A stretch of DNA of 64,000 bases from positions 31,488-95,487 of the IMG/VR virus record IMGVR_UViG_3300032216_001431; one strand, written 5' to 3'. Both the position numbers and the translations under genes were made by a program. Below are positions 1-64,000 of the stretch, piece after piece. The stretch comes from a virus. Taxonomy: Duplodnaviria; Caudoviricetes. How positions within the stretch are numbered: position 1 is the first letter of the stretch; each line of letters starts with the position of its first letter. Below the pieces are notes generated by a model. It searched no databases. It had not been told where the DNA came from and saw only the letters and a list, made by a program, of their open reading frames with translations.

Positions 1-2
1 AC

Positions 3-3000
3 ACAAGAATTGTTTCAGAGCAAACCGGGACAATTGAAAAAATTTCTAATTCTATTGAATTGGATGGGTCCAAGTACTATCGTGTAGAAGTTTTTGTTGG
101 AAGTACTTCTACATTTACGCAAATAGTTTTAGATATTTCTACCCAATGTCCTTTTATTAATGGTAGTTTATTGTTGTGTAATGCAGAAATGTTTAAAATA
201 GATGGTTGGAATTTTTCTACATCAGATTATTATCCAATAGAATCAGTTTTTGATTCCTACAGGCCGGGAGAAGCATTACTTCATCCATACCTTCAAACAA
301 ATGATAGGTATGTGAATTATGGACAGAATAATCAAAGTTTAAAACCTGTATCTTCAATATTTTTTAGTAACGATGAATTTTTTGATGGTGCTTATCCATA
401 CAAACAAGCACACAATTCAATTTTTAATAGATTTAAATATTATGTTTCTCCAAACGATCTTGATACCTCCACTGTAACTGTAAGGGCGCAGTATAAAAAA
501 TATTTAGATATAAATAAAATTGTTATTAAAACATCTAATGCAATTGAAGATATGACAAATGTTTCTGGTAGTATACAAATTCTGGGTCCAAATTATTCAG
601 TTTTATCTACAATTGTGCTTCCAGCAGGGACGTTTGATCAGAGTGGTATAGCGGTAGCATATTTTAATGGTATAACTTGGTCTGCTTCAAGTGCTGAGTC
701 TGGTAGAGGTTCTTGGGTTCCACCTACGCTAACTAATTCTGGAATTTTTCAAGATGTAACTTCAAGTGTTACGGGGATTTCTTATATTACCAATCAACCT
801 AAAGCATCAAGTCAAAGGTTAAAGAATACTAATCCTAAAACGACTGCCCTTGATAGGGTTCATGTTATAGAAATTTCCCCAAGACTTGAATTGGATATAT
901 CAGATATTGTTCAAGATTTTTCTGTAAATAAAATGATGGATGATTCAGAATCTGAAGCGGCTTTTCCAATAGGATATATGAATGGTAATCAAGGATCAAT
1001 AAATATTAGTAATATTCCTGTGTATAAAAATAATTTTCCTTTTACAATATTTGATAATTTATCATCTGCTGCAACAATTTCTGATATTATTCGTGAAAAT
1101 GTAAAATTTACAGTTGGTCTGATTTCTCCAACAAATGATTTTACAGACTATGTTCCATTTATGACTATGTATTCAGATTCTTGGTCGATAAAAGATTTAG
1201 ATACAATAACTGTTGATCTTTATGATCCAGCAAAATATTTAATGAGTTATGATGCACCAGATTATTTTTGTCAATCAGAAGAAATTTTTACAACAATAAC
1301 AAACTTATTTGATATATGTGGGTTTAGTGATTATGATTATAATGGTCTTAATCAAATTTTAAAACAAAAAAATATAAAAATTAATGCATTTTATTGTGAT
1401 AGAAAACAAACAATAATTGAAGTACTTAGATCGTTCTTTGTGGCACATCAAATAGCAGCAGCCTTTGACGAATATGGAATACTTAGATTTAAAGATCTTG
1501 AAGATTATTTGTATCAATATACAAGTAATAATTTTAGTCCAGATTTTTCAGTTAGCGACATCCCCTTGGTAATAAATAAATCATCTGGTTCTGTTTATTA
1601 TGAAGCAAATTTAATAAAAGATTCTTATAGTTCAAATGTAGAACAAAAAAAAGGAAAAATTACAATAAATTTTACAGAACCTGTAAGAAATTTTACTGAT
1701 AGTAAGCCTGTTGCTAATTCTATAAATGCTAGAAGAACTTCTACTTCTACAAATCAAGTTTTTACAGAATCTAATCAATCAGCATTAGTAAGAAGTTATT
1801 CGTCAAAATCTATTAAGGGTGCTGAAAATTATTTTTATGTTGATCCAAAAATTCTTACAAGCCAGACACACGTTGGAAGTCTTCTTACAGAATCTGGAAT
1901 GGCTTTTCTTCAAGGAGAATTGATTTCATGGGCGGGGCTTGAGTATAATTTTAGTGGTTCTTCTGGGGCTAAACCTGTACAATCAATAAACAAATTAATT
2001 TATAGTTATGATGAATGTTTTAGAACTTCTGATGAAATGATTTCTACGCATCCTTCTTTAACTAATGTTGAGTGGCACCCAACAGGCAAAGTTGTTGGAG
2101 TTCAAAGAGGTTTAAAAAATACTAAACCAAGAAATCACATTATATTTGATGATAGTACAAATAAAACAAATAGTGCTTTAAGTCCATCTAATAATTTTTC
2201 TTCTATTATTATATATAATAATTCAAATGGAAATTATGCTTCTGGAACACCGGCAGCAAAAGCATCATATGGAGATTCTGCTGTAACTTTTAAAGATAAT
2301 ATTGCAAAATTTATGGTACACAAACCAAAAACTGGTAAAAAACATGTATTAGCATTAACACCTAAATATAATTCATTGCAAGGTGAGTATGCCGCCCCAG
2401 TTTCTGCAAGTAATTTTGATTTTTTTCAATTTGTTTTTACTGGTCCAAATTTAACTAATCAAAAATTTGCTGCAAATGGGGACGAATCTATTGTAGAAAT
2501 AGGTTTTTATATAAATCATCTAACTAGCCCCCTATTGTTTGGTATAAGAAATGTAAAAAATAAATCAGTTTTGGCTGTTAATGAATTTTCTGTTTCAGGT
2601 GTAAAACCTAAGACATCAAGCAATCAGAATCATCAATCTCATAGTTCCCCATTTCAAACATTAGGAAAAAATGTTTTCGATGGATTACCACATAGAATTG
2701 GTTTATGGATAAATTACGAAAACTCTACTTTTTATGTATATGTAAATCAACATCAATATGGCCCATATCCACTTATTGGAAGCCGTAACAGTGGGATTGC
2801 AAAATCAAAAACTTCTACTTGGGGGGTGTATGTTGAAAACCTTGAAAAAACATTTATGAATACTCAACACGATGAAAAAACTTTGAGCCTTTTTGTTCAT
2901 GAAATGTATGCTTATGATTATAAAAGTTTAGGCGAAATGCAATATGGTCATACCAATCTATATCCACCAGCAATAACAGATTACAATTTTCATTGGCAGA

Positions 3001-3740
3001 GTAAAAACTATTTAAATGAAATAATAAAAAATAATCCCAATTGTGAACCTAAGTATTATTTTTGGGGTCCGTTGGATTTGTTTGGAGTTAAAATTTATGA
3101 TAACGTGGTCTTTGGTACGAGTCCAGTTTTTCAAAATACTTTGAATATAGAAAAAATTGGTTATTCAGGTGATTGGCCGGGTCCAAATGGTGTTTTTAAA
3201 AAAACAACAATTAAAGATATTGCTATGTCAAGTATATTTTCAACACCTTTTAGATTTTCAATGATGCTTGTAAATAATAATAAAAACAACCAACTTGTTT
3301 GGTTATGTAAAACTAACACAGTAAAAGGCGAACCAGATGTAACTCCATTTACCTTAGAAGCAAATTTTATGAAACAAACAGACGAAATTACAGTTGAAAA
3401 AATTATTAATCCAACCAACAAAGATGGTGGTGTAATGTTAAATACATTGTGGATTCAATCAAAAGAAGAAGCAGAAAACCTTTTATCAAAATCTGTCCAT
3501 TTTGCTAATTCTTTTAATACAACTGTTAACCTGCAAATTTTTGGAAACCCGCTGGTTCAAGTTGGTGACATTTGTAAATTTGTTTATACTGCTAAAAGGA
3601 TTGGTTATGATCCAGAAAGTTTAAACCCTAATCCCGTTTATTTTTTAGTTAAACAAGTTAATCAAGATTTCACAGGCGGTTTGACAACAGGCTTAACTTT
3701 AAAACCTTTATTTAATACAAATTCAATAAGCATAGCATGA
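3..3740 (+). CDS. Large minor tail/baseplate protein, 5'-truncated by the window
   Basis: Frame is open from base 3, upstream of the listed TTG at 60; C-terminal GNPLVQVGD motif typical of tail hub/tip proteins; first gene of the tail block. Confidence 0.6.
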   Translation, partial: TRIVSEQTGTIEKISNSIELDGSKYYRVEVFVGSTSTFTQIVLDISTQCPFINGSLLLCNAEMFKIDGWNFSTSDYYPIESVFDSYRPGEALLHPYLQTNDRYVNYGQNNQSLKPVSSIFFSNDEFFDGAYPYKQAHNSIFNRFKYYVSPNDLDTSTVTVRAQYKKYLDINKIVIKTSNAIEDMTNVSGSIQILGPNYSVLSTIVLPAGTFDQSGIAVAYFNGITWSASSAESGRGSWVPPTLTNSGIFQDVTSSVTGISYITNQPKASSQRLKNTNPKTTALDRVHVIEISPRLELDISDIVQDFSVNKMMDDSESEAAFPIGYMNGNQGSINISNIPVYKNNFPFTIFDNLSSAATISDIIRENVKFTVGLISPTNDFTDYVPFMTMYSDSWSIKDLDTITVDLYDPAKYLMSYDAPDYFCQSEEIFTTITNLFDICGFSDYDYNGLNQILKQKNIKINAFYCDRKQTIIEVLRSFFVAHQIAAAFDEYGILRFKDLEDYLYQYTSNNFSPDFSVSDIPLVINKSSGSVYYEANLIKDSYSSNVEQKKGKITINFTEPVRNFTDSKPVANSINARRTSTSTNQVFTESNQSALVRSYSSKSIKGAENYFYVDPKILTSQTHVGSLLTESGMAFLQGELISWAGLEYNFSGSSGAKPVQSINKLIYSYDECFRTSDEMISTHPSLTNVEWHPTGKVVGVQRGLKNTKPRNHIIFDDSTNKTNSALSPSNNFSSIIIYNNSNGNYASGTPAAKASYGDSAVTFKDNIAKFMVHKPKTGKKHVLALTPKYNSLQGEYAAPVSASNFDFFQFVFTGPNLTNQKFAANGDESIVEIGFYINHLTSPLLFGIRNVKNKSVLAVNEFSVSGVKPKTSSNQNHQSHSSPFQTLGKNVFDGLPHRIGLWINYENSTFYVYVNQHQYGPYPLIGSRNSGIAKSKTSTWGVYVENLEKTFMNTQHDEKTLSLFVHEMYAYDYKSLGEMQYGHTNLYPPAITDYNFHWQSKNYLNEIIKNNPNCEPKYYFWGPLDLFGVKIYDNVVFGTSPVFQNTLNIEKIGYSGDWPGPNGVFKKTTIKDIAMSSIFSTPFRFSMMLVNNNKNNQLVWLCKTNTVKGEPDVTPFTLEANFMKQTDEITVEKIINPTNKDGGVMLNTLWIQSKEEAENLLSKSVHFANSFNTTVNLQIFGNPLVQVGDICKFVYTAKRIGYDPESLNPNPVYFLVKQVNQDFTGGLTTGLTLKPLFNTNSISIA

Positions 3741-3746
3741 TAAAAT
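3738..3746 (+). promoter_or_regulatory. Extended -10 promoter TGATAAAAT
   Basis: TGnTAnnnT immediately upstream of the GGAGG RBS of the 3762 ORF. Confidence 0.5.
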
Positions 3747-3761
3747 TATAATGGAGGTTTT

Positions 3762-4406
3762 ATGAATACATCAGGGTCAAGAGAACAAAAAGCATCAAAT
3801 TCACACCATCAACCTATAACTATTTATCAAGATGATCATAGGAATACTCATGATTTTTTATCAAAACATCCCGGCACCGTAGTCCTTCCTTCTAAAACTC
3901 CAAAAAAAACAAAACCCCCTCATCATCAACATCCTGCAAAAAAACACGATCCAAAATCAAAAACAAGAGTTATTCACCCATCTACTAGGACAAATTCTCC
4001 ATCTCATCCAGCACAAAATCAAACCTCTATACATACAGTTGATAGTGATGAGAGTAATGAATTAGAGGATATGAGGTATGATACTGAAAGTGATAATGAA
4101 AGTCATACTTCATATGATAGTGAAGTTCAAAATTCTTTTACATTTCATGAGATGACAGCGGAACATTATGATCCAGAACAAGATTATCTGACTCAACCGG
4201 AAACTGAAAGAATAGAAGTTCGTCCCGGGGCTACTAATACTTTAGAGACAAACGCACCACCGATAGACGATATCGTTGTTGATCCAAACTCTTTTGTTCT
4301 GCAAACAGACGCTGAAGATGGAAGTGTAACCTTTAAAGCCAGTGTGATCTTTGGGGGAGAATATAATTTAGATGATTACGAAGTTATAGTCACTCATATA
4401 GGTTAA
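3762..4406 (+). CDS. Hypothetical low-complexity protein (His/Pro/Lys-rich, then acidic)
   Basis: 214 aa ORF with GGAGG RBS. Confidence 0.6.
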   Translation: MNTSGSREQKASNSHHQPITIYQDDHRNTHDFLSKHPGTVVLPSKTPKKTKPPHHQHPAKKHDPKSKTRVIHPSTRTNSPSHPAQNQTSIHTVDSDESNELEDMRYDTESDNESHTSYDSEVQNSFTFHEMTAEHYDPEQDYLTQPETERIEVRPGATNTLETNAPPIDDIVVDPNSFVLQTDAEDGSVTFKASVIFGGEYNLDDYEVIVTHIG

Positions 4407-4414
4407 GCAAGGAA

Positions 4415-4423
4415 TGATATAAT
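4415..4423 (+). promoter_or_regulatory. Extended -10 promoter TGATATAAT
   Basis: Intergenic consensus match. Confidence 0.6.
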
Positions 4424-4451
4424 TATAGTAATCAAATATTAGGATAAGTAT

Positions 4452-5360
4452 ATGAATTTAACTGGGACGTATCGAGTTACCTCGTCTGGCTTTTTAATTG
4501 GTGAATACCAGAACATGATAACCACAAATGGTTTATTGGCAATTAATCAATATCTTGCAGGTCTTATTCCTAGTTGGGCTGGTTCCATTGCTGTCGGTAG
4601 TTTGGTTACAAACAATACAGATCCATCTACAACTGAACTTGATTATGAATTAAAAAGATATCCAGTAACACTTAAGTCTTATAGAACGGTATCAAGTTCT
4701 GTTCATCAAATTTCTTTAAAAGCAACAATTGATCCAGAATCAACATTTAAAATTTATGAATTGGGTGTTTTTCCAGCAGTAATTAATGATGCAACAAACA
4801 CGAATCATTATCCATTTTCAGATTTTTCAGAAAAATTGAGTGGTTCTAGTGCATGGTATATTTCTGGTATTCCAGCAACAACATCCCTTGTTGCGAGAGC
4901 GGGAATTTCTTCAGTAACACTTACCACTCCTTCAACTGCAAGCAGTACAGTTAACATAAATACTACAAACTATACAGAAATAGACTCATTAAAAATTTTA
5001 TTTTATCCAAACAATGCAATTTCTTCTGGTTCTTTTACTGTAACACTAGGTGATGATGCCTTAGTAACAAATTATTGGACAGCATCTGGATCATTTTTGT
5101 CAGCAGCATCTGGTGTCTATACCAGTGCAAGCCTTGGATTTGTTTCAAAACCCTCATCTTTTTCAAATTCTGTGAGTTCTGCTTCAATAAATTATACAGG
5201 AACCGGATCGATCCTCCTTGACTATATTAAATGGGTGACTGGAGATATAAAAACAACAGATTTTAAATTAGTTAGTAGAACAACATCTTCAGCCACACCA
5301 TTGTTTACAAAAACATACGGACAACCTATGGAAATTGAGTATTACGTTGAGGTTACATAA
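4452..5360 (+). CDS. Putative baseplate/tail structural protein
   Basis: N-terminal NMITTNG...IAVG...LDYEL...IYELGVF pattern resembling baseplate wedge/fibre-anchoring proteins; tail context. Confidence 0.55.
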   Translation: MNLTGTYRVTSSGFLIGEYQNMITTNGLLAINQYLAGLIPSWAGSIAVGSLVTNNTDPSTTELDYELKRYPVTLKSYRTVSSSVHQISLKATIDPESTFKIYELGVFPAVINDATNTNHYPFSDFSEKLSGSSAWYISGIPATTSLVARAGISSVTLTTPSTASSTVNINTTNYTEIDSLKILFYPNNAISSGSFTVTLGDDALVTNYWTASGSFLSAASGVYTSASLGFVSKPSSFSNSVSSASINYTGTGSILLDYIKWVTGDIKTTDFKLVSRTTSSATPLFTKTYGQPMEIEYYVEVT

Positions 5361-8300
5361 TGACTAATTCAAAGGACATTTTTAAACTTCAACCGGGTGC
5401 CACATATGCTGTTAAAATTGTTCCAAAAGGTGCTGCGACAGGAGATCCTAGCACGGTAAACTCGTTTGCCACAACCTTTACTGTTCCTACAACTAATCCT
5501 GATGGAACTACTATTAATGCTGTCAACTCTACGGTCATTCAGCAATTAATTGGTGGTCAAATAATTTTAGGTGATCCTTTAGTTGGTTCTGTACCAGAAT
5601 CAGGCCCATATGTTTTCCTATCTAAAGATGGCATTCAAGTTGGCTCAGGGGATGCTATAACATTTTTTCTTTCTTCAGGATCTGGTCAATCTCGATTATC
5701 GGGTTTTAATGTTCAGCAAACTGGTTTAGTTGTTCCAACAACATTTACTGCATCAAATGTAAATTTAATTAGTAATACTGCAAATTATTCTCTTACTTTA
5801 AAACCTTCATATACAGGTTCTGTTTCACAAGGAATGTATGTTTCAAGTAGCCCATCTAGAATACAATCAAATACTTATGTGAGATCTTTTAGGTCTGCTT
5901 CCGGTGCTGGTGGGGCGAGTGTTGTTGTTTATTTATCTTCATCAGTTACTTCAACAGGAATTAGCAATGTAACTTTTCGCGCACAAGATGCAAGCATAAA
6001 AATTGGTACAAGTTCTGCTAATGCTATTACAATTCAAGGACCAAACGCAGGCGGCATTTTTGATGTACCTGCTAAAATATTTACAACTTTAGATGGAATA
6101 TCAACTACTGCAAGTTCTGGTGCAGGTTTCTATATAGATGAAAATGGAAATTTTAGGGTTGCTGGGTCAACGGGAGCAGTTACTGTAGATGGATCAGGAA
6201 ACCTTTCAGTTTCAGGTTCTATTGTTGCAACTGCTGGAAACATTGGTGGACTTACCCTTGCGGCTGACAAGTTAAGTGCATCTTCACCGGGATCTTATGT
6301 TGGTGTTTCTGGAAGTGGAAATTATGCATTTTGGGCCGGTAGTGCAAATCCTGCTTTAGCACCATTCTCTGTAACGAATACGGGTATTGTCACAGCAAGT
6401 AATTTAGTTATAACAAATAGTGTAACTGTGGGAAATCTTACTGGATCGTGGTCTGGTATTACCCCAAGTTCTTCAATGGCAATATTCGCAGGGGCGACAG
6501 CAAGCACTGGGGCAGGAGCCAGATTTTGGGTAACCAATACTGGTAGCGTTTTTTCAACAGGTGGAGCATCTTTTCAAGGACCAATATTTAGTAGTGGAAG
6601 TTTAACTGGAACATCGTTGGCAGGAACTTCTACTAACAGCGGGAGCCTTGTAGGTGGAGCAATATATGTTCCATCTATTGGAGCAGCAAAATTTTATGTA
6701 GATTCTAGCGGCAACATGACAGCATCTAATGCCTATCTTACGGGGTCTATTGTTTCTACTTCTGGAAGCATTGGTGGTTGGTTAATTAATACTGGTTCTC
6801 TTACTTCTGGTACTGGTGCTAGTGCTGTTGGTTTGAGTACGGGTAATTATGCAATCTATGCCGGTAGCGCAGTGCCTTCAAATGCTCCGTTCAGCGTAAC
6901 AAATACTGGTAACCTTTATGCTCAAAATGCTAATATTACGGGAACAATTTCCTCCACGATTGGAAACATTGGTGGTATTTATATTAATTCAGATTCTATA
7001 TCTGCTGCTAGTTCTTCAATATATACATCACAAATTTTAAGTGCTAGTCCATCAGTATTTTTACAATTTGAGACTAATCCCCCTATTGATTCTTCCAGTA
7101 ACAATTATCCAACAATTATTGGTGGAACGGGTATTCTTTATCCTACTGCTGGATTTAATGGAACTGGAAGAACACTATACTCACCAACCAATGCTGCCTA
7201 TACACAGATTACAAATGGAAATTATGCTGGTGCCTCTGCCAATGTTTCAGTAGAATTTTGGATAAGTGGCTCTAATACTATCTCTTACAATGGAGTTGTA
7301 GGTAAAACAGCAAATCTTTTAACTAATGGTGGCTGGGGAATTCAAGTTGGTGCGCTTAATAATGATAAGTATATTTATTTAAGAATAGATACTGATGCGG
7401 CTGCTAACCAAACAGGACTTTCTATTCCAGTATTTAATGATAATAAATGGCATCATGTTGTTTATGCAATTGGAAGTGGTACAGCATCAGCATTCTTAGA
7501 TGGGGCTTTCTATCCAGTTGGTGCGAGCGGGTATCTCCCCTTTTCCTTGGGTGCAAGTGGTATTTCTTCAACTGCCGCATTAACTATATATAACTCTATT
7601 AGTTCTGGATATAAAGATCAAGTTGCAATTTACAATAGACTGCTTACGCCAACAGAAATTTTAAATAATTATAATGCTGGTCTGGCAGCCAGAGGTTTTA
7701 GCATATTCAATAATGGACAAGTAAACATAAATAATGCTAATGTTTCTGGAAATATAAATGCAACATCTGGGTCTATTGGTGGATTTAGTATTAATGGAAG
7801 CACCCTGTATGGAGGAACATCAGGTTCTATAGTTGGTTTAAACCCAACTAGTGGATCTTCAGTAATTTTCGCGGGTGCAACTTCAAGTGCAGGCACAGGA
7901 GCGACGTTCTGGGTTTCAGGAAATGGTAATGTTTATTCTACAGGTGGAGCATCATTTACTGGACCTATTTTTTCAGCCGCATCTGTTATTTCACCAATAA
8001 TTTCTGGATCAATTATTGCAAGTAGCGGTAGTATTATCGGACCTGCAATTTTTGTACCAAATACTGCTAGTCCAACTTTTAGAGTAGATTCTTCTGGAAA
8101 CATGCTCGCATCAAGTGCTTCAATTAGCGGTTCAATAACTTCAACTGCCGGGAACATTGGTGGCTGGGCTATTACCTCTGGAAACCTTACGTCTGGGACG
8201 AGTGGTAGTACTGTTGGATTAACTACAGGATATTATGCTATTTATGCTGGTAGTGCTACTCCTGCAACTGCACCTTTCAGTGTTACAAATACTGGAAATC

Positions 8301-11300
8301 TTACAGCAACTAATGCAATTATATCTGGAAGTATTAGTGCTGCGTCTGGTACTATTGGTGGATTCAGTATCGCTTCTTCATCTTTAACTGCAACAAATAT
8401 TTCTTTAACTTCTAATAACGGAATAGCATTAGGTACACTAGCATCTCCAGCATTTACAGTAAATACTTTAGGGCAGTTAACAGCAACAAATGCAACAATT
8501 ACGGGTGCAATTAACGCAAACTCAGGATCAATTAATGGAATATTAAATATTTCTTCTTCTGGCAAGTTAATAGCAGGATCACTTAGTAATAATTTTGTTA
8601 CAGTGTCTGGCGCGGGAATAACTGGGGCAAGTGCTGGCATTCCAGTATTTACATTACCTACAGATGGAAGTCCACCAACAATTGGTCAGTTTAAAATAGT
8701 TCAAACTGGTCTGCAAGGATTGGGTCAAGTAAATGCAACAGGTGCTTCAACAACTCTTTCTTCTTCTATCGTATTATTTCCACCAACAGTTGCAAGTACT
8801 CTATGGGCTGGGATGTCCTTGTATGGAGGCGGCATTGTTCCAAATTCTGTTATCACCACTATAGCGGGAGCAAGCGTTTACGTTTCACTTTCTGCAAGTG
8901 CTACTACTAATAATTTCACGGCATCTGGAATTCCTAATGCAAATATGGTAGTTGGAACTGATTTAAGTAATAATATAACTATTCGTGGGCAAAATGCTCC
9001 CGGCGTACCGGGAGCAATCTTTACTACAATTGCCGGTAACTCTACGACAAACAGTACTGGTAACGGTTTTTATCTTGATAATACTGGAGCCATGAATGTT
9101 GGTGGAGCATTAATTTGGAATCCATCAACATCTCTTCTAACAGTTAAGGGTTCTGGATCTTTTACGGGGTCTGTTGTTGCTTCAATTGGTAATATCGGCG
9201 GCTGGAACATTAGTAGTAGTTCAATTTCAAGTGGATCAATAAACCTTGTGAGTGGTGCTGCGCCAAAGATTTACATTGGTTCTGGTCTTTACAGTTCATC
9301 AACTACCCCATTCTATGTTGATAGTAGTGGAAGTTTGAGCATTGGTAATAAACTTACATGGAATGGTTCTAGGCTTTTACTAGGAGATCAAACGGGTGGT
9401 GCTGTCGGTTTCCAAGCACCGGCTAATCCTTCTGCTAGTGATATTGCAATTTATGCTGGAGCATCGTCATTGACGGGTGCCTCTGCTGCACCATTTAGGG
9501 TAACTTATGATGGAAAAGTTTATGCAACTGGAGCATCTATTTCTGGACAAGTAATTGCAACTTCTGGACAAATTGGTTCTAATTCCCAATATTGGTATAT
9601 TGGTAATGGATTTGATAATTATGGAGCAATTCAAAACTTTCCTTTGAGTTCTTCTGTCGTTTCTGTTCCCGTAAATGCGGGATATCAAGACATTTATTCA
9701 GATACTTATAACCAAGAGCCTCAATCATCCATTCAAATACATTCTAGTGGAAAAATTTATATTAAAAATTCTAATCAAAAAGGTGTAATTTTTGATGTAA
9801 ATAATACAAATCAAACAGTTTGGTGGGGCAGTGGTACAGAAACAATAAATGATTTTGACATATCTCAAAACAATCCTACTGTACCATTTTTTATAAATGC
9901 TTCTGGAACAATTTATTCTAGGGATTTAAATAGCAATACGTTAGAAACAAATAACATTACAACAAACAATATTATTTCTGATAGTTTTCAACAAAATTTA
10001 AATTCTGTAACTGGTACCTTTGGAGTATCTTCAATAATTTCAGATGGTCTTGGTAATGTTACTTATTATATTAATGATAATTTATCTCTTAAAGAGTTGG
10101 GTCTTTTAATTGGAGAGAATCTTTATATATATAATTCAGGTTCCACTTTATATGATATTACAATCGCAGGTACTCCAATTCAATTGTTTAATTATTATGA
10201 GTCTGGAAATACTAAATATATTTCAATATTTAATTCAAATGCGGTTGGCACAGTAGAAACCTATACTCCACAAGCAACTTGTTATGGGATCACAGATCAA
10301 CTAATTGTTACTCCTAATGTTGACGGCACGTTTGATATTAGTGCTAAACCTAACATTCAAGTATCCCTTGATGGATCTGTTCCTAAAGGAATGCAATCAA
10401 CTGATATATATTTGGATTTAACAAAATATGGTCCATATCCATCATTTAATAGGTTTATATCAACGCAGGCTTACTATGCCGTTACTGGTTCTGCGGCAGG
10501 GGTTCCGTATTCTCCAATTTCAAATCTTTCATCCGTTTATATAGATATTCCAATAGATGGAGTTCTTAAAGTAACATTCGATGGTATTGCTAGAAATCCA
10601 ACGTCAGGGTTTAATCCACAAATAATTGGATATATAGTTGCTTCTATAGTTCCAGATGTTTTTACTGGAAGTTTTAGTAATAATTCAAGTATTCTTTATA
10701 CAGCATATGATTTAAGTAATACAGCAATATTAGGAACAAATTCAATTATTCAGTCCACTGCATTAAATAATATTACGACTTCAATTGTTTCAACAACATA
10801 TGGACAACCACAAATAGGAATAAACTTAATCCCCACAAAAAACATGAATTCGTCATCTACAATTTTTGCAACAACAATTAATAATTTAAATCAAGGTGTC
10901 GTATCTAATATGGCAATTAATTCTTCTAATATAACTGGATCAATTGGTTACATAAATAGCGTAACATCGGGGGCATCCGTCGCAGTTACAACAATAAATG
11001 TTTTAAGTTCCTCTGTTCTTGTATTAAATTACGCAACAAATACAGATTATAATAATGTTTTTCCCGGTATGATTATAAGGGATAATGCTGCTAACTTTTT
11101 TATGATTAAATCTATTTCAAATTCTTTAAACTTTTTAAATAGTAGTGTTATCTATACACCTGCATCAACTTCATTTTATTCTCCATCTTCAGGTGCCGCC
11201 GCATCAGTATTAAATGCAATTTCTTTAACTACAACAGCAAGTTCAAATACAGTTACTTCTGCTTCAATTTACAATACAATTAATATGCTGGGAACTGCGT

Positions 11301-11626
11301 CAACTCAAGGATTTTTTAGTGCATCTACAAGTTTTAGCGGTGTCTCAGATTTGACTCATCGTTCGTGGTGGTGGGCAATGCTCTCTGCCTCTAGTACTAC
11401 TCCTACTGGCACTAACAACACAACGGGTGCAGATGTTCATGCACAAGAAATGTATAGTTTTACTAATGTGCCAAAAAATGGTAAAGTTACATTAAATATC
11501 GATACTTGGGCAGGATATTTTCCCGGTCCTGCTGCTGGTGGTGTATCCTCGGCAAGCATTGGGTATCCTGTTTACACTATAGAATTTTATCCATATTCAC
11601 AATATAATGTTCAGACTTATGGTTAG
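5360..11626 (+). CDS. Giant tail fibre (2088 aa) with internal repeats and a LamG/ConA-like domain
   Basis: Repeated GxIGG and APFxVTNTG motifs; LamG-like segment (VEFWI, WHHVVY, DQVAIYNRLLTPTEI) at about 7020-7680. Confidence 0.75.
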   Translation: MTNSKDIFKLQPGATYAVKIVPKGAATGDPSTVNSFATTFTVPTTNPDGTTINAVNSTVIQQLIGGQIILGDPLVGSVPESGPYVFLSKDGIQVGSGDAITFFLSSGSGQSRLSGFNVQQTGLVVPTTFTASNVNLISNTANYSLTLKPSYTGSVSQGMYVSSSPSRIQSNTYVRSFRSASGAGGASVVVYLSSSVTSTGISNVTFRAQDASIKIGTSSANAITIQGPNAGGIFDVPAKIFTTLDGISTTASSGAGFYIDENGNFRVAGSTGAVTVDGSGNLSVSGSIVATAGNIGGLTLAADKLSASSPGSYVGVSGSGNYAFWAGSANPALAPFSVTNTGIVTASNLVITNSVTVGNLTGSWSGITPSSSMAIFAGATASTGAGARFWVTNTGSVFSTGGASFQGPIFSSGSLTGTSLAGTSTNSGSLVGGAIYVPSIGAAKFYVDSSGNMTASNAYLTGSIVSTSGSIGGWLINTGSLTSGTGASAVGLSTGNYAIYAGSAVPSNAPFSVTNTGNLYAQNANITGTISSTIGNIGGIYINSDSISAASSSIYTSQILSASPSVFLQFETNPPIDSSSNNYPTIIGGTGILYPTAGFNGTGRTLYSPTNAAYTQITNGNYAGASANVSVEFWISGSNTISYNGVVGKTANLLTNGGWGIQVGALNNDKYIYLRIDTDAAANQTGLSIPVFNDNKWHHVVYAIGSGTASAFLDGAFYPVGASGYLPFSLGASGISSTAALTIYNSISSGYKDQVAIYNRLLTPTEILNNYNAGLAARGFSIFNNGQVNINNANVSGNINATSGSIGGFSINGSTLYGGTSGSIVGLNPTSGSSVIFAGATSSAGTGATFWVSGNGNVYSTGGASFTGPIFSAASVISPIISGSIIASSGSIIGPAIFVPNTASPTFRVDSSGNMLASSASISGSITSTAGNIGGWAITSGNLTSGTSGSTVGLTTGYYAIYAGSATPATAPFSVTNTGNLTATNAIISGSISAASGTIGGFSIASSSLTATNISLTSNNGIALGTLASPAFTVNTLGQLTATNATITGAINANSGSINGILNISSSGKLIAGSLSNNFVTVSGAGITGASAGIPVFTLPTDGSPPTIGQFKIVQTGLQGLGQVNATGASTTLSSSIVLFPPTVASTLWAGMSLYGGGIVPNSVITTIAGASVYVSLSASATTNNFTASGIPNANMVVGTDLSNNITIRGQNAPGVPGAIFTTIAGNSTTNSTGNGFYLDNTGAMNVGGALIWNPSTSLLTVKGSGSFTGSVVASIGNIGGWNISSSSISSGSINLVSGAAPKIYIGSGLYSSSTTPFYVDSSGSLSIGNKLTWNGSRLLLGDQTGGAVGFQAPANPSASDIAIYAGASSLTGASAAPFRVTYDGKVYATGASISGQVIATSGQIGSNSQYWYIGNGFDNYGAIQNFPLSSSVVSVPVNAGYQDIYSDTYNQEPQSSIQIHSSGKIYIKNSNQKGVIFDVNNTNQTVWWGSGTETINDFDISQNNPTVPFFINASGTIYSRDLNSNTLETNNITTNNIISDSFQQNLNSVTGTFGVSSIISDGLGNVTYYINDNLSLKELGLLIGENLYIYNSGSTLYDITIAGTPIQLFNYYESGNTKYISIFNSNAVGTVETYTPQATCYGITDQLIVTPNVDGTFDISAKPNIQVSLDGSVPKGMQSTDIYLDLTKYGPYPSFNRFISTQAYYAVTGSAAGVPYSPISNLSSVYIDIPIDGVLKVTFDGIARNPTSGFNPQIIGYIVASIVPDVFTGSFSNNSSILYTAYDLSNTAILGTNSIIQSTALNNITTSIVSTTYGQPQIGINLIPTKNMNSSSTIFATTINNLNQGVVSNMAINSSNITGSIGYINSVTSGASVAVTTINVLSSSVLVLNYATNTDYNNVFPGMIIRDNAANFFMIKSISNSLNFLNSSVIYTPASTSFYSPSSGAAASVLNAISLTTTASSNTVTSASIYNTINMLGTASTQGFFSASTSFSGVSDLTHRSWWWAMLSASSTTPTGTNNTTGADVHAQEMYSFTNVPKNGKVTLNIDTWAGYFPGPAAGGVSSASIGYPVYTIEFYPYSQYNVQTYG
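6482..8362 (+). repeat. Diverged internal duplication of about 165 aa (about 6482-6975 and 7865-8362) flanking the LamG domain
   Basis: IFAGAT..FWV..STGGASF.GPIFS..VDSSGNM..IGGW..YAIYAGSA.P..APFSVTNTGNL occurs twice. Confidence 0.8.
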
Positions 11627-11635
11627 GAGTTAATA

Positions 11636-12682
11636 ATGCCAGATTATGTTTATATTTTTAATGGACAAAAATATACTGCAAATGCTATAAACATTAACAG
11701 TTATCAGAATATAGGTACCCTGACAACTGTAACTTTAGCAAATTTATCACAAGTTAATTACAATACATCTTTTACCCTCACCGCTACAATAAATTCAACC
11801 ACTACAGTAGCAGCAGGTGGAACTTTAACGCTTCAAAAACTTTCGGGCACATCATGGGTAACTGTTGCAACATCAACACTCTCTTTTGCGGGAGGTAGTA
11901 CGCCTTGGTCAAGTACAGCATCATTTACGGGGTTAAAACAAACTACTGTAACAACTTATAGGGTTTTATATGGTGGTGATTCTAGTTATAGAAATGCTAC
12001 TTCTAATAGCGTTACGGTAAAATGTTGGGGTTCAAAAACAACAACTAAAACTTTTTCATGTTATGCAGCCAGAAGTCATTATAATGTGGGATCAAATACC
12101 TATAGCAGCCTTATTCGATCAGGAACAGACCTGTATCAGGGGTACGAATCTTCTTATGGTAAAGAGGTTAGTCAAGTACTTTTTGATAACGGTAGCGCAG
12201 TTCCATATTACCTTAACGCAGAAGGTGGGGGAGGAAGCACTTCTACTATTTTAGGTTATTTTAATAGTTTAAGTAAGGTAACAATATCAAAAGTTGAATT
12301 ATATTTAAATTGTAAGTCTTGGTCAGTATCAAGTGGGGGCACAGCATACATTTTTCCAGATGGGTCGTACATTCTACAACCATCCGGTGGGATAGATTTT
12401 ACTTATTATTCAGGAGTTGCAACGGCTACCTCAGCCTCTTGGTCAACTGTTTCTGGTGCAAAATGGATTGATATATCTTCCTTAACTTATTACGGTTTTC
12501 CTGCTATTGGATTGTGGGACTTCAATAATGGGGGGCAACAGTCTCTTTGGAGTTTTACCAATGGCATCAATCTTGCAAGAAATAGTACTTCCAATATTTA
12601 TGCTGGGCATTTTACTGGAAATGATAATACTACTTCAGAGCCACAACTTAGATTTACTTTTACCTATTACACTTATCTTTAA
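11636..12682 (+). CDS. Putative tail tip/receptor-binding protein with an Ig-like N-terminal region
   Basis: TLTATI..LTLQK..W.TVAT..YRVLYGGD..Y..ATSNSVTV Ig-like pattern; follows the giant fibre. Confidence 0.55.
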   Translation: MPDYVYIFNGQKYTANAININSYQNIGTLTTVTLANLSQVNYNTSFTLTATINSTTTVAAGGTLTLQKLSGTSWVTVATSTLSFAGGSTPWSSTASFTGLKQTTVTTYRVLYGGDSSYRNATSNSVTVKCWGSKTTTKTFSCYAARSHYNVGSNTYSSLIRSGTDLYQGYESSYGKEVSQVLFDNGSAVPYYLNAEGGGGSTSTILGYFNSLSKVTISKVELYLNCKSWSVSSGGTAYIFPDGSYILQPSGGIDFTYYSGVATATSASWSTVSGAKWIDISSLTYYGFPAIGLWDFNNGGQQSLWSFTNGINLARNSTSNIYAGHFTGNDNTTSEPQLRFTFTYYTYL

Positions 12683-12687
12683 AATGT

Positions 12688-12696
12688 TGGTATAAT
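12688..12696 (+). promoter_or_regulatory. Extended -10 promoter TGGTATAAT
   Basis: Intergenic consensus match. Confidence 0.6.
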
Positions 12697-12720
12697 AAAA
12701 GAAAAATATGCGGAGCAATT

Positions 12721-13077
12721 GTGAAAGAAGTTAATTATAATATTATTCAAGGGGACAGTTTTCAATTAGCCCTGACTTATACCGACTCTCTTGGTTCTCC
12801 GATTAATTTAACAGGTGCCTCAGCATATTTTGAGGTTAGAGATAAGCCGGGTGGTAGTATTTTGTCTGCTACTGCTTCTGGCGCTCCCGGCATTACAGGA
12901 GATGGTATTACGTTTACTGCCTCTGCTGGTTTAATAAATTTAAACATAAATCCTTCTAAGACTAAACTTTTTAATTATCCAAAATCTGCTTATCAGTTAC
13001 AATTAACATCTTCTGGCGGGATTAAAACAACTCTCCTTCAAGGATGGTTCCTTGTTAATGCAGGGGTTATTAATTAA
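12721..13077 (+). CDS. Small virion structural protein (BppU N-terminal-like adaptor)
   Basis: IIQGDSF..PINLTG..YQLQL..LLQG.F.V pattern common in phage fibre adaptors. Confidence 0.55.
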
Positions 13078-13499
13078 TGACAAAAAACATTATAATAGAA
13101 CAGACAAGTGTTCATAATGTAGAAACAGAAAAAGTTGTCAATCAAGTTGTTATGGTTGAACATTCTAACATTCTTGCTGTTTCTGATGTTGGGGTTCAAG
13201 GTCCACCGGGTTCTACTGGTCCACAGGGTTCAACTGGGCCTCAAGGGGCAACAGGACCGCAAGGTCCAACTGGTCCACAGGGTCCGGTAGGAGATGCGAC
13301 AGCAATATTAAGTTATAGGTTTGAGCAACAAAGTTTAGCAACAACATGGAATGTCACCCATAATCTTGGATATCGTCCAGCAGTAACAGTTCAGGATTAT
13401 GGACAAAATACAATAGAAGGGGATGTGCGACACACGTCAGTTAATAGTTTAACAATAACTTTTTCAACTGGACTTTCAGGGTACGCATATCTTTCATAG
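13077..13499 (+). CDS. Collagen-repeat fibre protein
   Basis: 11 Gly-X-Y triplets at 13191-13289; C-terminal [14 protein letters not shown] domain. Confidence 0.75.
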
Positions 13500-13509
13500 G
13501 AGATAGTAA

Positions 13510-15657
13510 ATGGCTAAAAAGTTTCTAGTTAATATTGATTTGGGTGGGAATCAACTTTTAAATGCTTTAGCACACCCACAGTCAGGATCACCAACTGCTT
13601 ATGGAAAAGGGCAGTTATGGTTCGATACAAGTAATAATCAGTTAAATGTTTACAATGGTACAACCTTCGTACCCTTGACCACTGGTGGAACTTCTGTTAC
13701 ATCTCTTAATGGTTATACAGGTGGCGTTACCCTTTATGGCACTGCAAGTCAAGTTACAGTAACAAATACTGGTACCGGATCGATTACTTTCTCCCTACCT
13801 TCTACAGTTTCTTTAACAACTGCATGTGCAACTAATTTTTACGGTGCATTTAATGGTACTGCTACAAACTCTACCCAATTAAATAATCAAAATGCTTCAT
13901 ACTACGCTCCAATTGCTAGTCCAAACTTTACTACTGGAGCATCGGTAGCGGGTAATAGAATTATTACCATAGCGGATAAGTTTACTGCTGCAGGTGCCGC
14001 AGTGTCTTCATCAGAACTTGCTGGCGTTATGTCTGATGAGACAGGTACCGGAAACCTAGTATTTAATAATGCGCCGACGTTTGCTGGAACTGTAAATCTT
14101 GGAACATCTGTTGCTTCAGGTTCTGTAACAACAGCACTTAATTCAGCAAGTTTTGGTAGTCAGCCCATCTCGTACTTTGCCCCAATTACTAATCCTAATT
14201 TTACAACTGGTGCATCTGTCGGTGGAAATAGAATTACAACTATTGCAGATAAATTTACTGCTCTCACTGCTGCAGTATCGTCATCTGAATTAGCCGGTAT
14301 TATTTCTGATGAAACTGGTACTGGCGCACTTGTATTTAATAACTCACCATCGTTTGTTACACCAAATATTGGTACTGCTACTGGTTCTGTAACATATGCA
14401 ACAAATGCGGGGAATGCTAACACAGTAACAAATGGTGTTTACACTACTGATACTGGAACAGTCACATCAACAATGATTTTGAACGGAACCATTCTTGATA
14501 CTGATATTAATGCTGCTGCCGGGATTGCTGTAAGCAAATTATCAGCAAGTCAAGTAACTATTGGTTCAACAGCAATTGGTTTAGGAACTACTGCAAATTC
14601 AATTGTTGGTTTAACAACTGCATGTGCGACAAATTTCTATGGAGCGTTTAGCGGGAATGCTACGACAGCGACAACTGCAACTAACCTTTCTGGCGGTACA
14701 GTCAATGCTACAACAGGATCATTCTCAAGCACTCTTAATGTTACTGGCACATCAACTCTAGGAACAGCAAATACTGGTGCCTTAACAGCAACAACAGGAT
14801 CTTTTTCAAGTACTCTTAACGTCACAGGTACATCAACTTTAGGTGCAACAAATGTTGGTGCTTTAACCGCAACTAGTGGTACTATCGGTGGAAATACAAT
14901 TGCTACAAGTGCAAATAATTTAGGATTTTTTGCAACGGGCGGGAATATAAATCCTGCGACCATAACAACAACAGGCGATGTAACTATTGGTGGGACACTC
15001 TACCTTTCAGGATCTTCTACATATGTTTCAAGTAGTATTACAGTAATTCAAGATCCAATGATATACCTTGGTCATGATAATCCAACAAACATTTGGGATC
15101 TTGGTTTTGTTGCTTCATTTACTTCACCACAGTATCAACATACGGGCCTTGTCAGAGATCATAATCTTACAAACACATGGAGACTTTTTTCTGGTGCCGC
15201 TGAGCCTGCTAATGCAAGCGTAAACTTTGCCGGTGCTAGTGTTATTCACGATACACTTGCATTGGGTTCATGGCAAGTTATGTCAGGTTCAGGAACTGGA
15301 ACGGTAACCGCATCTATCACAAATGCTGGTTTCTTAACTGCCCCAAGTGCCAACTTTACGAGTGCCCTACAATTTAATGGTGCAGCAGTAGCGACTCAAG
15401 CATACGTTGCTGCTAATGCTCCTGCAAAATATACTGGAACCATTACAGGAACGGGATCTCTAAACTCATTCACCATTACTCACAACCTTGGAACAAGAAA
15501 TGTCATTGTTCAAGTTTATCAAACATCTGCTACTCCAGATACTCAGTATTCAGAAGTAGAAGTTGATATTGTGAGGACTAGCACTACAGCCGTTACCGTG
15601 AACTTTGCAAGTAATGTTGCAAATGGCGACACTTATAACGTAATTGTTCTAGGGTAA
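13510..15657 (+). CDS. Tail fibre/virion fibre protein
   Basis: Thr/Ser/Gly-rich; two SDETGTG modules; C-terminal ITHNLGTRNVIVQVY domain. Confidence 0.7.
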   Translation: MAKKFLVNIDLGGNQLLNALAHPQSGSPTAYGKGQLWFDTSNNQLNVYNGTTFVPLTTGGTSVTSLNGYTGGVTLYGTASQVTVTNTGTGSITFSLPSTVSLTTACATNFYGAFNGTATNSTQLNNQNASYYAPIASPNFTTGASVAGNRIITIADKFTAAGAAVSSSELAGVMSDETGTGNLVFNNAPTFAGTVNLGTSVASGSVTTALNSASFGSQPISYFAPITNPNFTTGASVGGNRITTIADKFTALTAAVSSSELAGIISDETGTGALVFNNSPSFVTPNIGTATGSVTYATNAGNANTVTNGVYTTDTGTVTSTMILNGTILDTDINAAAGIAVSKLSASQVTIGSTAIGLGTTANSIVGLTTACATNFYGAFSGNATTATTATNLSGGTVNATTGSFSSTLNVTGTSTLGTANTGALTATTGSFSSTLNVTGTSTLGATNVGALTATSGTIGGNTIATSANNLGFFATGGNINPATITTTGDVTIGGTLYLSGSSTYVSSSITVIQDPMIYLGHDNPTNIWDLGFVASFTSPQYQHTGLVRDHNLTNTWRLFSGAAEPANASVNFAGASVIHDTLALGSWQVMSGSGTGTVTASITNAGFLTAPSANFTSALQFNGAAVATQAYVAANAPAKYTGTITGTGSLNSFTITHNLGTRNVIVQVYQTSATPDTQYSEVEVDIVRTSTTAVTVNFASNVANGDTYNVIVLG
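14710..14871 (+). repeat. Tandem 81-nt coding repeat, 2 copies
   Basis: TTGSFSSTLNVTGTSTLG...GALTA begins at 14710 and 14791. Confidence 0.85.
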
Positions 15658-15659
15658 CA

Positions 15660-16913
15660 ATGACAAAACAGTTTAAAACTGGAATAAATGTTACTGGTGC
15701 TAGTGTTAGTGGATCAACTATAGCCACTCAAGCATGGGTACAATCACAAGGGTACGGTTCCAGTTCCGGTGGTGGTATTCCAACTAATATTGCTGCTTCT
15801 ACAGGAACCATTGCTTCTTTTACTATTTCTCCAAGTGCTATACAATTTTATGATAATTATGTTTCTTTTTATTCTGGAATAAAATCTTCTGATGAACAAT
15901 CTTCGGGTGGTGGCGGTGCTTTTCTTTATGCAGGAACGCCAGATCCTACTGATATATTTGGTGCAAATACAGCGAGCAATCTTGCAGGAACTCTATTGCA
16001 ATCTAATGGTTTCTTTTATTCAGGCAGTGCTTATTTTGATGCTCCACAAATGCAAAATGCTACAATAAGTGGTGTTTCCATTTCTGGTGGTTCTTTTCAA
16101 GGACTAGTGGAGTGTTACCCATTTGGTTTTGGTGAGCCTGTAACAAAAGATTGGCTAAACAACAGCGCCATTACTGTTTATAATTCCAATCGGCTTGGTA
16201 ATGTTCTTGCCGCTTCTTATGCACAACTTGCATCTGCTAATTTTACTGCCGCCAGTGTTGGCGGTAATAAAATTACAACTATTGCAGATAAATTTACTGC
16301 TCATACCGGAGTAGTTACATCATCAGAATTAATTAACCTCGTATCTGATGAAACTGGATCGGGGAATATTGTATTCAACACCTCCCCGTCTTTTGTGACT
16401 CCTAATATTGGTAATGCGACTGGTTCAGTCTCTTATGCAAGTAACTCAGCCTCTTTAAACAATATTGCTGGATCATCTTATGCACAATTATCTTCTGCTA
16501 ATTTTACATCAGCCAGCGTTGGGTCTAATCCAATATACACTAAGTCTACCGCACCCTATCAACCACAAACATTTTTTTACACAGGTTCTGTTGCAGTTTA
16601 TACATCTTCTTCAAGATTTTATAATGATACAGGTGGAACAAGATCAATTATTTCTGTAAGGGCAAGCGTAGGTTCAGCACCAACTGGATCTGCCATGCTT
16701 ATTGATGTGAGAAAAAATGGAACATCTGCTTCAAATACTATTTTTACAGGCAGTTCAATATCTATTCCTGCAACATCATTTACTTCTGGAGCATCTACAT
16801 CATTTAATTCTGGAAGTTCTTTGGCCCCCAATGATTATTTAACTGTTGCTATTTCTCAAGTAGGGTCAACCGCAGCAGGCTCTGATTTAACAGTACAGGT
16901 TAATTGGAGTTAA
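15660..16913 (+). CDS. Fibre protein with conserved C-terminal domain (copy 1)
   Basis: SDETG module shared with the 13510 ORF; C-terminus paralogous to the 17869 ORF. Confidence 0.7.
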   Translation: MTKQFKTGINVTGASVSGSTIATQAWVQSQGYGSSSGGGIPTNIAASTGTIASFTISPSAIQFYDNYVSFYSGIKSSDEQSSGGGGAFLYAGTPDPTDIFGANTASNLAGTLLQSNGFFYSGSAYFDAPQMQNATISGVSISGGSFQGLVECYPFGFGEPVTKDWLNNSAITVYNSNRLGNVLAASYAQLASANFTAASVGGNKITTIADKFTAHTGVVTSSELINLVSDETGSGNIVFNTSPSFVTPNIGNATGSVSYASNSASLNNIAGSSYAQLSSANFTSASVGSNPIYTKSTAPYQPQTFFYTGSVAVYTSSSRFYNDTGGTRSIISVRASVGSAPTGSAMLIDVRKNGTSASNTIFTGSSISIPATSFTSGASTSFNSGSSLAPNDYLTVAISQVGSTAAGSDLTVQVNWS

Positions 16914-16914
16914 T

Positions 16915-17661
16915 ATGGCTGTCGCAGTTAGAAGTATAAGCGGAAGTACTACAAATGCGGTAACTACTGGAACTAATTCTTTGGCTACGGCAGCGCCTTC
17001 TGGAAAATCCACTGGCGATCTTCTGGTTTTAATTGTTTCTAACAGGGGTAATAGTGGTCTTGGTGTACCGGCACTTGGCACTGGATCGGCAGGATGGAGT
17101 GCGGCATCACCTTTTTCTTCTGCATCGGTAACTGCAGGTGGCGCTAACGGTATTTCAACTAAATGGTGGTGGCGAGTTGCAGACGGAACTGCAAACGATA
17201 CTCCGACAGTAACAGGTTCTTTTACAAACGGGAATGACGGTAATATTTCTTATTCCCTACTTGCTTTGACGGGTGCTTTAAATAGTGGACCGGGTGATGT
17301 TGGAGCAGCATCCACGGCTTCATCTGGAGCGAATGTTCTTCCAACAATTACAACTACTCAGGCAGCAGATTTACAAATTGGCTGCTGGGGAAGTTATGAC
17401 AGTACGGGAAATAATCTAGCAACCTTTGGCGCAGTTCCATCGGGTTGGACTTTTTTCGGTTCGACAGCAAACGCGACGCTTGGTAATATTAATGGTGGTC
17501 AGTATGTTGCGTATAGAACAATTGCTTCTGCAAGTACGGCAGTAGGGGCTTCAGTTTCACATTCTACGGTTACTCAACAAACAATGACAACTGTAGCAAT
17601 TAAAATTGCAGTCACTTCTGTTATAACTAATAGAATTGGTTGGGGTAGGTCAATAATATGA
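16915..17661 (+). CDS. Putative fibre-tip/adhesin protein (copy 1)
   Basis: Follows fibre; GDLLVLIV and WWRVADG motifs; ends IGWGRSII. Confidence 0.55.
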   Translation: MAVAVRSISGSTTNAVTTGTNSLATAAPSGKSTGDLLVLIVSNRGNSGLGVPALGTGSAGWSAASPFSSASVTAGGANGISTKWWWRVADGTANDTPTVTGSFTNGNDGNISYSLLALTGALNSGPGDVGAASTASSGANVLPTITTTQAADLQIGCWGSYDSTGNNLATFGAVPSGWTFFGSTANATLGNINGGQYVAYRTIASASTAVGASVSHSTVTQQTMTTVAIKIAVTSVITNRIGWGRSII

Positions 17662-17665
17662 AATT

Positions 17666-17674
17666 TGGTAAAAT
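17666..17674 (+). promoter_or_regulatory. Extended -10 promoter TGGTAAAAT
   Basis: Intergenic consensus-like match. Confidence 0.5.
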
Positions 17675-17692
17675 ATTATATGGGTGTAAATA

Positions 17693-17872
17693 ATGTCGGG
17701 AATTGATGATGTAGAAGAAGTAACAATATCTCAAACTATTAATCAAATAGTTATTTCCGCAGTTGGTACTCAGGGACCGCCGGGAACATTTATTAATAAT
17801 ATTGATGGTGGTACTCCTTCATCAATATATGGAGGAAATATCATTATAGATTCAGGTGGGGTAGTTCAGTGA
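17693..17872 (+). CDS. 59-aa virion protein not in the ORF track
   Basis: MSGIDDVEEVTISQTINQIVISAVGTQGPPGTFINNIDGGTPSSIYGGNIIIDSGGVVQ; resembles the 13077 N-terminus; GTGA overlap with next gene. Confidence 0.7.
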   Translation: MSGIDDVEEVTISQTINQIVISAVGTQGPPGTFINNIDGGTPSSIYGGNIIIDSGGVVQ

Positions 17873-19278
17873 CAGTTCAAATTCAATTTAGGCGTGGTAC
17901 TGCTGCTCAGTGGACTAGTGTTAATCCATTACTCTCTGAGGGAGAAATGGGTTTAGAGTTAGATACTGGAAAGTTTAAGGTTGGTAATGGTTCTACATAT
18001 TGGAATTCTTTGCCTTATTCTTCTGGTACTACTGGCGCTACTGGACCGCAGGGTGCAACTGGTTCTCAAGGTGCGACGGGTGCAACTGGAGTGCAGGGAC
18101 CATCTGGAGCAATTTCTGTATCTTCCCCTATTGTAAATTCTGGAACATCAACTTCAGCATCTCTTTCTTTTAATGGATCTGTTGCTTCTGTAGCATATGC
18201 AACTAATTCAGGTTCTTCTACTTATTCTTCAAGTGCTGGCGCTGCCCCAATTCCCGCAAGTGTTTCCTATTCTGCATCTAGCGGATTAGCAAGTAATTCA
18301 ACAAATTTTGCGGGACAAGCACAATCATATTATGCTCCGATTAGTTCACCTAATCTTACAGGAACCCCATTAGCCCCTACTGCTGCATCTGCTACAAACA
18401 CTACACAGATCGCAACTACGGCCTTTGTTCGGGGAGAGATTACAAATCTTGTTAATTCTGCCCCAACAACTTTAGATACGTTAAATGAATTGGCGGCGGC
18501 TTTAGGAAATGATCCTAATTTTGCTACAACAACTGCTTCTACAATTGGACTTAAAGCACCTATTGCTAATCCAACTTTTACCGGAACTGTGAATCTTGGT
18601 TCTAATGTGGCAACTGGATCAGTTTCTAGTGCTTTAAATTCAGCATCTTTGGCTGGGCAGCCGGGATCATATTATTATCCTGCATCTTCAATTACCGCTG
18701 CTTCTGTAGCCTATTCTACAAATGCTGGTAATGCTACAACTTTGGGTGGACAATCTTCAGCATACTATTATCCTTCCGCTTCAATTACTACTGCATCAGT
18801 TGCTTATTCAACAAATGCCGGTAATTCAGCATCAACATCTCAAACTAATTTCAATGCTTTAACAATTTCTGGTTCAAGCGTAGCAACTCAAAATTATGTT
18901 AATAATAAGTTTTTCTATGAAACAATTCCTTTTACGGTAACAGGATCTGTGTCTACTGCTAGAGCATGGGATTACAGGTTTTATAATGATACAGGCGGGA
19001 CAAGATCAATTAATGGAGTTAGGGCAAGTTTAGGTTCCGCTCCTTCAGGATCTGCTATGAACATAGATATTAGAAAGAATGGTATTACTGGAGCAAATAG
19101 TATTTTTACAGCATCTGGATTTTCTATTCTTTCCGGTTCGATTACTTCTGGATTAATATCTTCTGGTTTTAACAGTGGATCAAGTGTGGCTTCTGGTGAT
19201 TATCTGACTGTGGCGGTAACTCAAGTTGGTTCGGCAAGTGCCGGGTCAGATTTAGTCGTTCAAGTTATGTGGAGTTAA
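17869..19278 (+). CDS. Tail fibre with Mtd N-terminal-like domain, collagen stretch and conserved C-terminal domain (copy 2)
   Basis: IQFRRGTAAQW..NP.L.EGE.G.E.DTGKFKVGNG..WNSLPY; GXY repeats; APTTLDTLNELAAALGNDPNFATT fibre motif. Confidence 0.8.
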   Translation: MTVQIQFRRGTAAQWTSVNPLLSEGEMGLELDTGKFKVGNGSTYWNSLPYSSGTTGATGPQGATGSQGATGATGVQGPSGAISVSSPIVNSGTSTSASLSFNGSVASVAYATNSGSSTYSSSAGAAPIPASVSYSASSGLASNSTNFAGQAQSYYAPISSPNLTGTPLAPTAASATNTTQIATTAFVRGEITNLVNSAPTTLDTLNELAAALGNDPNFATTTASTIGLKAPIANPTFTGTVNLGSNVATGSVSSALNSASLAGQPGSYYYPASSITAASVAYSTNAGNATTLGGQSSAYYYPSASITTASVAYSTNAGNSASTSQTNFNALTISGSSVATQNYVNNKFFYETIPFTVTGSVSTARAWDYRFYNDTGGTRSINGVRASLGSAPSGSAMNIDIRKNGITGANSIFTASGFSILSGSITSGLISSGFNSGSSVASGDYLTVAVTQVGSASAGSDLVVQVMWS

Positions 19279-19279
19279 T

Positions 19280-19915
19280 ATGGCAGTTACTTCAATTTAT
19301 TCTAAAAATAATGATTTTTATTTAGAAGCAGATAGTTTTGATGATGGTGGTGCTGGAATTTGGTTTGGCGGCTACTCTCAGCAGCCTGTTTTTTATGCAA
19401 GTGCTGGTCAGACTATCGGTTCCATGTTTACATTCAGTAGTAGAGATTTTGATACTGGGGTTGTTACTTACGTTGGCTGTCAGTATTTTGCTGAATTTGA
19501 TTTAACTGGTATTACGGGTACAGTTACATCAGCACGATTTAGAGTTGCTACCAATCAGGCTACACCTAGTTATAAATTCATTTCTAATACAACTATGTCT
19601 GGGTGGTCTTCATGGCTAACTCCACCTCAAATTGCTTCAGCGACAGTATACGCAACTCCCACATCGGTGCCATATAATACTGGTACTTATTATAATGCCA
19701 CGCCAGCATTCACAAGCGCATTACAGTCTAAACTTGGCACTTCCATTAGTGTATGTGGAGTGGGTCTTGTATGGTTTAATGCAACTTATACAGAAAGCGG
19801 CATCCCTACTTTATATACTTCAGCCGGTCCTTCTAATGTTCGTCTCTTGCTTGAAATAACTACAAGCGACGGGCCTTTAACAACTTCAGGTATTGGCTGG
19901 GGTTTTATAGTCTAG
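19280..19915 (+). CDS. Putative fibre-tip/adhesin protein (copy 2)
   Basis: Follows fibre; aromatic-rich; ends IGWGFIV. Confidence 0.55.
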   Translation: MAVTSIYSKNNDFYLEADSFDDGGAGIWFGGYSQQPVFYASAGQTIGSMFTFSSRDFDTGVVTYVGCQYFAEFDLTGITGTVTSARFRVATNQATPSYKFISNTTMSGWSSWLTPPQIASATVYATPTSVPYNTGTYYNATPAFTSALQSKLGTSISVCGVGLVWFNATYTESGIPTLYTSAGPSNVRLLLEITTSDGPLTTSGIGWGFIV

Positions 19916-19932
19916 CCTATAAATAAAAATAT

Positions 19933-19941
19933 TGTTATACT
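19933..19941 (+). promoter_or_regulatory. Extended -10 promoter TGTTATACT
   Basis: Intergenic, upstream of an AAGGA RBS. Confidence 0.55.
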
Positions 19942-19966
19942 ATACAAGACACGAAAGGAATATAAA

Positions 19967-20188
19967 ATGTCAGAACAACTTATGGAACAACCACAGTCAC
20001 CTCAGCAGGTGATTGAACTTGTGGTTCAGGAACTTCAGAATCGTATTGGTCAGGTAACGACTCAGTACGAAACAAATATGGCTGTGCTTAAAGCACAGGC
20101 TACTCAGGAAATTCAGAGCCGCGATAAGCGTATTGAGGAACTTTCAAGGGCGTTAGCAAATGCTGCGTCGAAGAACTCAAGCAACTAA
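19967..20188 (+). CDS. Coiled-coil hypothetical protein
   Basis: Good RBS; Q/E/L-rich heptads. Confidence 0.7.
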   Translation: MSEQLMEQPQSPQQVIELVVQELQNRIGQVTTQYETNMAVLKAQATQEIQSRDKRIEELSRALANAASKNSSN

Positions 20189-20549
20189 TAATACAAGAGT
20201 CCCCGGTGGGTTGATTGCAAGCACTGAAAAGGGAGACTACCTTGTAAAAGGTGTAAAACGATTCAGGTTTGTATCATCAAGAGCCAGAGATTCTTGGAAT
20301 TTGAGAATAGTTAAGACTACAGAGTTTGCAATGTCTGCTTATAAAGTGGCGGGAATTGTTGGTTTTCGTGATGGTACTTTAATTAGGGATATATCTACTC
20401 ATAAGATATACTTAATATCAGATTACAAAAAACGTCATATTGTTACTCCTGATATTTTTAAAAATTTGGGTTACAGTATGCGGGATGTGTTACTTGTTTC
20501 TTCTAAAGAGGCGGTAGTTCATCAAGAAGGGGAGCCTTTAAATGGCTAA
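20160..20549 (+). CDS. Hypothetical protein
   Basis: 129 aa; GFRDGTLI..IYLISD.KKRHI pattern. Confidence 0.6.
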   Translation: MLRRRTQATNNTRVPGGLIASTEKGDYLVKGVKRFRFVSSRARDSWNLRIVKTTEFAMSAYKVAGIVGFRDGTLIRDISTHKIYLISDYKKRHIVTPDIFKNLGYSMRDVLLVSSKEAVVHQEGEPLNG

Positions 20550-20949
20550 TAATATTATTGTTGATGTTAGTCAAATTAATAACGCTATTCAAGAGGTAGC
20601 GCACCTTAAAGCAGATATTAACAGAGAAAATGTTATTATTGATGGCATTACAAAAACTTTAAAAGATGGTAAGCATTTTAGTAAAACATATCCGTTAAAA
20701 GGAAATAATTGGACACAAACAACAGTCAGCGGAAAACATCAAAGAAGTTTAACCATAAAATATAGTGGTGTGCATTTTGTAATACCGCCAATTGTTAATG
20801 TGACAATTGAAGGTAATCATTCTGGTTTAACTGTTAGTATTAATCATAACGGTCATGATGGTTGTCATGTTAATGTTCAAAAAAGTTCAGGTAAGTTTAC
20901 TACTGCAGACTTAGCCCACAAGATTCATTTAATTGCTATCGGTTATTAA
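20542..20949 (+). CDS. Hypothetical protein, possible gp53-like/H-type-lectin fibre C-terminal domain
   Basis: F.IPPIVNVT...HLIAIGY ending. Confidence 0.5.
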   Translation: MANNIIVDVSQINNAIQEVAHLKADINRENVIIDGITKTLKDGKHFSKTYPLKGNNWTQTTVSGKHQRSLTIKYSGVHFVIPPIVNVTIEGNHSGLTVSINHNGHDGCHVNVQKSSGKFTTADLAHKIHLIAIGY

Positions 20950-21206
20950 TGTATAATCCCATTAGTTCATGGGGCAAAAAAGAGAAGCGTTATTATGATG
21001 GTTATATTATAATAAAAATACCAGAACATCCTAAGTCATTCAATAGTTGGTACTATGAGCATAGACTTGTAGTTGAAGCCAGCCTTGACAGAATTCTTGA
21101 AGACTGGGAAACTGTTCATCATATAAACGAAAACAAGGAAGATAACAGATTAATTAATTTGTTTCTTTGTACAAGAGCGCAACATAATAAAGCGCACAAA
21201 AATTAA
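20949..21206 (+). CDS. Small HNH endonuclease
   Basis: YEHRLV..E.VHHINENKEDNRL.NL..H. Confidence 0.85.
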   Translation: MYNPISSWGKKEKRYYDGYIIIKIPEHPKSFNSWYYEHRLVVEASLDRILEDWETVHHINENKEDNRLINLFLCTRAQHNKAHKN

Positions 21207-21214
21207 GGATATAC

Positions 21215-21970
21215 ATGACAAACGATCTTAAATGGATGATGGTTTCGGACGTTCATTTCCCTCGCCATGATCCACGAAAGGTAGAGTTGTTTTTAAAGGT
21301 TATGAAGGCTTTTAAGCCGGACGCAGTGGACCTCCTTGGAGACATTGATGATGCTGATTCAACTTCACGTTGGGCAGCAGATAAGCCTTTAGAAATGTCT
21401 GTTTCTATTTATGATGGTGGAGTTAGTGGAACTAGAGATTTTCTAGCAGAAATTAATAAAATTGTTCCAAAGGCAGACAAGCATTTTCATGATGGAAATC
21501 ATGGATGGACAAGGCATGGGGATTACCTTGCAAAGAAGGCTCCCCAGTTCTTAGAGTTACTTACACCTGATATTCTTTATGAATACAGTAAGAGTGGCTT
21601 TGATTGGCATTATTATGATGCACCTCCTGTTAGACGTTTTGGAGATATCTATGGTCATCATGGAGAATCTATTTCAAAACATTCTGGGGAGTCAGTTCGT
21701 AATGATGTAAACAATTGGGGTATATCCCTAGTGCGTGGGCATTCTCATAGGATGGGTGCGTATTTCCAGACGTATAATTTGTCTGGTCAAGAGTTGCGTG
21801 GATATGAAATTGGGCATCTTTGTGATGAAGATCAAATGGACTATTCCATTCAGAAAAATTGGCAGGCGGGATTCGCTGTAGCCCATGTGGTTAATGATTA
21901 TCCACATATTCAGTTAATACAAATACACGATTATACATGCGTAGTAGACGGTAAAGTCTTTACAGCATAA
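21215..21970 (+). CDS. Calcineurin-like metallophosphoesterase
   Basis: SDVH, GDIDD, GNH, HG and GHSH motifs. Confidence 0.9.
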   Translation: MTNDLKWMMVSDVHFPRHDPRKVELFLKVMKAFKPDAVDLLGDIDDADSTSRWAADKPLEMSVSIYDGGVSGTRDFLAEINKIVPKADKHFHDGNHGWTRHGDYLAKKAPQFLELLTPDILYEYSKSGFDWHYYDAPPVRRFGDIYGHHGESISKHSGESVRNDVNNWGISLVRGHSHRMGAYFQTYNLSGQELRGYEIGHLCDEDQMDYSIQKNWQAGFAVAHVVNDYPHIQLIQIHDYTCVVDGKVFTA

Positions 21971-21981
21971 AAGGAGAAAAC

Positions 21982-22311
21982 ATGTACGGATGGTTGGTAT
22001 TCGGTCTTGCAATTGCAGTTGTACTTCTAACTTCAGTTTTTAAGACCATTGACGTAAATTCAAAGATTAAGGCACTTATCGCAGTTGTCCTTTCAATTGT
22101 TGCTGGCGCAGTAACAGTGTGGGTAACTCAGGATGGTGACTTCTCTAGCATTAATATTACACAGGCAATTGCTCTAGTTTATGCAGCCTCACAGGTTGTA
22201 TATGATTTTATTTTCAAGGGCACTTCTGTAGATCAGGCACTAACTTCTCTTACACCTTTCGGTGGAGGAAGTTCAAGCCCAGTAGACGAACAGCCACCAG
22301 CAGGGGCGTAA
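21982..22311 (+). CDS. Holin-like membrane protein
   Basis: 2-3 hydrophobic helices with a polar C-terminal tail. Confidence 0.6.
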   Translation: MYGWLVFGLAIAVVLLTSVFKTIDVNSKIKALIAVVLSIVAGAVTVWVTQDGDFSSINITQAIALVYAASQVVYDFIFKGTSVDQALTSLTPFGGGSSSPVDEQPPAGA

Positions 22312-22502
22312 TGTACTGCCGTAAATGTAGCGGCAGAGTTTTTGTTGATAGAGTGTTTAGTTCTTCTCTAAGAACTGAGTTGTTCTGCATAATGTGCGGA
22401 AGACGATGGTTTATTAAAAATGGAAGTAATGGGTTTTCACAATGGTTAAAAACAAGAGAACAAAAAGTGGCGTTGGCGAACGCTGGACCTACTTCTATTT
22501 GA
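22311..22502 (+). CDS. Zn-ribbon protein
   Basis: CRKC...CIMC. Confidence 0.7.
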   Translation: MYCRKCSGRVFVDRVFSSSLRTELFCIMCGRRWFIKNGSNGFSQWLKTREQKVALANAGPTSI

Positions 22503-22963
22503 ATGAAAAGTTACATAAAACAATCTCTGTAAACAGGTCAGATAACTTGCTGGTTGCATGGGATTATAAAGAAGGTAAGCGCGTTGCCTATGTTTTGTCA
22601 GATGCATATAGACATAGGCAACGCGCTTATACCACTACACAGGTAGCACAAATGCTGGACCGCCATTATGACACAATAATTCGTCATATTGATGCCGGAA
22701 GCATTCCATATCCTCAACATGCTTATTCTTTAAATGGTAAAAGAAGAATCATTAGATATTTATTCAGTGAAAATGATATTAGACAAATTCATGATTTCTT
22801 AAAAACTGTACATATTGGTAGACCTAGACATGATGAAAAAATTACAAATAGCAATATGATCAGTAATGCTGAACTAGAAGCCTTGCTAAGAAACTCTACT
22901 GTACTATACACTAAGACAGGTGACGGGGAATTCGTTCCTGTCTGGAAGCAACCGGAGTGGTGA
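22442..22963 (+). CDS. HTH (MerR/excisionase-like) DNA-binding protein
   Basis: YTTTQVAQMLDRHYDTIIRHI..G.IP. Confidence 0.65.
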   Translation: MVKNKRTKSGVGERWTYFYLNEKLHKTISVNRSDNLLVAWDYKEGKRVAYVLSDAYRHRQRAYTTTQVAQMLDRHYDTIIRHIDAGSIPYPQHAYSLNGKRRIIRYLFSENDIRQIHDFLKTVHIGRPRHDEKITNSNMISNAELEALLRNSTVLYTKTGDGEFVPVWKQPEW

Positions 22964-23175
22964 TGGAAGAATCAAAGAAGTCAACATATGTTAATGCTGA
23001 GTTGTCATACACACGAAACCTTGGTAATTATGAAAACATTAAGATTAATTTAGGTGTACAAGATTATGTGCGTGATGGTGAAAACGTCAATGCAGCAATG
23101 GATAGAGTCTACGCATTTGTAGAAGATAAACTTATAACCAAGATGGAAGAAATCGAAAAAGAACTTAAGGGGTAA
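22957..23175 (+). CDS. Hypothetical protein
   Basis: YTRNLGNYENIKI motif; coupled to neighbours. Confidence 0.65.
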   Translation: MVMEESKKSTYVNAELSYTRNLGNYENIKINLGVQDYVRDGENVNAAMDRVYAFVEDKLITKMEEIEKELKG

Positions 23176-23177
23176 TT

Positions 23178-23501
23178 ATGACAAAGGACGATGCAAAGTT
23201 TGCACATTCCCTCCTAACCCTTTACTCTAATCTTTATTTAGATAAATATTCAAAAGCAGTAACTGTTAATCGCCATAGAGAAAAGTGGGCAATGGTTGAC
23301 GTTATTGATAGTATCGGTTACGAGCGTGCTAAAACTCTTCTGCTCTATTATTTTCAATGTAACAAGCCCGGTCATCCTCTTCAATGGTTTTATTTTAATT
23401 TTGACAAGTTAGATGAAATGTTGAAAAAGATTGAAGAAGATAAAGATAAACGTGCTAGGATGAGAGCGGCAACAAAGATGATGATGGAGGGTAAAGCATG
23501 A
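23178..23501 (+). CDS. Hypothetical protein upstream of the helicase
   Basis: 107 aa; ATGA overlap with helicase. Confidence 0.65.
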   Translation: MTKDDAKFAHSLLTLYSNLYLDKYSKAVTVNRHREKWAMVDVIDSIGYERAKTLLLYYFQCNKPGHPLQWFYFNFDKLDEMLKKIEEDKDKRARMRAATKMMMEGKA

Positions 23502-24721
23502 GTACAGAGTCGGCAGTCATTACGGCTGTCTGCAAGAATAAAGATATTTCAGTTCTTCTACAAGACAATGTAGATGATTTTTTTATTTCACACAGAGATG
23601 TGTGGGATGGGCTAAAGTCTTATTACTATAAGTTTAAATCAGTCCCAGATGTTGAAGTTCTAGTAGATCGGTTTAATAACTTTGATCCTGCTAAGGTAAC
23701 AGCAGAAACTGGTTACTACCTTGATCAACTTAAAGATGAGTATCTTAGTTCTAAGATTCGTAACATGCTTCTTAAGGCTGGTGGCGATTTAAAGGGTAAT
23801 GCTGCTGCGCGTGTTCTTACAGATATGCAGTCTGAGATTGCCAGTCTTTCACGGCTTACCTCTACAGTACGAGATTTGGATGTTACAGATTATGAAAATG
23901 CTAGTAAGCACATCGAGAATCTACGCGCTCGCTCAGAAGCGATGGGTGGATCACCGGGAATTCCCACAGGGTTCAAGGCTATGGATCTTGCGTATCCTAC
24001 GGGAATGGCACCGGGACATTTGATTGTTGCAATTGGTTGGCCCGGTAAGGGTAAGACATGGTTCACCTCGTATCTTGCATGTAAGGCGTGGGAACAAGGC
24101 TTTAAGCCAATGATTGTGTCCCTTGAAATGTCTCCTGAGAATATGCGTGACCGTATTTATACCATGCTTGGTAGCGGAATTTTTCGTGCCAGCGATTTCT
24201 CACGCGGTAATATTAATCTAGATGATTTTAATTCATGGGGTAAGAAGAATTTCACAGACAAGCGTGGCTTCGTCCTTGTTTCTAATGAAGGTATGGCTGA
24301 TGTTACTCCACAAACAGTTCAGGGTAAGATTGATCAGCATCGTCCAGATCTAGTAATCTGTGACTATCATCAATTATTTAATGATTCAAAGAAGTCTAAC
24401 AGTGAAGTAGAACGTAATCGTAATATTTCGCGGGAGTTCAAACTACTTGCTGTTAGGAATAACATTCCTGTAGTAGACATTACTGCTGCTACTGCTGACG
24501 ACGTTTCTGATCATAACGATCCTCCCATGCTTAATCAGGTTGCATGGTCTAAGGCTATTGAGTATGATGCAGATCACGCTTTTGCAGTACACAGGACTCC
24601 TGATACTAATATTATTGAAATTGTTAATAGAAAGAATCGTCACGGCACAGAATATGATTTCTACCTTGACTGGGATATTGATCGTGGTGTCGTTAAAGAA
24701 ATATATGGTGACCTGCAGTAA
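23498..24721 (+). CDS. dnaB: Replicative DNA helicase, DnaB family
   Basis: Walker A GWPGKGKT, SLEM, ICDYHQL, IEYDAD, KNRHG. Confidence 0.93.
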   Translation: MSTESAVITAVCKNKDISVLLQDNVDDFFISHRDVWDGLKSYYYKFKSVPDVEVLVDRFNNFDPAKVTAETGYYLDQLKDEYLSSKIRNMLLKAGGDLKGNAAARVLTDMQSEIASLSRLTSTVRDLDVTDYENASKHIENLRARSEAMGGSPGIPTGFKAMDLAYPTGMAPGHLIVAIGWPGKGKTWFTSYLACKAWEQGFKPMIVSLEMSPENMRDRIYTMLGSGIFRASDFSRGNINLDDFNSWGKKNFTDKRGFVLVSNEGMADVTPQTVQGKIDQHRPDLVICDYHQLFNDSKKSNSEVERNRNISREFKLLAVRNNIPVVDITAATADDVSDHNDPPMLNQVAWSKAIEYDADHAFAVHRTPDTNIIEIVNRKNRHGTEYDFYLDWDIDRGVVKEIYGDLQ

Positions 24722-24726
24722 TATCC

Positions 24727-24735
24727 TGATATAAT
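24727..24735 (+). promoter_or_regulatory. Extended -10 promoter TGATATAAT
   Basis: Intergenic consensus match. Confidence 0.6.
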
Positions 24736-24752
24736 TTAATCAGGAGAAATAT

Positions 24753-25028
24753 ATGCCAAAACAAATACATAACTTTACTATTAGTGGAGTTATTGGAGAT
24801 GATTCACATATCGTCAAGGCAAGAGAGAATTACGAGAAAATTCTTATTCAGCAGATGAGAGACAAAGGGTATGTCCCTGTCTTAGACATGCTACCTCAAT
24901 TTAAAATTTCATATATCGAAGCAAAAAATCAGTATGGATTTATTCTGACCTTGTATGGTATATTTATTGGCAAGTCAAAAGTAAACGATTTTATCGGTTT
25001 CTCCGGTCAAGACTTCATTCCTAGATAG
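24753..25028 (+). CDS. Hypothetical protein
   Basis: AGGAG RBS; MRDKGYVPVLD. Confidence 0.7.
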   Translation: MPKQIHNFTISGVIGDDSHIVKARENYEKILIQQMRDKGYVPVLDMLPQFKISYIEAKNQYGFILTLYGIFIGKSKVNDFIGFSGQDFIPR

Positions 25029-25035
25029 GAAAATA

Positions 25036-26076
25036 ATGTTGACAGACACATACAGTCAGGCCCACGTTAGAGCAATCATTAACGGTTTGGGTCTAAAAAT
25101 CTTTTCTGAAACGTATAATGATTTCTTATGCCTATGTCCTTTTCATGGGAATAGGCATACGCCTTCTTTTTCAATAAGTCATACGAAGGGTTTGTATCTA
25201 TGCTTTAATCCTTCATGTGATGCATCGGGAACTATTTTAGATTTAGTTAAGCAGGTTTCTCACAGAAATGATTACGAGTCTTTAAGGTTTATTCAGTCTG
25301 TAAAAGAAGATTCAGATATTAACTTTGAAGATGAGTTGGCTTCGTTGTTAGAAGACAAGCCAGAGTTTATTCCATTTCCGTTGGAAAAGTTAAAAGAAAT
25401 GCATCAGGATCTACTAAAAGAAAATAACTATGCTGCATATGATTATTTGCTGAAGCGCGGAATCAGTGGTAACTCAATTGATTATTTTGGATTAGGGTAT
25501 TCGTCTAAGCAAGATATGATTATTGTTCCAGTGCATAGCCCAGATGGGATTCCCGTTGGTTTAGTTGGAAGAGGTATTAGTGAAAAGAAGTTTAAGAACT
25601 CAAACAATTTGCCAAGGTCGAAGACGATGTTTAACTTGCATCGCGCTAAAAAATTTGGCGGTACAGTCATCGTTTGCGAGTCAAGTTTCGATGCTATTAG
25701 AATTCATGGTGCGGGATTCCCAAACGTCATAGCCACTCTTGGTGGATATATCTCAAAGGACAATCTATCCAATTTGAATAGATATTTCTCAAAAATAATT
25801 ATCATGACAGATTTTGATAATAAGGAAGAATACGTTGTAAGTAATTGTAGGAAGTGCTATCCTCAAGAATGTAAAGGTCACAATCCCGGCAGGGATCTTG
25901 GTGTGACGATTGCTAAGTCTTTGTTGAATAAAGATGTTCAATGGGCTTTGCATGATAGTAAGAATGTTTACCCAGACGGATGTAAAGATGCTGGGGACAT
26001 GACAGATGATCAGATCAAGCATTGTATAAAAAACGCTATAACAAACGTAGAATACTCTTCCCTAGATCTGTACTAA
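25036..26076 (+). CDS. dnaG: DNA primase (CHC2 zinc finger plus TOPRIM)
   Basis: CPFH..CFNPSC; CESSFDA; TDFD; KDAGD. Confidence 0.92.
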   Translation: MLTDTYSQAHVRAIINGLGLKIFSETYNDFLCLCPFHGNRHTPSFSISHTKGLYLCFNPSCDASGTILDLVKQVSHRNDYESLRFIQSVKEDSDINFEDELASLLEDKPEFIPFPLEKLKEMHQDLLKENNYAAYDYLLKRGISGNSIDYFGLGYSSKQDMIIVPVHSPDGIPVGLVGRGISEKKFKNSNNLPRSKTMFNLHRAKKFGGTVIVCESSFDAIRIHGAGFPNVIATLGGYISKDNLSNLNRYFSKIIIMTDFDNKEEYVVSNCRKCYPQECKGHNPGRDLGVTIAKSLLNKDVQWALHDSKNVYPDGCKDAGDMTDDQIKHCIKNAITNVEYSSLDLY

Positions 26077-26077
26077 A

Positions 26078-26086
26078 TGATATAAT
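26078..26086 (+). promoter_or_regulatory. Extended -10 promoter TGATATAAT
   Basis: Between the primase stop and the likely SSB start. Confidence 0.6.
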
Positions 26087-26135
26087 ATTAATAAGGACAA
26101 ACTACAAAGTCCATTACACATTAGGAGAATACATT

Positions 26136-26789
26136 ATGGGTTTAGTTAAAGGCTTAAAGGCCATGAACAGTACACTAGATAGGCCGTCAGGCGGCGACGG
26201 ACAGAAGGGCCGCTGGCTAAAGTTAGCCGACAATCAGAGCGTAAAAATTACATTTCTTCAGGAACTAGATCCTGATTCACCAACATACGATGAAAGCCGT
26301 GGGGCTGGGTTCATTGCTATGGAACATACTAATCCAAAGGATTACCGTCGCAAGGCGCTATGTAGCATTGACGATCAGGGTCGTTGTTATGGTTGCGAGC
26401 AGCATCGTAAAGATCCAAAGGCTGGCTGGAAGAGCCGTAGCCGACTTTATATTAATGTTCTAGTTGCAGATGGGACAGAAGATCCATACGTTGCTATCAT
26501 GTCTCAGGGTTCTGGCCCTAAGTCAGCGACACCAGAAATTATTCAGTATGCTGGCGAGACAGGTAGTATTACAAATGTTACTTGGCGTTTGAAGCGTGTT
26601 GGTCAGGGAACAGAAACAAGTTACAGTATTATCCCTCTCCCAATTACAGATCAGCCAAAGGGCGACTTTGAACTGTTCGATCTTGAGAAGATTGCTGTTC
26701 GTGATGTTCCTTATTCAGATCAGGCATCCTTCTACGATGGTCCAGATGCACCTTCGTCAGAATCATCGTCCACTTCGGATATTTGGTAA
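26136..26789 (+). CDS. Single-stranded DNA-binding protein, T4 gp32-like
   Basis: Start moved to 26136 (AGGAG RBS); H..C..CYGC zinc site, RLYINVLV, acidic/Ser C-terminal tail ending in W. Confidence 0.75.
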   Translation: MGLVKGLKAMNSTLDRPSGGDGQKGRWLKLADNQSVKITFLQELDPDSPTYDESRGAGFIAMEHTNPKDYRRKALCSIDDQGRCYGCEQHRKDPKAGWKSRSRLYINVLVADGTEDPYVAIMSQGSGPKSATPEIIQYAGETGSITNVTWRLKRVGQGTETSYSIIPLPITDQPKGDFELFDLEKIAVRDVPYSDQASFYDGPDAPSSESSSTSDIW

Positions 26790-26807
26790 ATATAACTATG
26801 TGCTAGA

Positions 26808-26844
26808 GTGGGGTGGGTCAATAGATCCACCCCACACATATTTT
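26808..26844 (+). terminator. 12-bp GC-rich hairpin between ssb and dnaE (terminator or operator)
   Basis: GTGGGGTGGGTC-AATA-GATCCACCCCAC followed by ACATATTTT. Confidence 0.6.
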
Positions 26845-26854
26845 AGGAGAAGCC

Positions 26855-29800
26855 TTGTCAGATTTTGTACACTTGCACGTCCATTCACATTATTCTTTGA
26901 TGGATGGGCTTTGCTCTGCTGAAGAATTGCTTGGTGCTGCAAAGGATCTTGGTCAAAATTCGATTGCTATTACAGATCATGGAACTCTTTCTGGGCATCG
27001 TGAAATGCAGGCGGCAGCAAAGACTGCTGGGATGAAGCCTATTCTTGGAGTAGAAGCGTACATTTCTGAGACAGACAGATTTGATAAGCGTGACATTAAG
27101 AATCGTGATGATAACACTCAAGTGTTTAATCATATTATTTTATTGGCGCGTGATCAGGAGGGGCTTAAGAATCTTCAGCATTTGTCAGAGTTGGCTTGGA
27201 CGGAAGGATTTTACAGGAAGCCTCGCATTGATTTAGAGATCTTGGGTGATTATGGCAATGGTATTACTGTTCTTTCTGGATGTATGAATGGTCTTATATC
27301 TAAGGCTATTGCAAAAGATAATCTTGATCGTGCAGAACAATTAACTCGCTGGTTTCGGGACCGCTTTGAGAATAATTTTTACATGGAGATTCAGCCGCAC
27401 AATCCTGCGTCGTTGAATCATGAATTACTTAGGCTTGCAGATAAGTATGGTGTTGCCCCGATTGTTACATCAGATTGTCATTTTGCTACTCCAGATCAAC
27501 GGGGCACAGAAGAGGCTTTGCTTATTCTGTCAACTAAGCCTTCTTATAACAAAGAAGCAGATTTTAGTCAGTCTCGTAAGATGGATTTGTTTGAAAGGTT
27601 TAATTATCTTTATCCAGATCGTCCGATTAGTTTCCAAGACATTGATGTTTATGTTCAAGACAAGATGGGTATTTCAGATACGCTAAAGGCTCAGGGTATT
27701 GATCGTAATGATATTTATGAGAACACTCTTGCAGTAGCGGATTCTGTTGGAGATTATGATTACATTGTTGGGAAGAATCTTCTTCCTGTTCCCAAGCGTA
27801 ATGCTCATGACAAGTTGCGTGAAAAGTGTCTTGAGGGTTTAATTAATCGAGGTATCATTGATGATAGTGTTTACAATGATAGGCTTGACATGGAATTATC
27901 AGTAATCAAGAAAAAGGATTTTTCCGCTTACTTCTTAGTTGTTGAAGATATGATTACATGGTCAAAGTCTCAGGGAATTCTTGTGGGGCCGGGACGTGGT
28001 TCAGCAGCAGGCTCCTTGGTTTGTTATCTACTTGGCATTACAGAAGTAGATCCAATTAAATATGGATTGCTGTTTGGTCGATTTATTAATGAAGAACGAA
28101 ACGATTTTCCTGATATTGATACAGACTTTGAAGATGTTAAGCGTAGTGATATTAAAGAGTATCTTCGTAAGAAGTTTAAGCATGTGGCATCTATTTCAAC
28201 TTATCAGTATTTTAAGGATAAGGGTGTCATTCGTGATGCTTCCCGCGTTTTTATGACTCCTTTGATTGAAGTTGATCGCGCAATGAAGACCGTAGACACC
28301 TTTGAGGATTTTGAAAAATCTCCAAACACACAAGAGTTCAGGCAGAAATATCCAGAGGTTCTGGACCTTGCTAGGAAACTTCGTGGACGCATTCGTGGTA
28401 CAGGTGTTCACGCATCAGGCGTCATCGTTTCTAATGTACCTATTGATAGGTATGCTCCTGTAGAGACTCGTAAAGATCCCGGTGATTCTGTTTCTGGTAG
28501 GATTCCAGTTATTGCATATGATATGGATCAGGCAGCAGATATTGGATTTATTAAACTAGATGTTTTGGGTCTTAAAACTCTGTCAGTCATTTCTGATACA
28601 GTTAAGATGATTGAGCAGAGGTACGGAAAAGTAATTGATCCAGTTAGCATTCCGTTAGATGATAAAAATGTTTATCACATGCTGTCTGTTGGTTTTACCA
28701 AAGGTGTTTTTCAGGCAGAGGCAACTCCTTACACTAATCTTCTTATGAAGATGGGTGTAGATAATTTTGAAGATCTAGTTGCTTCTAATGCTCTTGTAAG
28801 GCCCGGTGCTATGAATACTGTTGGTGCAACTTATGTTGCTCGTAAGCAGGGCAGGGAGCAAGTCAAGTATGTTCATGAAATCATGGAACCATTTCTTAAA
28901 CAAACTTATGGTGTTGTAATTTATCAGGAACAGGTTATGCAAGCATGTGTGTATCTTGCTGGCATGTCTTGGGCAGATGCAGATAAGATTCGTAAGATTA
29001 TTGGAAAGAAGAAGGATGTACATGAGTTTGATATATTCAAGGAACAGTTCGTTATGGGGTCAGCGGAACACATTGATAAGGAAGCCGCTGAGCAACTATG
29101 GCACGACTTTGAGGCGCACGCCGGATATTCGTTTAATCGTTCTCATGCCGTGGCATATTCCATGCTCTCATATAGAACCGCATGGCTTAAATACCACTAC
29201 CCACTTGAATTCATGTTCGCTCTGTTAAAGAATGAAAAAGACAATGATGCTAGAACAGATTATTTACTTGAGGCTAAGCGTCTGGGCTTGAAGATTATGC
29301 TTCCGCATGTCAACAGGTCTGAGATTGACTTTTCTATTCAAGAGGACGGGATCAGGTTTGGATTAGCCAATATTAAGTTTATTTCAGATAATATTGGTAA
29401 TAAGATTATTGATGCTAGGCCGTTTAAAACGTATAGCGAGTTGCTTGAGTTTTCTCAAAAGCGTGGCAGTGGAATTAATTCTCGCGCTATTGGGGCATTG
29501 AATGCAATTGGTGGAGCGCACTTTGATGATAATCCTAAGACTGGTAGTGAGTCAGACAATCTTTATGAGTATCTTAATATCCCAAAGTTTGATCTTAGTA
29601 AGATTACTCCAGAGATAAAGGCTCAGATCACTCCGTTGGATGATTTTGAGGAACAGGGATGTTTTATTGTTATGGGTATGGTTAAGTCAATTAAGCGTGG
29701 TACAGGTTGGTCGCGGGTAGAGTTGGTGGATGATACTGGTTCTATTGGTATTTTCCATAATGAAAACACTCAGATAGAAACAAATACTATGTACATGTTC

Positions 29801-30130
29801 CTTGTAGGTGACAATAGAATTCATCGATATGTTACTATTGATGATGTTGTAGAGAAAACGGACGATGTGTTTGTTCGTTATCTTAAAGCAGAAAAGATTC
29901 CTGCAAAGGATGGTGAGTACGCGGTAATTGATTTTACTCCGTATCGAACAAAAGCAAACAAGATGATGGGACACGTTATTCTTTCTAGCGGAGATAAACA
30001 GTTACGCAGAGTAATCGTGTTTCCTAAAAATTATTCGTTAGCCCTTGGTAAGATGAAGCCGGGGGTAATCTGTGATCCGATTATTAATCGTATGGATGAC
30101 GGAACCGTATTTGTAAAGGATATTAAATAA
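26855..30130 (+). CDS. dnaE: DNA polymerase III alpha subunit
   Basis: PHP domain HLHVHSHYS/TDHG; GRGSAAGS; PDIDTD; KLDVLGL; YSFNRSH; TTG start. Confidence 0.97.
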   Translation: MSDFVHLHVHSHYSLMDGLCSAEELLGAAKDLGQNSIAITDHGTLSGHREMQAAAKTAGMKPILGVEAYISETDRFDKRDIKNRDDNTQVFNHIILLARDQEGLKNLQHLSELAWTEGFYRKPRIDLEILGDYGNGITVLSGCMNGLISKAIAKDNLDRAEQLTRWFRDRFENNFYMEIQPHNPASLNHELLRLADKYGVAPIVTSDCHFATPDQRGTEEALLILSTKPSYNKEADFSQSRKMDLFERFNYLYPDRPISFQDIDVYVQDKMGISDTLKAQGIDRNDIYENTLAVADSVGDYDYIVGKNLLPVPKRNAHDKLREKCLEGLINRGIIDDSVYNDRLDMELSVIKKKDFSAYFLVVEDMITWSKSQGILVGPGRGSAAGSLVCYLLGITEVDPIKYGLLFGRFINEERNDFPDIDTDFEDVKRSDIKEYLRKKFKHVASISTYQYFKDKGVIRDASRVFMTPLIEVDRAMKTVDTFEDFEKSPNTQEFRQKYPEVLDLARKLRGRIRGTGVHASGVIVSNVPIDRYAPVETRKDPGDSVSGRIPVIAYDMDQAADIGFIKLDVLGLKTLSVISDTVKMIEQRYGKVIDPVSIPLDDKNVYHMLSVGFTKGVFQAEATPYTNLLMKMGVDNFEDLVASNALVRPGAMNTVGATYVARKQGREQVKYVHEIMEPFLKQTYGVVIYQEQVMQACVYLAGMSWADADKIRKIIGKKKDVHEFDIFKEQFVMGSAEHIDKEAAEQLWHDFEAHAGYSFNRSHAVAYSMLSYRTAWLKYHYPLEFMFALLKNEKDNDARTDYLLEAKRLGLKIMLPHVNRSEIDFSIQEDGIRFGLANIKFISDNIGNKIIDARPFKTYSELLEFSQKRGSGINSRAIGALNAIGGAHFDDNPKTGSESDNLYEYLNIPKFDLSKITPEIKAQITPLDDFEEQGCFIVMGMVKSIKRGTGWSRVELVDDTGSIGIFHNENTQIETNTMYMFLVGDNRIHRYVTIDDVVEKTDDVFVRYLKAEKIPAKDGEYAVIDFTPYRTKANKMMGHVILSSGDKQLRRVIVFPKNYSLALGKMKPGVICDPIINRMDDGTVFVKDIK

Positions 30131-30333
30131 TGACTGAAACAGTAAATGAAGAAGATTATGTACCAGTATCTGCTGAATTAATTTTGGCAGCAGTTTTGAA
30201 GACATTGGGAACAGTTTCTGTTCCTACAGAAGCGTTAATGCAGACTTATGATCAGTATCAGATTAAGGTAGATCAAGAAGTTGAAGATGAAATTACTCTA
30301 CAGTTGGTTGAGGTTTCAGATGACGAATCTTGA
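30130..30333 (+). CDS. Hypothetical acidic protein
   Basis: Coupled to the dnaE stop. Confidence 0.65.
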   Translation: MTETVNEEDYVPVSAELILAAVLKTLGTVSVPTEALMQTYDQYQIKVDQEVEDEITLQLVEVSDDES

Positions 30334-30649
30334 TGAACTTTCGCTAGAACTTAATGATCTTGCTACACAAAAAGGTTTTTGGACACATGAGCCTGATATT
30401 AATTTTATGCTTGCCAAATTAGCCCTTATTCACTCAGAGGTAAGTGAAACTCTTGAAGCCTTAAGAAAGCAGAAAGGGCAAGATGCGGTAGAAGAAGAAC
30501 TGGCAGATATTTTAATTAGGTTGCTTGATTTTGTGGGTGGGGCTAAAAAGTCTGGGTGGATTAGTCCTGCGTCTTCTTTTGAGCGAGTTGTTTTTGATAA
30601 AATTGAAATTAACCGGGGCCGTCCTAAAAAGCATGGAAACCTGATCTAG
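30320..30649 (+). CDS. MazG-like nucleotide pyrophosphohydrolase
   Basis: LIHSEVSE.LEA.RK..EEELADILIR; start moved to ATG 30320. Confidence 0.85.
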   Translation: MTNLDELSLELNDLATQKGFWTHEPDINFMLAKLALIHSEVSETLEALRKQKGQDAVEEELADILIRLLDFVGGAKKSGWISPASSFERVVFDKIEINRGRPKKHGNLI

Positions 30650-30662
30650 TAATCCGTATTCC

Positions 30663-30670
30663 TGTATAAT
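30663..30670 (+). promoter_or_regulatory. -10 promoter element TGTATAAT, possibly driving a leaderless transcript
   Basis: 8 nt upstream of ATG 30679, no RBS. Confidence 0.5.
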
Positions 30671-30678
30671 AGAATCAA

Positions 30679-30963
30679 ATGACTGATTCCTACATCCTAG
30701 AGGGAATTGAAAGTGAATACCTTCTGGTTGTTAAAACTGAAGATGTAAATACAATATTGGCGATTATAGATCGCTTAGGTACAAGTCGCCTTAAATATAT
30801 AAAAGACTTAGCCGCAGAATTAGAGAAGAGTTTACATGACGATGGTAGCAGAAGAAATTCTAGCAAGACTGGACCCAAAGACAAGGCAAAGAGTACAACT
30901 AGCAACAAAGGTAGACGCACAAAAGCAGCAAACCCCAAGTATCGGTCTAAACCTCGCTCTTAA
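30679..30963 (+). CDS. Hypothetical protein overlapping recA
   Basis: 94 aa; last 128 nt overlap recA. Confidence 0.55.
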   Translation: MTDSYILEGIESEYLLVVKTEDVNTILAIIDRLGTSRLKYIKDLAAELEKSLHDDGSRRNSSKTGPKDKAKSTTSNKGRRTKAANPKYRSKPRS

Positions 30964-31840
30964 GGGCGGTCTTGGTTATGGTCGTCAGGTTCTAATTTGG
31001 GGGAATAAGTCTGCTGGTAAGTCCTCGTTTTGCCTACAAATGATCGCTAAGGCTCAGCAAGAAGGTAAAACATGTGCGTGGATTGATGCAGAGAATTCTT
31101 ATTCTGCTGAGTGGGCTGCCAAACTTGGTGTTGATTCAGAGAAATTAATTTATTCATCTGCTAAAACTATTAATGATATGGTTGATGTTGGTGTTCAGTT
31201 AATGGGAGCCGGTATTGATATAATAGTAGTAGACTCTATCTCTGCCCTCCTGCCTGCCATTTATTTTGAGAAAGATGGAGAAGAGTTAAAAAATCTTCAG
31301 GACACTAAGCAAATTGGTGCTGAAGCAAAGGACATGACTCATGCCGTTAAGATGCTCAATTACGCGAATAAGGATACGTTACTCGTTCTTATTTCTCAAC
31401 AGAGAAATCAATTTGGGTCTATGCACGCATCACATATCCCAACCGGAGGTATGGCGGTTAAATTCTTTTCCAGTACTGTCGTTAAACTCTGGTCATCCGA
31501 AGCCGAAGCGAATGCTATCAAAAATGGAATTCTTGTTGGTGACAAAATTATTGAGCAGAAGGTCGGACGACCAGTTAACTGGATTGTTGACTACAACAAA
31601 CTTGGACCTCCCAATCTCAGTGGACAGTATGATTTTTACTACCAAGGAAACGCAATCGGCGTTGATGGAGTTGGTGAAACGCTGGACGTTGCGGAAATGA
31701 TGGGTATTGTTCAGCGCGGTGGTGCTTGGTATACAGTTGGAGAAGAGCGGTTGCAAGGTCGTGCAAAGGCTGTTGATTATCTCAGAAACAACCTAGACGT
31801 AGTTAAAAAATTACAGGAGGAAATCTATGCCAGATCTTAA
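30836..31840 (+). CDS. recA: RecA/UvsX-like recombinase
   Basis: GNKSAGKS, WIDAE, IVVDSI, TGG.AVKFFSS, GGAWY. Confidence 0.95.
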   Translation: MTMVAEEILARLDPKTRQRVQLATKVDAQKQQTPSIGLNLALKGGLGYGRQVLIWGNKSAGKSSFCLQMIAKAQQEGKTCAWIDAENSYSAEWAAKLGVDSEKLIYSSAKTINDMVDVGVQLMGAGIDIIVVDSISALLPAIYFEKDGEELKNLQDTKQIGAEAKDMTHAVKMLNYANKDTLLVLISQQRNQFGSMHASHIPTGGMAVKFFSSTVVKLWSSEAEANAIKNGILVGDKIIEQKVGRPVNWIVDYNKLGPPNLSGQYDFYYQGNAIGVDGVGETLDVAEMMGIVQRGGAWYTVGEERLQGRAKAVDYLRNNLDVVKKLQEEIYARS

Positions 31841-32012
31841 AAGTTTTCTTGGTAAAGAGCCTGCTAATAACTATGAGGGTTGGGAAGAAGTCATGGGTGA
31901 GTATGGTTGCTCAACTTGTGATGAATCTAGTAATGTTGCTTATTTTAACGAAATTCTTGGCAAGATGGTTTGGATTTGTCCAAATAAGCATGAAACAAGT
32001 TTTAAACTATGA
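31827..32012 (+). CDS. Small Zn-binding protein
   Basis: CSTC...CPNKH; AGGAGG RBS. Confidence 0.65.
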   Translation: MPDLKSFLGKEPANNYEGWEEVMGEYGCSTCDESSNVAYFNEILGKMVWICPNKHETSFKL

Positions 32013-32323
32013 GTGAAAGATCAGAGATTAAACGCGATGGTGCTAAGGCACAAAAAAACTCTGGACGGGGGCAGTATCAAAAAGGTGATGCTCGTTGGAG
32101 AAACTTTGTTGTAGATTACAAAGAATATTCTAAATCGTTCTCTTTGAATAAATCTTCATGGGGTAAAATCTGTACAGATACTTTTAAGGTTAGTAGAGAT
32201 TCATTTCCAGTTCTGAAGGTAATCTTGGGTGATGGAAACGAAAAAACAAGGCTGGCAGTAATTGAGTGGGCTTTGCTAGAAGACTTATTGGATTGTTGGG
32301 AGTTTAATAATGACAGTGATTGA
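32009..32323 (+). CDS. Putative Holliday-junction resolvase (PD-(D/E)XK)
   Basis: SE.SE..R..NSG..KGD..VDYKE. Confidence 0.65.
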   Translation: MSERSEIKRDGAKAQKNSGRGQYQKGDARWRNFVVDYKEYSKSFSLNKSSWGKICTDTFKVSRDSFPVLKVILGDGNEKTRLAVIEWALLEDLLDCWEFNNDSD

Positions 32324-32627
32324 TCAGGTGAGTGAACTTACTGAGTTTAATGAATTGAAAGAATTTATGAATGATCCCGACCTTGATGAGGCTTTGGATC
32401 TAATCGTTAAATTAATCTCTAAGCCTGATGTTCCTTCAATGAAAGCATTAGAGTTAATTGTTAAACTTCAGGCTTTGAGTGCAAAGTTTGCGATGCTTGC
32501 TAGGTACTATACCTCGTTTGAAAAAGGTACTGATGCGTCTAAGAAAAAAAATGTTTATTATTCGATTGCAGATGCAATTGACAAGTTAGCGGCGGCAGTT
32601 AAATATTCTGTCAGAACTGGATACTGA
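32310..32627 (+). CDS. Hypothetical helical protein
   Basis: 105 aa coupled ORF. Confidence 0.65.
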   Translation: MTVIDQVSELTEFNELKEFMNDPDLDEALDLIVKLISKPDVPSMKALELIVKLQALSAKFAMLARYYTSFEKGTDASKKKNVYYSIADAIDKLAAAVKYSVRTGY

Positions 32628-32637
32628 TAGGATAATT

Positions 32638-33420
32638 ATGAGTAAAAGTATTATAGGTAGTTTAAAATTTAAAAAAGTAGCAGACGGTGCGTTTGATCAT
32701 GTAGAGTTTGCGAAAGAAATAGAAGAAGCATATCTTTCTAATCGTAAAACAGAATCTTTTACTCAGAAGAAAACTTTTAGCCCTAGCACAATTGGTTATG
32801 GTCATGGTAACTGCCCCCGTTATTGGTATATTGCTTTCTCTGGTGCAGAGTTTAATGATACATTTACCGCACAGGGTTTAGCAAATATGCAGAATGGTAC
32901 TGCAGCACATGACAGACTTGAAAAAGTTTTAGAAAAAACTGGGAGATTAAAGAATGCTGAAGTTGAAATTACTTGCGAAGATCCACCCATTCGCGGGTTT
33001 ATCGATGCTGTTCTTGAATGGGACGGTCAAGAAGTAATTGCAGAAATTAAAACTGCTAAAGAAGAAGTATATGCTATTCGTCAATCTAGCATGAAGCCTT
33101 CTGGCAATCATCTTCTTCAATTACTTATTTATATGAAGTTGAGAGAAACTAATTCTGGAGTGTTTATTTATGAGAATAAGAATACGCAGGAGTTGTGTTT
33201 GATTCCAATCAGTATGAATTCTAAGAATATTAAAATTTCTGAAGATTTGTTTGAGTGGATGCGTGAAGTTTATTCTGCTTATAATAACGGGGTCTTGCCT
33301 AAGAGAAGTTTTACTAAATCTACCCAATCCTGTAAGGGTTGTCCTGTTAAATTAGAATGTTGGAATAATTTAGATAATGGTGAAGAAGATGTTGCAGCAT
33401 ATGTGGTGCCTAAACTATGA
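32638..33420 (+). CDS. Cas4-like/PD-(D/E)XK exonuclease
   Basis: CPR, GTAAH, GFID..EIKT, QL.IY, CKGCPVKLEC (four Cys for an Fe-S cluster). Confidence 0.85.
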   Translation: MSKSIIGSLKFKKVADGAFDHVEFAKEIEEAYLSNRKTESFTQKKTFSPSTIGYGHGNCPRYWYIAFSGAEFNDTFTAQGLANMQNGTAAHDRLEKVLEKTGRLKNAEVEITCEDPPIRGFIDAVLEWDGQEVIAEIKTAKEEVYAIRQSSMKPSGNHLLQLLIYMKLRETNSGVFIYENKNTQELCLIPISMNSKNIKISEDLFEWMREVYSAYNNGVLPKRSFTKSTQSCKGCPVKLECWNNLDNGEEDVAAYVVPKL

Positions 33421-33713
33421 AGTCTCAAAAGTGTGCATATGCTGAATGCGACAAAGAATTTGTAAAATCTACGCATAATCAAAAATATTGTTCAGATGAA
33501 TGTTGTAGGACTGCAACTAATTTAAAAATTCGTGAAAAGTATTATGAGAATAAAGAACGGTTAAATGGTAAAAAAAGAATATGCTCAAAGTCTCGCTGTA
33601 AAAATGTTTTGAGTAGATATAATACTTCCGATGTTTGCCAAGAGTGTCAGGCTAAAGTTGGCATAGATCAAAGAAATAAATTAGTTGGAATGTTAAAGAA
33701 TGTCTCTGGCTAA
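33417..33713 (+). CDS. Cys-rich zinc-finger protein
   Basis: CAYAEC..YCSDECC..CSKSRC..CQEC. Confidence 0.7.
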   Translation: MKSQKCAYAECDKEFVKSTHNQKYCSDECCRTATNLKIREKYYENKERLNGKKRICSKSRCKNVLSRYNTSDVCQECQAKVGIDQRNKLVGMLKNVSG

Positions 33714-34266
33714 ATTGCATAAATCAAAGGCTCATAGAATTTTGGGGATAGATGCTAGTACGATGAGCATCGCCTTTTGTGTTTTAGAGGATAAACAGCC
33801 AGTTTCTTATGGTGAAATAAATTTTGAGGGTTCTGACGTTTATGAAAGAATGTTGGATGCTAAAAGAAAAATTCGTGCCTTAAAAAATCTTGGCATGTTT
33901 GATGTTGATTTTGTAGCAATTGAGGCTGGAGTTGTTGTCAAGTCTACGCATATTGGTATTAAGATGGCCTATATCTTTGGTGTGATTATGGCAGAGTTGC
34001 TTGAGAATAATATTGAGGTTGTTGAATGTCATCCTATTACATGGCAGTCTTTTATTGGTAATAAGAATTATACTAAGGTTCAGAAGCAGGCTGTGAAGGA
34101 TGAGTTTCCCGGTAAGTCTGAGACATGGTACAAGAACAGAATCAGACAGAATAGGAAACAATTCACTTTACAATTTATGCATGATAAGGGTATAATTACT
34201 ACTAGCGATAATGTTGCTGACGCGGCTGGCCTTGCTTGGTACGCCTCTCATAATCTTACGAGGTAA
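33700..34266 (+). CDS. RuvC-like resolvase
   Basis: ILGIDAS, VAIE, DNVADA. Confidence 0.85.
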   Translation: MSLAKLHKSKAHRILGIDASTMSIAFCVLEDKQPVSYGEINFEGSDVYERMLDAKRKIRALKNLGMFDVDFVAIEAGVVVKSTHIGIKMAYIFGVIMAELLENNIEVVECHPITWQSFIGNKNYTKVQKQAVKDEFPGKSETWYKNRIRQNRKQFTLQFMHDKGIITTSDNVADAAGLAWYASHNLTR

Positions 34267-34615
34267 AGTTATTAAAAATTTAGTAAATAAAGGTTGGGGT
34301 TATGAAGAAATCCTAATTAATACCCCCCTTTATTGTGCAAAAATACTTCATATAAATAAAGACAAACAACTTTCTTGGCATTATCACAATGTAAAAGATG
34401 AGACTTTTTATGTTGAAAACGGTAAAGTTTTATTATATTCAGGTTGGGATGACGAAATTCTTTCAGCAGATATAAGAGTTTTGAATCCCGGTGATGTTTT
34501 TAATGTGCCGGTAGGATTAAGGCATAGGTTAAAGGGTTTAGAAAATTCAAGGGTGTTTGAGTTTTCTACTCAGCATTTTGATGAAGATAGTATTAGGGTT
34601 ATACCGGGGGATTAA
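34211..34615 (+). CDS. Cupin, mannose-6-phosphate isomerase type II-like
   Basis: KGWGYE, SWHYH..KDETFYV, H and EFST motifs; start uncertain. Confidence 0.8.
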   Translation: MLLTRLALLGTPLIILRGKVIKNLVNKGWGYEEILINTPLYCAKILHINKDKQLSWHYHNVKDETFYVENGKVLLYSGWDDEILSADIRVLNPGDVFNVPVGLRHRLKGLENSRVFEFSTQHFDEDSIRVIPGD

Positions 34616-34765
34616 ATGTCTAAACTTTATGAGTCGAAACAGTGGCTTTATAAAAGATATATAATTGAAAATAAAAACATTGTGCAAATGGCACAAGAAG
34701 CAAATTGTAGTCATATGACTATTCAGCGTGCCCTAGAAAAGATGGGCCTTTCTAAAAAGAGGTAA
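34616..34765 (+). CDS. 49-aa HTH protein not in the ORF track
   Basis: MSKLYESKQWLYKRYIIENKNIVQMAQEANCSHMTIQRALEKMGLSKKR. Confidence 0.75.
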   Translation: MSKLYESKQWLYKRYIIENKNIVQMAQEANCSHMTIQRALEKMGLSKKR

Positions 34766-34768
34766 TTG

Positions 34769-35272
34769 ATGCGTTCGCTAGATCTTGGTTGTGGAACTGT
34801 TATAAGAAATCCATATTTTGCAGATGAATTGTATGGTGTAGATGTGGTTGATTTGGGTGAAGAAAATATTAAGGTTGCAGACCTTGCGATAGAGCCTATC
34901 CCGTTTGAAGATAATTTTTTTGATTATGTAACTGCTTATGATTTTCTTGAGCATGTTCCTAGAACAATTTATTTTAATAATAAAAGAATTCATCCTTTTA
35001 TTAATGTTATGAGTGAAATTCACCGTGTTCTTAGGCCGGGTGGCATATTTAAGGCTCAGACTCCTGCTTTTCCTCATGGTCAAGCATTTCAAGATCCTAC
35101 ACACGTTAACATAATTTCTACTAATACATTAATGTATTTTGTTGGCGGCTTTGATGATATTGCTTCAGAATATGGTTTTCAAGGTAAATTTAAGTACCTT
35201 GATCAGTATTGGAATCATGAACATCCATCTCATTTGATGTGGGAAATCTCAGCAATCAAGGATGAGTCATGA
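34769..35272 (+). CDS. Class I SAM-dependent methyltransferase
   Basis: LDLGCG, FD.V.A.DFLEH, EIHRVLRPGG, DPTH. Confidence 0.9.
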   Translation: MRSLDLGCGTVIRNPYFADELYGVDVVDLGEENIKVADLAIEPIPFEDNFFDYVTAYDFLEHVPRTIYFNNKRIHPFINVMSEIHRVLRPGGIFKAQTPAFPHGQAFQDPTHVNIISTNTLMYFVGGFDDIASEYGFQGKFKYLDQYWNHEHPSHLMWEISAIKDES

Positions 35273-35895
35273 CGGTCCTTGTTTACATAGGTGCCAATGT
35301 AGGATCTTCATTGGGTAAAATGGTTGGTCATTACGATAATGTGTATGCTTTTGAGCCTGATCCTGAGATGTTTGATCAGTTGAAAGCAAATTTCGGTGGT
35401 CAAGAAAAGATACATCTAGTTAATGCTGCTTGTTCTGATAAAGATGGTGAAGAAAATTTTTATGTTACCCCCAATAGGGTTTCAAGTAGTTTATCAGACA
35501 TATCAGAGTGGGATAGATCGTTGACGGGATACTCGGGGTATTTGAAAAAGATAACAGTAAAAACTATTGATTTGAATAAATATTTAAAAGAACAGAATAT
35601 TGATTATATTGATTATTATCTTTCAGATGCACAAGGTAGCGATTTAAATATATTAAAAAATATTAAAAGTTTTGTTGATTCTAAAAAAATAGGAGAACTT
35701 TTTATAGAAACTCATGGAAACAATGTCTTTATATATGAAGGTCTTGACAATCAGTTTGATGGTTTTAAGGAAATACTGTCAGACAATTATAATTTCGTGT
35801 ATGCTTCTATTGATGGAAGAATCGTTTCAGAAAATGAAATACCTGAAGGTGAAAAAGAATGGGATTCATATTGGATAAAAAAGGATCAAGAATGA
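35269..35895 (+). CDS. FkbM-family methyltransferase
   Basis: IGANVG, AFEPDP, DAQGSD. Confidence 0.85.
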
Positions 35896-36908
35896 AAAAA
35901 GCATTAATTACTGGTGTGACTGGTCAAGATGGATCGTATTTGGCAGAGTTGCTTATTGAAAAGGATTATGAGGTTCATGGAATTCAACGTCGTTCGTCTT
36001 CTAAAAATGTAGATAGGATTTCTAATTTACTAAATAATCCTAATTTTCATTTACATCATGGCGATCTTACTGATTCAGGATCAGTAATTAAGATCATTAG
36101 TGAGGTTCGTCCAGATGAAATTTATAATTTGGCAGCGCAAAGTGATGTTCATTTTTCATTTAATTCTGCTGAGAATACAGCAGACGTTAATGCTTTGGGT
36201 ACATTGAGAATTCTTGAAGCAATAAAAATTTTAGGTCTTACTAAAACAAAATTTTATCAAGCCTCTACATCAGAAATGTTTGGTAAAGTTCAGGAAATTC
36301 CTCAGAAAGAGAATACTCCATTTTATCCTCGTTCACCTTATGGTATTTCTAAATTGTATGCACATTGGATTACAAAAAATTATCGTGAGTCGTACGGGCT
36401 TTTTGCCTGTAGTGGTATATTATTTAATCATGAATCTCCCCGACGTGGATCAAATTTTGTTACTCAGAAAATTGTAATGGGTTTGCATGACATATCAATT
36501 GGAAAAATAAATTGTTTAGAGATCGGTAATTTAAATTCTAAGAGAGATTGGGGTCATGCTAAAGATTTTGTTAATGCCATGTGGCTGATTCTTCAAAATG
36601 ATGTTCCGTTGGATTTTGTAATTGCCACTGGAAGACAACATTCTGTTAGAGAGTTTATTGAGTTATGCGCTCCAAGATTCGGAATGAATATTATTTGGTC
36701 TGGGGAAGGTTTGGAAGAAATCGGTACTGATACTATCACAGGTAACGTAGTTGTTTGTGTAAATCCAGAATATTTTAGACCATCAGAAGTTGATTATTTA
36801 ATTGGTGACTCCACCTTGGCACATGAAAAATTAGGGTGGTACACAACAATGTCTTTTGAGGATTTGATTGAGGATATGTGTAATAGCATTTTAGGAGATG
36901 AAAAATGA
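35892..36908 (+). CDS. gmd: GDP-mannose 4,6-dehydratase
   Basis: [50 protein letters not shown]. Confidence 0.96.
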
Positions 36909-37942
36909 AAACAGCACTAGTGCTTGGCGCAGGTGGTTTTATCGGTAGCCATATGGTCAAAAGATTGAAAGCAGAAGGTTATTGGGTTCGGGGTATAGAT
37001 CTTAAGCATCCAGAATTTTCTAAAACAGAGGCAGATGAATTTATTGTTGCCGATCTTCGTGATCCAGATATGGTTAAAAGAGCAATTCGATTTACTGGAA
37101 TTTTAGGTAACTTTTATCAAAACATTCCTGATAAATTTACTAAACCATTCGATGAGATTTACCAGTTTGCTGCAGATATGGGCGGTGCGGGATACATTTT
37201 TACTGGTGAGCATGATGCTGATGTTATGCATAATTCAGCAGTAATCAATCTAAACGTGCTAGATGCAGTACAAAAATTAAATAATATTCTTAAATTGAAT
37301 AAAACTAAAATTTTTTATAGCAGCAGTGCGTGTATGTATCCAGAGCATAATCAATTAGATCCTAATAATCCAAATTGCTCTGAGGATTCTGCCTATCCTG
37401 CTAATCCAGACTCAGAATATGGATGGGAAAAGTTGTTTAGTGAAAGGCTATATTTTGCCTATAACCGAAATTTTAATTTACCTGTACGAGTTGCTAGGTT
37501 CCATAATATTTTTGGTCCAGAGGGTACTTGGCAGGGCGGTAAGGAGAAGGCTCCAGCAGCCATTTGCCGCAAGGTTATAGAGGTTGAAGATGGTGGAACA
37601 ATTGAGGTGTGGGGAGATGGAGAACAGACTCGTTCCTTCTTGTTTATTGATGAATGTATCGAAGCCGTTCGGCGTTTAGTGGAATCAGACTTCATGGGTC
37701 CAGTAAATATCGGGTCGGAAGAAATGGTTACCATTAATCAATTGGTGGAAATTGCTGCTAAGGCAGGAAATAAAACTATTAATATTAATCATATTGATGG
37801 GCCGCTAGGTGTTCGTGGACGCAACTCAGATAATACTTTAATTAGAAAAGAATTAAATTGGGACTACGACATGACATTGCAACAAGGTATAGATAAAACA
37901 TACATTTGGATTAACAAGCAAAGGAATCTTAATAATGGGTGA
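36905..37942 (+). CDS. GDP-mannose 3,5-epimerase-like extended SDR
   Basis: [51 protein letters not shown]. Confidence 0.9.
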
Positions 37943-38537
37943 AATTACGGCATTTGATCTTTCAATATTTAAAGATCAATATGGAATTAAAAACTATGTT
38001 GAAACTGGGACGGGCGAAGCAGTCAGTCTTCAATATGCATTAAAGTTCAACTTTGATAAGTACTATACGGTTGATGTTGATGAAGATCTAATTCATCGTG
38101 CAATAGGTATCTGTGGTGGTCTGGCAGATATTGATTTTATTTGTGATCTTTCTACAAATGCTTTGACTAAGTTGGTTCCAAGCCTTTCAGATGAACCTAC
38201 TCTGTTCTTTCTTGATGCCCATTTTCCCGGTGCAGATTTTCATAAAATTTCTTATGAAGAATCTATGAGAACTTATATGCATGATTCTCTTCCTCTTAAA
38301 GAAGAAGTTTCAATAATTTTGAAAAATAGAGACATTTCTAAAGATGTTTTTGTAGTAGATGATCTTTCTATTTATGAAAATGGACAGTATGACTCTTTTG
38401 TTTGGACCTATCAATGGTTGCAGGAAGAATTAGGTTTACAGACAGATGCCGCATTTTTATATGAATCTTTTATGGATACTCATAATGTTCAAAAAGATAC
38501 ACGTCACCAAGGGTATCTATTGGCGACTCCGAAATGA
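37935..38537 (+). CDS. Methyltransferase-fold protein
   Basis: YVETGTG.., FFLDAH, VVDD. Confidence 0.65.
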   Translation: MGEITAFDLSIFKDQYGIKNYVETGTGEAVSLQYALKFNFDKYYTVDVDEDLIHRAIGICGGLADIDFICDLSTNALTKLVPSLSDEPTLFFLDAHFPGADFHKISYEESMRTYMHDSLPLKEEVSIILKNRDISKDVFVVDDLSIYENGQYDSFVWTYQWLQEELGLQTDAAFLYESFMDTHNVQKDTRHQGYLLATPK

Positions 38538-39259
38538 AGACTTGTTTAATTAATCAACCCCTTGGTTTGGGTGACATTCTTTGGGTACAGCCAATAGTTG
38601 ATCATTACATCAATAACGGATATACAGTGGTATACCCAGTTGGAGATCCCTATTTTGATATTGTTTTTAGTTATATAAAAAAAGATAACCTACAATGGGT
38701 GCGGGAGTCAGATGATTTCCCCTTAAAATTTTTATATGGTATGGCAAACAAGATAGAGTTAGGTGAGGATATCTATTTACCACTAACGAATGCACAGTCC
38801 CACAACTCCTTGTCACTAATGATCGGCAAGTACTTCTTTGCAGGATTGCCTGTCACTGATTATCGTGATTCCTATAAAATTAATAGAGATTACAAACGCG
38901 AGAAGTTGTTAATGGATACCTATGGCTTGTATGATGATTTTATTATAGTTAATGAAGTATACGGTACATTCCCACATACTAAAAAACACGATATTAATAT
39001 TCAAAGTGATAGTAAAGTTCATATAATGTCAATTCAACAAGATATAGATAATAATTTTCATATTTTTGATTGGATCGGTGCTTTAGAAAACGCTAAAGAA
39101 ATTCATACTGTAGGAACATCGATATGTTACCTTATAGATAAGTACTGCAATGAAAATGAAATACATCTTTATGAACGTAGAACTTTAGATGAGCCAAGAA
39201 CTTATAATAGAGAAGTTGAAGGTGTATATAGGAATCCAAGGTGGATATATGAAGATTGA
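38534..39259 (+). CDS. Putative glycosyltransferase-like protein
   Basis: QP.GLGDI (GT9-like N-terminus); A.EIHTV.TS. Confidence 0.5.
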   Translation: MKTCLINQPLGLGDILWVQPIVDHYINNGYTVVYPVGDPYFDIVFSYIKKDNLQWVRESDDFPLKFLYGMANKIELGEDIYLPLTNAQSHNSLSLMIGKYFFAGLPVTDYRDSYKINRDYKREKLLMDTYGLYDDFIIVNEVYGTFPHTKKHDINIQSDSKVHIMSIQQDIDNNFHIFDWIGALENAKEIHTVGTSICYLIDKYCNENEIHLYERRTLDEPRTYNREVEGVYRNPRWIYED

Positions 39260-39629
39260 AGTCTCCAACGGTGAGATTATAGATAAGTTTACTATTTTAG
39301 AAATAAAGTTACAGAAAAGCAATGATCCTAATAAGACAAAAAATATTGAAAAAGAGTATAATTATCTAAAGAAAATTGTTGAAAGTATCCATGCTCCAAA
39401 AAAATTAGTTGAAGAATTAAAAAAAGTAAATCAAGAATTATGGGGCATTGAGGATAGACTTAGAATACTAGAGGCTCAAAAAATTTTTACTCAAGATTTT
39501 TTAAACTTAGCCCGTAAAGTTTACTTTACTAATGACAAGCGTGCCGACATAAAATATAAAATAAATATTGCTACTGAAAGCAATTTCATAGAAGAAAAAA
39601 TACTACCAGAATATGAGAGTTCGTCATGA
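39249..39629 (+). CDS. DUF6165-like coiled-coil protein
   Basis: VS.GEIIDK.TILEIK..LW.IED..R..AR.VY.TND.R..IK..IN..S...EEK. Confidence 0.75.
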   Translation: MKIEVSNGEIIDKFTILEIKLQKSNDPNKTKNIEKEYNYLKKIVESIHAPKKLVEELKKVNQELWGIEDRLRILEAQKIFTQDFLNLARKVYFTNDKRADIKYKINIATESNFIEEKILPEYESSS

Positions 39630-40216
39630 ATAAAAGAACAATAAAAATAGATAAAAATCATATAAGAAATTATAATCGTGATCACATTTTAATAAACCTT
39701 GCAACGAACCCTTGGTACACAACTTGGAATTTTACTCCCGGTCAATGTGAATATAGTCTTTATTGTTATTTATCAGAACAATTTAATGACAGTACTATCC
39801 TAGATATTGGAACGGGTGGTGGAGGATCAGCAGTATCTTTTTCAATTAATAAGTCTAATAAAGTAATTAGTTATGACCTTCAAAGAAGGGCTGACTTCAT
39901 CGAAAATGACAATATTGAGTTAAGAATTGGTAATTTTATGGAAGATAAAAATATTGATTATGAAGATGTTTCTATTATTATGATTGATGTTGATCCTCAT
40001 GATGGACTTCAGGAGCCACCCATGTTTAAATTCTTGGAGAGTATTGGATGGTCTGGAATATTATTGTTAGACGATATTGGTCCAGAATGGAAGGAAATGA
40101 ATGAAATGTGGAATGCTCTTCCATATGAAAAATATGACGTGACTGATATAGGTCATTATTCAGGAACAGGGTTAATAAATTTTGGCAACAAGTACGATAT
40201 TGAATTAGTGGGCTGA
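39626..40216 (+). CDS. SAM-dependent methyltransferase (Methyltransf_24-like)
   Basis: LDIGT.GGGSA, IDVDPHDG, LLDDI. Confidence 0.7.
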   Translation: MNKRTIKIDKNHIRNYNRDHILINLATNPWYTTWNFTPGQCEYSLYCYLSEQFNDSTILDIGTGGGGSAVSFSINKSNKVISYDLQRRADFIENDNIELRIGNFMEDKNIDYEDVSIIMIDVDPHDGLQEPPMFKFLESIGWSGILLLDDIGPEWKEMNEMWNALPYEKYDVTDIGHYSGTGLINFGNKYDIELVG

Positions 40217-40217
40217 A

Positions 40218-41015
40218 GTGTTAGTTATTAATAATTTAGAAAACATATACCCAGAAGAAACATTAAGGTATTGTAATTGGGAAAGATTTGAGTCTGAAGC
40301 AATTGATTGTGTTTTTTTTAATGGTGGACCACAGAATATAGAAATGGAAACTACCGTTCCAAAGATACTACTGTATTTTGAAGAGCAAACATGGGATCGT
40401 GATACCACAGAACTTTGCGTTCCGTATGTTGATAAAATATTAACAATACTGAATCCTGAAATATCTGGTCGATATAATAAAAGACAATCTGTTTTTTATC
40501 CTACTAATGAAGAAATAACAGAGCAGGTAGTGAATTCAGAAAAAAAGTATGATGTAATATATACTGGTTATGCTGGTGGGCAACATGTTGATAAAACAAT
40601 AAATGTGATTACAAATTTTAATTATAGGTGGGTTTCTTTTAGTAAAGATTCAAGAGTGACAAATTCTAACATTACTTATTCAGAAAAATTAAAATTGATT
40701 GCAGAGTCGAAAATAGATGTTTGTCATGGGCTTGTGGGCAACAATACTCCGCAAACAAAAAGTCGTTATTTCGAGGCGGCGTTTTGTAAAAGCCTTAATC
40801 TAATGCATTGGGATTCTTGGAATTGTATTGAAGAATGGTTTACTCCAGATGTAGATTTTATTTATTGGAAGAATGAAAATGAGTTGCATGATTTAATTGA
40901 TGATGTTTCAAAAAATTATGAAAAATATATTCCAATTGTAAATAATGCTTATCAAAAAGCCATGTCGGAATATACTACAAAAAGATTTATAGAAAAATAT
41001 GTGGGGTTGAAATGA
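40218..41015 (+). CDS. Glycosyltransferase-like protein (GT-B C-terminal domain)
   Basis: KSRYFEAA, EWF.P..DF.Y..E..L, AY.KA..EYT. Confidence 0.65.
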   Translation: MLVINNLENIYPEETLRYCNWERFESEAIDCVFFNGGPQNIEMETTVPKILLYFEEQTWDRDTTELCVPYVDKILTILNPEISGRYNKRQSVFYPTNEEITEQVVNSEKKYDVIYTGYAGGQHVDKTINVITNFNYRWVSFSKDSRVTNSNITYSEKLKLIAESKIDVCHGLVGNNTPQTKSRYFEAAFCKSLNLMHWDSWNCIEEWFTPDVDFIYWKNENELHDLIDDVSKNYEKYIPIVNNAYQKAMSEYTTKRFIEKYVGLK

Positions 41016-41827
41016 AAATTTTAGTTCTTGGTTCTTCGGGTCAAGTAGGAAGTCATCTGGTAAATTTTTTAAAATTAAAAAATTATGATGTTCAGGAATA
41101 TGATATAGTTAATGATGTTAATCAGGATTTAAGAAAGCAAACTGAAGAATTTGCTGACTTGGTTGAAAAGACCGATTTTATATTTTTCTTGGCTTTTGAT
41201 GTAGGTGGGTCAAGATATCTTTCTAAGTATCAGCATACTCCTGAGTTTATGGAAAATAATCTTTTAATAATGACAAACACGTTTGCTTTACTGCGTAAAT
41301 ATAATAAACCGTTTGTTTTTGCTAGTAGTCAAATGTCAAATATGTCATATTCTCCATATGGAGTTTTAAAGGCAGTTGGGGAAAATTATACTCGCGCATT
41401 AGATGGAAGAATTGTCAAGTTTTGGAATGTTTATGGTGTTGAGCATGATATGAGTAAATCTCATGTAATAACTGATTTTATTATTAAGGCTCGGGATACA
41501 GGTAAGATTGATATGCTTACAGATGGTCAAGAAGAGCGCGAGTTTTTATATGCTGAAGATTGTTGTGAAGCACTAGAAACTGTTATGTTGAATTATAATA
41601 ACTTTACAAAAGATAGTGAATTAAATATTAGTAGTTTTAAGTCTAGTAAGGTTATTGAGGTTGCTGATATCATTGCTAGTTATTTCGGAGCAGAGGTTAT
41701 TCCTTCTGATCTTAGAGATTCTGTTCAAATGAATAAGAAGAATGTGGCAGATAAATTAATTTTAGATTATTGGAATCCAAAAACCTCGCTTGAGGACGGT
41801 ATTAAAAAAGTTATTGAAAGTATGTAG
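41012..41827 (+). CDS. NAD-dependent sugar epimerase/dehydratase (extended SDR)
   Basis: GSSGQVG, YGVLK, NVYG, REFLY.ED. Confidence 0.85.
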   Translation: MKILVLGSSGQVGSHLVNFLKLKNYDVQEYDIVNDVNQDLRKQTEEFADLVEKTDFIFFLAFDVGGSRYLSKYQHTPEFMENNLLIMTNTFALLRKYNKPFVFASSQMSNMSYSPYGVLKAVGENYTRALDGRIVKFWNVYGVEHDMSKSHVITDFIIKARDTGKIDMLTDGQEEREFLYAEDCCEALETVMLNYNNFTKDSELNISSFKSSKVIEVADIIASYFGAEVIPSDLRDSVQMNKKNVADKLILDYWNPKTSLEDGIKKVIESM

Positions 41828-41830
41828 TAA

Positions 41831-42640
41831 ATGGCTAAAGAAAAGTTTCAATTAGTAGGAGATAATTTTACGCATTTGTCTAATGGTAATCGTGGATATT
41901 CTACACATGGAAAAGAATCTAAGAATATTGAATGGACCAAAGATTATTGTGAGACTGTCTTTTATCTTGATGATTTTATTCATATTGCTAAATATAATGA
42001 AGATTCAAGTAGAAAGCAGTACGGATGGATATGTGAATCTCAATATATAACACCAGATATTGTAAATTATGCTAAATCAAATGTTGAAGAATGTGTCGCC
42101 CCATTTGAAGCGATTTTTACTCACAATAAAGAATTGATTAATTTACATAATAAATTTAAATTTGCTCCAGCGTCAGCGGGTGTTTGGGTTAAAGATTTTT
42201 ATTTAAGGCCGAAGATAAAACTTATCTCTATGATTTCTTCTAGCAAAAGCGGCTTGCCGGGGTATGAGAAAAGATTAAGTTGGGTGGATAGATTAAAGAA
42301 TTCGGTTGATTTGTATGGTCGTGGTTTCAATGAAATTGAATTTAAAGAACAAGGTTTAGAAGATTATATGTTTTCTGTTGCTATTGAAAATGGAAGTTAT
42401 GAAACTTATTTCACTGAAAAGATTCTAGATTGTTTTGCTACCGGGACTGTCCCGATTTATTTGGGTGCCCCAGATATTGGGAATTATTTTAATCCTGAAG
42501 GTATAATTGAACTTGAAGATGGTTTTGAGTTTTCAGAATCAATTTATTACAGTAAGATTGATGCAATAAAAGAAAATTGTGAGATTGCTAAAAAATTTGA
42601 ATTAGCAGAAGATTATATATATGAAAGATATTTTTTATGA
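41831..42640 (+). CDS. GT10-like (fucosyltransferase-family) glycosyltransferase
   Basis: YMFSVAIEN..Y.TEKI.D.F..GTVPIY.G. Confidence 0.8.
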   Translation: MAKEKFQLVGDNFTHLSNGNRGYSTHGKESKNIEWTKDYCETVFYLDDFIHIAKYNEDSSRKQYGWICESQYITPDIVNYAKSNVEECVAPFEAIFTHNKELINLHNKFKFAPASAGVWVKDFYLRPKIKLISMISSSKSGLPGYEKRLSWVDRLKNSVDLYGRGFNEIEFKEQGLEDYMFSVAIENGSYETYFTEKILDCFATGTVPIYLGAPDIGNYFNPEGIIELEDGFEFSESIYYSKIDAIKENCEIAKKFELAEDYIYERYFL

Positions 42641-43278
42641 AAAAAACAGATTTTCCAGATATACAATTTTCTGGAGTTGTCCATGTGGGTGCTTGTCGCG
42701 GTGAAGAATTGCCAGACCATGTTGAAATGGGTGCAAAAAAAATTATATGGATTGAAGCAAATCCTGATGTCTATGGTGAGATGCAGGTCGCTATTGCAGG
42801 ATCAGAAGTGGATAATCATACGTTTTGCTTTGCATGTACAGATTCTGATGATGAAAAAATAGATTTTAATTTAATTTATGGTCCAGATGCTGATTTCATG
42901 GTTGGGAATAAAGGTTGTTCGTCCATTTTTGAGCCAATTGGAAGATTTGAATCATGGTTTAAAGAAAAAATAATTGTTGATACTATTACTTTGGACACTC
43001 TATTTTTTAGAAATAATTTTAATTTTTCAGATTTTCAACTTTTAGAGATGGATGTTCAAGGAGCCGAAATGAAAGTGCTTCTAGGAGCAAAAGAGTTATT
43101 AAAAAGTATTAAATATATTTATTCAGAAGTCACTTTTTATGATTCAGATTATAAAAATTGTCCGTTGTTTGAAGAAATTAATGATTTTCTTGAAGAAAAT
43201 GGTTTTAAGCATTTAAAAACAATAATGCAGGCTCCTAATTGGGGAGATGCGTTATTTGTTAGAAAAGATTTAATATGA
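42637..43278 (+). CDS. FkbM-family methyltransferase
   Basis: HVGA, IEANP, MDVQGAE..VL.GA, WGDALF. Confidence 0.9.
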   Translation: MKKTDFPDIQFSGVVHVGACRGEELPDHVEMGAKKIIWIEANPDVYGEMQVAIAGSEVDNHTFCFACTDSDDEKIDFNLIYGPDADFMVGNKGCSSIFEPIGRFESWFKEKIIVDTITLDTLFFRNNFNFSDFQLLEMDVQGAEMKVLLGAKELLKSIKYIYSEVTFYDSDYKNCPLFEEINDFLEENGFKHLKTIMQAPNWGDALFVRKDLI

Positions 43279-44114
43279 TTAGTTTTAATAAATTAGGTAA
43301 TATGGGCAGACTTGGAAATCAAATGTTTCAATATGCTGCTTTAAAAGGGATTGCTCGTTTTAATGATTATGAGTTTATGATTCCTCATCCTGAATCAGAT
43401 AGGTCCGATAATTATGGGGTATTTGATTGTTTTAAGATGTCAGATTGTGGCGCATTGTATGGAGAGCAATCTAATGTAAGAAATATTTTAATAGAAAACT
43501 TCCATTTCGATGCTAATTTTTATTTGACCTGTCCTGACAATGTTAATATTGAAGGTTTTTTTCAAACAGAAAAATATTTTAAAAATATAAAAGATGAAAT
43601 TTTAAATGATTTTACTTTTAAAGAGGAATGGGTTGAAAAATCTGAGAAAATAATTAATAATATTGATTCAGAAAAGGTAGTTGCATTACATGTAAGGAGA
43701 GGCGATCCGAATTTTTGGTGGGCGTACACTAATTTATCTCAACATCATCCACCTTGCACTGAAGAGTATTATCTAAAAGCATTGGAAAATTTTGGTGACG
43801 ACTATAAGGTTTTGGTAATTTCAGATCTTATTGAATGGTGTAAAGAACAGCCTTGGCTACAAGGGGATAGATTTATTTTTTCAGAAGAGTCTTCAAGTAA
43901 GTTTTCTGACAGGTCTTGTGTTCCGTACGTTGATTTATGTTTAATGTCTATGTGCGACGATATTATTATTGCTAATAGTAGTATGAGTTGGTGGGGTGCT
44001 TGGTTGAATAAGAATCCTAATAAAAAAGTAATAGCACCTCAAACTTGGTTCGGCCCAGCATATAGTCATTTTAGTATGGAAGATCTTATACCGGAAGGCT
44101 GGATTAAATTATGA
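43275..44114 (+). CDS. GT11 alpha-1,2-fucosyltransferase-like protein
   Basis: GRLGNQMFQYA, GFFQ.EKYF, HVRRGD, IIANSS.SWWGAWL. Confidence 0.92.
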   Translation: MISFNKLGNMGRLGNQMFQYAALKGIARFNDYEFMIPHPESDRSDNYGVFDCFKMSDCGALYGEQSNVRNILIENFHFDANFYLTCPDNVNIEGFFQTEKYFKNIKDEILNDFTFKEEWVEKSEKIINNIDSEKVVALHVRRGDPNFWWAYTNLSQHHPPCTEEYYLKALENFGDDYKVLVISDLIEWCKEQPWLQGDRFIFSEESSSKFSDRSCVPYVDLCLMSMCDDIIIANSSMSWWGAWLNKNPNKKVIAPQTWFGPAYSHFSMEDLIPEGWIKL

Positions 44115-44725
44115 AAATAAATGATATTGCTGAAAAGTCATATTGTATTTCTTTAGAAAGAAGACCTGACAGGTGGGAAACTGTAAAAAAAGAATTTGAT
44201 AGTAATGAAATCTTTGTGGAAAGATTTTTTGCCACGGATGGTCAATTACTTGAAAATACTTCTCAGTTTTTTTATAAGGGTGAAGCGGGTGCCCTAGACT
44301 CACACAGAAGGGTTTTAAAGGACGCTATTGACAATGATCTTGATTGTGTAGCAATATTTGAAGATGATGTAATGTTTGTAGATAATTTTAATGAAAAATT
44401 TGAAAATTATTATTCTGAGATTCCTTCAGATTGGGAAACTATTGGTTTAGGTTATAATAAACCTTCGGGTCATTGGAATAAAATTTCTAATAATGTGTCT
44501 AGGTTAAGAAACGTATATTGTGCCCACGCTTTCTTAATAAAAAGAAATGCTATAGAATATTCTTACAATTTAATGTTAAATAATACTTTGCAGGCAGACG
44601 TATATTATGGAATGTCTCAAGAAGTGTTTCCAACCTACGGCTTATTTAATGCTTTAGCAGTACAGCGTGCTGGGTATTCAGATATTCTTGAAAATGAAAT
44701 TGATTATGGAGATATTTACAAATAA
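44111..44725 (+). CDS. GT25 glycosyltransferase
   Basis: ISL.RR.DR, A.DG, G...SH, IFEDD. Confidence 0.85.
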   Translation: MKINDIAEKSYCISLERRPDRWETVKKEFDSNEIFVERFFATDGQLLENTSQFFYKGEAGALDSHRRVLKDAIDNDLDCVAIFEDDVMFVDNFNEKFENYYSEIPSDWETIGLGYNKPSGHWNKISNNVSRLRNVYCAHAFLIKRNAIEYSYNLMLNNTLQADVYYGMSQEVFPTYGLFNALAVQRAGYSDILENEIDYGDIYK

Positions 44726-45495
44726 TGAAATTTAATAATATTAGTGAGTTGTACCCTTTGGGTACAATAGAGATTCCAATTGTTATACCAACATTTAATA
44801 ATCCAACTTATTTAAAGAATACTGTTGATTACTTTCTCGACAGAGATTTTAATATTATTGTTTTAGATAATGCTTCAACATATCCACCTATGCTTGAACT
44901 ATTGTTTGATTTATCAGAAAAAAATAAATGTTATGTTGTTATGCAAAATTCAAACGAGGGACCAAGACAATTCTTTTATAATAAAGAATTTTACAATTGG
45001 CTTCCTAATTATTTTTATGCAACTGATCCAGATTTAGGATATAACAAAGATCTTACTAGAGAAGATTGGCTTAGTTTTATAGATATTAGTGAAAGACTTG
45101 ATATGTATAAAGTTGGCGTAGGTATGAGACTTGATATTGAAGATAGTAACATATTAGACTTAGTAAGAAATTATGGTTACATGACTAGTATTCGTGAATT
45201 AGAAAATAGTTATTACAATAGACCCTGCTCAGCAACAGAGCAAGGTGATGTTATATATAATGCTCCTATAGATACAACCTTTGCCTTATACAATAAAAAG
45301 AATCAGCCATTATCTGGAAATAATTTTATGGATAAGAATGTTAGAGTTCGTGGTAGGTTTGATAGTTGGCATTATGGTTGGTTTGACCCACAACCAATGC
45401 CCTTAGAAGAGCAAGAATTTTATACTGAAGCGTGTAAGCCTTATGTATTTTCTTCTGGAGAGGTGGTAAGGCGTGGAGATCGTGCAGCGTACTAA
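44725..45495 (+). CDS. GT-A fold (GT2-like) glycosyltransferase
   Basis: IVIPTFN, LDNAS, TDPD, IDTTFALY. Confidence 0.75.
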   Translation: MKFNNISELYPLGTIEIPIVIPTFNNPTYLKNTVDYFLDRDFNIIVLDNASTYPPMLELLFDLSEKNKCYVVMQNSNEGPRQFFYNKEFYNWLPNYFYATDPDLGYNKDLTREDWLSFIDISERLDMYKVGVGMRLDIEDSNILDLVRNYGYMTSIRELENSYYNRPCSATEQGDVIYNAPIDTTFALYNKKNQPLSGNNFMDKNVRVRGRFDSWHYGWFDPQPMPLEEQEFYTEACKPYVFSSGEVVRRGDRAAY

Positions 45496-46072
45496 ATTTT
45501 CTGTTATTGCCGTTGATTATGAGAATCATGTTCCCCGCGAAGGTATGGTTAATGGTTTAAAATCTTTAGCAGAACAAACTTTTCAAGATTTTGAATTAAT
45601 AATTTGTCACGATGGTCCAAAACAAATTCCTTATGAAGACGAAATAAACTTTAAAGAATTAGGTTTTTCACCTATAATTATAAATACGCCACAGCATTAT
45701 GGAAATTGGGGACATTCAAGCAGAGACATGGCAATGCGACAAGCCAACGGTGAATATTTTATTCAATTTAATATAGATAATAAATTTTATCCGACCGCTT
45801 TTGAGAAAATAAATAATTGTATAGAGGAAACTTCTTCAAGTGTTGTGATTTTTACAATTCAGCATTTTAAAGAGGGAGGAAGATTTATTAAAGGTGTGCC
45901 ACCTTCTCATGGTCAAATTGATTGTATGCAATTGGTGGCACATAGAAATGTTTGGCAAGAATTAGGTTATTGGTATAACACTAATATTGAATCCGATGGA
46001 TATATTTATTCAAGAATCGGAGAGAATTATTTGTATTCTCATATAGATGAATGTCTAGGCGAAAATTACTAG
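45473..46072 (+). CDS. GT2-like glycosyltransferase
   Basis: SL.EQTFQDFELIICHDG, A.GEY..Q.N.DN. Confidence 0.8.
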   Translation: MEIVQRTKFSVIAVDYENHVPREGMVNGLKSLAEQTFQDFELIICHDGPKQIPYEDEINFKELGFSPIIINTPQHYGNWGHSSRDMAMRQANGEYFIQFNIDNKFYPTAFEKINNCIEETSSSVVIFTIQHFKEGGRFIKGVPPSHGQIDCMQLVAHRNVWQELGYWYNTNIESDGYIYSRIGENYLYSHIDECLGENY

Positions 46073-46079
46073 GAGAATT

Positions 46080-47090
46080 GTGAAAAGAGTTTTACTTACC
46101 GGAGCGTCCGGCTTTGTGGGTAGCCATGTGCTTAGGCATATTATTTTAAATACAGATTGGTTTGTAGTTTGTCCAACAACCTTTACTCACAAAGGTTTAC
46201 AGGATAGAATAAGGGTGGCTTTGGATGATCTTCCAGATGCGTATAAGCGAGTAAAAATTATTCGTTGTGACTTTACCTCTCCAATTTCTCCCATTACTGC
46301 CAGAGAATTTGGTGACGTGGACCTTGTTATTAATGTGGCGAGTGAAAGTCATGTTGATAGAAGTATTGAAGAGCCTGCACAATTTATTATTAATAATGTG
46401 TCATTGATTTGTCACGTTCTTGATTGGGCTAGGAATTCAAATATTGAAAAGTTTATTCAAGTATCTACTGATGAAGTTTATGGTCCTGCTCCTGATGGGT
46501 ATGCTCACATTGAATGGGAAGATCAGCATCTACCTAGTAATCCTTATTCTGCATCTAAAGCCGCTCAGGAAGATATTGCATTCTCCTATTGGAGAACTTA
46601 TGGTGTTCCTTTAATTATTACTAATACTATGAATATTATTGGTGAGACACAAGATCCTGAAAAATACGTTCCTATGGTTATTAAGAAAGTTCTTAATAAA
46701 GAAAAAGTTTCAATTCATGGTTCCTTAGATGGAAAAATTGGTAGCCGTTTTTATTTACATGCTCGTAATCAGGCTGACGGATTGCTTTATGTTTCTAATT
46801 TACCAGCACCTGCATATGGAGAAGCCAGTACCCCTGCCAGATATCACATTGCAGGTGAACGTGAGGTTGATAATTTAGAGATTGCAAAGTTAATTGCTGA
46901 ATATGTTGGTAAACCACTTAATTATGAGATTGTTGATTTTCATTCTTCAAGGCCCGGTCATGATTTAAGATATGCTCTTAATCAGGACAGGATTGAAAAT
47001 GCGGGATGGAAAATGCCTCTCCCTTTTGAAGAGTCTTTAGAAAGAACTGTTAAATGGACATTAAATCACCCTGAATGGCTCATGATCTGA
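46080..47090 (+). CDS. rmlB: dTDP-glucose 4,6-dehydratase-like protein (RmlB family)
   Basis: TGASGFVG, ASESHVDRSI, STDEVYG, PYSASKA, RPGHDLRY. Confidence 0.88.
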   Translation: MKRVLLTGASGFVGSHVLRHIILNTDWFVVCPTTFTHKGLQDRIRVALDDLPDAYKRVKIIRCDFTSPISPITAREFGDVDLVINVASESHVDRSIEEPAQFIINNVSLICHVLDWARNSNIEKFIQVSTDEVYGPAPDGYAHIEWEDQHLPSNPYSASKAAQEDIAFSYWRTYGVPLIITNTMNIIGETQDPEKYVPMVIKKVLNKEKVSIHGSLDGKIGSRFYLHARNQADGLLYVSNLPAPAYGEASTPARYHIAGEREVDNLEIAKLIAEYVGKPLNYEIVDFHSSRPGHDLRYALNQDRIENAGWKMPLPFEESLERTVKWTLNHPEWLMI

Positions 47091-47115
47091 GTTAATATCT
47101 GAGATTGGAATAAGC

Positions 47116-48156
47116 ATGAAATTATATCGACAAGAAAGCCAACTTTGCTTTGATGACATTTTGTTGGTCCCAAATCCATCTGCTATAGAAAGCAGAAAAG
47201 ACATAGATCTATCTATGTCAATTGGATATGGGAATAGAAAGATTGATTTGTATCTACCTGTTATTTCTGCTCCTATGGATACTGTTACAGAATCTGCAAT
47301 GGCTATTGAAGTTGCAAAATTTGGTGGCCTTGGAATTATTCATAGGTATTCTAAGATTGAAGATCAGGCCGCTCAGGTTTTTGAAGTTTCTAAAAAAGGT
47401 TATGTTGTTGGTGCGTCAGTGCCAACATCTCTTAGAGATTCAGTAATCCCTCAAGTAAAATCTTTAATTTATGTTGGTGCTAAAGTAATTTTAGTAGATA
47501 CTGCAAATGGTCATAATTTTGCTGCAATTAAGGCTGTCTCAGAGATTAGGAAAGAATTTCCAGATATTCATATTATGGCTGGGAATGTTTCTACTTGGGA
47601 TGGATTCATGCATTTGTCTCAGGCCGGGGCTGATTCTGTTCGCGTCGGTATTGGTGGAGGTTCATGTTGTACTACAAGAATAGCGACTGGTCATGGAATT
47701 CCAACTCTGGCTTCTATTATGGAAATTTATGAGTATCAAGAACGTCTAGATCTTCCTACATCTATTATTGCAGATGGAGGAATCAGGAATTCTGGAGACA
47801 TGGTGAAGGCGTTTGCCGCTGGTGCTGATGCAGTTATGGTAGGGTCTATGCTATCTGGTCACACAGAGTCACCGGGTAATGTTTTCAAGGAAGATGGAAA
47901 AGACTATAAGCGACTTCGTGGCATGGCAAGTTCTCATGCTCAAAAAGATTGGCGTGGCTCTGTAAGTGGAGAAGAAGGTATATCAACGAAGGTTTTGTTC
48001 AAGGGTCTAGCAGAAAACACTCTTAATTCAATTAGAAACGGAATTTCAAGTGGCTGTTCCTATGCAGGTGTAGAGAGATTAGAAGAATTAAGCATTACAT
48101 CTCAGTATGTAAAAGTTTCACCTTTATCTGTAAAGGAGAGTTTGCCTCATGTATGA
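47116..48156 (+). CDS. IMP dehydrogenase/GMP reductase family protein, no CBS domains
   Basis: SAPMDTVTE, AGNV, VGIGGGSCCTTR, IADGGI, RGMAS. Confidence 0.9.
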   Translation: MKLYRQESQLCFDDILLVPNPSAIESRKDIDLSMSIGYGNRKIDLYLPVISAPMDTVTESAMAIEVAKFGGLGIIHRYSKIEDQAAQVFEVSKKGYVVGASVPTSLRDSVIPQVKSLIYVGAKVILVDTANGHNFAAIKAVSEIRKEFPDIHIMAGNVSTWDGFMHLSQAGADSVRVGIGGGSCCTTRIATGHGIPTLASIMEIYEYQERLDLPTSIIADGGIRNSGDMVKAFAAGADAVMVGSMLSGHTESPGNVFKEDGKDYKRLRGMASSHAQKDWRGSVSGEEGISTKVLFKGLAENTLNSIRNGISSGCSYAGVERLEELSITSQYVKVSPLSVKESLPHV

Positions 48157-48490
48157 GTCAGAGCCAATTCAAGGCTTAAAAGGATATGATTCAATTGATT
48201 ATGCATATGATAAGTATGCTCCCAAAAATGGTGTAGAAAAAGAAATAGTTACTCTCTGTAACGAGATGGCTGAGTTTCTAATTAAAAAGAATCGTGCCTA
48301 TGGAAATTCTGCTCTAGAGCCTGTGCGAGTTTTTTCTAAAGCAGGAAATCAAGAACAGTTGCTTGTTCGAATTGATGACAAATTAAGTAGATTCTTTAAG
48401 GGGACAGAGTTCCCCGGTGATAATGACATTGATGACTTAATTGGCTATCTGGTATTATTAAAGATAGCAATGCGAGATAGTTGGAGATAA
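48149..48490 (+). CDS. DUF1599/nucleotide-modification-associated-domain-like protein
   Basis: KKN.AYGNS, RIDDKL.R, DDLIGYL.L. Confidence 0.7.
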   Translation: MYESEPIQGLKGYDSIDYAYDKYAPKNGVEKEIVTLCNEMAEFLIKKNRAYGNSALEPVRVFSKAGNQEQLLVRIDDKLSRFFKGTEFPGDNDIDDLIGYLVLLKIAMRDSWR

Positions 48491-48491
48491 T

Positions 48492-48659
48492 ATGCCGATG
48501 TACACATATACCTGTATGCCTTGTGATAAGGAAATGGTTCTTATGCAAAAAATGGAACAACGCGATTCGGCTCGTTGTCCAGAGTGTGGTTATAGTTTAA
48601 TTCGTGGAATTGATAGGCCCGGAAGTGTTTGGGCACCTACGGCTGGTGGATTCCGGTGA
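48492..48659 (+). CDS. FmdB-family zinc ribbon protein not in the ORF track
   Basis: MPMYTYTCMPC...CPECG. Confidence 0.85.
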   Translation: MPMYTYTCMPCDKEMVLMQKMEQRDSARCPECGYSLIRGIDRPGSVWAPTAGGFR

Positions 48660-48943
48660 AAAAGAAACAACAAATTTCGGCTCGTATCCCTTACAACAAT
48701 CCAGATATAACAGTTTATACAGAATTAGAATTTGGTAAAGATGTTATTAAGCCGGGGGATAAGATTAAAATTAAGAATGCTCGCGGTTATTTTGTTTTTC
48801 ATAAGTGGGCACATAATTCTCGTCTTGATGTGACATGGATTGATTGTATGAATCCAAACACTGGTGAGTTCAGGTCTTTTTATATGGATAACCTTAAGGG
48901 TGTTCATCGTGCTAAAAAGAGTATAAGGAAGAAACTTGTCTAA
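48656..48943 (+). CDS. Hypothetical protein
   Basis: GTG start overlapping the upstream stop; WIDC..FRSFY. Confidence 0.65.
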   Translation: MKKKQQISARIPYNNPDITVYTELEFGKDVIKPGDKIKIKNARGYFVFHKWAHNSRLDVTWIDCMNPNTGEFRSFYMDNLKGVHRAKKSIRKKLV

Positions 48944-49460
48944 AGAATTAGAAGTTGCTGAACGCTTTGACTCTATGAATAGAGTTGTTGAAGAGTTGCT
49001 TAAGGGTAATAATCCTACTCAGATAGCAAAAATTCTTTCTATCAAGCGTGCCACTGTGCTTGAACTTATTGAAGACTGGAAGAATATTGTTCACAATGAT
49101 AATAGTATCCATGTTCGGGCTAGAGAGGCTTTAGCGGCTGCTGATCAGCATTATGCCATGATTATTAATAGAGCATGGGAAACAGTTGAGCAGGCTGATT
49201 CAAATCAACAGTACAGTGTTAAGGCGGGGGCTTTAAAACTAGTCGCAGATACAGAAGCAAAACGTATGGACATGCTTAATCGCGCTGGCCTTTTAGAGAA
49301 TAATGAAATGGCTGACAAGATTATAGACAATGAACGTAAACAAACATTGCTAATGGGTATTCTAAGAGACGTATCTTCACAATGTGATCATTGTAAGTAT
49401 GAGGTTGCACAGAGACTTTCTCAGGTAACAAATCAAGTAGAAGTGATACGAGAAAATTGA
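48936..49460 (+). CDS. Putative terminase small subunit (N-terminal HTH)
   Basis: HTH NPTQIAKILSIKRATV; helical; directly upstream of TerL. Confidence 0.6.
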   Translation: MSKELEVAERFDSMNRVVEELLKGNNPTQIAKILSIKRATVLELIEDWKNIVHNDNSIHVRAREALAAADQHYAMIINRAWETVEQADSNQQYSVKAGALKLVADTEAKRMDMLNRAGLLENNEMADKIIDNERKQTLLMGILRDVSSQCDHCKYEVAQRLSQVTNQVEVIREN

Positions 49461-51292
49461 CAGGTTTTGAGGATTTCCTAGAAGCGTTAGATGAGAACGC
49501 TTTTGAAGAGGTGCCTGTTACGATTGAAGAATTTGTTACTTCAAAAGATTATTTAAACTTGCCACCACTTTCTATAAATCAATATACGATGATTAAGGCT
49601 TCTACTCAAATATATAAAAAAGAAACTTTGATTAAGTTGTTTGGTGAGCAAGAAGGTCAAGCAAGATGGAAGCAAACTTGTAATGAAGTAATTATGCAAT
49701 TGGGTAAAGGTTCTGGTAAGGACTACACTTCTACTATTGCCTGTGCGTACATCGTTTACCTGCTCTTGTGTTTAAAAGATCCAGCACGCTATTATGGAAA
49801 GCCTCCCGGCGACAGTATAGATATTATTAATATTGCTATTAATGCTGTTCAGGCTAACAGAGTTTTCTTCAAAGGTTTCCTAACAAGAATCGACAGGTGC
49901 GCTTGGTTTCAGGGGCGGTATGTTGCAAAAGCAAACAGTATAGAGTTTGATAAAGATATTACAGTACACTCAGGTCACTCCCAGAGAGAATCATGGGAGG
50001 GTTACAACGTAATTGTAGTCATCCTTGACGAGATTTCCGGCTTTGATTTAGAATCAACTAGTGGGCATGAGCAGGCAAAAACTGCAGGCGCTATCTATCG
50101 AATGTATAGGGCTTCAGTAAATTCACGTTTCCCAGATTATGGTAAATTGATTTTGTTGTCTTTCCCACGTTATAAGAAAGATTTTATTCAACAAAGATAC
50201 GATGATGTTGTTGCTGAAAAAGAAACTGTTGTTAGGACACATAGATTTAAATTAGATCCTGACCTTCCAGATGGTTCAGAGAAAAATGAATTTAATATTG
50301 ATTGGGAAGAAGATCATATTCTTTCGTATGCTGTTCCTAAAGTTTTTGCTTTAAAAAGACCCACATGGGATGTTAACCCAACAAGAACTATTGACGATTT
50401 TGCAGTAGACTTTTATACTGATCCAGTAGATGCTCTTTCAAGATTTGCTTGTATGCCTCCAGAAGCAGTGGATGCATTTTTTAGGTCACGCGAAAAAATT
50501 GAAAGAGCCTTCAGGAATTATAATATTGCGGTTGATGAAGATGGCAGGTTTGCAGAATGGTTTCAGCCACAAGAAGATAAGTTATATTTTGTTCACGTTG
50601 ATCTTGCTCAAAAGCATGACCATTGTGCAGTGTCAATGGCGCATGTTGAGAATTGGGTAAACATTAAAATTGGTAATCAAACAAAAGAGGCTGCACCTAG
50701 TATTGTTGTTGATGCTGTAAGGTGGTGGACACCAACAAGTACTCAGACTGTTGATTTTACTGAAGTAAAAGATTATATTATTTCCCTTAAGCATAGAGGG
50801 TTTAATGTTGGAATGGTCACCTTTGACCGCTGGAATTCTTTTGACATGATGCAGCAGTTAAAGGCTTACGGAATGAATGCAGAAGTTCTTTCTGTTGCTA
50901 AAAAACATTATGAAGATATGGCTTTGGCGATTATGGAAGAAAGAGTCGATGGCCCTAATATTAAATTACTTATAGATGAATTGCTTTCTCTCAGAATTGT
51001 TAAAGATAAAATTGATCACCCAAGAAAAGGGAGTAAGGATCTTTCAGATGCTACATGTGGCGCTATTTATAATGCTGTTAGTAGAACGCCTGCGGATCTT
51101 AATCAGGAAGTTCTTATAAAAACTTATGACTATGAAGATTTAGATTTACAAAGGTGGGAGCAAGAGAAAACAGATCGTGGAGTTATTCAATTTCCCGGTC
51201 AAAAAGAAATGCCAAGTGTTCTGCAAGGATTTATGGATTCTTTTCGTGAAGATGATGGACAAGAATTCGTAGATAATTTTACAATATTATAG
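49457..51292 (+). CDS. terL: Terminase large subunit
   Basis: Walker A GKGSGKD, Walker B VILDE, nuclease HVDLA, FDRW, KD.SDA. Confidence 0.92.
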   Translation: MTGFEDFLEALDENAFEEVPVTIEEFVTSKDYLNLPPLSINQYTMIKASTQIYKKETLIKLFGEQEGQARWKQTCNEVIMQLGKGSGKDYTSTIACAYIVYLLLCLKDPARYYGKPPGDSIDIINIAINAVQANRVFFKGFLTRIDRCAWFQGRYVAKANSIEFDKDITVHSGHSQRESWEGYNVIVVILDEISGFDLESTSGHEQAKTAGAIYRMYRASVNSRFPDYGKLILLSFPRYKKDFIQQRYDDVVAEKETVVRTHRFKLDPDLPDGSEKNEFNIDWEEDHILSYAVPKVFALKRPTWDVNPTRTIDDFAVDFYTDPVDALSRFACMPPEAVDAFFRSREKIERAFRNYNIAVDEDGRFAEWFQPQEDKLYFVHVDLAQKHDHCAVSMAHVENWVNIKIGNQTKEAAPSIVVDAVRWWTPTSTQTVDFTEVKDYIISLKHRGFNVGMVTFDRWNSFDMMQQLKAYGMNAEVLSVAKKHYEDMALAIMEERVDGPNIKLLIDELLSLRIVKDKIDHPRKGSKDLSDATCGAIYNAVSRTPADLNQEVLIKTYDYEDLDLQRWEQEKTDRGVIQFPGQKEMPSVLQGFMDSFREDDGQEFVDNFTIL

Positions 51293-51295
51293 TAC

Positions 51296-51368
51296 ACGCC
51301 GGTATCCTAGCGGTTTTGGAAGCGGTCTTATATACCGTGTATCGTGAGTTCGATTCTCACCCGGCGTA
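51296..51368 (+). tRNA. tRNA-Ile, anticodon UAU
   Basis: Acceptor ACGCCGG/CCGGCGT; anticodon arm GCGGT-CTTATAT-ACCGT; T arm GTGAG-TTCGATT-CTCAC; discriminator A; no encoded CCA. Confidence 0.88.
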
Positions 51369-51370
51369 CG

Positions 51371-51490
51371 GAGTTGCGAGAGATGATTCCTTGGGATGGA
51401 TATAGTTACAGTATCCGAAATATCCACGGGAGCAGACAGGGGAGTCCTCTGATGCTGGTGTGCTGTGGAATTTTGCGCCTCTCGCAACTC
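51371..51490 (+). ncRNA. Candidate 120-nt structured RNA of unknown family
   Basis: Perfect 12-bp terminal helix, second helix, two internal hairpins and a possible pseudoknot. Confidence 0.6.
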
Positions 51491-51496
51491 TTAAGA

Positions 51497-51505
51497 TGAT
51501 AGAAT
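51497..51505 (+). promoter_or_regulatory. Extended -10 promoter TGATAGAAT, possibly driving a leaderless HNH mRNA
   Basis: 6 nt upstream of GTG 51512, no RBS. Confidence 0.5.
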
Positions 51506-51511
51506 TGTAGT

Positions 51512-52006
51512 GTGATGGTCCCTAGAAGAGCAGAACGAGTTAAATTAATAAGAGAACGTGACGGCGATCTATGTTCAGTGTGTAGAAAACCGTTTATTAA
51601 TAATTTGGACATTACAATTGAACATTGGATTCCCCGCGCTGCTGGTGGAAGCGATGAATTAGATAATCTTAAACTTTCTCATAAAAAATGTAATGTGGCT
51701 AAGGCTGATATCATTCCAAATCCTGATGGAACATTACCGGAAAAACCAAAAAAGGTTCCTTATTCTAAAAGGCAAACTGAAAAAAAAAGAATTCTTGGGG
51801 AGTTTTGTTATGACTGCCAAGGTGGAAGGAACCTTGAAGAAGGACAGACCTGTGAATTTTGTGGGGCTTTGCCGGGACCAATTGAAAATCCTAGATACCT
51901 AAAGCGTAAGTCTCCAGAATGCGATCATAATATTTTTTGGTGCTGGGCTTGTAGCATTGGTATTGTTGAAAAGAAAAGTGTAACTCAACATTTAATCATA
52001 GGATAA
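51512..52006 (+). CDS. HNH endonuclease with C-terminal Cys clusters
   Basis: RDG..CSVC, TIEHWIP...GG...NL..H..CN..K; three further CxxC pairs. Confidence 0.88.
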   Translation: MMVPRRAERVKLIRERDGDLCSVCRKPFINNLDITIEHWIPRAAGGSDELDNLKLSHKKCNVAKADIIPNPDGTLPEKPKKVPYSKRQTEKKRILGEFCYDCQGGRNLEEGQTCEFCGALPGPIENPRYLKRKSPECDHNIFWCWACSIGIVEKKSVTQHLIIG

Positions 52007-52042
52007 TGTACCTCCCCTGATTTTGTTTTAAATAAATCGGAA

Positions 52043-52051
52043 TGCTATACT
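52043..52051 (+). promoter_or_regulatory. Extended -10 promoter TGCTATACT
   Basis: Intergenic consensus-like match. Confidence 0.5.
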
Positions 52052-52078
52052 TAAGTTACAATATAATTTGGAGTTACC

Positions 52079-52915
52079 TTGACATTCTCTGCTTCATCCA
52101 TCAACAACATTACTACGCCCACTTCTGGAAGTGTTGGGCATCTAAATGATCATGGAATTATTAAAACAGTGCTGAAGGGACATGATGATATTCTTACCTC
52201 CGCTGCGTTGCTAGGTAATAGTCTTTCGGGTGATGCTACAGGATACGTTTCTGGAGCAAAAGTTGTTTTTAGTGCTTCGCCTACGCTGACTTCCCCTTTG
52301 ATAGCAAATTCTGCATTAATAAATAATCCATTGCTAGGTGCAACCGAATTTGATGGGAAAGCCCTTTCTTTTACAGTCAACAGTACTGCTTCAAGCAGGG
52401 GGCCAGTAGCAGTTAATCTTTTTACATCTAATACTGGAGCAACAACATTATTAAATGTAGCAACTGCACAAAACATATTTCCTTCCACAAATCAAACAAT
52501 AAATTTGGCTGCTAATACTACTTATGAAATGGAAATGTGGTTTTCTATCAGCACTACTGGTGCTACTTCTAATTTATTATCTTTAGGATTTGCAATTGGT
52601 GGAACTCTAACATCAATTGGGTATATGGTTCATGTTACGCAAAATGCTACTAGCGCAGTAACCATTACTGCAGCAAATAATCTATGGATTGCTACAAACA
52701 CTTCGACTGCAATTACAGCAGCAGCCGTAACCGCCACATATAGAAATGTTTTTGTAAAAGGCATTGTTCGATCTGGAACTACTGGTACTTTTATTCCACA
52801 AATTACTTATAGCGCAGCACCCGGTGCGGCTCCGGTAGTTGCACCAAATGCTTATATTAAACTTACGCCCTTGGCATCAGATACCGCATTGTCTTCAACG
52901 GCATGGCACGCATAA
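52079..52915 (+). CDS. Ser/Thr/Ala-rich putative virion protein
   Basis: VVFSASPTLTSP fibre-like motif; beta-rich C-terminus. Confidence 0.55.
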   Translation: MTFSASSINNITTPTSGSVGHLNDHGIIKTVLKGHDDILTSAALLGNSLSGDATGYVSGAKVVFSASPTLTSPLIANSALINNPLLGATEFDGKALSFTVNSTASSRGPVAVNLFTSNTGATTLLNVATAQNIFPSTNQTINLAANTTYEMEMWFSISTTGATSNLLSLGFAIGGTLTSIGYMVHVTQNATSAVTITAANNLWIATNTSTAITAAAVTATYRNVFVKGIVRSGTTGTFIPQITYSAAPGAAPVVAPNAYIKLTPLASDTALSSTAWHA

Positions 52916-53325
52916 TGAATTTTACTGGTGGGAGTTCTACAGAACCTTTTTATGTAGAATATAATGTGAGTGATTGTCAGGGCGGTTGGGCTGTTCTTAA
53001 AGATGGTACTGGTCAAGTAATTGGTTGTCATAAGACTGAAGAGGAAGCAAATAAGCATATGGAAGGTTTGACTACTCCTATGACTGATATTTTGGGTGAT
53101 GAGACTAGAGCCGCAAAGTCCCCCCAAGAAGTTGCTAAAGTTTACGAACCTAGTTCTATCTGGGATGGTGTGTTTTTTCCATCAAAGGGTGGTACAATGG
53201 GTTTAGATGCAGGATCGCAAGATCAAGATGCTAGGTTTAATTCTACATATAATACGCCGCCACAAAAAGACGGCAAGGAAAGCACTGGTTACGGAAATCG
53301 TAGTGCTGGAACTAATTCAAACTAG
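52903..53325 (+). CDS. Hypothetical protein (CxGGWAV..GCH domain plus disordered tail)
   Basis: 140 aa; SIWDGVFFP motif. Confidence 0.65.
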   Translation: MARIMNFTGGSSTEPFYVEYNVSDCQGGWAVLKDGTGQVIGCHKTEEEANKHMEGLTTPMTDILGDETRAAKSPQEVAKVYEPSSIWDGVFFPSKGGTMGLDAGSQDQDARFNSTYNTPPQKDGKESTGYGNRSAGTNSN

Positions 53326-53331
53326 GAGTTT

Positions 53332-54210
53332 ATGATGACAGGAACAACATTGGGTGGATGGCCCGGTATTAAGACAGCAAAAGAACAGAGTGTTCTTGTT
53401 TGGATTACCATTCCCGGCACCAAGAAGAAAGTTAGATTGCGTAAAGAGGTAGCCCCAGTGTTTGCTGCTTTTCTTTCAGAAGTTCATAAGCATGTAATTG
53501 ATCTTAATAAGGGTCCATTAGACGGATGGGAATATCGAGAGGCACGCACAGGAGCAGGTCTTTCTCAGCACGCCGGGGCGGTTGCGACAGATATGCGCTA
53601 TGATGTTCTTCTTGCCGATCATAGACGCCATATGACACAGACTCAGATTAATACAATGCACGCTCTATTAAATAAGTACACAACAACTAGTGGTAAGCGA
53701 GTTTTTGGCTGGGGCGGGGATTGGCAAGTTGGCAAGTTTTGTGATGAAATGCATCTAGAGGCTGTGCAATCATGGTCCCCATACAGCCAAGGTCACAATG
53801 CTACTGTAGCAGATTTCGCTAATGTGCAGAAGAAACTTCATATTAATTCTAATGGAACATTTAGTGTTGTGGGTAAGGTTGTTAATCCTGTTGTCAAGCC
53901 TGTTCCTGCTGTTGCTGTTAAAAAGCCAGCGACACCACCTGCACCTGTTCCTGTTGCAGTTAAATCAGTATCTGTAAAAGATTTTGTTTTGGGTAAGTCA
54001 AATGGTAGTGTTGTGACTGTTCAGAAGGCTCTTGCTAAAGAAAAGTATTATGGAGGTGCCATTGATGGTGTCTTTGGCCCTGCAACCCGCGCTGCATATG
54101 CTCACTGGCAGAAGTCTTTAGGTTATTCAGGCGCTCAGGCAAACGGTATTCCCGGCGTGTCTTCTCTTACCGCTTTAGGTACAAAATACAAGTTTAAAGT
54201 TGTTTCATAA
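53332..54210 (+). CDS. Endolysin: M15-like Zn peptidase, Pro/Val linker, peptidoglycan-binding domain
   Basis: SQH...A.D and DEMHLE; VQKAL..DGVFGPATRAAY..WQ..LG. Confidence 0.85.
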   Translation: MMTGTTLGGWPGIKTAKEQSVLVWITIPGTKKKVRLRKEVAPVFAAFLSEVHKHVIDLNKGPLDGWEYREARTGAGLSQHAGAVATDMRYDVLLADHRRHMTQTQINTMHALLNKYTTTSGKRVFGWGGDWQVGKFCDEMHLEAVQSWSPYSQGHNATVADFANVQKKLHINSNGTFSVVGKVVNPVVKPVPAVAVKKPATPPAPVPVAVKSVSVKDFVLGKSNGSVVTVQKALAKEKYYGGAIDGVFGPATRAAYAHWQKSLGYSGAQANGIPGVSSLTALGTKYKFKVVS

Positions 54211-54659
54211 TGGATGAATTAATTAATGAACTAAAATTATTGCAGGCAAATGTTGTTGCGATGTATGCTCAGTCACATGGGTATCATTGGAATGTTAAGG
54301 GTATGTTGTTTAAAGAGTTGCACGCATTTTTTCTAGAAATTTATGAAGATGTGTATGGTTCCCTCGATCCTATTTCTGAGAATATTAGAAAACTTGGTGG
54401 GGATGCTCCGTTTGGTCTTAGCACATGGTCTAATAATGCTACGTTTGAGGTTAATGAAGATCCTAATCTTTCTCCCGTTCAGATGCTTGGCGAATTGATC
54501 GTTGTTAATTCAATTCTTTTAACTCAGTTGAAGAAAGTTTTTGTTCTTGCTAACACTCAGAATGAGCAGGGTGTTGCTAATTTTATTGCAGAGCGTATTG
54601 ATCAGCATCAGTTCTGGAATTGGCAGTTGACTGCTACTTTAAGACCTACATTAGCCTAA
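54210..54659 (+). CDS. dps: Dps/ferritin-like DNA-protecting protein
   Basis: HGYHWNVKG..F.ELH.F..IYE...D.I.E.IR.LG; H..W.W.L. Confidence 0.92.
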   Translation: MDELINELKLLQANVVAMYAQSHGYHWNVKGMLFKELHAFFLEIYEDVYGSLDPISENIRKLGGDAPFGLSTWSNNATFEVNEDPNLSPVQMLGELIVVNSILLTQLKKVFVLANTQNEQGVANFIAERIDQHQFWNWQLTATLRPTLA

Positions 54660-54664
54660 AAGGG

Positions 54665-54693
54665 TTGACTTATAATAGTAAATGGAGTATTCT
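54665..54693 (+). promoter_or_regulatory. Sigma70/SigA-type promoter TTGACT-N17-TATTCT
   Basis: 17-nt spacing; predicted +1 near ATG 54700 (leaderless). Confidence 0.6.
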
Positions 54694-54699
54694 GGATGA

Positions 54700-55194
54700 A
54701 TGACTCCACTTATGCGAGTTATTACTCCCGTCGTTGCCCTTCTTACGGCAATTGCCGTACAGGTACCAATGGCCCAGAGTAGTAATGCAAGTAATGTAGT
54801 AGTATCGGCTGGCAGTTCCGTTAAAACTGTTAAAACAACACCAACAATCAAAATGATTAGACCGCTTGGACCCATTAAGGGTATCAAGCCTTCTGCATGG
54901 ACGGGTAAATATTATTACCCTAAATGGGAATTGGTTCGCAAATGCATTGTAAAAAGGGAAAGTGAAGGTCAATATAATGTTGTCAGTCACATTTCGTCCA
55001 GTGCTGGTGCTTATCAGTTTATCAAATTTTGGAGGCCCATTTTGGCTAAAAAATTAGGTAAGTCACATTTGGCTTACATTCCAATTAATCATTGGAGCCG
55101 CGTTGATCAAGATCACGCTTTTTGGATTGTATGGAATAATGGAAAGGGAAGAAGCAATTGGGGACCAGCAGGTGCCCGATATAACTGCTTCTAA
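54700..55194 (+). CDS. Secreted lysozyme-fold transglycosylase (Rpf-like)
   Basis: Signal peptide; C...RES.G.Y...AGAYQF...Q...W. Confidence 0.8.
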   Translation: MTPLMRVITPVVALLTAIAVQVPMAQSSNASNVVVSAGSSVKTVKTTPTIKMIRPLGPIKGIKPSAWTGKYYYPKWELVRKCIVKRESEGQYNVVSHISSSAGAYQFIKFWRPILAKKLGKSHLAYIPINHWSRVDQDHAFWIVWNNGKGRSNWGPAGARYNCF

Positions 55195-55196
55195 AA

Positions 55197-55227
55197 AAGG
55201 TGGGGGAGAGATCCCCCACCTTCTATT
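55197..55227 (+). terminator. Intrinsic terminator, possibly bidirectional
   Basis: AAGGTGGGGGA-GAGA-TCCCCCACCTT, A-run before and T-rich after. Confidence 0.75.
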
Positions 55228-55241
55228 GAAATAGGAGAATT

Positions 55242-55583
55242 ATGTACGAGTATAAAGCAACAGTAGAAAAGATTATTGATGGTGACACGATTGATGTCAT
55301 GATTGATTTAGGTTTTTATGTTTATAAGGTAGAGCGAGTTCGTTTAGCAAGAATTAATTGTCCAGAACTTTCGACTCCCGAAGGACAGGTTTCTAAGCAA
55401 TTTGTTATTGATTATCTGGCACAGAAACAGGTAACCATTAAGACACAAAAGAATATTTATGATAAATATGGTCGTTGGATTGCTGATGTTTTTGTTGCTG
55501 ATCAATGTCTTAATGACATTCTTCTAGAAAAGAATCTTGCTGTTCATTGGCCTGCTAAGGTGGCAACGGGAGGGCTTTCCTAA
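55242..55583 (+). CDS. Thermonuclease (SNase-like)
   Basis: IIDGDTIDV, RL..I.CPE, DKYGR..A. Confidence 0.9.
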   Translation: MYEYKATVEKIIDGDTIDVMIDLGFYVYKVERVRLARINCPELSTPEGQVSKQFVIDYLAQKQVTIKTQKNIYDKYGRWIADVFVADQCLNDILLEKNLAVHWPAKVATGGLS

Positions 55584-56719
55584 TGCGCGTTGGAATGCTT
55601 AGTGCAGACTGGGGGGATTATGCTACTAGTAGTCCCGGCGGTTGTACATGGATTAGGTTTTTTGGTCCTGCAGAGAAGATGGTAGAAAAAGGTTGGGAAG
55701 TTTTCATTGGAGAATTTGGCTGGGATGACAAGGAAGGTTTTACAGTTGTTCCAACTCAATCAAGGATGATGAGCCATGATAGAGGGTTAATTAAAAATGA
55801 TCCGCAGGCCGTTGGGGGTTTAGATGTTGTTATTTTTAAATTGTGGATGTGGCATGAAGCCAACGAGTATATTGAAAAGGCTAAGAAACTTGGTCAAACT
55901 GTAATCATTGATATTGATGATTGGTTTCATGGTCTTCCTACAACAAACATTGCTTTCCATACCACTCATCCAGATAAGGATGCAAAATGGAATAGAAATC
56001 ACATGCTTGGAACTTATCGCAATGTTACTGGATTAATTACAAGCACTAAGTTTCTTTATGATTATTATTCAAAGTCTAATCCGAATTGTGAATTGGTTAG
56101 AAATTCTCTTAATCCTAAGTATTTTGTTAAAAGGTATGATGCTGCTCGTAATCATCCAACTGTTGGTTGGGTTGGCATTATGATCTGGCGTTCGGGTGAT
56201 ATTGAAACTTTGAAGGGTTGGCTTGGGCCGACACTTGATAAGTATGATTTGCGTTTTCATCATGCTGGTATAGACCCAAACAAGCCACATGAGTTCGCAG
56301 AGATTGCGGGAGTTAATCCAGATAGACTTAGTGGCACTACAGGAGCGTCCCCACAGCAGTATGGAAACATTCTTTTACCAATGGACATTGCTTTAGTTCC
56401 TCTAAATACCTTGCCCTTTAACGAGGCTAAGAGTAATCTTAAAGGACTAGAGTATGCTTTCAGTGGCATCCCGTTTGTAGCAGCGGATACTTATGAGTAC
56501 AGATTGCTTTCTGAGCAGGGTGCTGGCAATGTCGCTTCCCGACCCAAGGACTGGATGAAGGCTATTCAGAAACTAATTGATCCAGACGAAAGAAAGCGTC
56601 AGGCTGATAGAGGGTATAATACTGTTATGGAACATTATAATCTTGAGACTAGGGTTGATACTTGGATGACTGCGATTGAAAAGATTCATTCTACTAATCC
56701 AAAGAGGCGCAATGGCTGA
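55583..56719 (+). CDS. GT-B (GT4-like) glycosyltransferase
   Basis: DIDD, VGWVG, DIALVPL..FNEAKSNLK.LEY...GIP. Confidence 0.85.
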   Translation: MRVGMLSADWGDYATSSPGGCTWIRFFGPAEKMVEKGWEVFIGEFGWDDKEGFTVVPTQSRMMSHDRGLIKNDPQAVGGLDVVIFKLWMWHEANEYIEKAKKLGQTVIIDIDDWFHGLPTTNIAFHTTHPDKDAKWNRNHMLGTYRNVTGLITSTKFLYDYYSKSNPNCELVRNSLNPKYFVKRYDAARNHPTVGWVGIMIWRSGDIETLKGWLGPTLDKYDLRFHHAGIDPNKPHEFAEIAGVNPDRLSGTTGASPQQYGNILLPMDIALVPLNTLPFNEAKSNLKGLEYAFSGIPFVAADTYEYRLLSEQGAGNVASRPKDWMKAIQKLIDPDERKRQADRGYNTVMEHYNLETRVDTWMTAIEKIHSTNPKRRNG

Positions 56720-57005
56720 TTTCTTTTATAAATTAGGATATTATTCTGTTTATGTTGCTAATGTGTTAGCATATGTTCTTGGGACAGCAGGTGTCGTTTA
56801 CTATATTTATAATAAGGAATTGCCCTTTCTCCCTTTTATTTTTTTAATGGTTTATTCTATCTGGAAGAAAACATTTATTATTTATCAAAATAGTCAAGTT
56901 AATAATATGAATAATGTGATCACAGCAACTATCGATACAAATCAGTTAGAAGATGTTATTAATTCTATTAATTATAAAAATATGTATTTAGGTGGACCAA
57001 ATTAA
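56712..57005 (+). CDS. Two-helix membrane protein
   Basis: Two hydrophobic segments; GAGG RBS before ATG 56712. Confidence 0.65.
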   Translation: MADFFYKLGYYSVYVANVLAYVLGTAGVVYYIYNKELPFLPFIFLMVYSIWKKTFIIYQNSQVNNMNNVITATIDTNQLEDVINSINYKNMYLGGPN

Positions 57006-57518
57006 ATGACTTGTATCGTGGCTTTGGAAGATAATGGAAAAATTTACATGGGGGCTGATTCAGCAGCCGTGGATGGGGAAGCAATTTCATTAAGAAAAGA
57101 GCCAAAGATATTTAAGTGTGGTGATTTTTTGATTGGTTTTTCTCATAGTTTTAGGTATGGTCAAATAGTTGAACATTGTTTTAAGCCTCCTAAAGTTACG
57201 GAAAAAAATATTGTTAAGTATATGGTCACTAAATTTGTACCGGAATTAAGAATAACTCTCGCTATGAATGATTTTGAAGAAAAAGAATCTTGTATGATTA
57301 TTGGGTATAATGGTAAAATCTTTTATGTGGAGAGTGATTGGAATGTTGGTTATGATGAAACAAACTATCATTCGATAGGTTCTGGGGCACCAGCGGCCTT
57401 TGGATCGCTATACTCTACAAAAGGTCAACACCCAATGGACCGTGTAAGAATTGCTTTAGAAGCAGCACAAGAGTTTACAACAAGTGTCCGTGGTCCATTT
57501 AACTATTTAGATATTTAA
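57006..57518 (+). CDS. Ntn-hydrolase, HslV/proteasome-beta-like peptidase
   Basis: N-terminal MTCIVAL, GADS, K, IGSG..A.G. Confidence 0.75.
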   Translation: MTCIVALEDNGKIYMGADSAAVDGEAISLRKEPKIFKCGDFLIGFSHSFRYGQIVEHCFKPPKVTEKNIVKYMVTKFVPELRITLAMNDFEEKESCMIIGYNGKIFYVESDWNVGYDETNYHSIGSGAPAAFGSLYSTKGQHPMDRVRIALEAAQEFTTSVRGPFNYLDI

Positions 57519-57698
57519 ATGAACGATAAACTTGATTTATCAGGAATAATTACGCATGAATGTATTTGTGGCTCAAACATGTGGAATCTTGTAGTTTCTT
57601 TTGAGGATTATGAGATATCAGCATATCTTTTAGAAATGGAATGCACCTTTTGCGGTACAATTGCTACCGCCCCAACACCATTAGATAGGGAATATTAA
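57519..57698 (+). CDS. 59-aa Zn-ribbon protein not in the ORF track
   Basis: HECICGS...ECTFCG..ATAPTP.D. Confidence 0.7.
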   Translation: MNDKLDLSGIITHECICGSNMWNLVVSFEDYEISAYLLEMECTFCGTIATAPTPLDREY

Positions 57699-57880
57699 TG
57701 TCAAGCGATATTGAAGATTTGAAAAGAAACTTTACTGCAGCATCAAACGAATTGAAGAAGTGTGTCGGCAATAAGCCGGGGATGAATGCAGAAATGAAAT
57801 ACGGTCAAGCATACATGGCCTTGGTTAAGGCTGGAGTTGCACCTAAGTTGAAGAAGAAGTATCGTGGCGGTCTAAAGTGA
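57698..57880 (+). CDS. Small basic hypothetical protein
   Basis: Coupled ORF; E.KYGQAY..LVKAG..P.LKKKYR. Confidence 0.65.
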   Translation: MSSDIEDLKRNFTAASNELKKCVGNKPGMNAEMKYGQAYMALVKAGVAPKLKKKYRGGLK

Positions 57881-58062
57881 ATATTGATGATCTGTATGAA
57901 AGAATAACTCAAGAGGTAACTGAAAAATTTCATGATAAATATATTTCAACGGGTCATCGATATAATGATGAAACAATGCATATTGCAGAAGAGTACGTTC
58001 GATTTATTATTGATGAATTTACATCAGCCTTTTGGGATGAAAGAGAGATTATAGATGAATAA
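57877..58062 (+). CDS. Hypothetical protein
   Basis: Coupled 61 aa ORF. Confidence 0.55.
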   Translation: MNIDDLYERITQEVTEKFHDKYISTGHRYNDETMHIAEEYVRFIIDEFTSAFWDEREIIDE

Positions 58063-59350
58063 ACGCAGCGAAATTGCTGTGGCTATTTTTGGTTTAGGTT
58101 TGGGACTTGTTTTTGGAAGTTCCATTTTTATTGTACCTAAACCTTTGTTAGGTCTAAGTTCCCTTGGTCATATTTTTGCTATGACTGGAACCTACTTATG
58201 TCTTGTAATGATACTCTTGTCTTCTAGAATTCCCATACTTGAACGTGGAGTAGGGCATGACAAAATGATACTATGGCATAGGAAAATAGCCCCCTACGCT
58301 CTCCTGCTCATCTTTCTTCACATAAACATGAACACTTTATCTTATGCTAAAGGTGTTCGTAAAACTTTTATGGATCAGATCCAACTTTTTTATACAGAAT
58401 ACCCTTGGATGCCTCAAGCAATCATTGCTGGTTTAATGATGTTTATATTAGGAATTATAAGTTATAAAAAAATCAGGACCATGATGCGGTATGAAGTTTG
58501 GTGGTCTTTACATTTATTATTTTATGTTTCTGTAGTATTAGCATTTGGGCATCAATTAGAAGTAGGAAGTATTTTTGTTAAACACCCTTGGATTAAGTCA
58601 GGGTGGATTGTGTTGTATGTAGGAACATTCTTAATTATTTTTGTGACAAGACTCCTACTGCCAACCTTGTTCTCTTACAAACATAAATTAAAAATTGATC
58701 GTGTAATTAGAGAAAGCAAAGATGTTTATAGTGTTTATATAAACGGGAAAGACCTTGACAAGGTATATGCTCATGGTGGACAATTCTTTCAGTGGAGATT
58801 TCTTACAAGAAAATGGTGGTGGCAGGCACATCCATATTCCCTGTCCCGTTCTCCAAAAAATGGACAACTTAGAATCACTGTTAAAATTTTAGGTGATCAT
58901 AGTTATGATGTAGCAAAGAGATTACGTCCCGGCACTAGAATTTTTGCTGAAGGCCCGTACGGAATTTTTACTTCAAAGAGGCGGGAAGGAAATCTAATAG
59001 CAGCGTTTGCTTCAGGTATTGGAATTACCCCAATCTTGGCGATGCTGGAAGAACTTCCTAAAAGGGCAGACGTTATTTTAATTTACAGAGTTTCTAGTGA
59101 AGACGATATAATTCTTTACGAAGATCTAGAAAGTTTGTTTTTAACAAATCACTGGAAATTATATTATTTAATCGGTGATCGAAAAGAACATCCGATGACT
59201 GCTAACCACATACGTCAGTACATCCCAGATCTTGGTTTTAGAGAAGTTTATGTATGTGGGTCAGAAGGTTTTATGGATGATGTAATTACGCTTGCATTAA
59301 ATGCAGGTGTTATGGATAATAGGATATACCACGAATCATTTTCGTTCTAA
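58055..59350 (+). CDS. Ferric-reductase/NADPH-oxidase-type membrane flavocytochrome
   Basis: About six TM helices with two His pairs (WHRK..FLH; LHLL..FGH); FAD motif HPYSLS; EGPYG; GIGITP; VCGS; terminal ESFSF. Confidence 0.9.
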   Translation: MNKRSEIAVAIFGLGLGLVFGSSIFIVPKPLLGLSSLGHIFAMTGTYLCLVMILLSSRIPILERGVGHDKMILWHRKIAPYALLLIFLHINMNTLSYAKGVRKTFMDQIQLFYTEYPWMPQAIIAGLMMFILGIISYKKIRTMMRYEVWWSLHLLFYVSVVLAFGHQLEVGSIFVKHPWIKSGWIVLYVGTFLIIFVTRLLLPTLFSYKHKLKIDRVIRESKDVYSVYINGKDLDKVYAHGGQFFQWRFLTRKWWWQAHPYSLSRSPKNGQLRITVKILGDHSYDVAKRLRPGTRIFAEGPYGIFTSKRREGNLIAAFASGIGITPILAMLEELPKRADVILIYRVSSEDDIILYEDLESLFLTNHWKLYYLIGDRKEHPMTANHIRQYIPDLGFREVYVCGSEGFMDDVITLALNAGVMDNRIYHESFSF

Positions 59351-59359
59351 GGAGAACAC

Positions 59360-59842
59360 ATGCAAGTTTTTATGTCAGAGTACACGTTTGAAGAGTCTGC
59401 TAAGGTACTAGACAATAAGCGTTTGGTCAAGCAGTTGCTTGAGGGTCGTCAGATTCTCGCTGCGCTTTCAGGGCAGACTAAGGGGTGGCGTAACCATCCA
59501 GCAACAAGGATGTTTGAGGGGTATGAACCTGCCCTATTTGATTACTTGTACTATGTTGCTAAGGAAATGGAACGTCGTGGCTACAAGACTGAGAATAATT
59601 GGAATGAAATTGTAAGGCTTGGATTAGCCCACTTTATTGTTGATAGTGATTACGAGATGCCCCCTTGGTTTGTTGATCGGTCAACTCTTCATAGTGTTGT
59701 AACTACTCATCGTAGAAGCCTTTACAATAAAGCCCCAGAGTTGTATCCTCAGTATGAGTATGAAGCATCTATCGGTGCTGATTTTGTTTGTTGTGATAGT
59801 TGTAACTATTATTGGCCTACACATGTAAAGGAAAAAGTATGA
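59360..59842 (+). CDS. Pyrimidine-dimer DNA glycosylase (DenV/MSMEG_6728-like)
   Basis: MQVF..LD.KRL.KQ..E..Q..GW.NHPA..M..H...L..K.P..Y..Y.WP. Confidence 0.85.
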   Translation: MQVFMSEYTFEESAKVLDNKRLVKQLLEGRQILAALSGQTKGWRNHPATRMFEGYEPALFDYLYYVAKEMERRGYKTENNWNEIVRLGLAHFIVDSDYEMPPWFVDRSTLHSVVTTHRRSLYNKAPELYPQYEYEASIGADFVCCDSCNYYWPTHVKEKV

Positions 59843-60069
59843 CAAGCATCGAATATAAAGATCTGCGTATTAGTCCAGAAGAATTTTTGACTATTGTGGC
59901 AAAGGTCTATGAAAAAATTGACCTTGGTCCTAATATGTATGAGCGTGGGCACCCAGAGGATGTTTACGTTAACCTTGAAGTTGTTTTTAATAGTGTTGGT
60001 CAGGGTATTGTTGAATATATTGAGCAGGTTAAAATGGCTGTTCAAACTAGTAATCGAAAGGAAAAGTAA
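59839..60069 (+). CDS. Hypothetical protein
   Basis: ATGA overlap; AAGGA RBS. Confidence 0.6.
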   Translation: MTSIEYKDLRISPEEFLTIVAKVYEKIDLGPNMYERGHPEDVYVNLEVVFNSVGQGIVEYIEQVKMAVQTSNRKEK

Positions 60070-60284
60070 TGGCTTCTATTCTTACTACAGCAACTGTAGA
60101 TCATCAGGGAAATGAATTGTCTGTTCATTGTACTGATGCTAATACTGGTATTACCATGAAGGTTATAGTACCTTCAGATGCCATGAACGAAGACACGCGC
60201 AAGTCAGTTGGTGTCCTTGCGGCTAATATGCCGGAAGCATTTTTGAGAGGCGTTATGATGATTGCAGAGAGTCCAGATGAGTGA
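60069..60284 (+). CDS. Hypothetical protein
   Basis: Coupled ORF with RBS. Confidence 0.6.
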   Translation: MASILTTATVDHQGNELSVHCTDANTGITMKVIVPSDAMNEDTRKSVGVLAANMPEAFLRGVMMIAESPDE

Positions 60285-60528
60285 TGTTCTACCTGTGAAT
60301 ATTGGTGATTCTGTAACAATTTTTCTTGCTAATTATTTTCCAATTATTTGTAATATTGATGATATTGATGATAAATTCATTTATTTAAGTAACGGTTCAA
60401 AAGCCGACATTTATACTGGAAATATATATAATCCAGAAACCGAAGAAACTTTGGCATATATAGTTTATCCACCTGTAACAAATCAAGGAAATAATAATCT
60501 ACCACCCCCGCCATTTCCTATTGATTAG
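60277..60528 (+). CDS. Hypothetical protein
   Basis: Coupled ORF with Pro-rich end. Confidence 0.55.
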   Translation: MSDVLPVNIGDSVTIFLANYFPIICNIDDIDDKFIYLSNGSKADIYTGNIYNPETEETLAYIVYPPVTNQGNNNLPPPPFPID

Positions 60529-60611
60529 GTATTTATAAGAAAAATAATTATGTGTAAAATATACATTAAAAATATGGAGATAATAATGAAAATTAATCAG
60601 GGAAATCATCG

Positions 60612-60854
60612 ATGATTAAAGTCACTGTTAGTGAAGATTCATGGTACCCCGTCTATACGTTAGATAAGTCATCCAGTGTTTTGGATGACACAATTGAAAT
60701 TCCAGAGGCTATTTATTCTCGTTACCTCAAAATCATTCATGATTTTGAGGATATGCAAGATGAGATTCGTCAGTTCCAAACTGAGCAGAATGATTACGAG
60801 TATGAGAAGCATAGTTCGTGGACTCAAGTAAAAATGTTAAGGTATCGGGATTAA
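60612..60854 (+). CDS. Hypothetical protein
   Basis: 80 aa; WYPVY motif. Confidence 0.6.
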   Translation: MIKVTVSEDSWYPVYTLDKSSSVLDDTIEIPEAIYSRYLKIIHDFEDMQDEIRQFQTEQNDYEYEKHSSWTQVKMLRYRD

Positions 60855-60855
60855 G

Positions 60856-61026
60856 ATGGATGATCTTGAGCGGGATATGGAAAACTATTATCGGATTAAG
60901 TTTGCTTTAGAGATAGAGGATCATATCTATAATTCTAAAGACAATCCTATTGATGAGGATTCCCGCTGGTTTTTTAATGGAATGCGTTACGCCATGATGC
61001 TTTTGCGTCATGGTTCCTCGCCTTAG
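60856..61026 (+). CDS. 56-aa hypothetical protein not in the ORF track; 3' end overlaps tRNA-Arg
   Basis: MDDLERDMENYYRIKFALEIEDH...NGMRYAMMLLRHGSSP. Confidence 0.55.
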   Translation: MDDLERDMENYYRIKFALEIEDHIYNSKDNPIDEDSRWFFNGMRYAMMLLRHGSSP

Positions 61027-61089
61027 TTCAGGGGATAGAACGCGAAACTTCTAATTTCGATGTCGTTGGTTCGAATCCAACAGGTGAGA
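61017..61089 (+). tRNA. tRNA-Arg, anticodon UCU
   Basis: Acceptor CTCGCCT/AGGTGAG; D arm GTTC/GAAC with A20; CGAAA-CTTCTAA-TTTCG; GTTGG-TTCGAAT-CCAAC; no encoded CCA. Confidence 0.92.
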
Positions 61090-61111
61090 CAATTATTTAA
61101 TGGAGATTTTT

Positions 61112-61402
61112 ATGGATGAGATTGATGCTCTAATTGCAGAACTTGTTGATGCAGGAGCGTTGTTGGTTGACGGTATGCTTTTGGATGAGTTTACATATCG
61201 GTTTGATATGAAGATTCTTAAAGAAAAATACCCAGATATTTATGATATTGTTATGGAAGATATTGACGATGCTATGTTGGAATTGTTGGATCGTGAATAT
61301 ATTTCTGTTGAGTATAATGAGAATCTAGAAGCACGTTTTTCTCTTACTGAAAAAGGTTATGATAATTATAAAATAATTAAGGAGAGTCAGTCTGATGAGT
61401 GA
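61112..61402 (+). CDS. Acidic hypothetical protein, winged-helix-like C-terminus
   Basis: GGAG RBS before ATG 61112; L...YI.VEY.ENLEA.F.LTEKG. Confidence 0.65.
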   Translation: MDEIDALIAELVDAGALLVDGMLLDEFTYRFDMKILKEKYPDIYDIVMEDIDDAMLELLDREYISVEYNENLEARFSLTEKGYDNYKIIKESQSDE

Positions 61403-61679
61403 TTATATAAATGTTCCCGTTGATGTGGCGCGGGATATTGCTAAGTTTATTCGCAATAATGATAATGGTAATTTAGATCATTGGGCTGAGCATCTTGACC
61501 CTCTTAATTTATCAGATAGAATTTTTAGAATTGTTAATTTTTATATTAAATCTGAGGGTAATCCATACATGGCTACTAATGAGATTCTTGAAGAATTTGT
61601 TAATGTTATTGGTAGTGTTAAACTTATTGAAGATGCTTTTATTATTAAAAAAGACCTTGTTGGTTTAATTAATGGTTAA
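61395..61679 (+). CDS. Hypothetical protein
   Basis: Coupled ORF with AGGAG RBS. Confidence 0.6.
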   Translation: MSDYINVPVDVARDIAKFIRNNDNGNLDHWAEHLDPLNLSDRIFRIVNFYIKSEGNPYMATNEILEEFVNVIGSVKLIEDAFIIKKDLVGLING

Positions 61680-61809
61680 AGGTACGGGTAAGTTTGGTTG
61701 GTGTTTAACCGACCGGCATGACAACTGTAGAATAATTTTAACAGTTTTAGAAAGAAAATGTACATGCGAATGTCATGTTACTCAACAAAATACTGATAGT
61801 AATGTATAA
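61672..61809 (+). CDS. 45-aa Cys/His protein not in the ORF track
   Basis: FGWCLTDRHDNC...CTCECH. Confidence 0.6.
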   Translation: MVKGTGKFGWCLTDRHDNCRIILTVLERKCTCECHVTQQNTDSNV

Positions 61810-61810
61810 T
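61803..61810 (+). promoter_or_regulatory. -10 promoter element TGTATAAT
   Basis: Upstream of the AGGTGA RBS of the 61846 ORF. Confidence 0.5.
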
Positions 61811-61845
61811 GAAAGTATATCTTTAGAAAGTAGGTGAATTAATTC

Positions 61846-62136
61846 ATGGCAGATAATAATCAGCAGTTACCAAATGCTCAACAGCCTTCAGCCCGTCCAA
61901 ACGTAACATCAGAGGTCGGTCCAACAAATGCAGATAGTAATTCTTTGACAAACCGTCCCCTTTGGGATGGTGGTTACGAAGCAGTAAATCTTGGTACAAA
62001 CGAGCCTAAGACAATGGGTAGCGGTACTCCATTTGGTGGTTCAAATGTTTCAATGACAACTGGACAGCCTTATGGTGGTCCTATTGTAAGCACTGAGCAG
62101 GGTAAAGTAAGCAACGAAACCCGTCCAACAGCATGA
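61846..62136 (+). CDS. Disordered Pro/Gly/Asn/Thr-rich protein
   Basis: Strong RBS; LWDGG motif. Confidence 0.65.
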   Translation: MADNNQQLPNAQQPSARPNVTSEVGPTNADSNSLTNRPLWDGGYEAVNLGTNEPKTMGSGTPFGGSNVSMTTGQPYGGPIVSTEQGKVSNETRPTA

Positions 62137-62152
62137 TCCATGATTAAATAAT

Positions 62153-62683
62153 ATGGGAGAAAATCAGGGAAAAGTTTCACCATTGACTTCCTCCAGTAGT
62201 AATCATGATGAACAATCAGATAATTATGTAGAATACTACGTTAAAGGTGGTGAAAAAATGAACGAGAAAAATAGCGAAACAACCGAACCAGATCCTAATG
62301 GAGACATGGCTGTTTATAAGGATGTCGCTGGTGAGGGTACTTATAGTACTACCGCTAATTCCACCGTAGACGCCCCTTCTTCTTCTGATACAACAGAACC
62401 TATGGCTAAAGCAGCCTGCGCCGGTGATTGTTGTTCAGATTGTTCCTCCGATTGTGGTGGGGATTGTTGTGAAAAGTGCATGGGTATGTCAAAGGCTTCT
62501 TGCTGCTCAGATCATTCTTCTGATTGCAGTGGAGATTGTTGCGAAAAATGTATGGGTATGTCAAAGTCTGCTGATCAGCAGGATGACGGTTCCGATAAAG
62601 AGCCTGATGCAGATGTTGATGACATTCAGAAGAGTTATACACCAAAAAGTTTTTGGGGAAATTTCTTCCTTCCGGTAGACTAA
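62153..62683 (+). CDS. Acidic disordered protein with a metallothionein-like Cys-rich tandem repeat (start may be 62258)
   Basis: 14 Cys plus 1 His in 50 aa; AGGTGGTGA RBS before ATG 62258. Confidence 0.7.
   Translation: MGENQGKVSPLTSSSSNHDEQSDNYVEYYVKGGEKMNEKNSETTEPDPNGDMAVYKDVAGEGTYSTTANSTVDAPSSSDTTEPMAKAACAGDCCSDCSSDCGGDCCEKCMGMSKASCCSDHSSDCSGDCCEKCMGMSKSADQQDDGSDKEPDADVDDIQKSYTPKSFWGNFFLPVD
62429..62566 (+). repeat. 72-nt-period tandem coding repeat, 2 copies
   Basis: CCSDCSSDCGGDCCEKCMGMSK and CCSDHSSDCSGDCCEKCMGMSK. Confidence 0.9.
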
Positions 62684-62701
62684 TTTACCCGCTTTACTTA
62701 C

Positions 62702-62733
62702 GGACAGCGGCCTTGTGCCGCTGTTCTGTTTTT
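62702..62733 (+). terminator. Intrinsic terminator
   Basis: GGACAGCGGC-CTTGT-GCCGCTGTTC followed by TGTTTTT. Confidence 0.8.
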
Positions 62734-62743
62734 AGGAGAAAAT

Positions 62744-62932
62744 ATGAAAGTTATTCCAGAAGATGCTGTCTGTGTAATTTGTGATTCAGATGCAGAGTAT
62801 ATGGTTTGGGGATCGGTTCCAATGAAAACTTGGTGTTTTGATCATCTTATGGAAAAGACTGAGGGCACCTGTTATGTTTTCAAAAAGGACGGGACTGCTT
62901 CATTTTTAATTGATGGGAAGTTTAAGGTATGA
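62744..62932 (+). CDS. Small Zn-finger-like protein
   Basis: CVIC...WCFDH; AGGAG RBS. Confidence 0.6.
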   Translation: MKVIPEDAVCVICDSDAEYMVWGSVPMKTWCFDHLMEKTEGTCYVFKKDGTASFLIDGKFKV

Positions 62933-63327
62933 GAATTTTAATTGTTGGTTCTAAGAATTGGACTAACTATGATGAGTTGATGAGAAATATCACAGTTGCT
63001 ATTGAAGATCTTACTCAGCGTAATCCTGATGATAATAAGATTGTTTTTGTCCATACGGGGATTGCTGGTGCTGAAAATATGGTTACTGAGTATATTGGTA
63101 AAGTTGAAAGATACATGAAACAAAAGGGTTTCAGTGTTAAAGAAGAGTTAGTTCGTAATAAGTATAGTGGTAATGCTATGGATAAGGTTACTTCTGATTA
63201 TGATATGATTTCTTCCGGTGTTGACTGTGCGTTAGTTTTTATTAGACAGTCTTGTAAACGGTCTGAATATTGTCTGAGACTTATCAAAGAACTGGATATT
63301 CCCGTCAAACTAGTAAAAGAAAACTGA
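62929..63327 (+). CDS. SLOG-superfamily (DUF2493-like) protein
   Basis: MRILIVGSKNW.NY, VH.G..GAE, D..LVF. Confidence 0.6.
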   Translation: MRILIVGSKNWTNYDELMRNITVAIEDLTQRNPDDNKIVFVHTGIAGAENMVTEYIGKVERYMKQKGFSVKEELVRNKYSGNAMDKVTSDYDMISSGVDCALVFIRQSCKRSEYCLRLIKELDIPVKLVKEN

Positions 63328-63389
63328 TACAATTAGTAAAGATAGTCCTAATTGGGTTATCAAAAAAACAAGGAGAAATAAATATACTC

Positions 63390-64000
63390 ATGAGTAGAGT
63401 TAAGAAAACGAAATATAATAAGAAAGCAATTTTTGCAATTAGTGCTATTGCTGGTATTGGCGCTGCTGGTATCGCAACTAGTGCTATGGCAGACATTTCA
63501 CTTCCCTTTCCTGTTGATGCACCGGATTTGGAAAGTTTAACTGTTGTCGCAAACGCTAATTCAACTGTTTATGCGAGGAATGCTCAGATGTCCTTGACGA
63601 CAACTAGCAGCAAGAATATCGTAGTTCCCGGCAGTACAGTTACATATACCTACAAGGTACTTAATACTGGTACTATAGATTTCAAAAATTTAATAATCGA
63701 GGATGACAAGTGTTCACCAATCGCTTATGTAAACGGAAATAATTCAGATCCGCTTCTTAACGTAGGCGAGACTTGGACATATACTTGTTCTACAAAGGTT
63801 CTCAAGGACCAGACAAATAATGCTAAGGTTACAGGAACTCCTGTACTTCCTTCTAGCACCGCTGCCCCTACACCAACACCAACACCAACTGGTACCGTTA
63901 CACCAACACCAACACCTAGCCCAACTGCTACTGGCAGCACCATCAAAGATGGTACATACCTTGGCAAGCAGGCAACTGTTGTAGTTGCTGGAGAAGGAAT
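63390..64000 (+). CDS. Secreted protein, 3'-truncated: signal peptide, DUF11-like Ig domain, PT linker, probable start of an FMN-binding domain
   Basis: Not in the track (no stop in window). MSRVKKTKYNKKAIFAISAIAGIGAAGIATSAMA; PGSTVTYTYKVLNTG..DDKC..L.VGETWTYTC; (PT)n; KDGTYLG. Confidence 0.7.
   Translation, partial: MSRVKKTKYNKKAIFAISAIAGIGAAGIATSAMADISLPFPVDAPDLESLTVVANANSTVYARNAQMSLTTTSSKNIVVPGSTVTYTYKVLNTGTIDFKNLIIEDDKCSPIAYVNGNNSDPLLNVGETWTYTCSTKVLKDQTNNAKVTGTPVLPSSTAAPTPTPTPTGTVTPTPTPSPTATGSTIKDGTYLGKQATVVVAGEG

Follow-up and report, generated by a model that had tools for sequence, protein, structure and literature searches.

A large family of structured RNAs absent from Rfam 15 is carried by uncultured freshwater phages

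A structured RNA encoded directly downstream of the tRNA-Ile(UAU) gene of an uncultured phage represents a large RNA family that is absent from Rfam 15 and is carried by uncultured freshwater phages. The window analyzed here is a stretch of 64,000 nt (positions 31,488–95,487 of the IMG/VR virus record IMGVR_UViG_3300032216_001431), and the RNA is present as a single copy in the 95.5-kb record, which is 76% complete. We moderately favor the interpretation that it is a discrete, stable, trans-acting small RNA of about 122 nt that, depending on the family member, is freed by tRNA processing or has a promoter of its own; we infer its size, ends and stability from its anatomy alone. The first-pass annotation had described the element as a structured and uncatalogued non-coding RNA of the plus strand, and this description is supported by the fold, the family alignment and the Rfam search.

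The locus is compact (Table 1). The terL gene, which codes for a protein of 611 aa, ends 3 nt before the gene for tRNA-Ile(UAU), which encodes no CCA and has its discriminator A at position 51368 (Rfam). The closing helix of the RNA, P1, starts with 2 nt between it and the discriminator. Because only these 2 nt separate discriminator and P1, the RNA must be transcribed together with tRNA-Ile, and it is probably transcribed with terL as well. The co-transcription with the tRNA suggested in the first-pass annotation is thereby supported, as it also is by the short gap between terL and the tRNA. The 3' side of the window RNA has no terminator and no downstream tRNA. The GC content of the RNA is 0.48–0.51 against about 0.35–0.38 in the flanks, in agreement with the earlier description of a GC-rich element. 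A promoter-like sequence, TGGACA-18-TACAAT, was observed in the last codons of terL (51256–51285), and transcription from it would start 3–4 nt before the tRNA; promoter-like matches at this end of terL are not above chance, and the TACAAT hexamer is conserved in relatives but is also coding sequence. A gene of the IMP dehydrogenase/GMP reductase family (47116–48156; PF00478, E 1e-96) is located just upstream of the terminase module.

Table 1. Features of the locus around the small RNA. Positions are those of the window; L012 is a related locus
Feature	Position	Strand	Basis
terL, large terminase gene	49457..51292	+	phrog_2 terminase large subunit (PHROG), E 2.5e-16
tRNA-Ile, anticodon UAU	51296..51369	+	ARAGORN; Rfam tRNA match, 57.3 bits
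Complete small RNA, 122 nt with the P1-extending G.U pair counted	51370..51491	+	helix, fold, homologues
P1 5' arm, GGAGUUGCGAGAG	51370..51382	+	pairs with 51479-51491
Near-invariant block CUUGGGAUGG (consensus CUURGGRUGG)	51390..51399	+	invariant columns; P2 5' strand is 51394-51398
P2 loop, UAGUUAC	51403..51409	+	invariant in all aligned copies; motif demanded by the collecting pattern
P2 3' strand, UAUCC	51412..51416	+	covariance-model register; pairing also in L012
A-rich joining strand	51417-22	+	family register
P3 5' strand, UCCACGG	51423..51429	+	pairs with 51463-51469 in the MFE fold
P4 hairpin inserted in P3, loop AGU	51431..51456	+	51431-34/51453-56 and 51437-42/51446-51
GUGC (51460-63), P3 3' strand (51463-69), GAAU (51468-71)	51460..51471	+	GUGC invariant, GAAU conserved (columns)
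P1 3' arm, CUCUCGCAACUCU	51479..51491	+	pairs with 51370-51382
Extended -10-like box TGATAGAAT, 6 nt past P1	51497..51505	+	conserved in relatives; consensus match only
Variable cassette slot with a 164-aa HNH gene and a 278-aa ORF	51507..52900	+	homology to relatives breaks off here

Members of the family were collected from IMG/VR with the core pattern CTTRGGRTGGNNTAGTTAC in a fixed form, which matched at least 120 contigs, with about 30 matches estimated to arise by chance; an earlier pattern with variable gaps was too loose, returned mostly chance matches and was replaced by the fixed one. With the best flanking helix taken for each match, the matches listed contain 109 distinct elements with a closing helix of at least 8 bp, and 96 distinct copies among them were retained as clear members. 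Since the collecting pattern demanded the core motifs, the invariance of these motifs is partly built in. Four architectures were found: short copies of 73–96 nt, long copies of 101–136 nt with extra hairpins, circularly permuted copies, and permuted copies equipped with a promoter and a terminator. The window copy belongs to the long type. In the permuted copies the order is GUGC..GAAU, then CUURGG..UAGUUAC, and the molecule is closed on its other side by a new helix of 13 bp, which also covaries (CCGAUGUGCCAGC/GCUGGCACAUCGG, CCCAUAUGCUGAC/GUCAGCAUAUGGG). One of them (L187:4760-4935) consists of an 11/12 promoter, the permuted RNA and an intrinsic terminator; two more permuted copies (L265 and L159) are listed with it in the group with a full promoter and an intrinsic terminator. 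Other permuted copies lie before tRNAs (L207, L191, L244, L168 and L108), and in some of them the tRNA follows 2–4 nt later.

A search of the window region against Rfam 15 (4227 models, E<=10) returned the tRNA and, apart from it, nothing but chance hits far short of the gathering scores, and cmscan of ten family loci of the short, long and permuted types returned only tRNAs. The objection that a known Rfam family would remove the novelty of the RNA therefore does not apply, since the proposed cmscan gave no family match; likewise, the statement that the RNA is not a tRNA holds, with no tRNA, tmRNA or Rfam match over it at E<=10. A blastn search of 50,697 cultured-phage records, with the window element and one copy each of the short and permuted types as queries, gave chance hits only. 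Among the genomes of 185,579 prokaryote species, with one genome per species, the core was found in only five MAG contigs of discordant taxa, and the family therefore looks phage-borne. The taxa given for these contigs (L313–L317) are Planctomycetia, Methylococcus, Chitinophaga and Polynucleobacter; the contigs are probably phage DNA that was binned by mistake. The window sequence itself is present in DNA runs from lake, freshwater and aquatic metagenomes, with no RNA run listed. A survey of IMG/VR published in 2023 by Fremin et al. predicted 8,495 unnamed structured-RNA candidates (PMC10690425), and the present family, new relative to Rfam 15, may be among them.

The consensus structure of the family is a three-way junction of helices P1, P2 and P3. 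In an alignment of 25 short copies 92.9% of the consensus pairs are standard; the covariation seen is not matched by any of 500 shuffles of this alignment, and the pairing drops to 29–58% when the 3' partners are shifted by 1–3 columns. All 13 pairs of P1 show double-sided changes in this alignment, with 99.3% of the P1 cells paired, and the closing helix has a length of 11–16 bp across the family. The covariance model R1, built from the same alignment, retrieved 58 copies from 100 pattern loci and a further 12 from loci of TerL relatives. In 51 distinct sequences matched by R1, 99.8% of the P1 positions are paired and all 11 pairs covary. In both the alignment and the R1-matched set, the G.U pairs are seen only when the plus strand is read.

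In P2 the 5' strand, CUURGGRUGG, is near-invariant, and the 3' strand opposite varies and is rich in G.U pairs: the pair R37:Y alternates between A-U and G-C, and R34:Y between A-U, G-U and G-C. In permuted copies, CUUGG faces CCGAG and CUUAG faces CUGAG. The P2 loop has the form NN-UAGUUAC. The 3' strand of P3 begins at the GC of the invariant GUGC and continues into GAAU, and its arms differ between subfamilies yet remain complementary (UCGGGC/GCUUGA, CCUGC/GCAGG, UUCAGCA/UGCUGGA, UUUGCG/UGCAAA and UCUGCA/UGCAGA). The strands that join the helices are variable as well as short, so that conservation is concentrated in the P2 loop, one P2 strand and the top of P3. The first-pass annotation had proposed to collect homologues downstream of terL and to analyze their covariation. 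Such homologues were found; the pairs of P1 and the R:Y pairs of P2 covary, and the arms of P3 stay complementary. MAFFT and RNAalifold applied to mixed long-type copies recovered parts of P1 only, naive all-against-all column covariation was too noisy, and automatic extraction of the P3 arms was confused by GUGC-like strings within P1. Two other readings of the core were considered and rejected. A tiny open reading frame, AUG-NNN-UAG, across the core is shifted in frame or lost in the window copy, L031 and L008, and a CsrA-like or Shine-Dalgarno-like reading of AGGAUG does not agree with the AGGGUG carried by some members.

In the window copy, the 120-nt strand folds at -47.7 kcal/mol, compared with -34.0 +/- 4.1 kcal/mol for 200 dinucleotide shuffles (z -3.4), none of which folds as well. 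Two of the helices proposed in the first-pass annotation were borne out. The closing helix 51371-82/51479-90 is a perfect helix of 12 bp, which the pair G51370.U51491 extends to 13 bp, and its arms covary in relatives. The hairpin AGCA..CAGGGG/CCUCUG..UGCU corresponds to P4, in which the relative L012 has a compensatory change from A-U to G-C (AGCG/CGCU); other relatives carry different hairpins at this position, with the loop G[GA]AGU[UC]C. The family-register fold of the window copy contains P1 (51370-82/51479-91), P2 (51394-98/51412-16) and P3 (51423-29/51463-69, with arms UCCACGG/CUGUGGA) together with P4.

The remaining pairings proposed earlier did not fare as well. ATTCC/GGAAT is complementary, yet it competes with the conserved P3, which needs G51467–A51469. 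TGGATAT/ATATCCA is also complementary, yet it competes with pairings conserved in the family and is lost in L012, which retains the P2 pairing of the window copy. The pseudoknot suggested between 51408-14 and 51460-66 was not confirmed; it overlaps the 3' strand of P3, and only its UAC/GUG part consists of bases invariant in the family. The calculated energies are -39.2 kcal/mol for the nested set of the first-pass annotation, -44.1 kcal/mol for the family-register fold and -49.3 kcal/mol for the MFE fold. Because the tandem repeats GGAU GGAU and UAUCC..AUAUCC permit alternative registers, the inner fold predicted for the window copy is ambiguous, the alternatives differing by no more than about 5 kcal/mol. 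When the filters are switched off, the short-type model R1 aligns P2 and P3 of the window copy in the family register and places UGGAAUU at the 3' strand of the model's P3, at a score of 2.8 bits that is low because of a 39-nt insert; with default filters R1 did not find this long copy.

Relatives of the window TerL in IMG/VR share the gene order terL, tRNA-Ile(UAU) and the RNA element. The element is 100% identical to the window copy in four of these loci (L002, L003, L004 and L011) and 95% identical in L012. Eight further loci (L005–L010, L014 and L047) contain diverged elements with closing-helix arms that are wholly different yet perfectly complementary, for instance GGACUACAAGCA/UGCUUGUAGUCC, GGUUGGAGGUAGG/CCUACCUCCAACC and GAAUGGUAGGUAG/CUACCUACCAUUC. 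In the comparison of the window with L012 the RNA is 95% identical, the tRNA 87%, the HNH gene 83% and the terL DNA 75%; the RNA is thus the most constrained segment of the locus, and selection on it is apparent from these sequence comparisons. In more distant TerL relatives the RNA is located kilobases away from terL, inside tRNA arrays.

The nearest cultured relatives by TerL are Streptomyces phages of 128–130 kb with 62–65% protein identity, such as Gilson (64%), and Gordonia phages are also among the relatives. Genes that follow the RNA, both in the window (51497–51517) and in many other family loci, start about 10 nt past TGnTAnAAT boxes and lack a Shine-Dalgarno sequence; this points to leaderless mRNAs downstream of the RNA. 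The next mRNA in the window looks leaderless because its gene starts about 10 nt past the -10-like box. Based on the TerL relatives in Streptomyces and Gordonia phages and on this spacing of genes and boxes, the window phage is probably an actinophage with an actinobacterial host.

Two mutually exclusive contexts were observed at the 5' end of the RNA. Among the matches listed, 29 of the 96 copies begin 0–2 nt after a tRNA, which is Ile-UAU in 18 cases, a CAU tRNA in seven and Leu-UAA in four; the CAU tRNAs could be either Met or lysidine-type Ile tRNAs, and the preference for these tRNAs may stem from common descent or from a connection with AUA decoding. None of these 29 tRNA-linked copies has a -10 box upstream, while 47 of 66 other copies in the same set have a TAnAAT box that ends 5–9 nt, mostly 6 nt, before P1. 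The 5' end of P1 therefore corresponds to either a transcription start or a site of tRNA 3' processing, and such a coincidence is as expected of a discrete RNA whose ends are predicted to be locked in a helix. On the 3' side, again among the matches listed, 12 of the 96 copies have a tRNA 2–10 nt past their end, 11 are flanked by tRNAs on both sides, and 71 of the 96 are followed by a TAnAAT box 6–17 nt past P1. The distances of 0–2 nt after and 2–10 nt before tRNAs fit the release by tRNA processing that was proposed in the first-pass annotation.

The same boundaries could be read in another way, as a cis-acting processing or boundary element that matures or protects the upstream 3' end, say by blocking exonucleases or by providing an RNase III/E/Z site, and insulates it from the next promoter, with no function in trans. 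The RNA is always at the end of a transcription unit, with a -10-like box shortly after it in those 71 copies and a tRNA directly before it in those 29, and theta ribozymes provide a case of phage RNA devices placed after tRNAs for processing of the 3' trailer (PMC10879173). We nevertheless consider a cis element unlikely. The 47 copies with their own promoter, among the matches listed, have nothing upstream to process, and L187 is a complete gene with promoter, RNA and terminator. A simple boundary hairpin would have no need of approximately 30 near-invariant bases in loops and one strand of P2, and the RNA is more conserved than the preceding tRNA when the window is compared with L012.

For the trans-acting small RNA that we favor, the anatomy suggests the following route. 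The cut that matures the 3' end of tRNA-Ile just past the discriminator would free the 5' end of the RNA, and a cut of RNase Z type after the discriminator of this CCA-less tRNA would leave an RNA with a 5' overhang of 1–2 nt. P1, which joins both ends, could shield them from exonucleases. In other phages the RNA would come from its own promoter, from between two tRNAs, or with its own terminator. The RNA would then act in trans, with the invariant face formed by P2 with its loop and by P3 binding a conserved protein or RNA partner. Matches to antisense targets of the conserved strand within the window are at chance level.

In a more specific version of trans action, the RNA would be a decoy or inhibitor directed against host defence or a host RNA enzyme. 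Pseudo-ToxI and phage anti-CRISPR RNAs are comparable decoys. The phage-restricted distribution, with only the five discordant MAG contigs among 185,579 species genomes, the apparent expression of the RNA as a strong separate unit and the strong constraint on the sequence of an exposed strand and loop are all consistent with this idea. The RNA showed no resemblance to a host RNA or a CRISPR repeat, its P2 loop differs in build from an anticodon loop, and no defence-gene context is known; a decoy role is improbable in our estimate.

In kind, the RNA is closest to the species 1 and 2 RNAs of T4. Unexplained stable RNAs, among them T4 rnaC and rnaD, are a long-known component of phage tRNA clusters. 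Both the T4 RNAs and the window RNA have about 120–140 nt, lie a few nucleotides from tRNA genes and share a transcription unit with them, so that tRNA processing would release both. T4 rnaD starts 1 nt after tRNA-Arg, and the window RNA lies 2 nt past the discriminator of tRNA-Ile. The T4 RNAs are known from one phage group, whereas the present family has a conserved three-way-junction core and includes promoter-driven copies; the T4 rnaC/rnaD region has no core motif in common with the family. The small RNA is a solid lead for biochemistry and not a surprise in kind.

Similarity to YrlA and other Y RNAs (RF02553; Chen et al. 2014, PMC4201824) includes a length of about 100 nt, a helix between the 5' and 3' ends and phage copies near tRNAs. 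The hallmarks of YrlA are a tRNA-like domain with a T arm and D-loop features and the stem motif GNCGAA (PMC4201824). In contrast, the family RNA has neither a tRNA-like T arm nor GNCGAA, and the sequence of its P1 is not conserved. RF02553 gave no match to the window RNA at E<=10, and no Ro/TROVE gene (PF05731), the usual neighbor of a Y RNA gene, was found in the 95-kb record, which is 76% complete. Weak YrlA-like hits were observed in an unannotated gap of 400 nt after the tRNA-Ile of Streptomyces phage Gilson (L318:10378-10780; NC_048742.1, about 66836–67238), which contains repeated GGGUCGGAU modules and has a gene annotated as 'RNA-binding protein' about 2 kb downstream. R1 had no match in Gilson.

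There is a small chance that the family represents a new functional RNA core, either catalytic or self-associating through its two invariant loops in the manner of phi29 pRNA. A new RNA catalyst, self-cleaving or other, with the tRNA-containing transcript as its substrate seems very unlikely to us. The conserved core occurs in circularly permuted form, as it does in hammerhead and twister ribozymes. The core is also very conserved, and its placement right after tRNAs resembles that of the HDV-like theta ribozymes, which reside directly downstream of phage tRNAs and process 3' trailers (PMC10879173); a cut at the 5' end of the RNA would likewise mature the 3' end of the tRNA. Unlike theta ribozymes, the RNA pairs its 5' end with its 3' end in P1 and lacks the nested double pseudoknot, and most family members are not adjacent to tRNAs. 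The HDV models gave no match in the window region (Rfam, E<=10) or in the ten family loci, and no Rfam ribozyme matched at E<=10; the pairing of the ends with each other is also unlike the HDV fold. Two further observations argue against catalysis: the junction strands are short and variable, with conservation placed in hairpin stems and loops, and promoter-driven copies begin at P1 and have no 5' piece to cleave.

A packaging RNA like that of phi29, or a cofactor of TerL or of the HNH protein, had been among the roles suggested in the first-pass annotation. The RNA has about 120 nt, a three-way junction, a helix that joins the ends and two hairpin loops, with UAC/GUG complementarity between them, all of which recalls phi29 pRNA, and in the window lineage it lies between terL and an HNH gene. 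There is no homology between the two RNAs, and outside the window lineage no link to packaging genes was found. In comparison with the intermolecular loop pairing of phi29 pRNA, the loop-loop complementarity of the family comprises only three invariant nucleotides, UAC in the P2 loop and GUG in P3; both being invariant, there is zero covariation to count. The Rfam library includes a phi29 pRNA model, and at E<=10 the search returned only the tRNA and chance-level hits. In distant relatives by TerL the RNA sits in tRNA arrays, other copies lie beside heat-shock, Dps-like and peptidase genes, and most members are in non-terminase contexts. Near-identical relatives have no HNH gene. This leaves the packaging and HNH link unsupported, and we regard such a role as extremely unlikely.

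The flank downstream of the RNA accounts for the presence of the HNH gene. In the window the gene (51512/51515–52006) encodes a protein of 164 aa with a Pfam HNH match at E 9.6e-11, and the 278-aa ORF in the same slot had no family match. Homology of the window to L003, L004 and L011 ends at 51506, right past the TGATAGAAT box, and resumes at about 52900–52914. In these three relatives, with TerL 94–99% identical, RNA 100% identical and no HNH gene, the slot holds about 330 nt in L003, 33 nt in L004 and about 3 kb of other genes in L011; in L002 it holds an HNH gene plus different DNA. The slot at 51507–52900 has the appearance of a hot spot of gene-cassette exchange, with content of 33 nt to 3 kb that differs in each of five near-identical relatives. 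Since relatives with the same RNA lack it, the HNH gene of this variable slot is dispensable and, judging by these genomes, is an inserted mobile cassette and not a partner of the RNA.

HNH genes are nevertheless frequent neighbors of the family: among the matches listed, an HNH ORF follows about 31 of 63 short-type copies and 10 of 33 long-type copies. A gene for a 91-aa HNH protein (phrog_2255), unrelated to the 164-aa HNH of the window, is found directly after many short-type copies, for example at L201:3196-3468, where the order is Hsp20, RNA and HNH, and at about 30 other loci. Behind other copies lie genes of Dps-like or peptidase-like proteins or of the capsid module. The frequent 91-aa HNH gene would fit free-standing homing endonuclease genes that settle by a conserved RNA gene; segB is placed likewise in the tRNA cluster of T4. 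HEARO and the IscB omega RNA also adjoin an HNH gene, in an obligate pairing with an IscB-type HNH-RuvC protein. In contrast to these systems, the HNH proteins next to the family RNA have 91 or 164 aa, belong to two unrelated families, have no RuvC domain and are dispensable, and RF02033 (HEARO) gave no match. The links of the RNA to HNH and terminase genes are incidental.

The perfect 12–13 bp inverted repeats at the borders, next to a flank that is a hot spot of gene insertion, might also suggest an element that functions as DNA, such as the ends of a miniature transposon or a cos or att site, but this is barely credible given one copy per genome, arms that differ by compensatory changes, G.U pairs that would be mismatches in DNA, and conservation that is strand-specific and linked to promoters.

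Another unexplained RNA of phage tRNA clusters is now defined as a large family with a clear consensus fold, three or four architectures and strong constraint. The annotation of an "empty" spacer in many genomes of lake phages is corrected accordingly, and the HNH gene beside the RNA is to be seen as a mobile passenger in a recombination hot spot and not as a part of the packaging module. The family is a concrete target for biochemistry, which could address its ends, its partners and possible catalysis. If it did turn out to be a new functional core, the permutations and the near-invariant core of 30 nt would reflect a precise tertiary fold, and many freshwater phages would employ it on tRNA-containing transcripts or for the capture of a universal host factor.

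Follow-up and report, generated by a model that had tools for sequence, protein, structure and literature searches.

Overall, we believe that this freshwater actinobacterial phage carries genes for two components of a three-part, MsrQ-like system of actinobacteria that depends on flavinylation and transfers electrons across the membrane, a reading to which we would give a probability of roughly 0.55. The two parts are a NOX/ferric-reductase-type flavocytochrome and a predicted secreted FMN-binding protein, both encoded on the plus strand of the window (the whole 64,000-nucleotide stretch of phage DNA that was analyzed), as are all other features given below. The reading draws on the domain content, cofactor-ligand residues and fold of the products, their homology to genes of cellular operons, their co-occurrence in phages and the purifying selection acting on them. 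A preliminary description of this DNA had proposed that the phage installs an NAD(P)H-to-surface electron conduit; the FMN-binding target, the operon clustering of cellular relatives and the co-occurrence of the two genes now strengthen that idea, while the failure to find a phage apbE, the lack of orthology to the operon partner and the lineage-wide distribution of Dps weaken it.

The flavocytochrome ORF at 58055-59350 specifies 431 residues that score above the Pfam cut-offs for Ferric_reduct (57.8 bits), FAD_binding_8 (29.4) and NAD_binding_1 (30.8). Within the six-TM part, two pairs of heme-ligand histidines lie on TM3 and TM5, H75 (58277) with H89 (58319) and H153 (58511) with H166 (58550), at spacings of 14 and 13 residues. 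The cytoplasmic FAD domain follows with its HPYS motif (residues 259-262, 58829-58840), and the NAD(P)H domain contributes EGPYG (residues 299-303, 58949-58963), GIGITP of the GxGxTP type (residues 321-326, 59015-59032) and CG (residues 401-402, 59255-59260). All of these positions are invariant in two sets of homologs (n = 17 and n = 65), and together with the Pfam domains they bear out the heme, FAD and NAD(P)H oxidoreductase motifs noticed earlier at this locus. The AF2 model (pLDDT 89, pTM 0.85) contains six long helices, and its best Foldseek matches are SpNOX (8qta, 8qt6 and 8qq7), followed by NOX2, NOX5 and DUOX; against 8qta the match has an E-value of 4e-18, a TMq of 0.74 and a TMt of 0.80. 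The dehydrogenase part also matches the SpNOX DH domain (8qq5, 8qq1) by sequence, and a dN/dS of 0.07-0.11 indicates purifying selection. Sequence and model together thus confirm that the flavocytochrome is complete, with six helices, the ligands of two hemes and the FAD and NAD(P)H domains, and that its predicted fold is SpNOX-like.

The second gene begins with an ATG at 63390 and runs off the end of the contig at 64000, so that 203 of approximately 293-297 residues are present. The Ig domain, PT stalk and KDGTYLG motif that had been assigned to it were all found where the preliminary description placed them, as was a candidate signal peptide. Its N-terminus (63390-63491) is signal-peptide-like as judged by eye, with KKTKYNKK followed by a 22-residue hydrophobic stretch up to a cleavage-like AMA/D boundary. 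Behind it come a CLIPPER_2/DUF7507 Ig-like domain, detected in the ORF itself (approximately 63588-63842; 32.5 bits against a Pfam cut-off of 27), a Pro/Thr linker (approximately 63843-63935) and the start of an FMN_bind domain with KDGTYLG at 63945. As had been cautioned, the FMN call within the window hangs on a short motif, the domain's initial 18 residues, for which a custom HMM returns an E-value of 1e-4. The call is decided by five full-length orthologs in related phage contigs (71-94% identical), every one of which carries both Pfam FMN_bind (PF04205; 29.0-30.6 bits, cut-off 22) and, in a C-terminus of the form ...ISGATYTT...AGF, the SGAT flavinylation motif, before which the window copy ends. 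Among the full-length relatives listed (P0121-P0209), all but P0178, a longer protein that covers just 34% of the query, likewise have a motif of the [S/A/T]G[A/S][S/T] type. The phage protein also matches PDB 8p2a by sequence and, in AF2 and Foldseek comparison, by structure (TM 0.85), and it too is under purifying selection (dN/dS 0.14-0.17). These data support the identification of the truncated ORF as a predicted extracytosolic FMN_bind flavinylation target.

The CLIPPER_2 portion is modeled as a beta-sandwich at residues 67-152 (pLDDT 81-88), with a weak match to the CLIPPER structure 9ifr (TMt 0.46). K75, D105/D106 and N143, candidates for a Lys-Asn isopeptide bond with its Asp, are invariant in the five close orthologs; among 48 family members D105 is the only one of these residues that is nearly invariant, and the invariance of Cys108 and Cys133 suggests that a disulfide takes the place of an isopeptide.

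The closest homologs of the NOX come from freshwater Actinomycetota, are 45-51% identical and lie in a conserved operon of NOX, FMN_bind and ApbE genes, with both partners present at 68 of 80 cellular loci. This operon represents the flavinylation system of Actinobacteria termed 'MsrQ-like' (Meheust et al. 2021, eLife, PMC8238504), and our loci and that survey agree with the earlier statement that FMN_bind proteins cluster with ferric-reductase-type flavocytochromes and ApbE in Actinomycetota. Phage copies of NOX form a monophyletic group inside a Nanopelagicales-type clade, and one low-GC phage group probably took up the gene a single time, from a freshwater actinobacterium of the Nanopelagicales type, and has retained it. 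The phage FMN protein has a different pedigree. It is only 22-31% identical to the cellular operon partners and 39-41% identical to another cellular subfamily, whose genes adjoin a multicopper oxidase and not NOX; judged by sequence, it is a separate CLIPPER_2-fused subfamily and not an ortholog of the operon partner, and it belongs to a wider phage family.

In the mechanism we favor, the 431-residue protein would act as a flavocytochrome of the cytoplasmic membrane that, once loaded with its cofactors, passes electrons from NAD(P)H to FAD and on through two b-type hemes across the membrane. A protease-resistant CLIPPER_2 stalk and the flexible Pro/Thr linker would hold the FMN_bind domain outside the membrane, and host ApbE would form the covalent bond between FMN and the SGAT Thr. 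Electrons from the phage NOX might then reduce this flavin, and the reduced flavin would pass them to an extracytosolic acceptor, candidates for which are Fe(III), O2 and quinone or humic compounds; through such a transfer the pair could serve a physiological role. A host origin for ApbE would be needed, since no apbE (PF02424) was found in the contig itself, in G001-G004 or in G462-G466, and a custom ApbE HMM found none in L015 or L017, a search in which the NOX-bearing contigs are just 40-76% complete. The phage apbE for which the preliminary description had recommended a scan was thus not found in any record searched; the likely host lineages do encode ApbE, and presumably supply it.

Co-occurrence argues for treating the two genes as a pair, and it is also where the main alternative enters. 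Six NOX-bearing phage contigs were of sufficient length for an assessment, and the FMN protein is present in every one; in one of these (L017) a rearrangement has placed the two genes side by side, 72 bp apart. The co-occurrence in related phages that had been put forward as a check is therefore seen, and neither of the outcomes set against the conduit, an ORF lacking the FMN domain and motif or a failure of the genes to co-occur, materialized. At the same time, the FMN protein is widespread in phages that have no NOX, including a syntenic relative (L117), other actinophage lineages and two complete phage genomes (G462 and G466), so it does not need a phage NOX. In the window, moreover, its gene lies approximately 4 kb and 15 genes downstream of NOX, and the earlier caution that the NOX, FMN and Dps genes are not adjacent holds. 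Between the two, a consensus scan alone marks a terminator-like hairpin at 62702-62736 (10-bp stem with 7 GC pairs, then a T-run), suggesting separate transcription units. These observations, and the lack of orthology to the operon partner, could mean that the two are independent accessory genes (morons) sharing a variable region of one phage lineage, with the phage NOX feeding a host FMN_bind partner or other acceptor and the CLIPPER_2-FMN protein taking electrons from host membrane donors. In favor of the pairing, a second FMN_bind domain was sought in the contig and none was found. We regard independent morons as unlikely, though as the most serious competitor, in view of the unbroken co-occurrence and the L017 arrangement. 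That the genes are non-functional passengers, or that the contig is a chimeric phage/host assembly, might be suspected of a linear metagenomic contig estimated to be approximately 76% complete. Such a reading has almost no probability left and is effectively refuted: the same gene order recurs in independent assemblies from several samples, GC is uniform at approximately 37% against 47-71% in the cellular loci, the ORFs are intact with dN/dS of at most 0.2, and phage hallmark genes flank the region.

Two further readings turn on the company the genes keep. The Dps noted earlier at 54210 is indeed a ferritin-like mini-ferritin (54210-54659, 149 residues; Pfam Ferritin 54.9 bits, phrog_3636) whose inter-subunit ferroxidase residues (His, His, Asp/Glu, Asp and Glu) are kept, HW..G...ELH..F.EIYED...D..SE aligning with the solved Dps structures 3iq1 and 8ff9. 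It had been joined to the NOX as a shield of phage DNA against Fenton chemistry; in the corresponding iron module, Fe(III) outside the cell would be reduced by NOX and the FMN protein and then taken up, with Dps as the iron store. A VIT1 iron transporter does occur in a subset of cellular MsrQ-like clusters (PMC8238504), and the multicopper oxidase beside the cellular homologs of the FMN protein might recall reductive iron uptake. Yet Dps is general to the low-GC phage group, NOX-less L117 included, and in other phage lineages the surroundings of the FMN gene contain no Dps: it follows the phage lineage and not specifically the NOX. Neither the neighborhood of the phage genes nor the inspected cellular operons showed an iron transporter, and the contig yielded no small subunit of an iron-dependent RNR, so we consider the iron module improbable. 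Somewhat less probable still is that the NOX works alone as an SpNOX-like NADPH oxidase producing superoxide or H2O2, used for draining host NADPH, for signaling or for harming competitors, with the FMN protein unrelated. Its best structural match is indeed SpNOX, a constitutively active bacterial NADPH oxidase, and the nearby Dps and DNA-repair genes could counter oxidative damage; among them, a DenV-like pyrimidine-dimer DNA glycosylase (59360-59842; Pfam Pyr_excise 84 bits) lies directly downstream of NOX wherever NOX occurs (synteny in L002, L005, L006, L015 and L017), as context and not as a component. But the fold by itself is no proof of O2 reduction, and the operon linkage of the nearest relatives to FMN_bind and ApbE suggests that the acceptor is a protein and not O2. 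Reduction of iron, production of superoxide and protection from Fenton chemistry are speculation.

A virus-encoded enzyme for exporting electrons across the membrane, paired with a matching flavoprotein outside the cell, was not described in any of the papers, PHROGs and phage genome deposits that were searched. The known auxiliary metabolic genes of phages concern photosynthesis and nucleotide, sulfur and carbon metabolism. We tentatively propose, at slightly less than even odds, that an unrecognized actinophage family of secreted CLIPPER_2/PT linker/FMN_bind flavoproteins hijacks host ApbE to place flavin on the surface of infected or lysogenized cells, and that one low-GC freshwater lineage has added a captured host NOX to make its own NAD(P)H-to-surface conduit. 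The family comprises approximately 90 sequence clusters from both lytic-type and temperate-type phages, and its presence in complete phage genomes that have neither NOX nor ApbE suggests a phage dependency on a host flavin transferase, which would be new. If correct, the enzyme would be the first of the NOX family to be encoded by a virus, and the conduit the first viral chain for extracytosolic electron transfer. If the pair works, phages of the abundant freshwater Actinomycetota would alter host-surface redox chemistry during infection, possibly by reducing iron or humic compounds, generating reactive oxygen or draining NAD(P)H, with a bearing on iron and carbon cycling in lakes.

Set against known systems, the phage pair most resembles the MsrQ-like system (PMC8238504). 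Common to both are a bis-heme PF01794 protein of six TM helices whose C-terminal domain binds FAD/NAD, the phage NOX falling within the tree of cellular members, and an FMN_bind protein, predicted to be extracytosolic in the phage, with a [S/T]GA[S/T] motif. Unlike the cellular system, the phage version is virus-borne, has no apbE in the records searched, draws its FMN_bind protein from a different, CLIPPER_2-fused subfamily and disperses its genes, which are adjacent in L017 only; under the working definition of FMN_bind or ApbE within approximately 5 genes of PF01794, L017 fits and the window exceeds the distance. The phage NOX also lacks the N-terminal extension found in many cellular copies, and an insertion in the phage FMN_bind domain (KNIGKYNVATxASMNxDPA, approximately 20 residues) has no counterpart in the cellular operon partners. 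In fold the phage NOX is like SpNOX, NOX2, NOX5 and DUOX (TM 0.68-0.80), sharing their heme-His spacing, HP[FY][ST] FAD motif and NADPH motifs at a sequence identity of only 14-18%; SpNOX itself stands alone without an FMN_bind/ApbE partner. The phage FMN_bind domain shares its fold with ApbE-flavinylated domains (NqrC/RnfG, PplA and the multi-flavinylated protein domain SaFMN3, PDB 8p2a, PMC10339131) and is 32% identical to 8p2a, with SGATYT at the equal position; unlike these, it is phage-encoded and is the only FMN_bind domain of its protein, preceded by a CLIPPER_2 stalk and PT linker. The phage Dps is an ordinary member of its family, ferritin-like with ferroxidase residues as in other phrog_3636 phage proteins (for example that of Synechococcus phage S-SRM01), and shares no more than 25-28% identity with the few phage Dps genes on deposit. 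The cellular MsrQ-like system is itself biochemically uncharacterized, and the compact phage proteins (431 and approximately 295 residues) may offer a minimal two-protein model for it.

The flavocytochrome encoded at 58055-59350 (plus strand, 431 aa) is NOX-type, as the preliminary description had it: its Ferric_reduct, FAD_binding_8 and NAD_binding_1 domains each score above the Pfam cut-off, its cofactor residues are invariant, and the fold of its model matches. Across 17 homologues in one alignment and 65 in another, the residues that never vary are two histidine pairs, H75/H89 and H153/H166, whose spacings of 14 and 13 residues are typical of the bis-heme site of NOX enzymes, together with HPYS, predicted to bind FAD, and EGPYG, GxGxTP and CG, predicted to bind NAD(P)H. 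The best full-length structural matches of the AlphaFold2 model (pLDDT 89, pTM 0.85) are to the Streptococcus pneumoniae NADPH oxidase (8qta, 8qt6 and 8qq7; TM 0.68-0.80), with human NOX2, NOX5 and DUOX1 next. In all NOX-bearing relatives the gene lies directly upstream of one for a DenV-like pyrimidine-dimer DNA glycosylase (59360-59842, plus strand; Pyr_excise, 84 bits), which is also present in L117, a syntenic phage relative lacking NOX.

The open reading frame that starts with the ATG at 63390 (plus strand) does encode the FMN-binding protein that had been suspected there. Its N-terminus is basic, then hydrophobic, ending AMA/D. A CLIPPER_2/DUF7507 domain (32.5 bits) comes next and is connected by a Pro/Thr linker to KDGTYLG at 63945, beyond which the contig end cuts the frame off. 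The missing end is supplied by related phage contigs (IMG/VR 3300032215_000643, 3300032236_001747 and 3300032271_001005, and two ENA contigs of ~100 kb). Their orthologues are 293-297 aa long and 71-94% identical to the window fragment, and that of L015, a NOX-bearing relative, agrees with the last 18 window residues in every letter. In every orthologue an FMN_bind domain follows (Pfam, 29-30.6 bits against a cut-off of 22), and the C-terminus has the form ...N-I-A-x-I-S-G-A-T-Y-T-T...A-G-F, containing the SGAT flavinylation motif. This domain matches the covalently flavinylated crystal structure 8p2a, in sequence through SGATYT and in fold with a TM of 0.85, and the model of the whole protein consists of two confident domains with a disordered PT linker between them. 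CLIPPER_2 domains are CnaA-like and form cell-surface stalks, often with an isopeptide bond (bioRxiv 10.1101/2025.04.25.650565); in the phage protein the isopeptide triad is conserved among close orthologues only, and two cysteines are invariant family-wide.

Several neighbors of this gene deserve mention in their own right. A SLOG/YspA-like protein of 132 aa (62929-63327, plus strand; weak Pfam YAcAr match, phrog_289 'GTP-binding domain') is encoded directly upstream of it in the window and in the related phage contigs L002, L006, L015 and L017. A Cys-rich protein of 176 aa at 62153-62683 (plus strand), with two tandem CCSDxSSDCxGDCCEKCMGMSK units and 33-85% identity in related phages, yields no lead in Pfam, NCBIfam or Atlas and may be metal-binding; the region's strongest terminator-like hairpin follows it. 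Directly after the FMN gene, at a position past the window end, three relatives encode a putative papain-like protein of 282-309 aa (L004 10996-11844; L005 11008-11937; L006 11008-11895). It has no Pfam match; Q...GSC, GGHE and NSWG are visible by eye, after which come a Pro/Thr linker and, at the C-terminus, a small domain. The protein may be a second cell-wall hydrolase. L006 also encodes a Pro/Thr/Ser-rich protein of 204 aa (12476-13090) with a signal peptide, a C-terminal LAQTG, a hydrophobic segment and a basic tail, which looks like a phage-carried actinobacterial sortase substrate.

The IMG/VR record is linear, 95,487 bp long and ~76% complete (CheckV), and is that of a phage, since its large terminase, tail fibre, DnaB helicase, DNA polymerase, HNH endonuclease and M15/PG_binding endolysin match PHROGs or Pfam. 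GC is ~37% across the whole contig. Consistent with so low a value, codons ending in A or T are read by tRNA-Arg(TCT) (61017-61090, plus strand), which lies between the NOX and FMN genes, and by tRNA-Ile(TAT) (51296-51369, plus strand), which lies upstream of the HNH gene. Base 64000 is the physical contig end. Circular closure was rejected: the contig ends do not overlap, an ORF read over the junction is nonsense, and the sequence further downstream in relatives does not lead into the contig's own start. The genome is therefore open, so that a phage-borne apbE, detected neither in this contig, nor in nine further viral records searched whole, nor in the inspected parts (±10 kb) of L015 and L017, counts as not found rather than as proven absent. 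Candidate host lineages do encode ApbE, beside their own NOX operon, and the flavin transferase is thus most likely supplied by the host. Such reliance is proven only for the complete phage genomes that lack NOX; for the phage of the window we infer it.

The Dps at 54210-54659 (plus strand) was also correctly named, with a good Ferritin/phrog_3636 match and ferroxidase residues that align with those of solved Dps structures. Each testable feature of the three proteins places them in the NOX/ferric-reductase superfamily, FMN_bind and Dps, respectively. As a part of the proposed module, Dps is ruled out by its distribution: it tracks the low-GC phage lineage, NOX or no NOX, being kept in L117 and absent near the FMN gene in other lineages, and the suggested functional tie to NOX is therefore left without specific support. 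The gene directly after Dps (54700-55194, plus strand; 71-96% identity in most relatives) has a product of 164 aa that starts with a signal-like segment and whose C-terminal half resembles a gene of L100, a 96-kb phage, with a weak Transglycosylas (Rpf-like) match. An HslV-family peptidase-like protein (57006-57518, plus strand; phrog_1040, E 5e-24) is conserved throughout the phage group.

In a quick maximum-likelihood tree (IQ-TREE), all seven NOX sequences from phages fall into a single clade (SH-aLRT 100), nested in a Nanopelagicales-type group and weakly sister to copies from lower-GC genomes (L011, GC 47%). Identity inside the clade goes down to 55%, and dN/dS in unsaturated comparisons is 0.07-0.11 for NOX (L006 NOX rows left out) and 0.14-0.17 for the FMN protein. 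The single nested clade, its depth and the low dN/dS point to one old capture of NOX, since maintained under purifying selection.

The FMN protein belongs to a CLIPPER_2-fused family of ~90 metagenomic clusters. Among 401 sampled Actinomycetes genomes just one encodes such a protein, as do 3 of 61 from a single taxonomic family; these are the only cellular members found (39-41% identical), and their genes adjoin a multicopper oxidase, not NOX. At two such loci (L099 8484-12275; L101 8133-12334) the oxidase gene is divergently transcribed, and the homologue is followed by a second CLIPPER_2 protein, of 461 aa, also with an FMN_bind-like end. Phages carry the family without NOX as well: L100 (56% GC), temperate-type phages, including L118, where the gene lies between endolysin and integrase, and two CheckV-complete genomes, one of 70,410 bp bearing terminal repeats and one of 44,389 bp, neither of which contains a ferric-reductase domain or ApbE. 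The low-GC, syntenic L117 has the FMN family without NOX, and keeps Dps, a glycosyltransferase, the HslV-like peptidase and Pyr_excise. In a quick FMN-protein tree, where the label 'NOX lineage' is provisional for several rows that are short contigs, a long branch sets the cellular copies apart as a clade of their own, and the L117 type falls within the phages of low GC; L117 has therefore probably lost NOX, or carries it elsewhere on the contig.

How, then, might the two phage proteins work? Electrons from NAD(P)H would enter the FAD of NOX, cross the membrane via two b-type hemes and pass to the FMN that host ApbE would have attached covalently to the CLIPPER_2-FMN_bind protein, itself secreted or anchored; from this flavin they would reach an extracytosolic acceptor. 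The data establish the parts, their ligand residues and folds, their homology, their co-occurrence and the selection on them; which way electrons flow, that the two proteins act as a pair and what the phage gains physiologically we infer, and we put the probability of such a coupled conduit at roughly 0.55. It is favored by co-occurrence in related phages, where the expected association held: the FMN protein is present in all six NOX-bearing contigs that reach far enough (the present one, G001, G002, G003, L015 and L017). In L017, the most divergent of these, NOX follows the FMN gene at a distance of 72 bp, and the present contig has no second FMN_bind domain. That NOX and the FMN protein are independent accessory genes would accommodate the many NOX-less carriers and an FMN protein that is not orthologous to the cellular operon partner of NOX, as well as the arrangement in the window, where the genes are 4 kb apart, with small ORFs that have no Pfam matches and a strong terminator-like hairpin at 62702 in between; set against the six joint occurrences and the adjacency in L017, we regard this as the less likely reading. 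An iron module and a source of superoxide are lower-probability refinements; RNR R2, a possible clue to iron demand, was not found in the contig.

PHROGs holds no family for either protein, and among 50,697 deposited phage genomes tblastn gave only weak partial FNR-domain matches for NOX, with no real homologue, and no match for the FMN protein; in IMG/VR, NOX is confined to this small phage group. The nearest non-phage NOX homologues (45-51% identity) are from freshwater Actinomycetota, many labelled Candidatus Nanopelagicales, and in every context inspected the gene after NOX encodes a membrane-anchored FMN_bind protein whose linker is P/T/A-rich, and the one after that ApbE. By HMMs made in this analysis and a 5 kb limit, both partners accompany NOX at 68 of 80 species-genome loci, and the FMN_bind partner at 74. 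The phage FMN protein was rejected as an orthologue of this partner (22-31% identity, versus 39-41% to the other cellular subfamily). Large fn3/RGI-lyase-like proteins of 842-994 aa adjoin three of these operons (L013 3473-6001; L014 3446-6004; L018 13086-16070) and match our FMN_bind-domain HMM; the cellular systems may thus flavinylate several proteins.

This operon is the 'MsrQ-like' flavinylation-associated system of Meheust et al. 2021, defined bioinformatically from 1797 clusters, mostly in Actinobacteria, with an NAD-binding domain in 1437; as a function, iron reduction was suggested for a VIT1-linked subset only (PMC8238504). Neither that paper nor a follow-up structural paper, which adds no biochemistry on the system, mentions phages, and our incomplete coverage of the literature turned up no phage version. 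Under the operational definition of an MsrQ-like gene cluster, the phage version falls outside in that no apbE was found with it; as for gene proximity, NOX and the FMN gene are 4 kb apart in the window and adjacent in L017. Compared with the MsrQ-like system known from cells, the phage version is a new variant: it is virus-borne, no ApbE was found with it, its genes are dispersed, and its flavoprotein is fused to CLIPPER_2.
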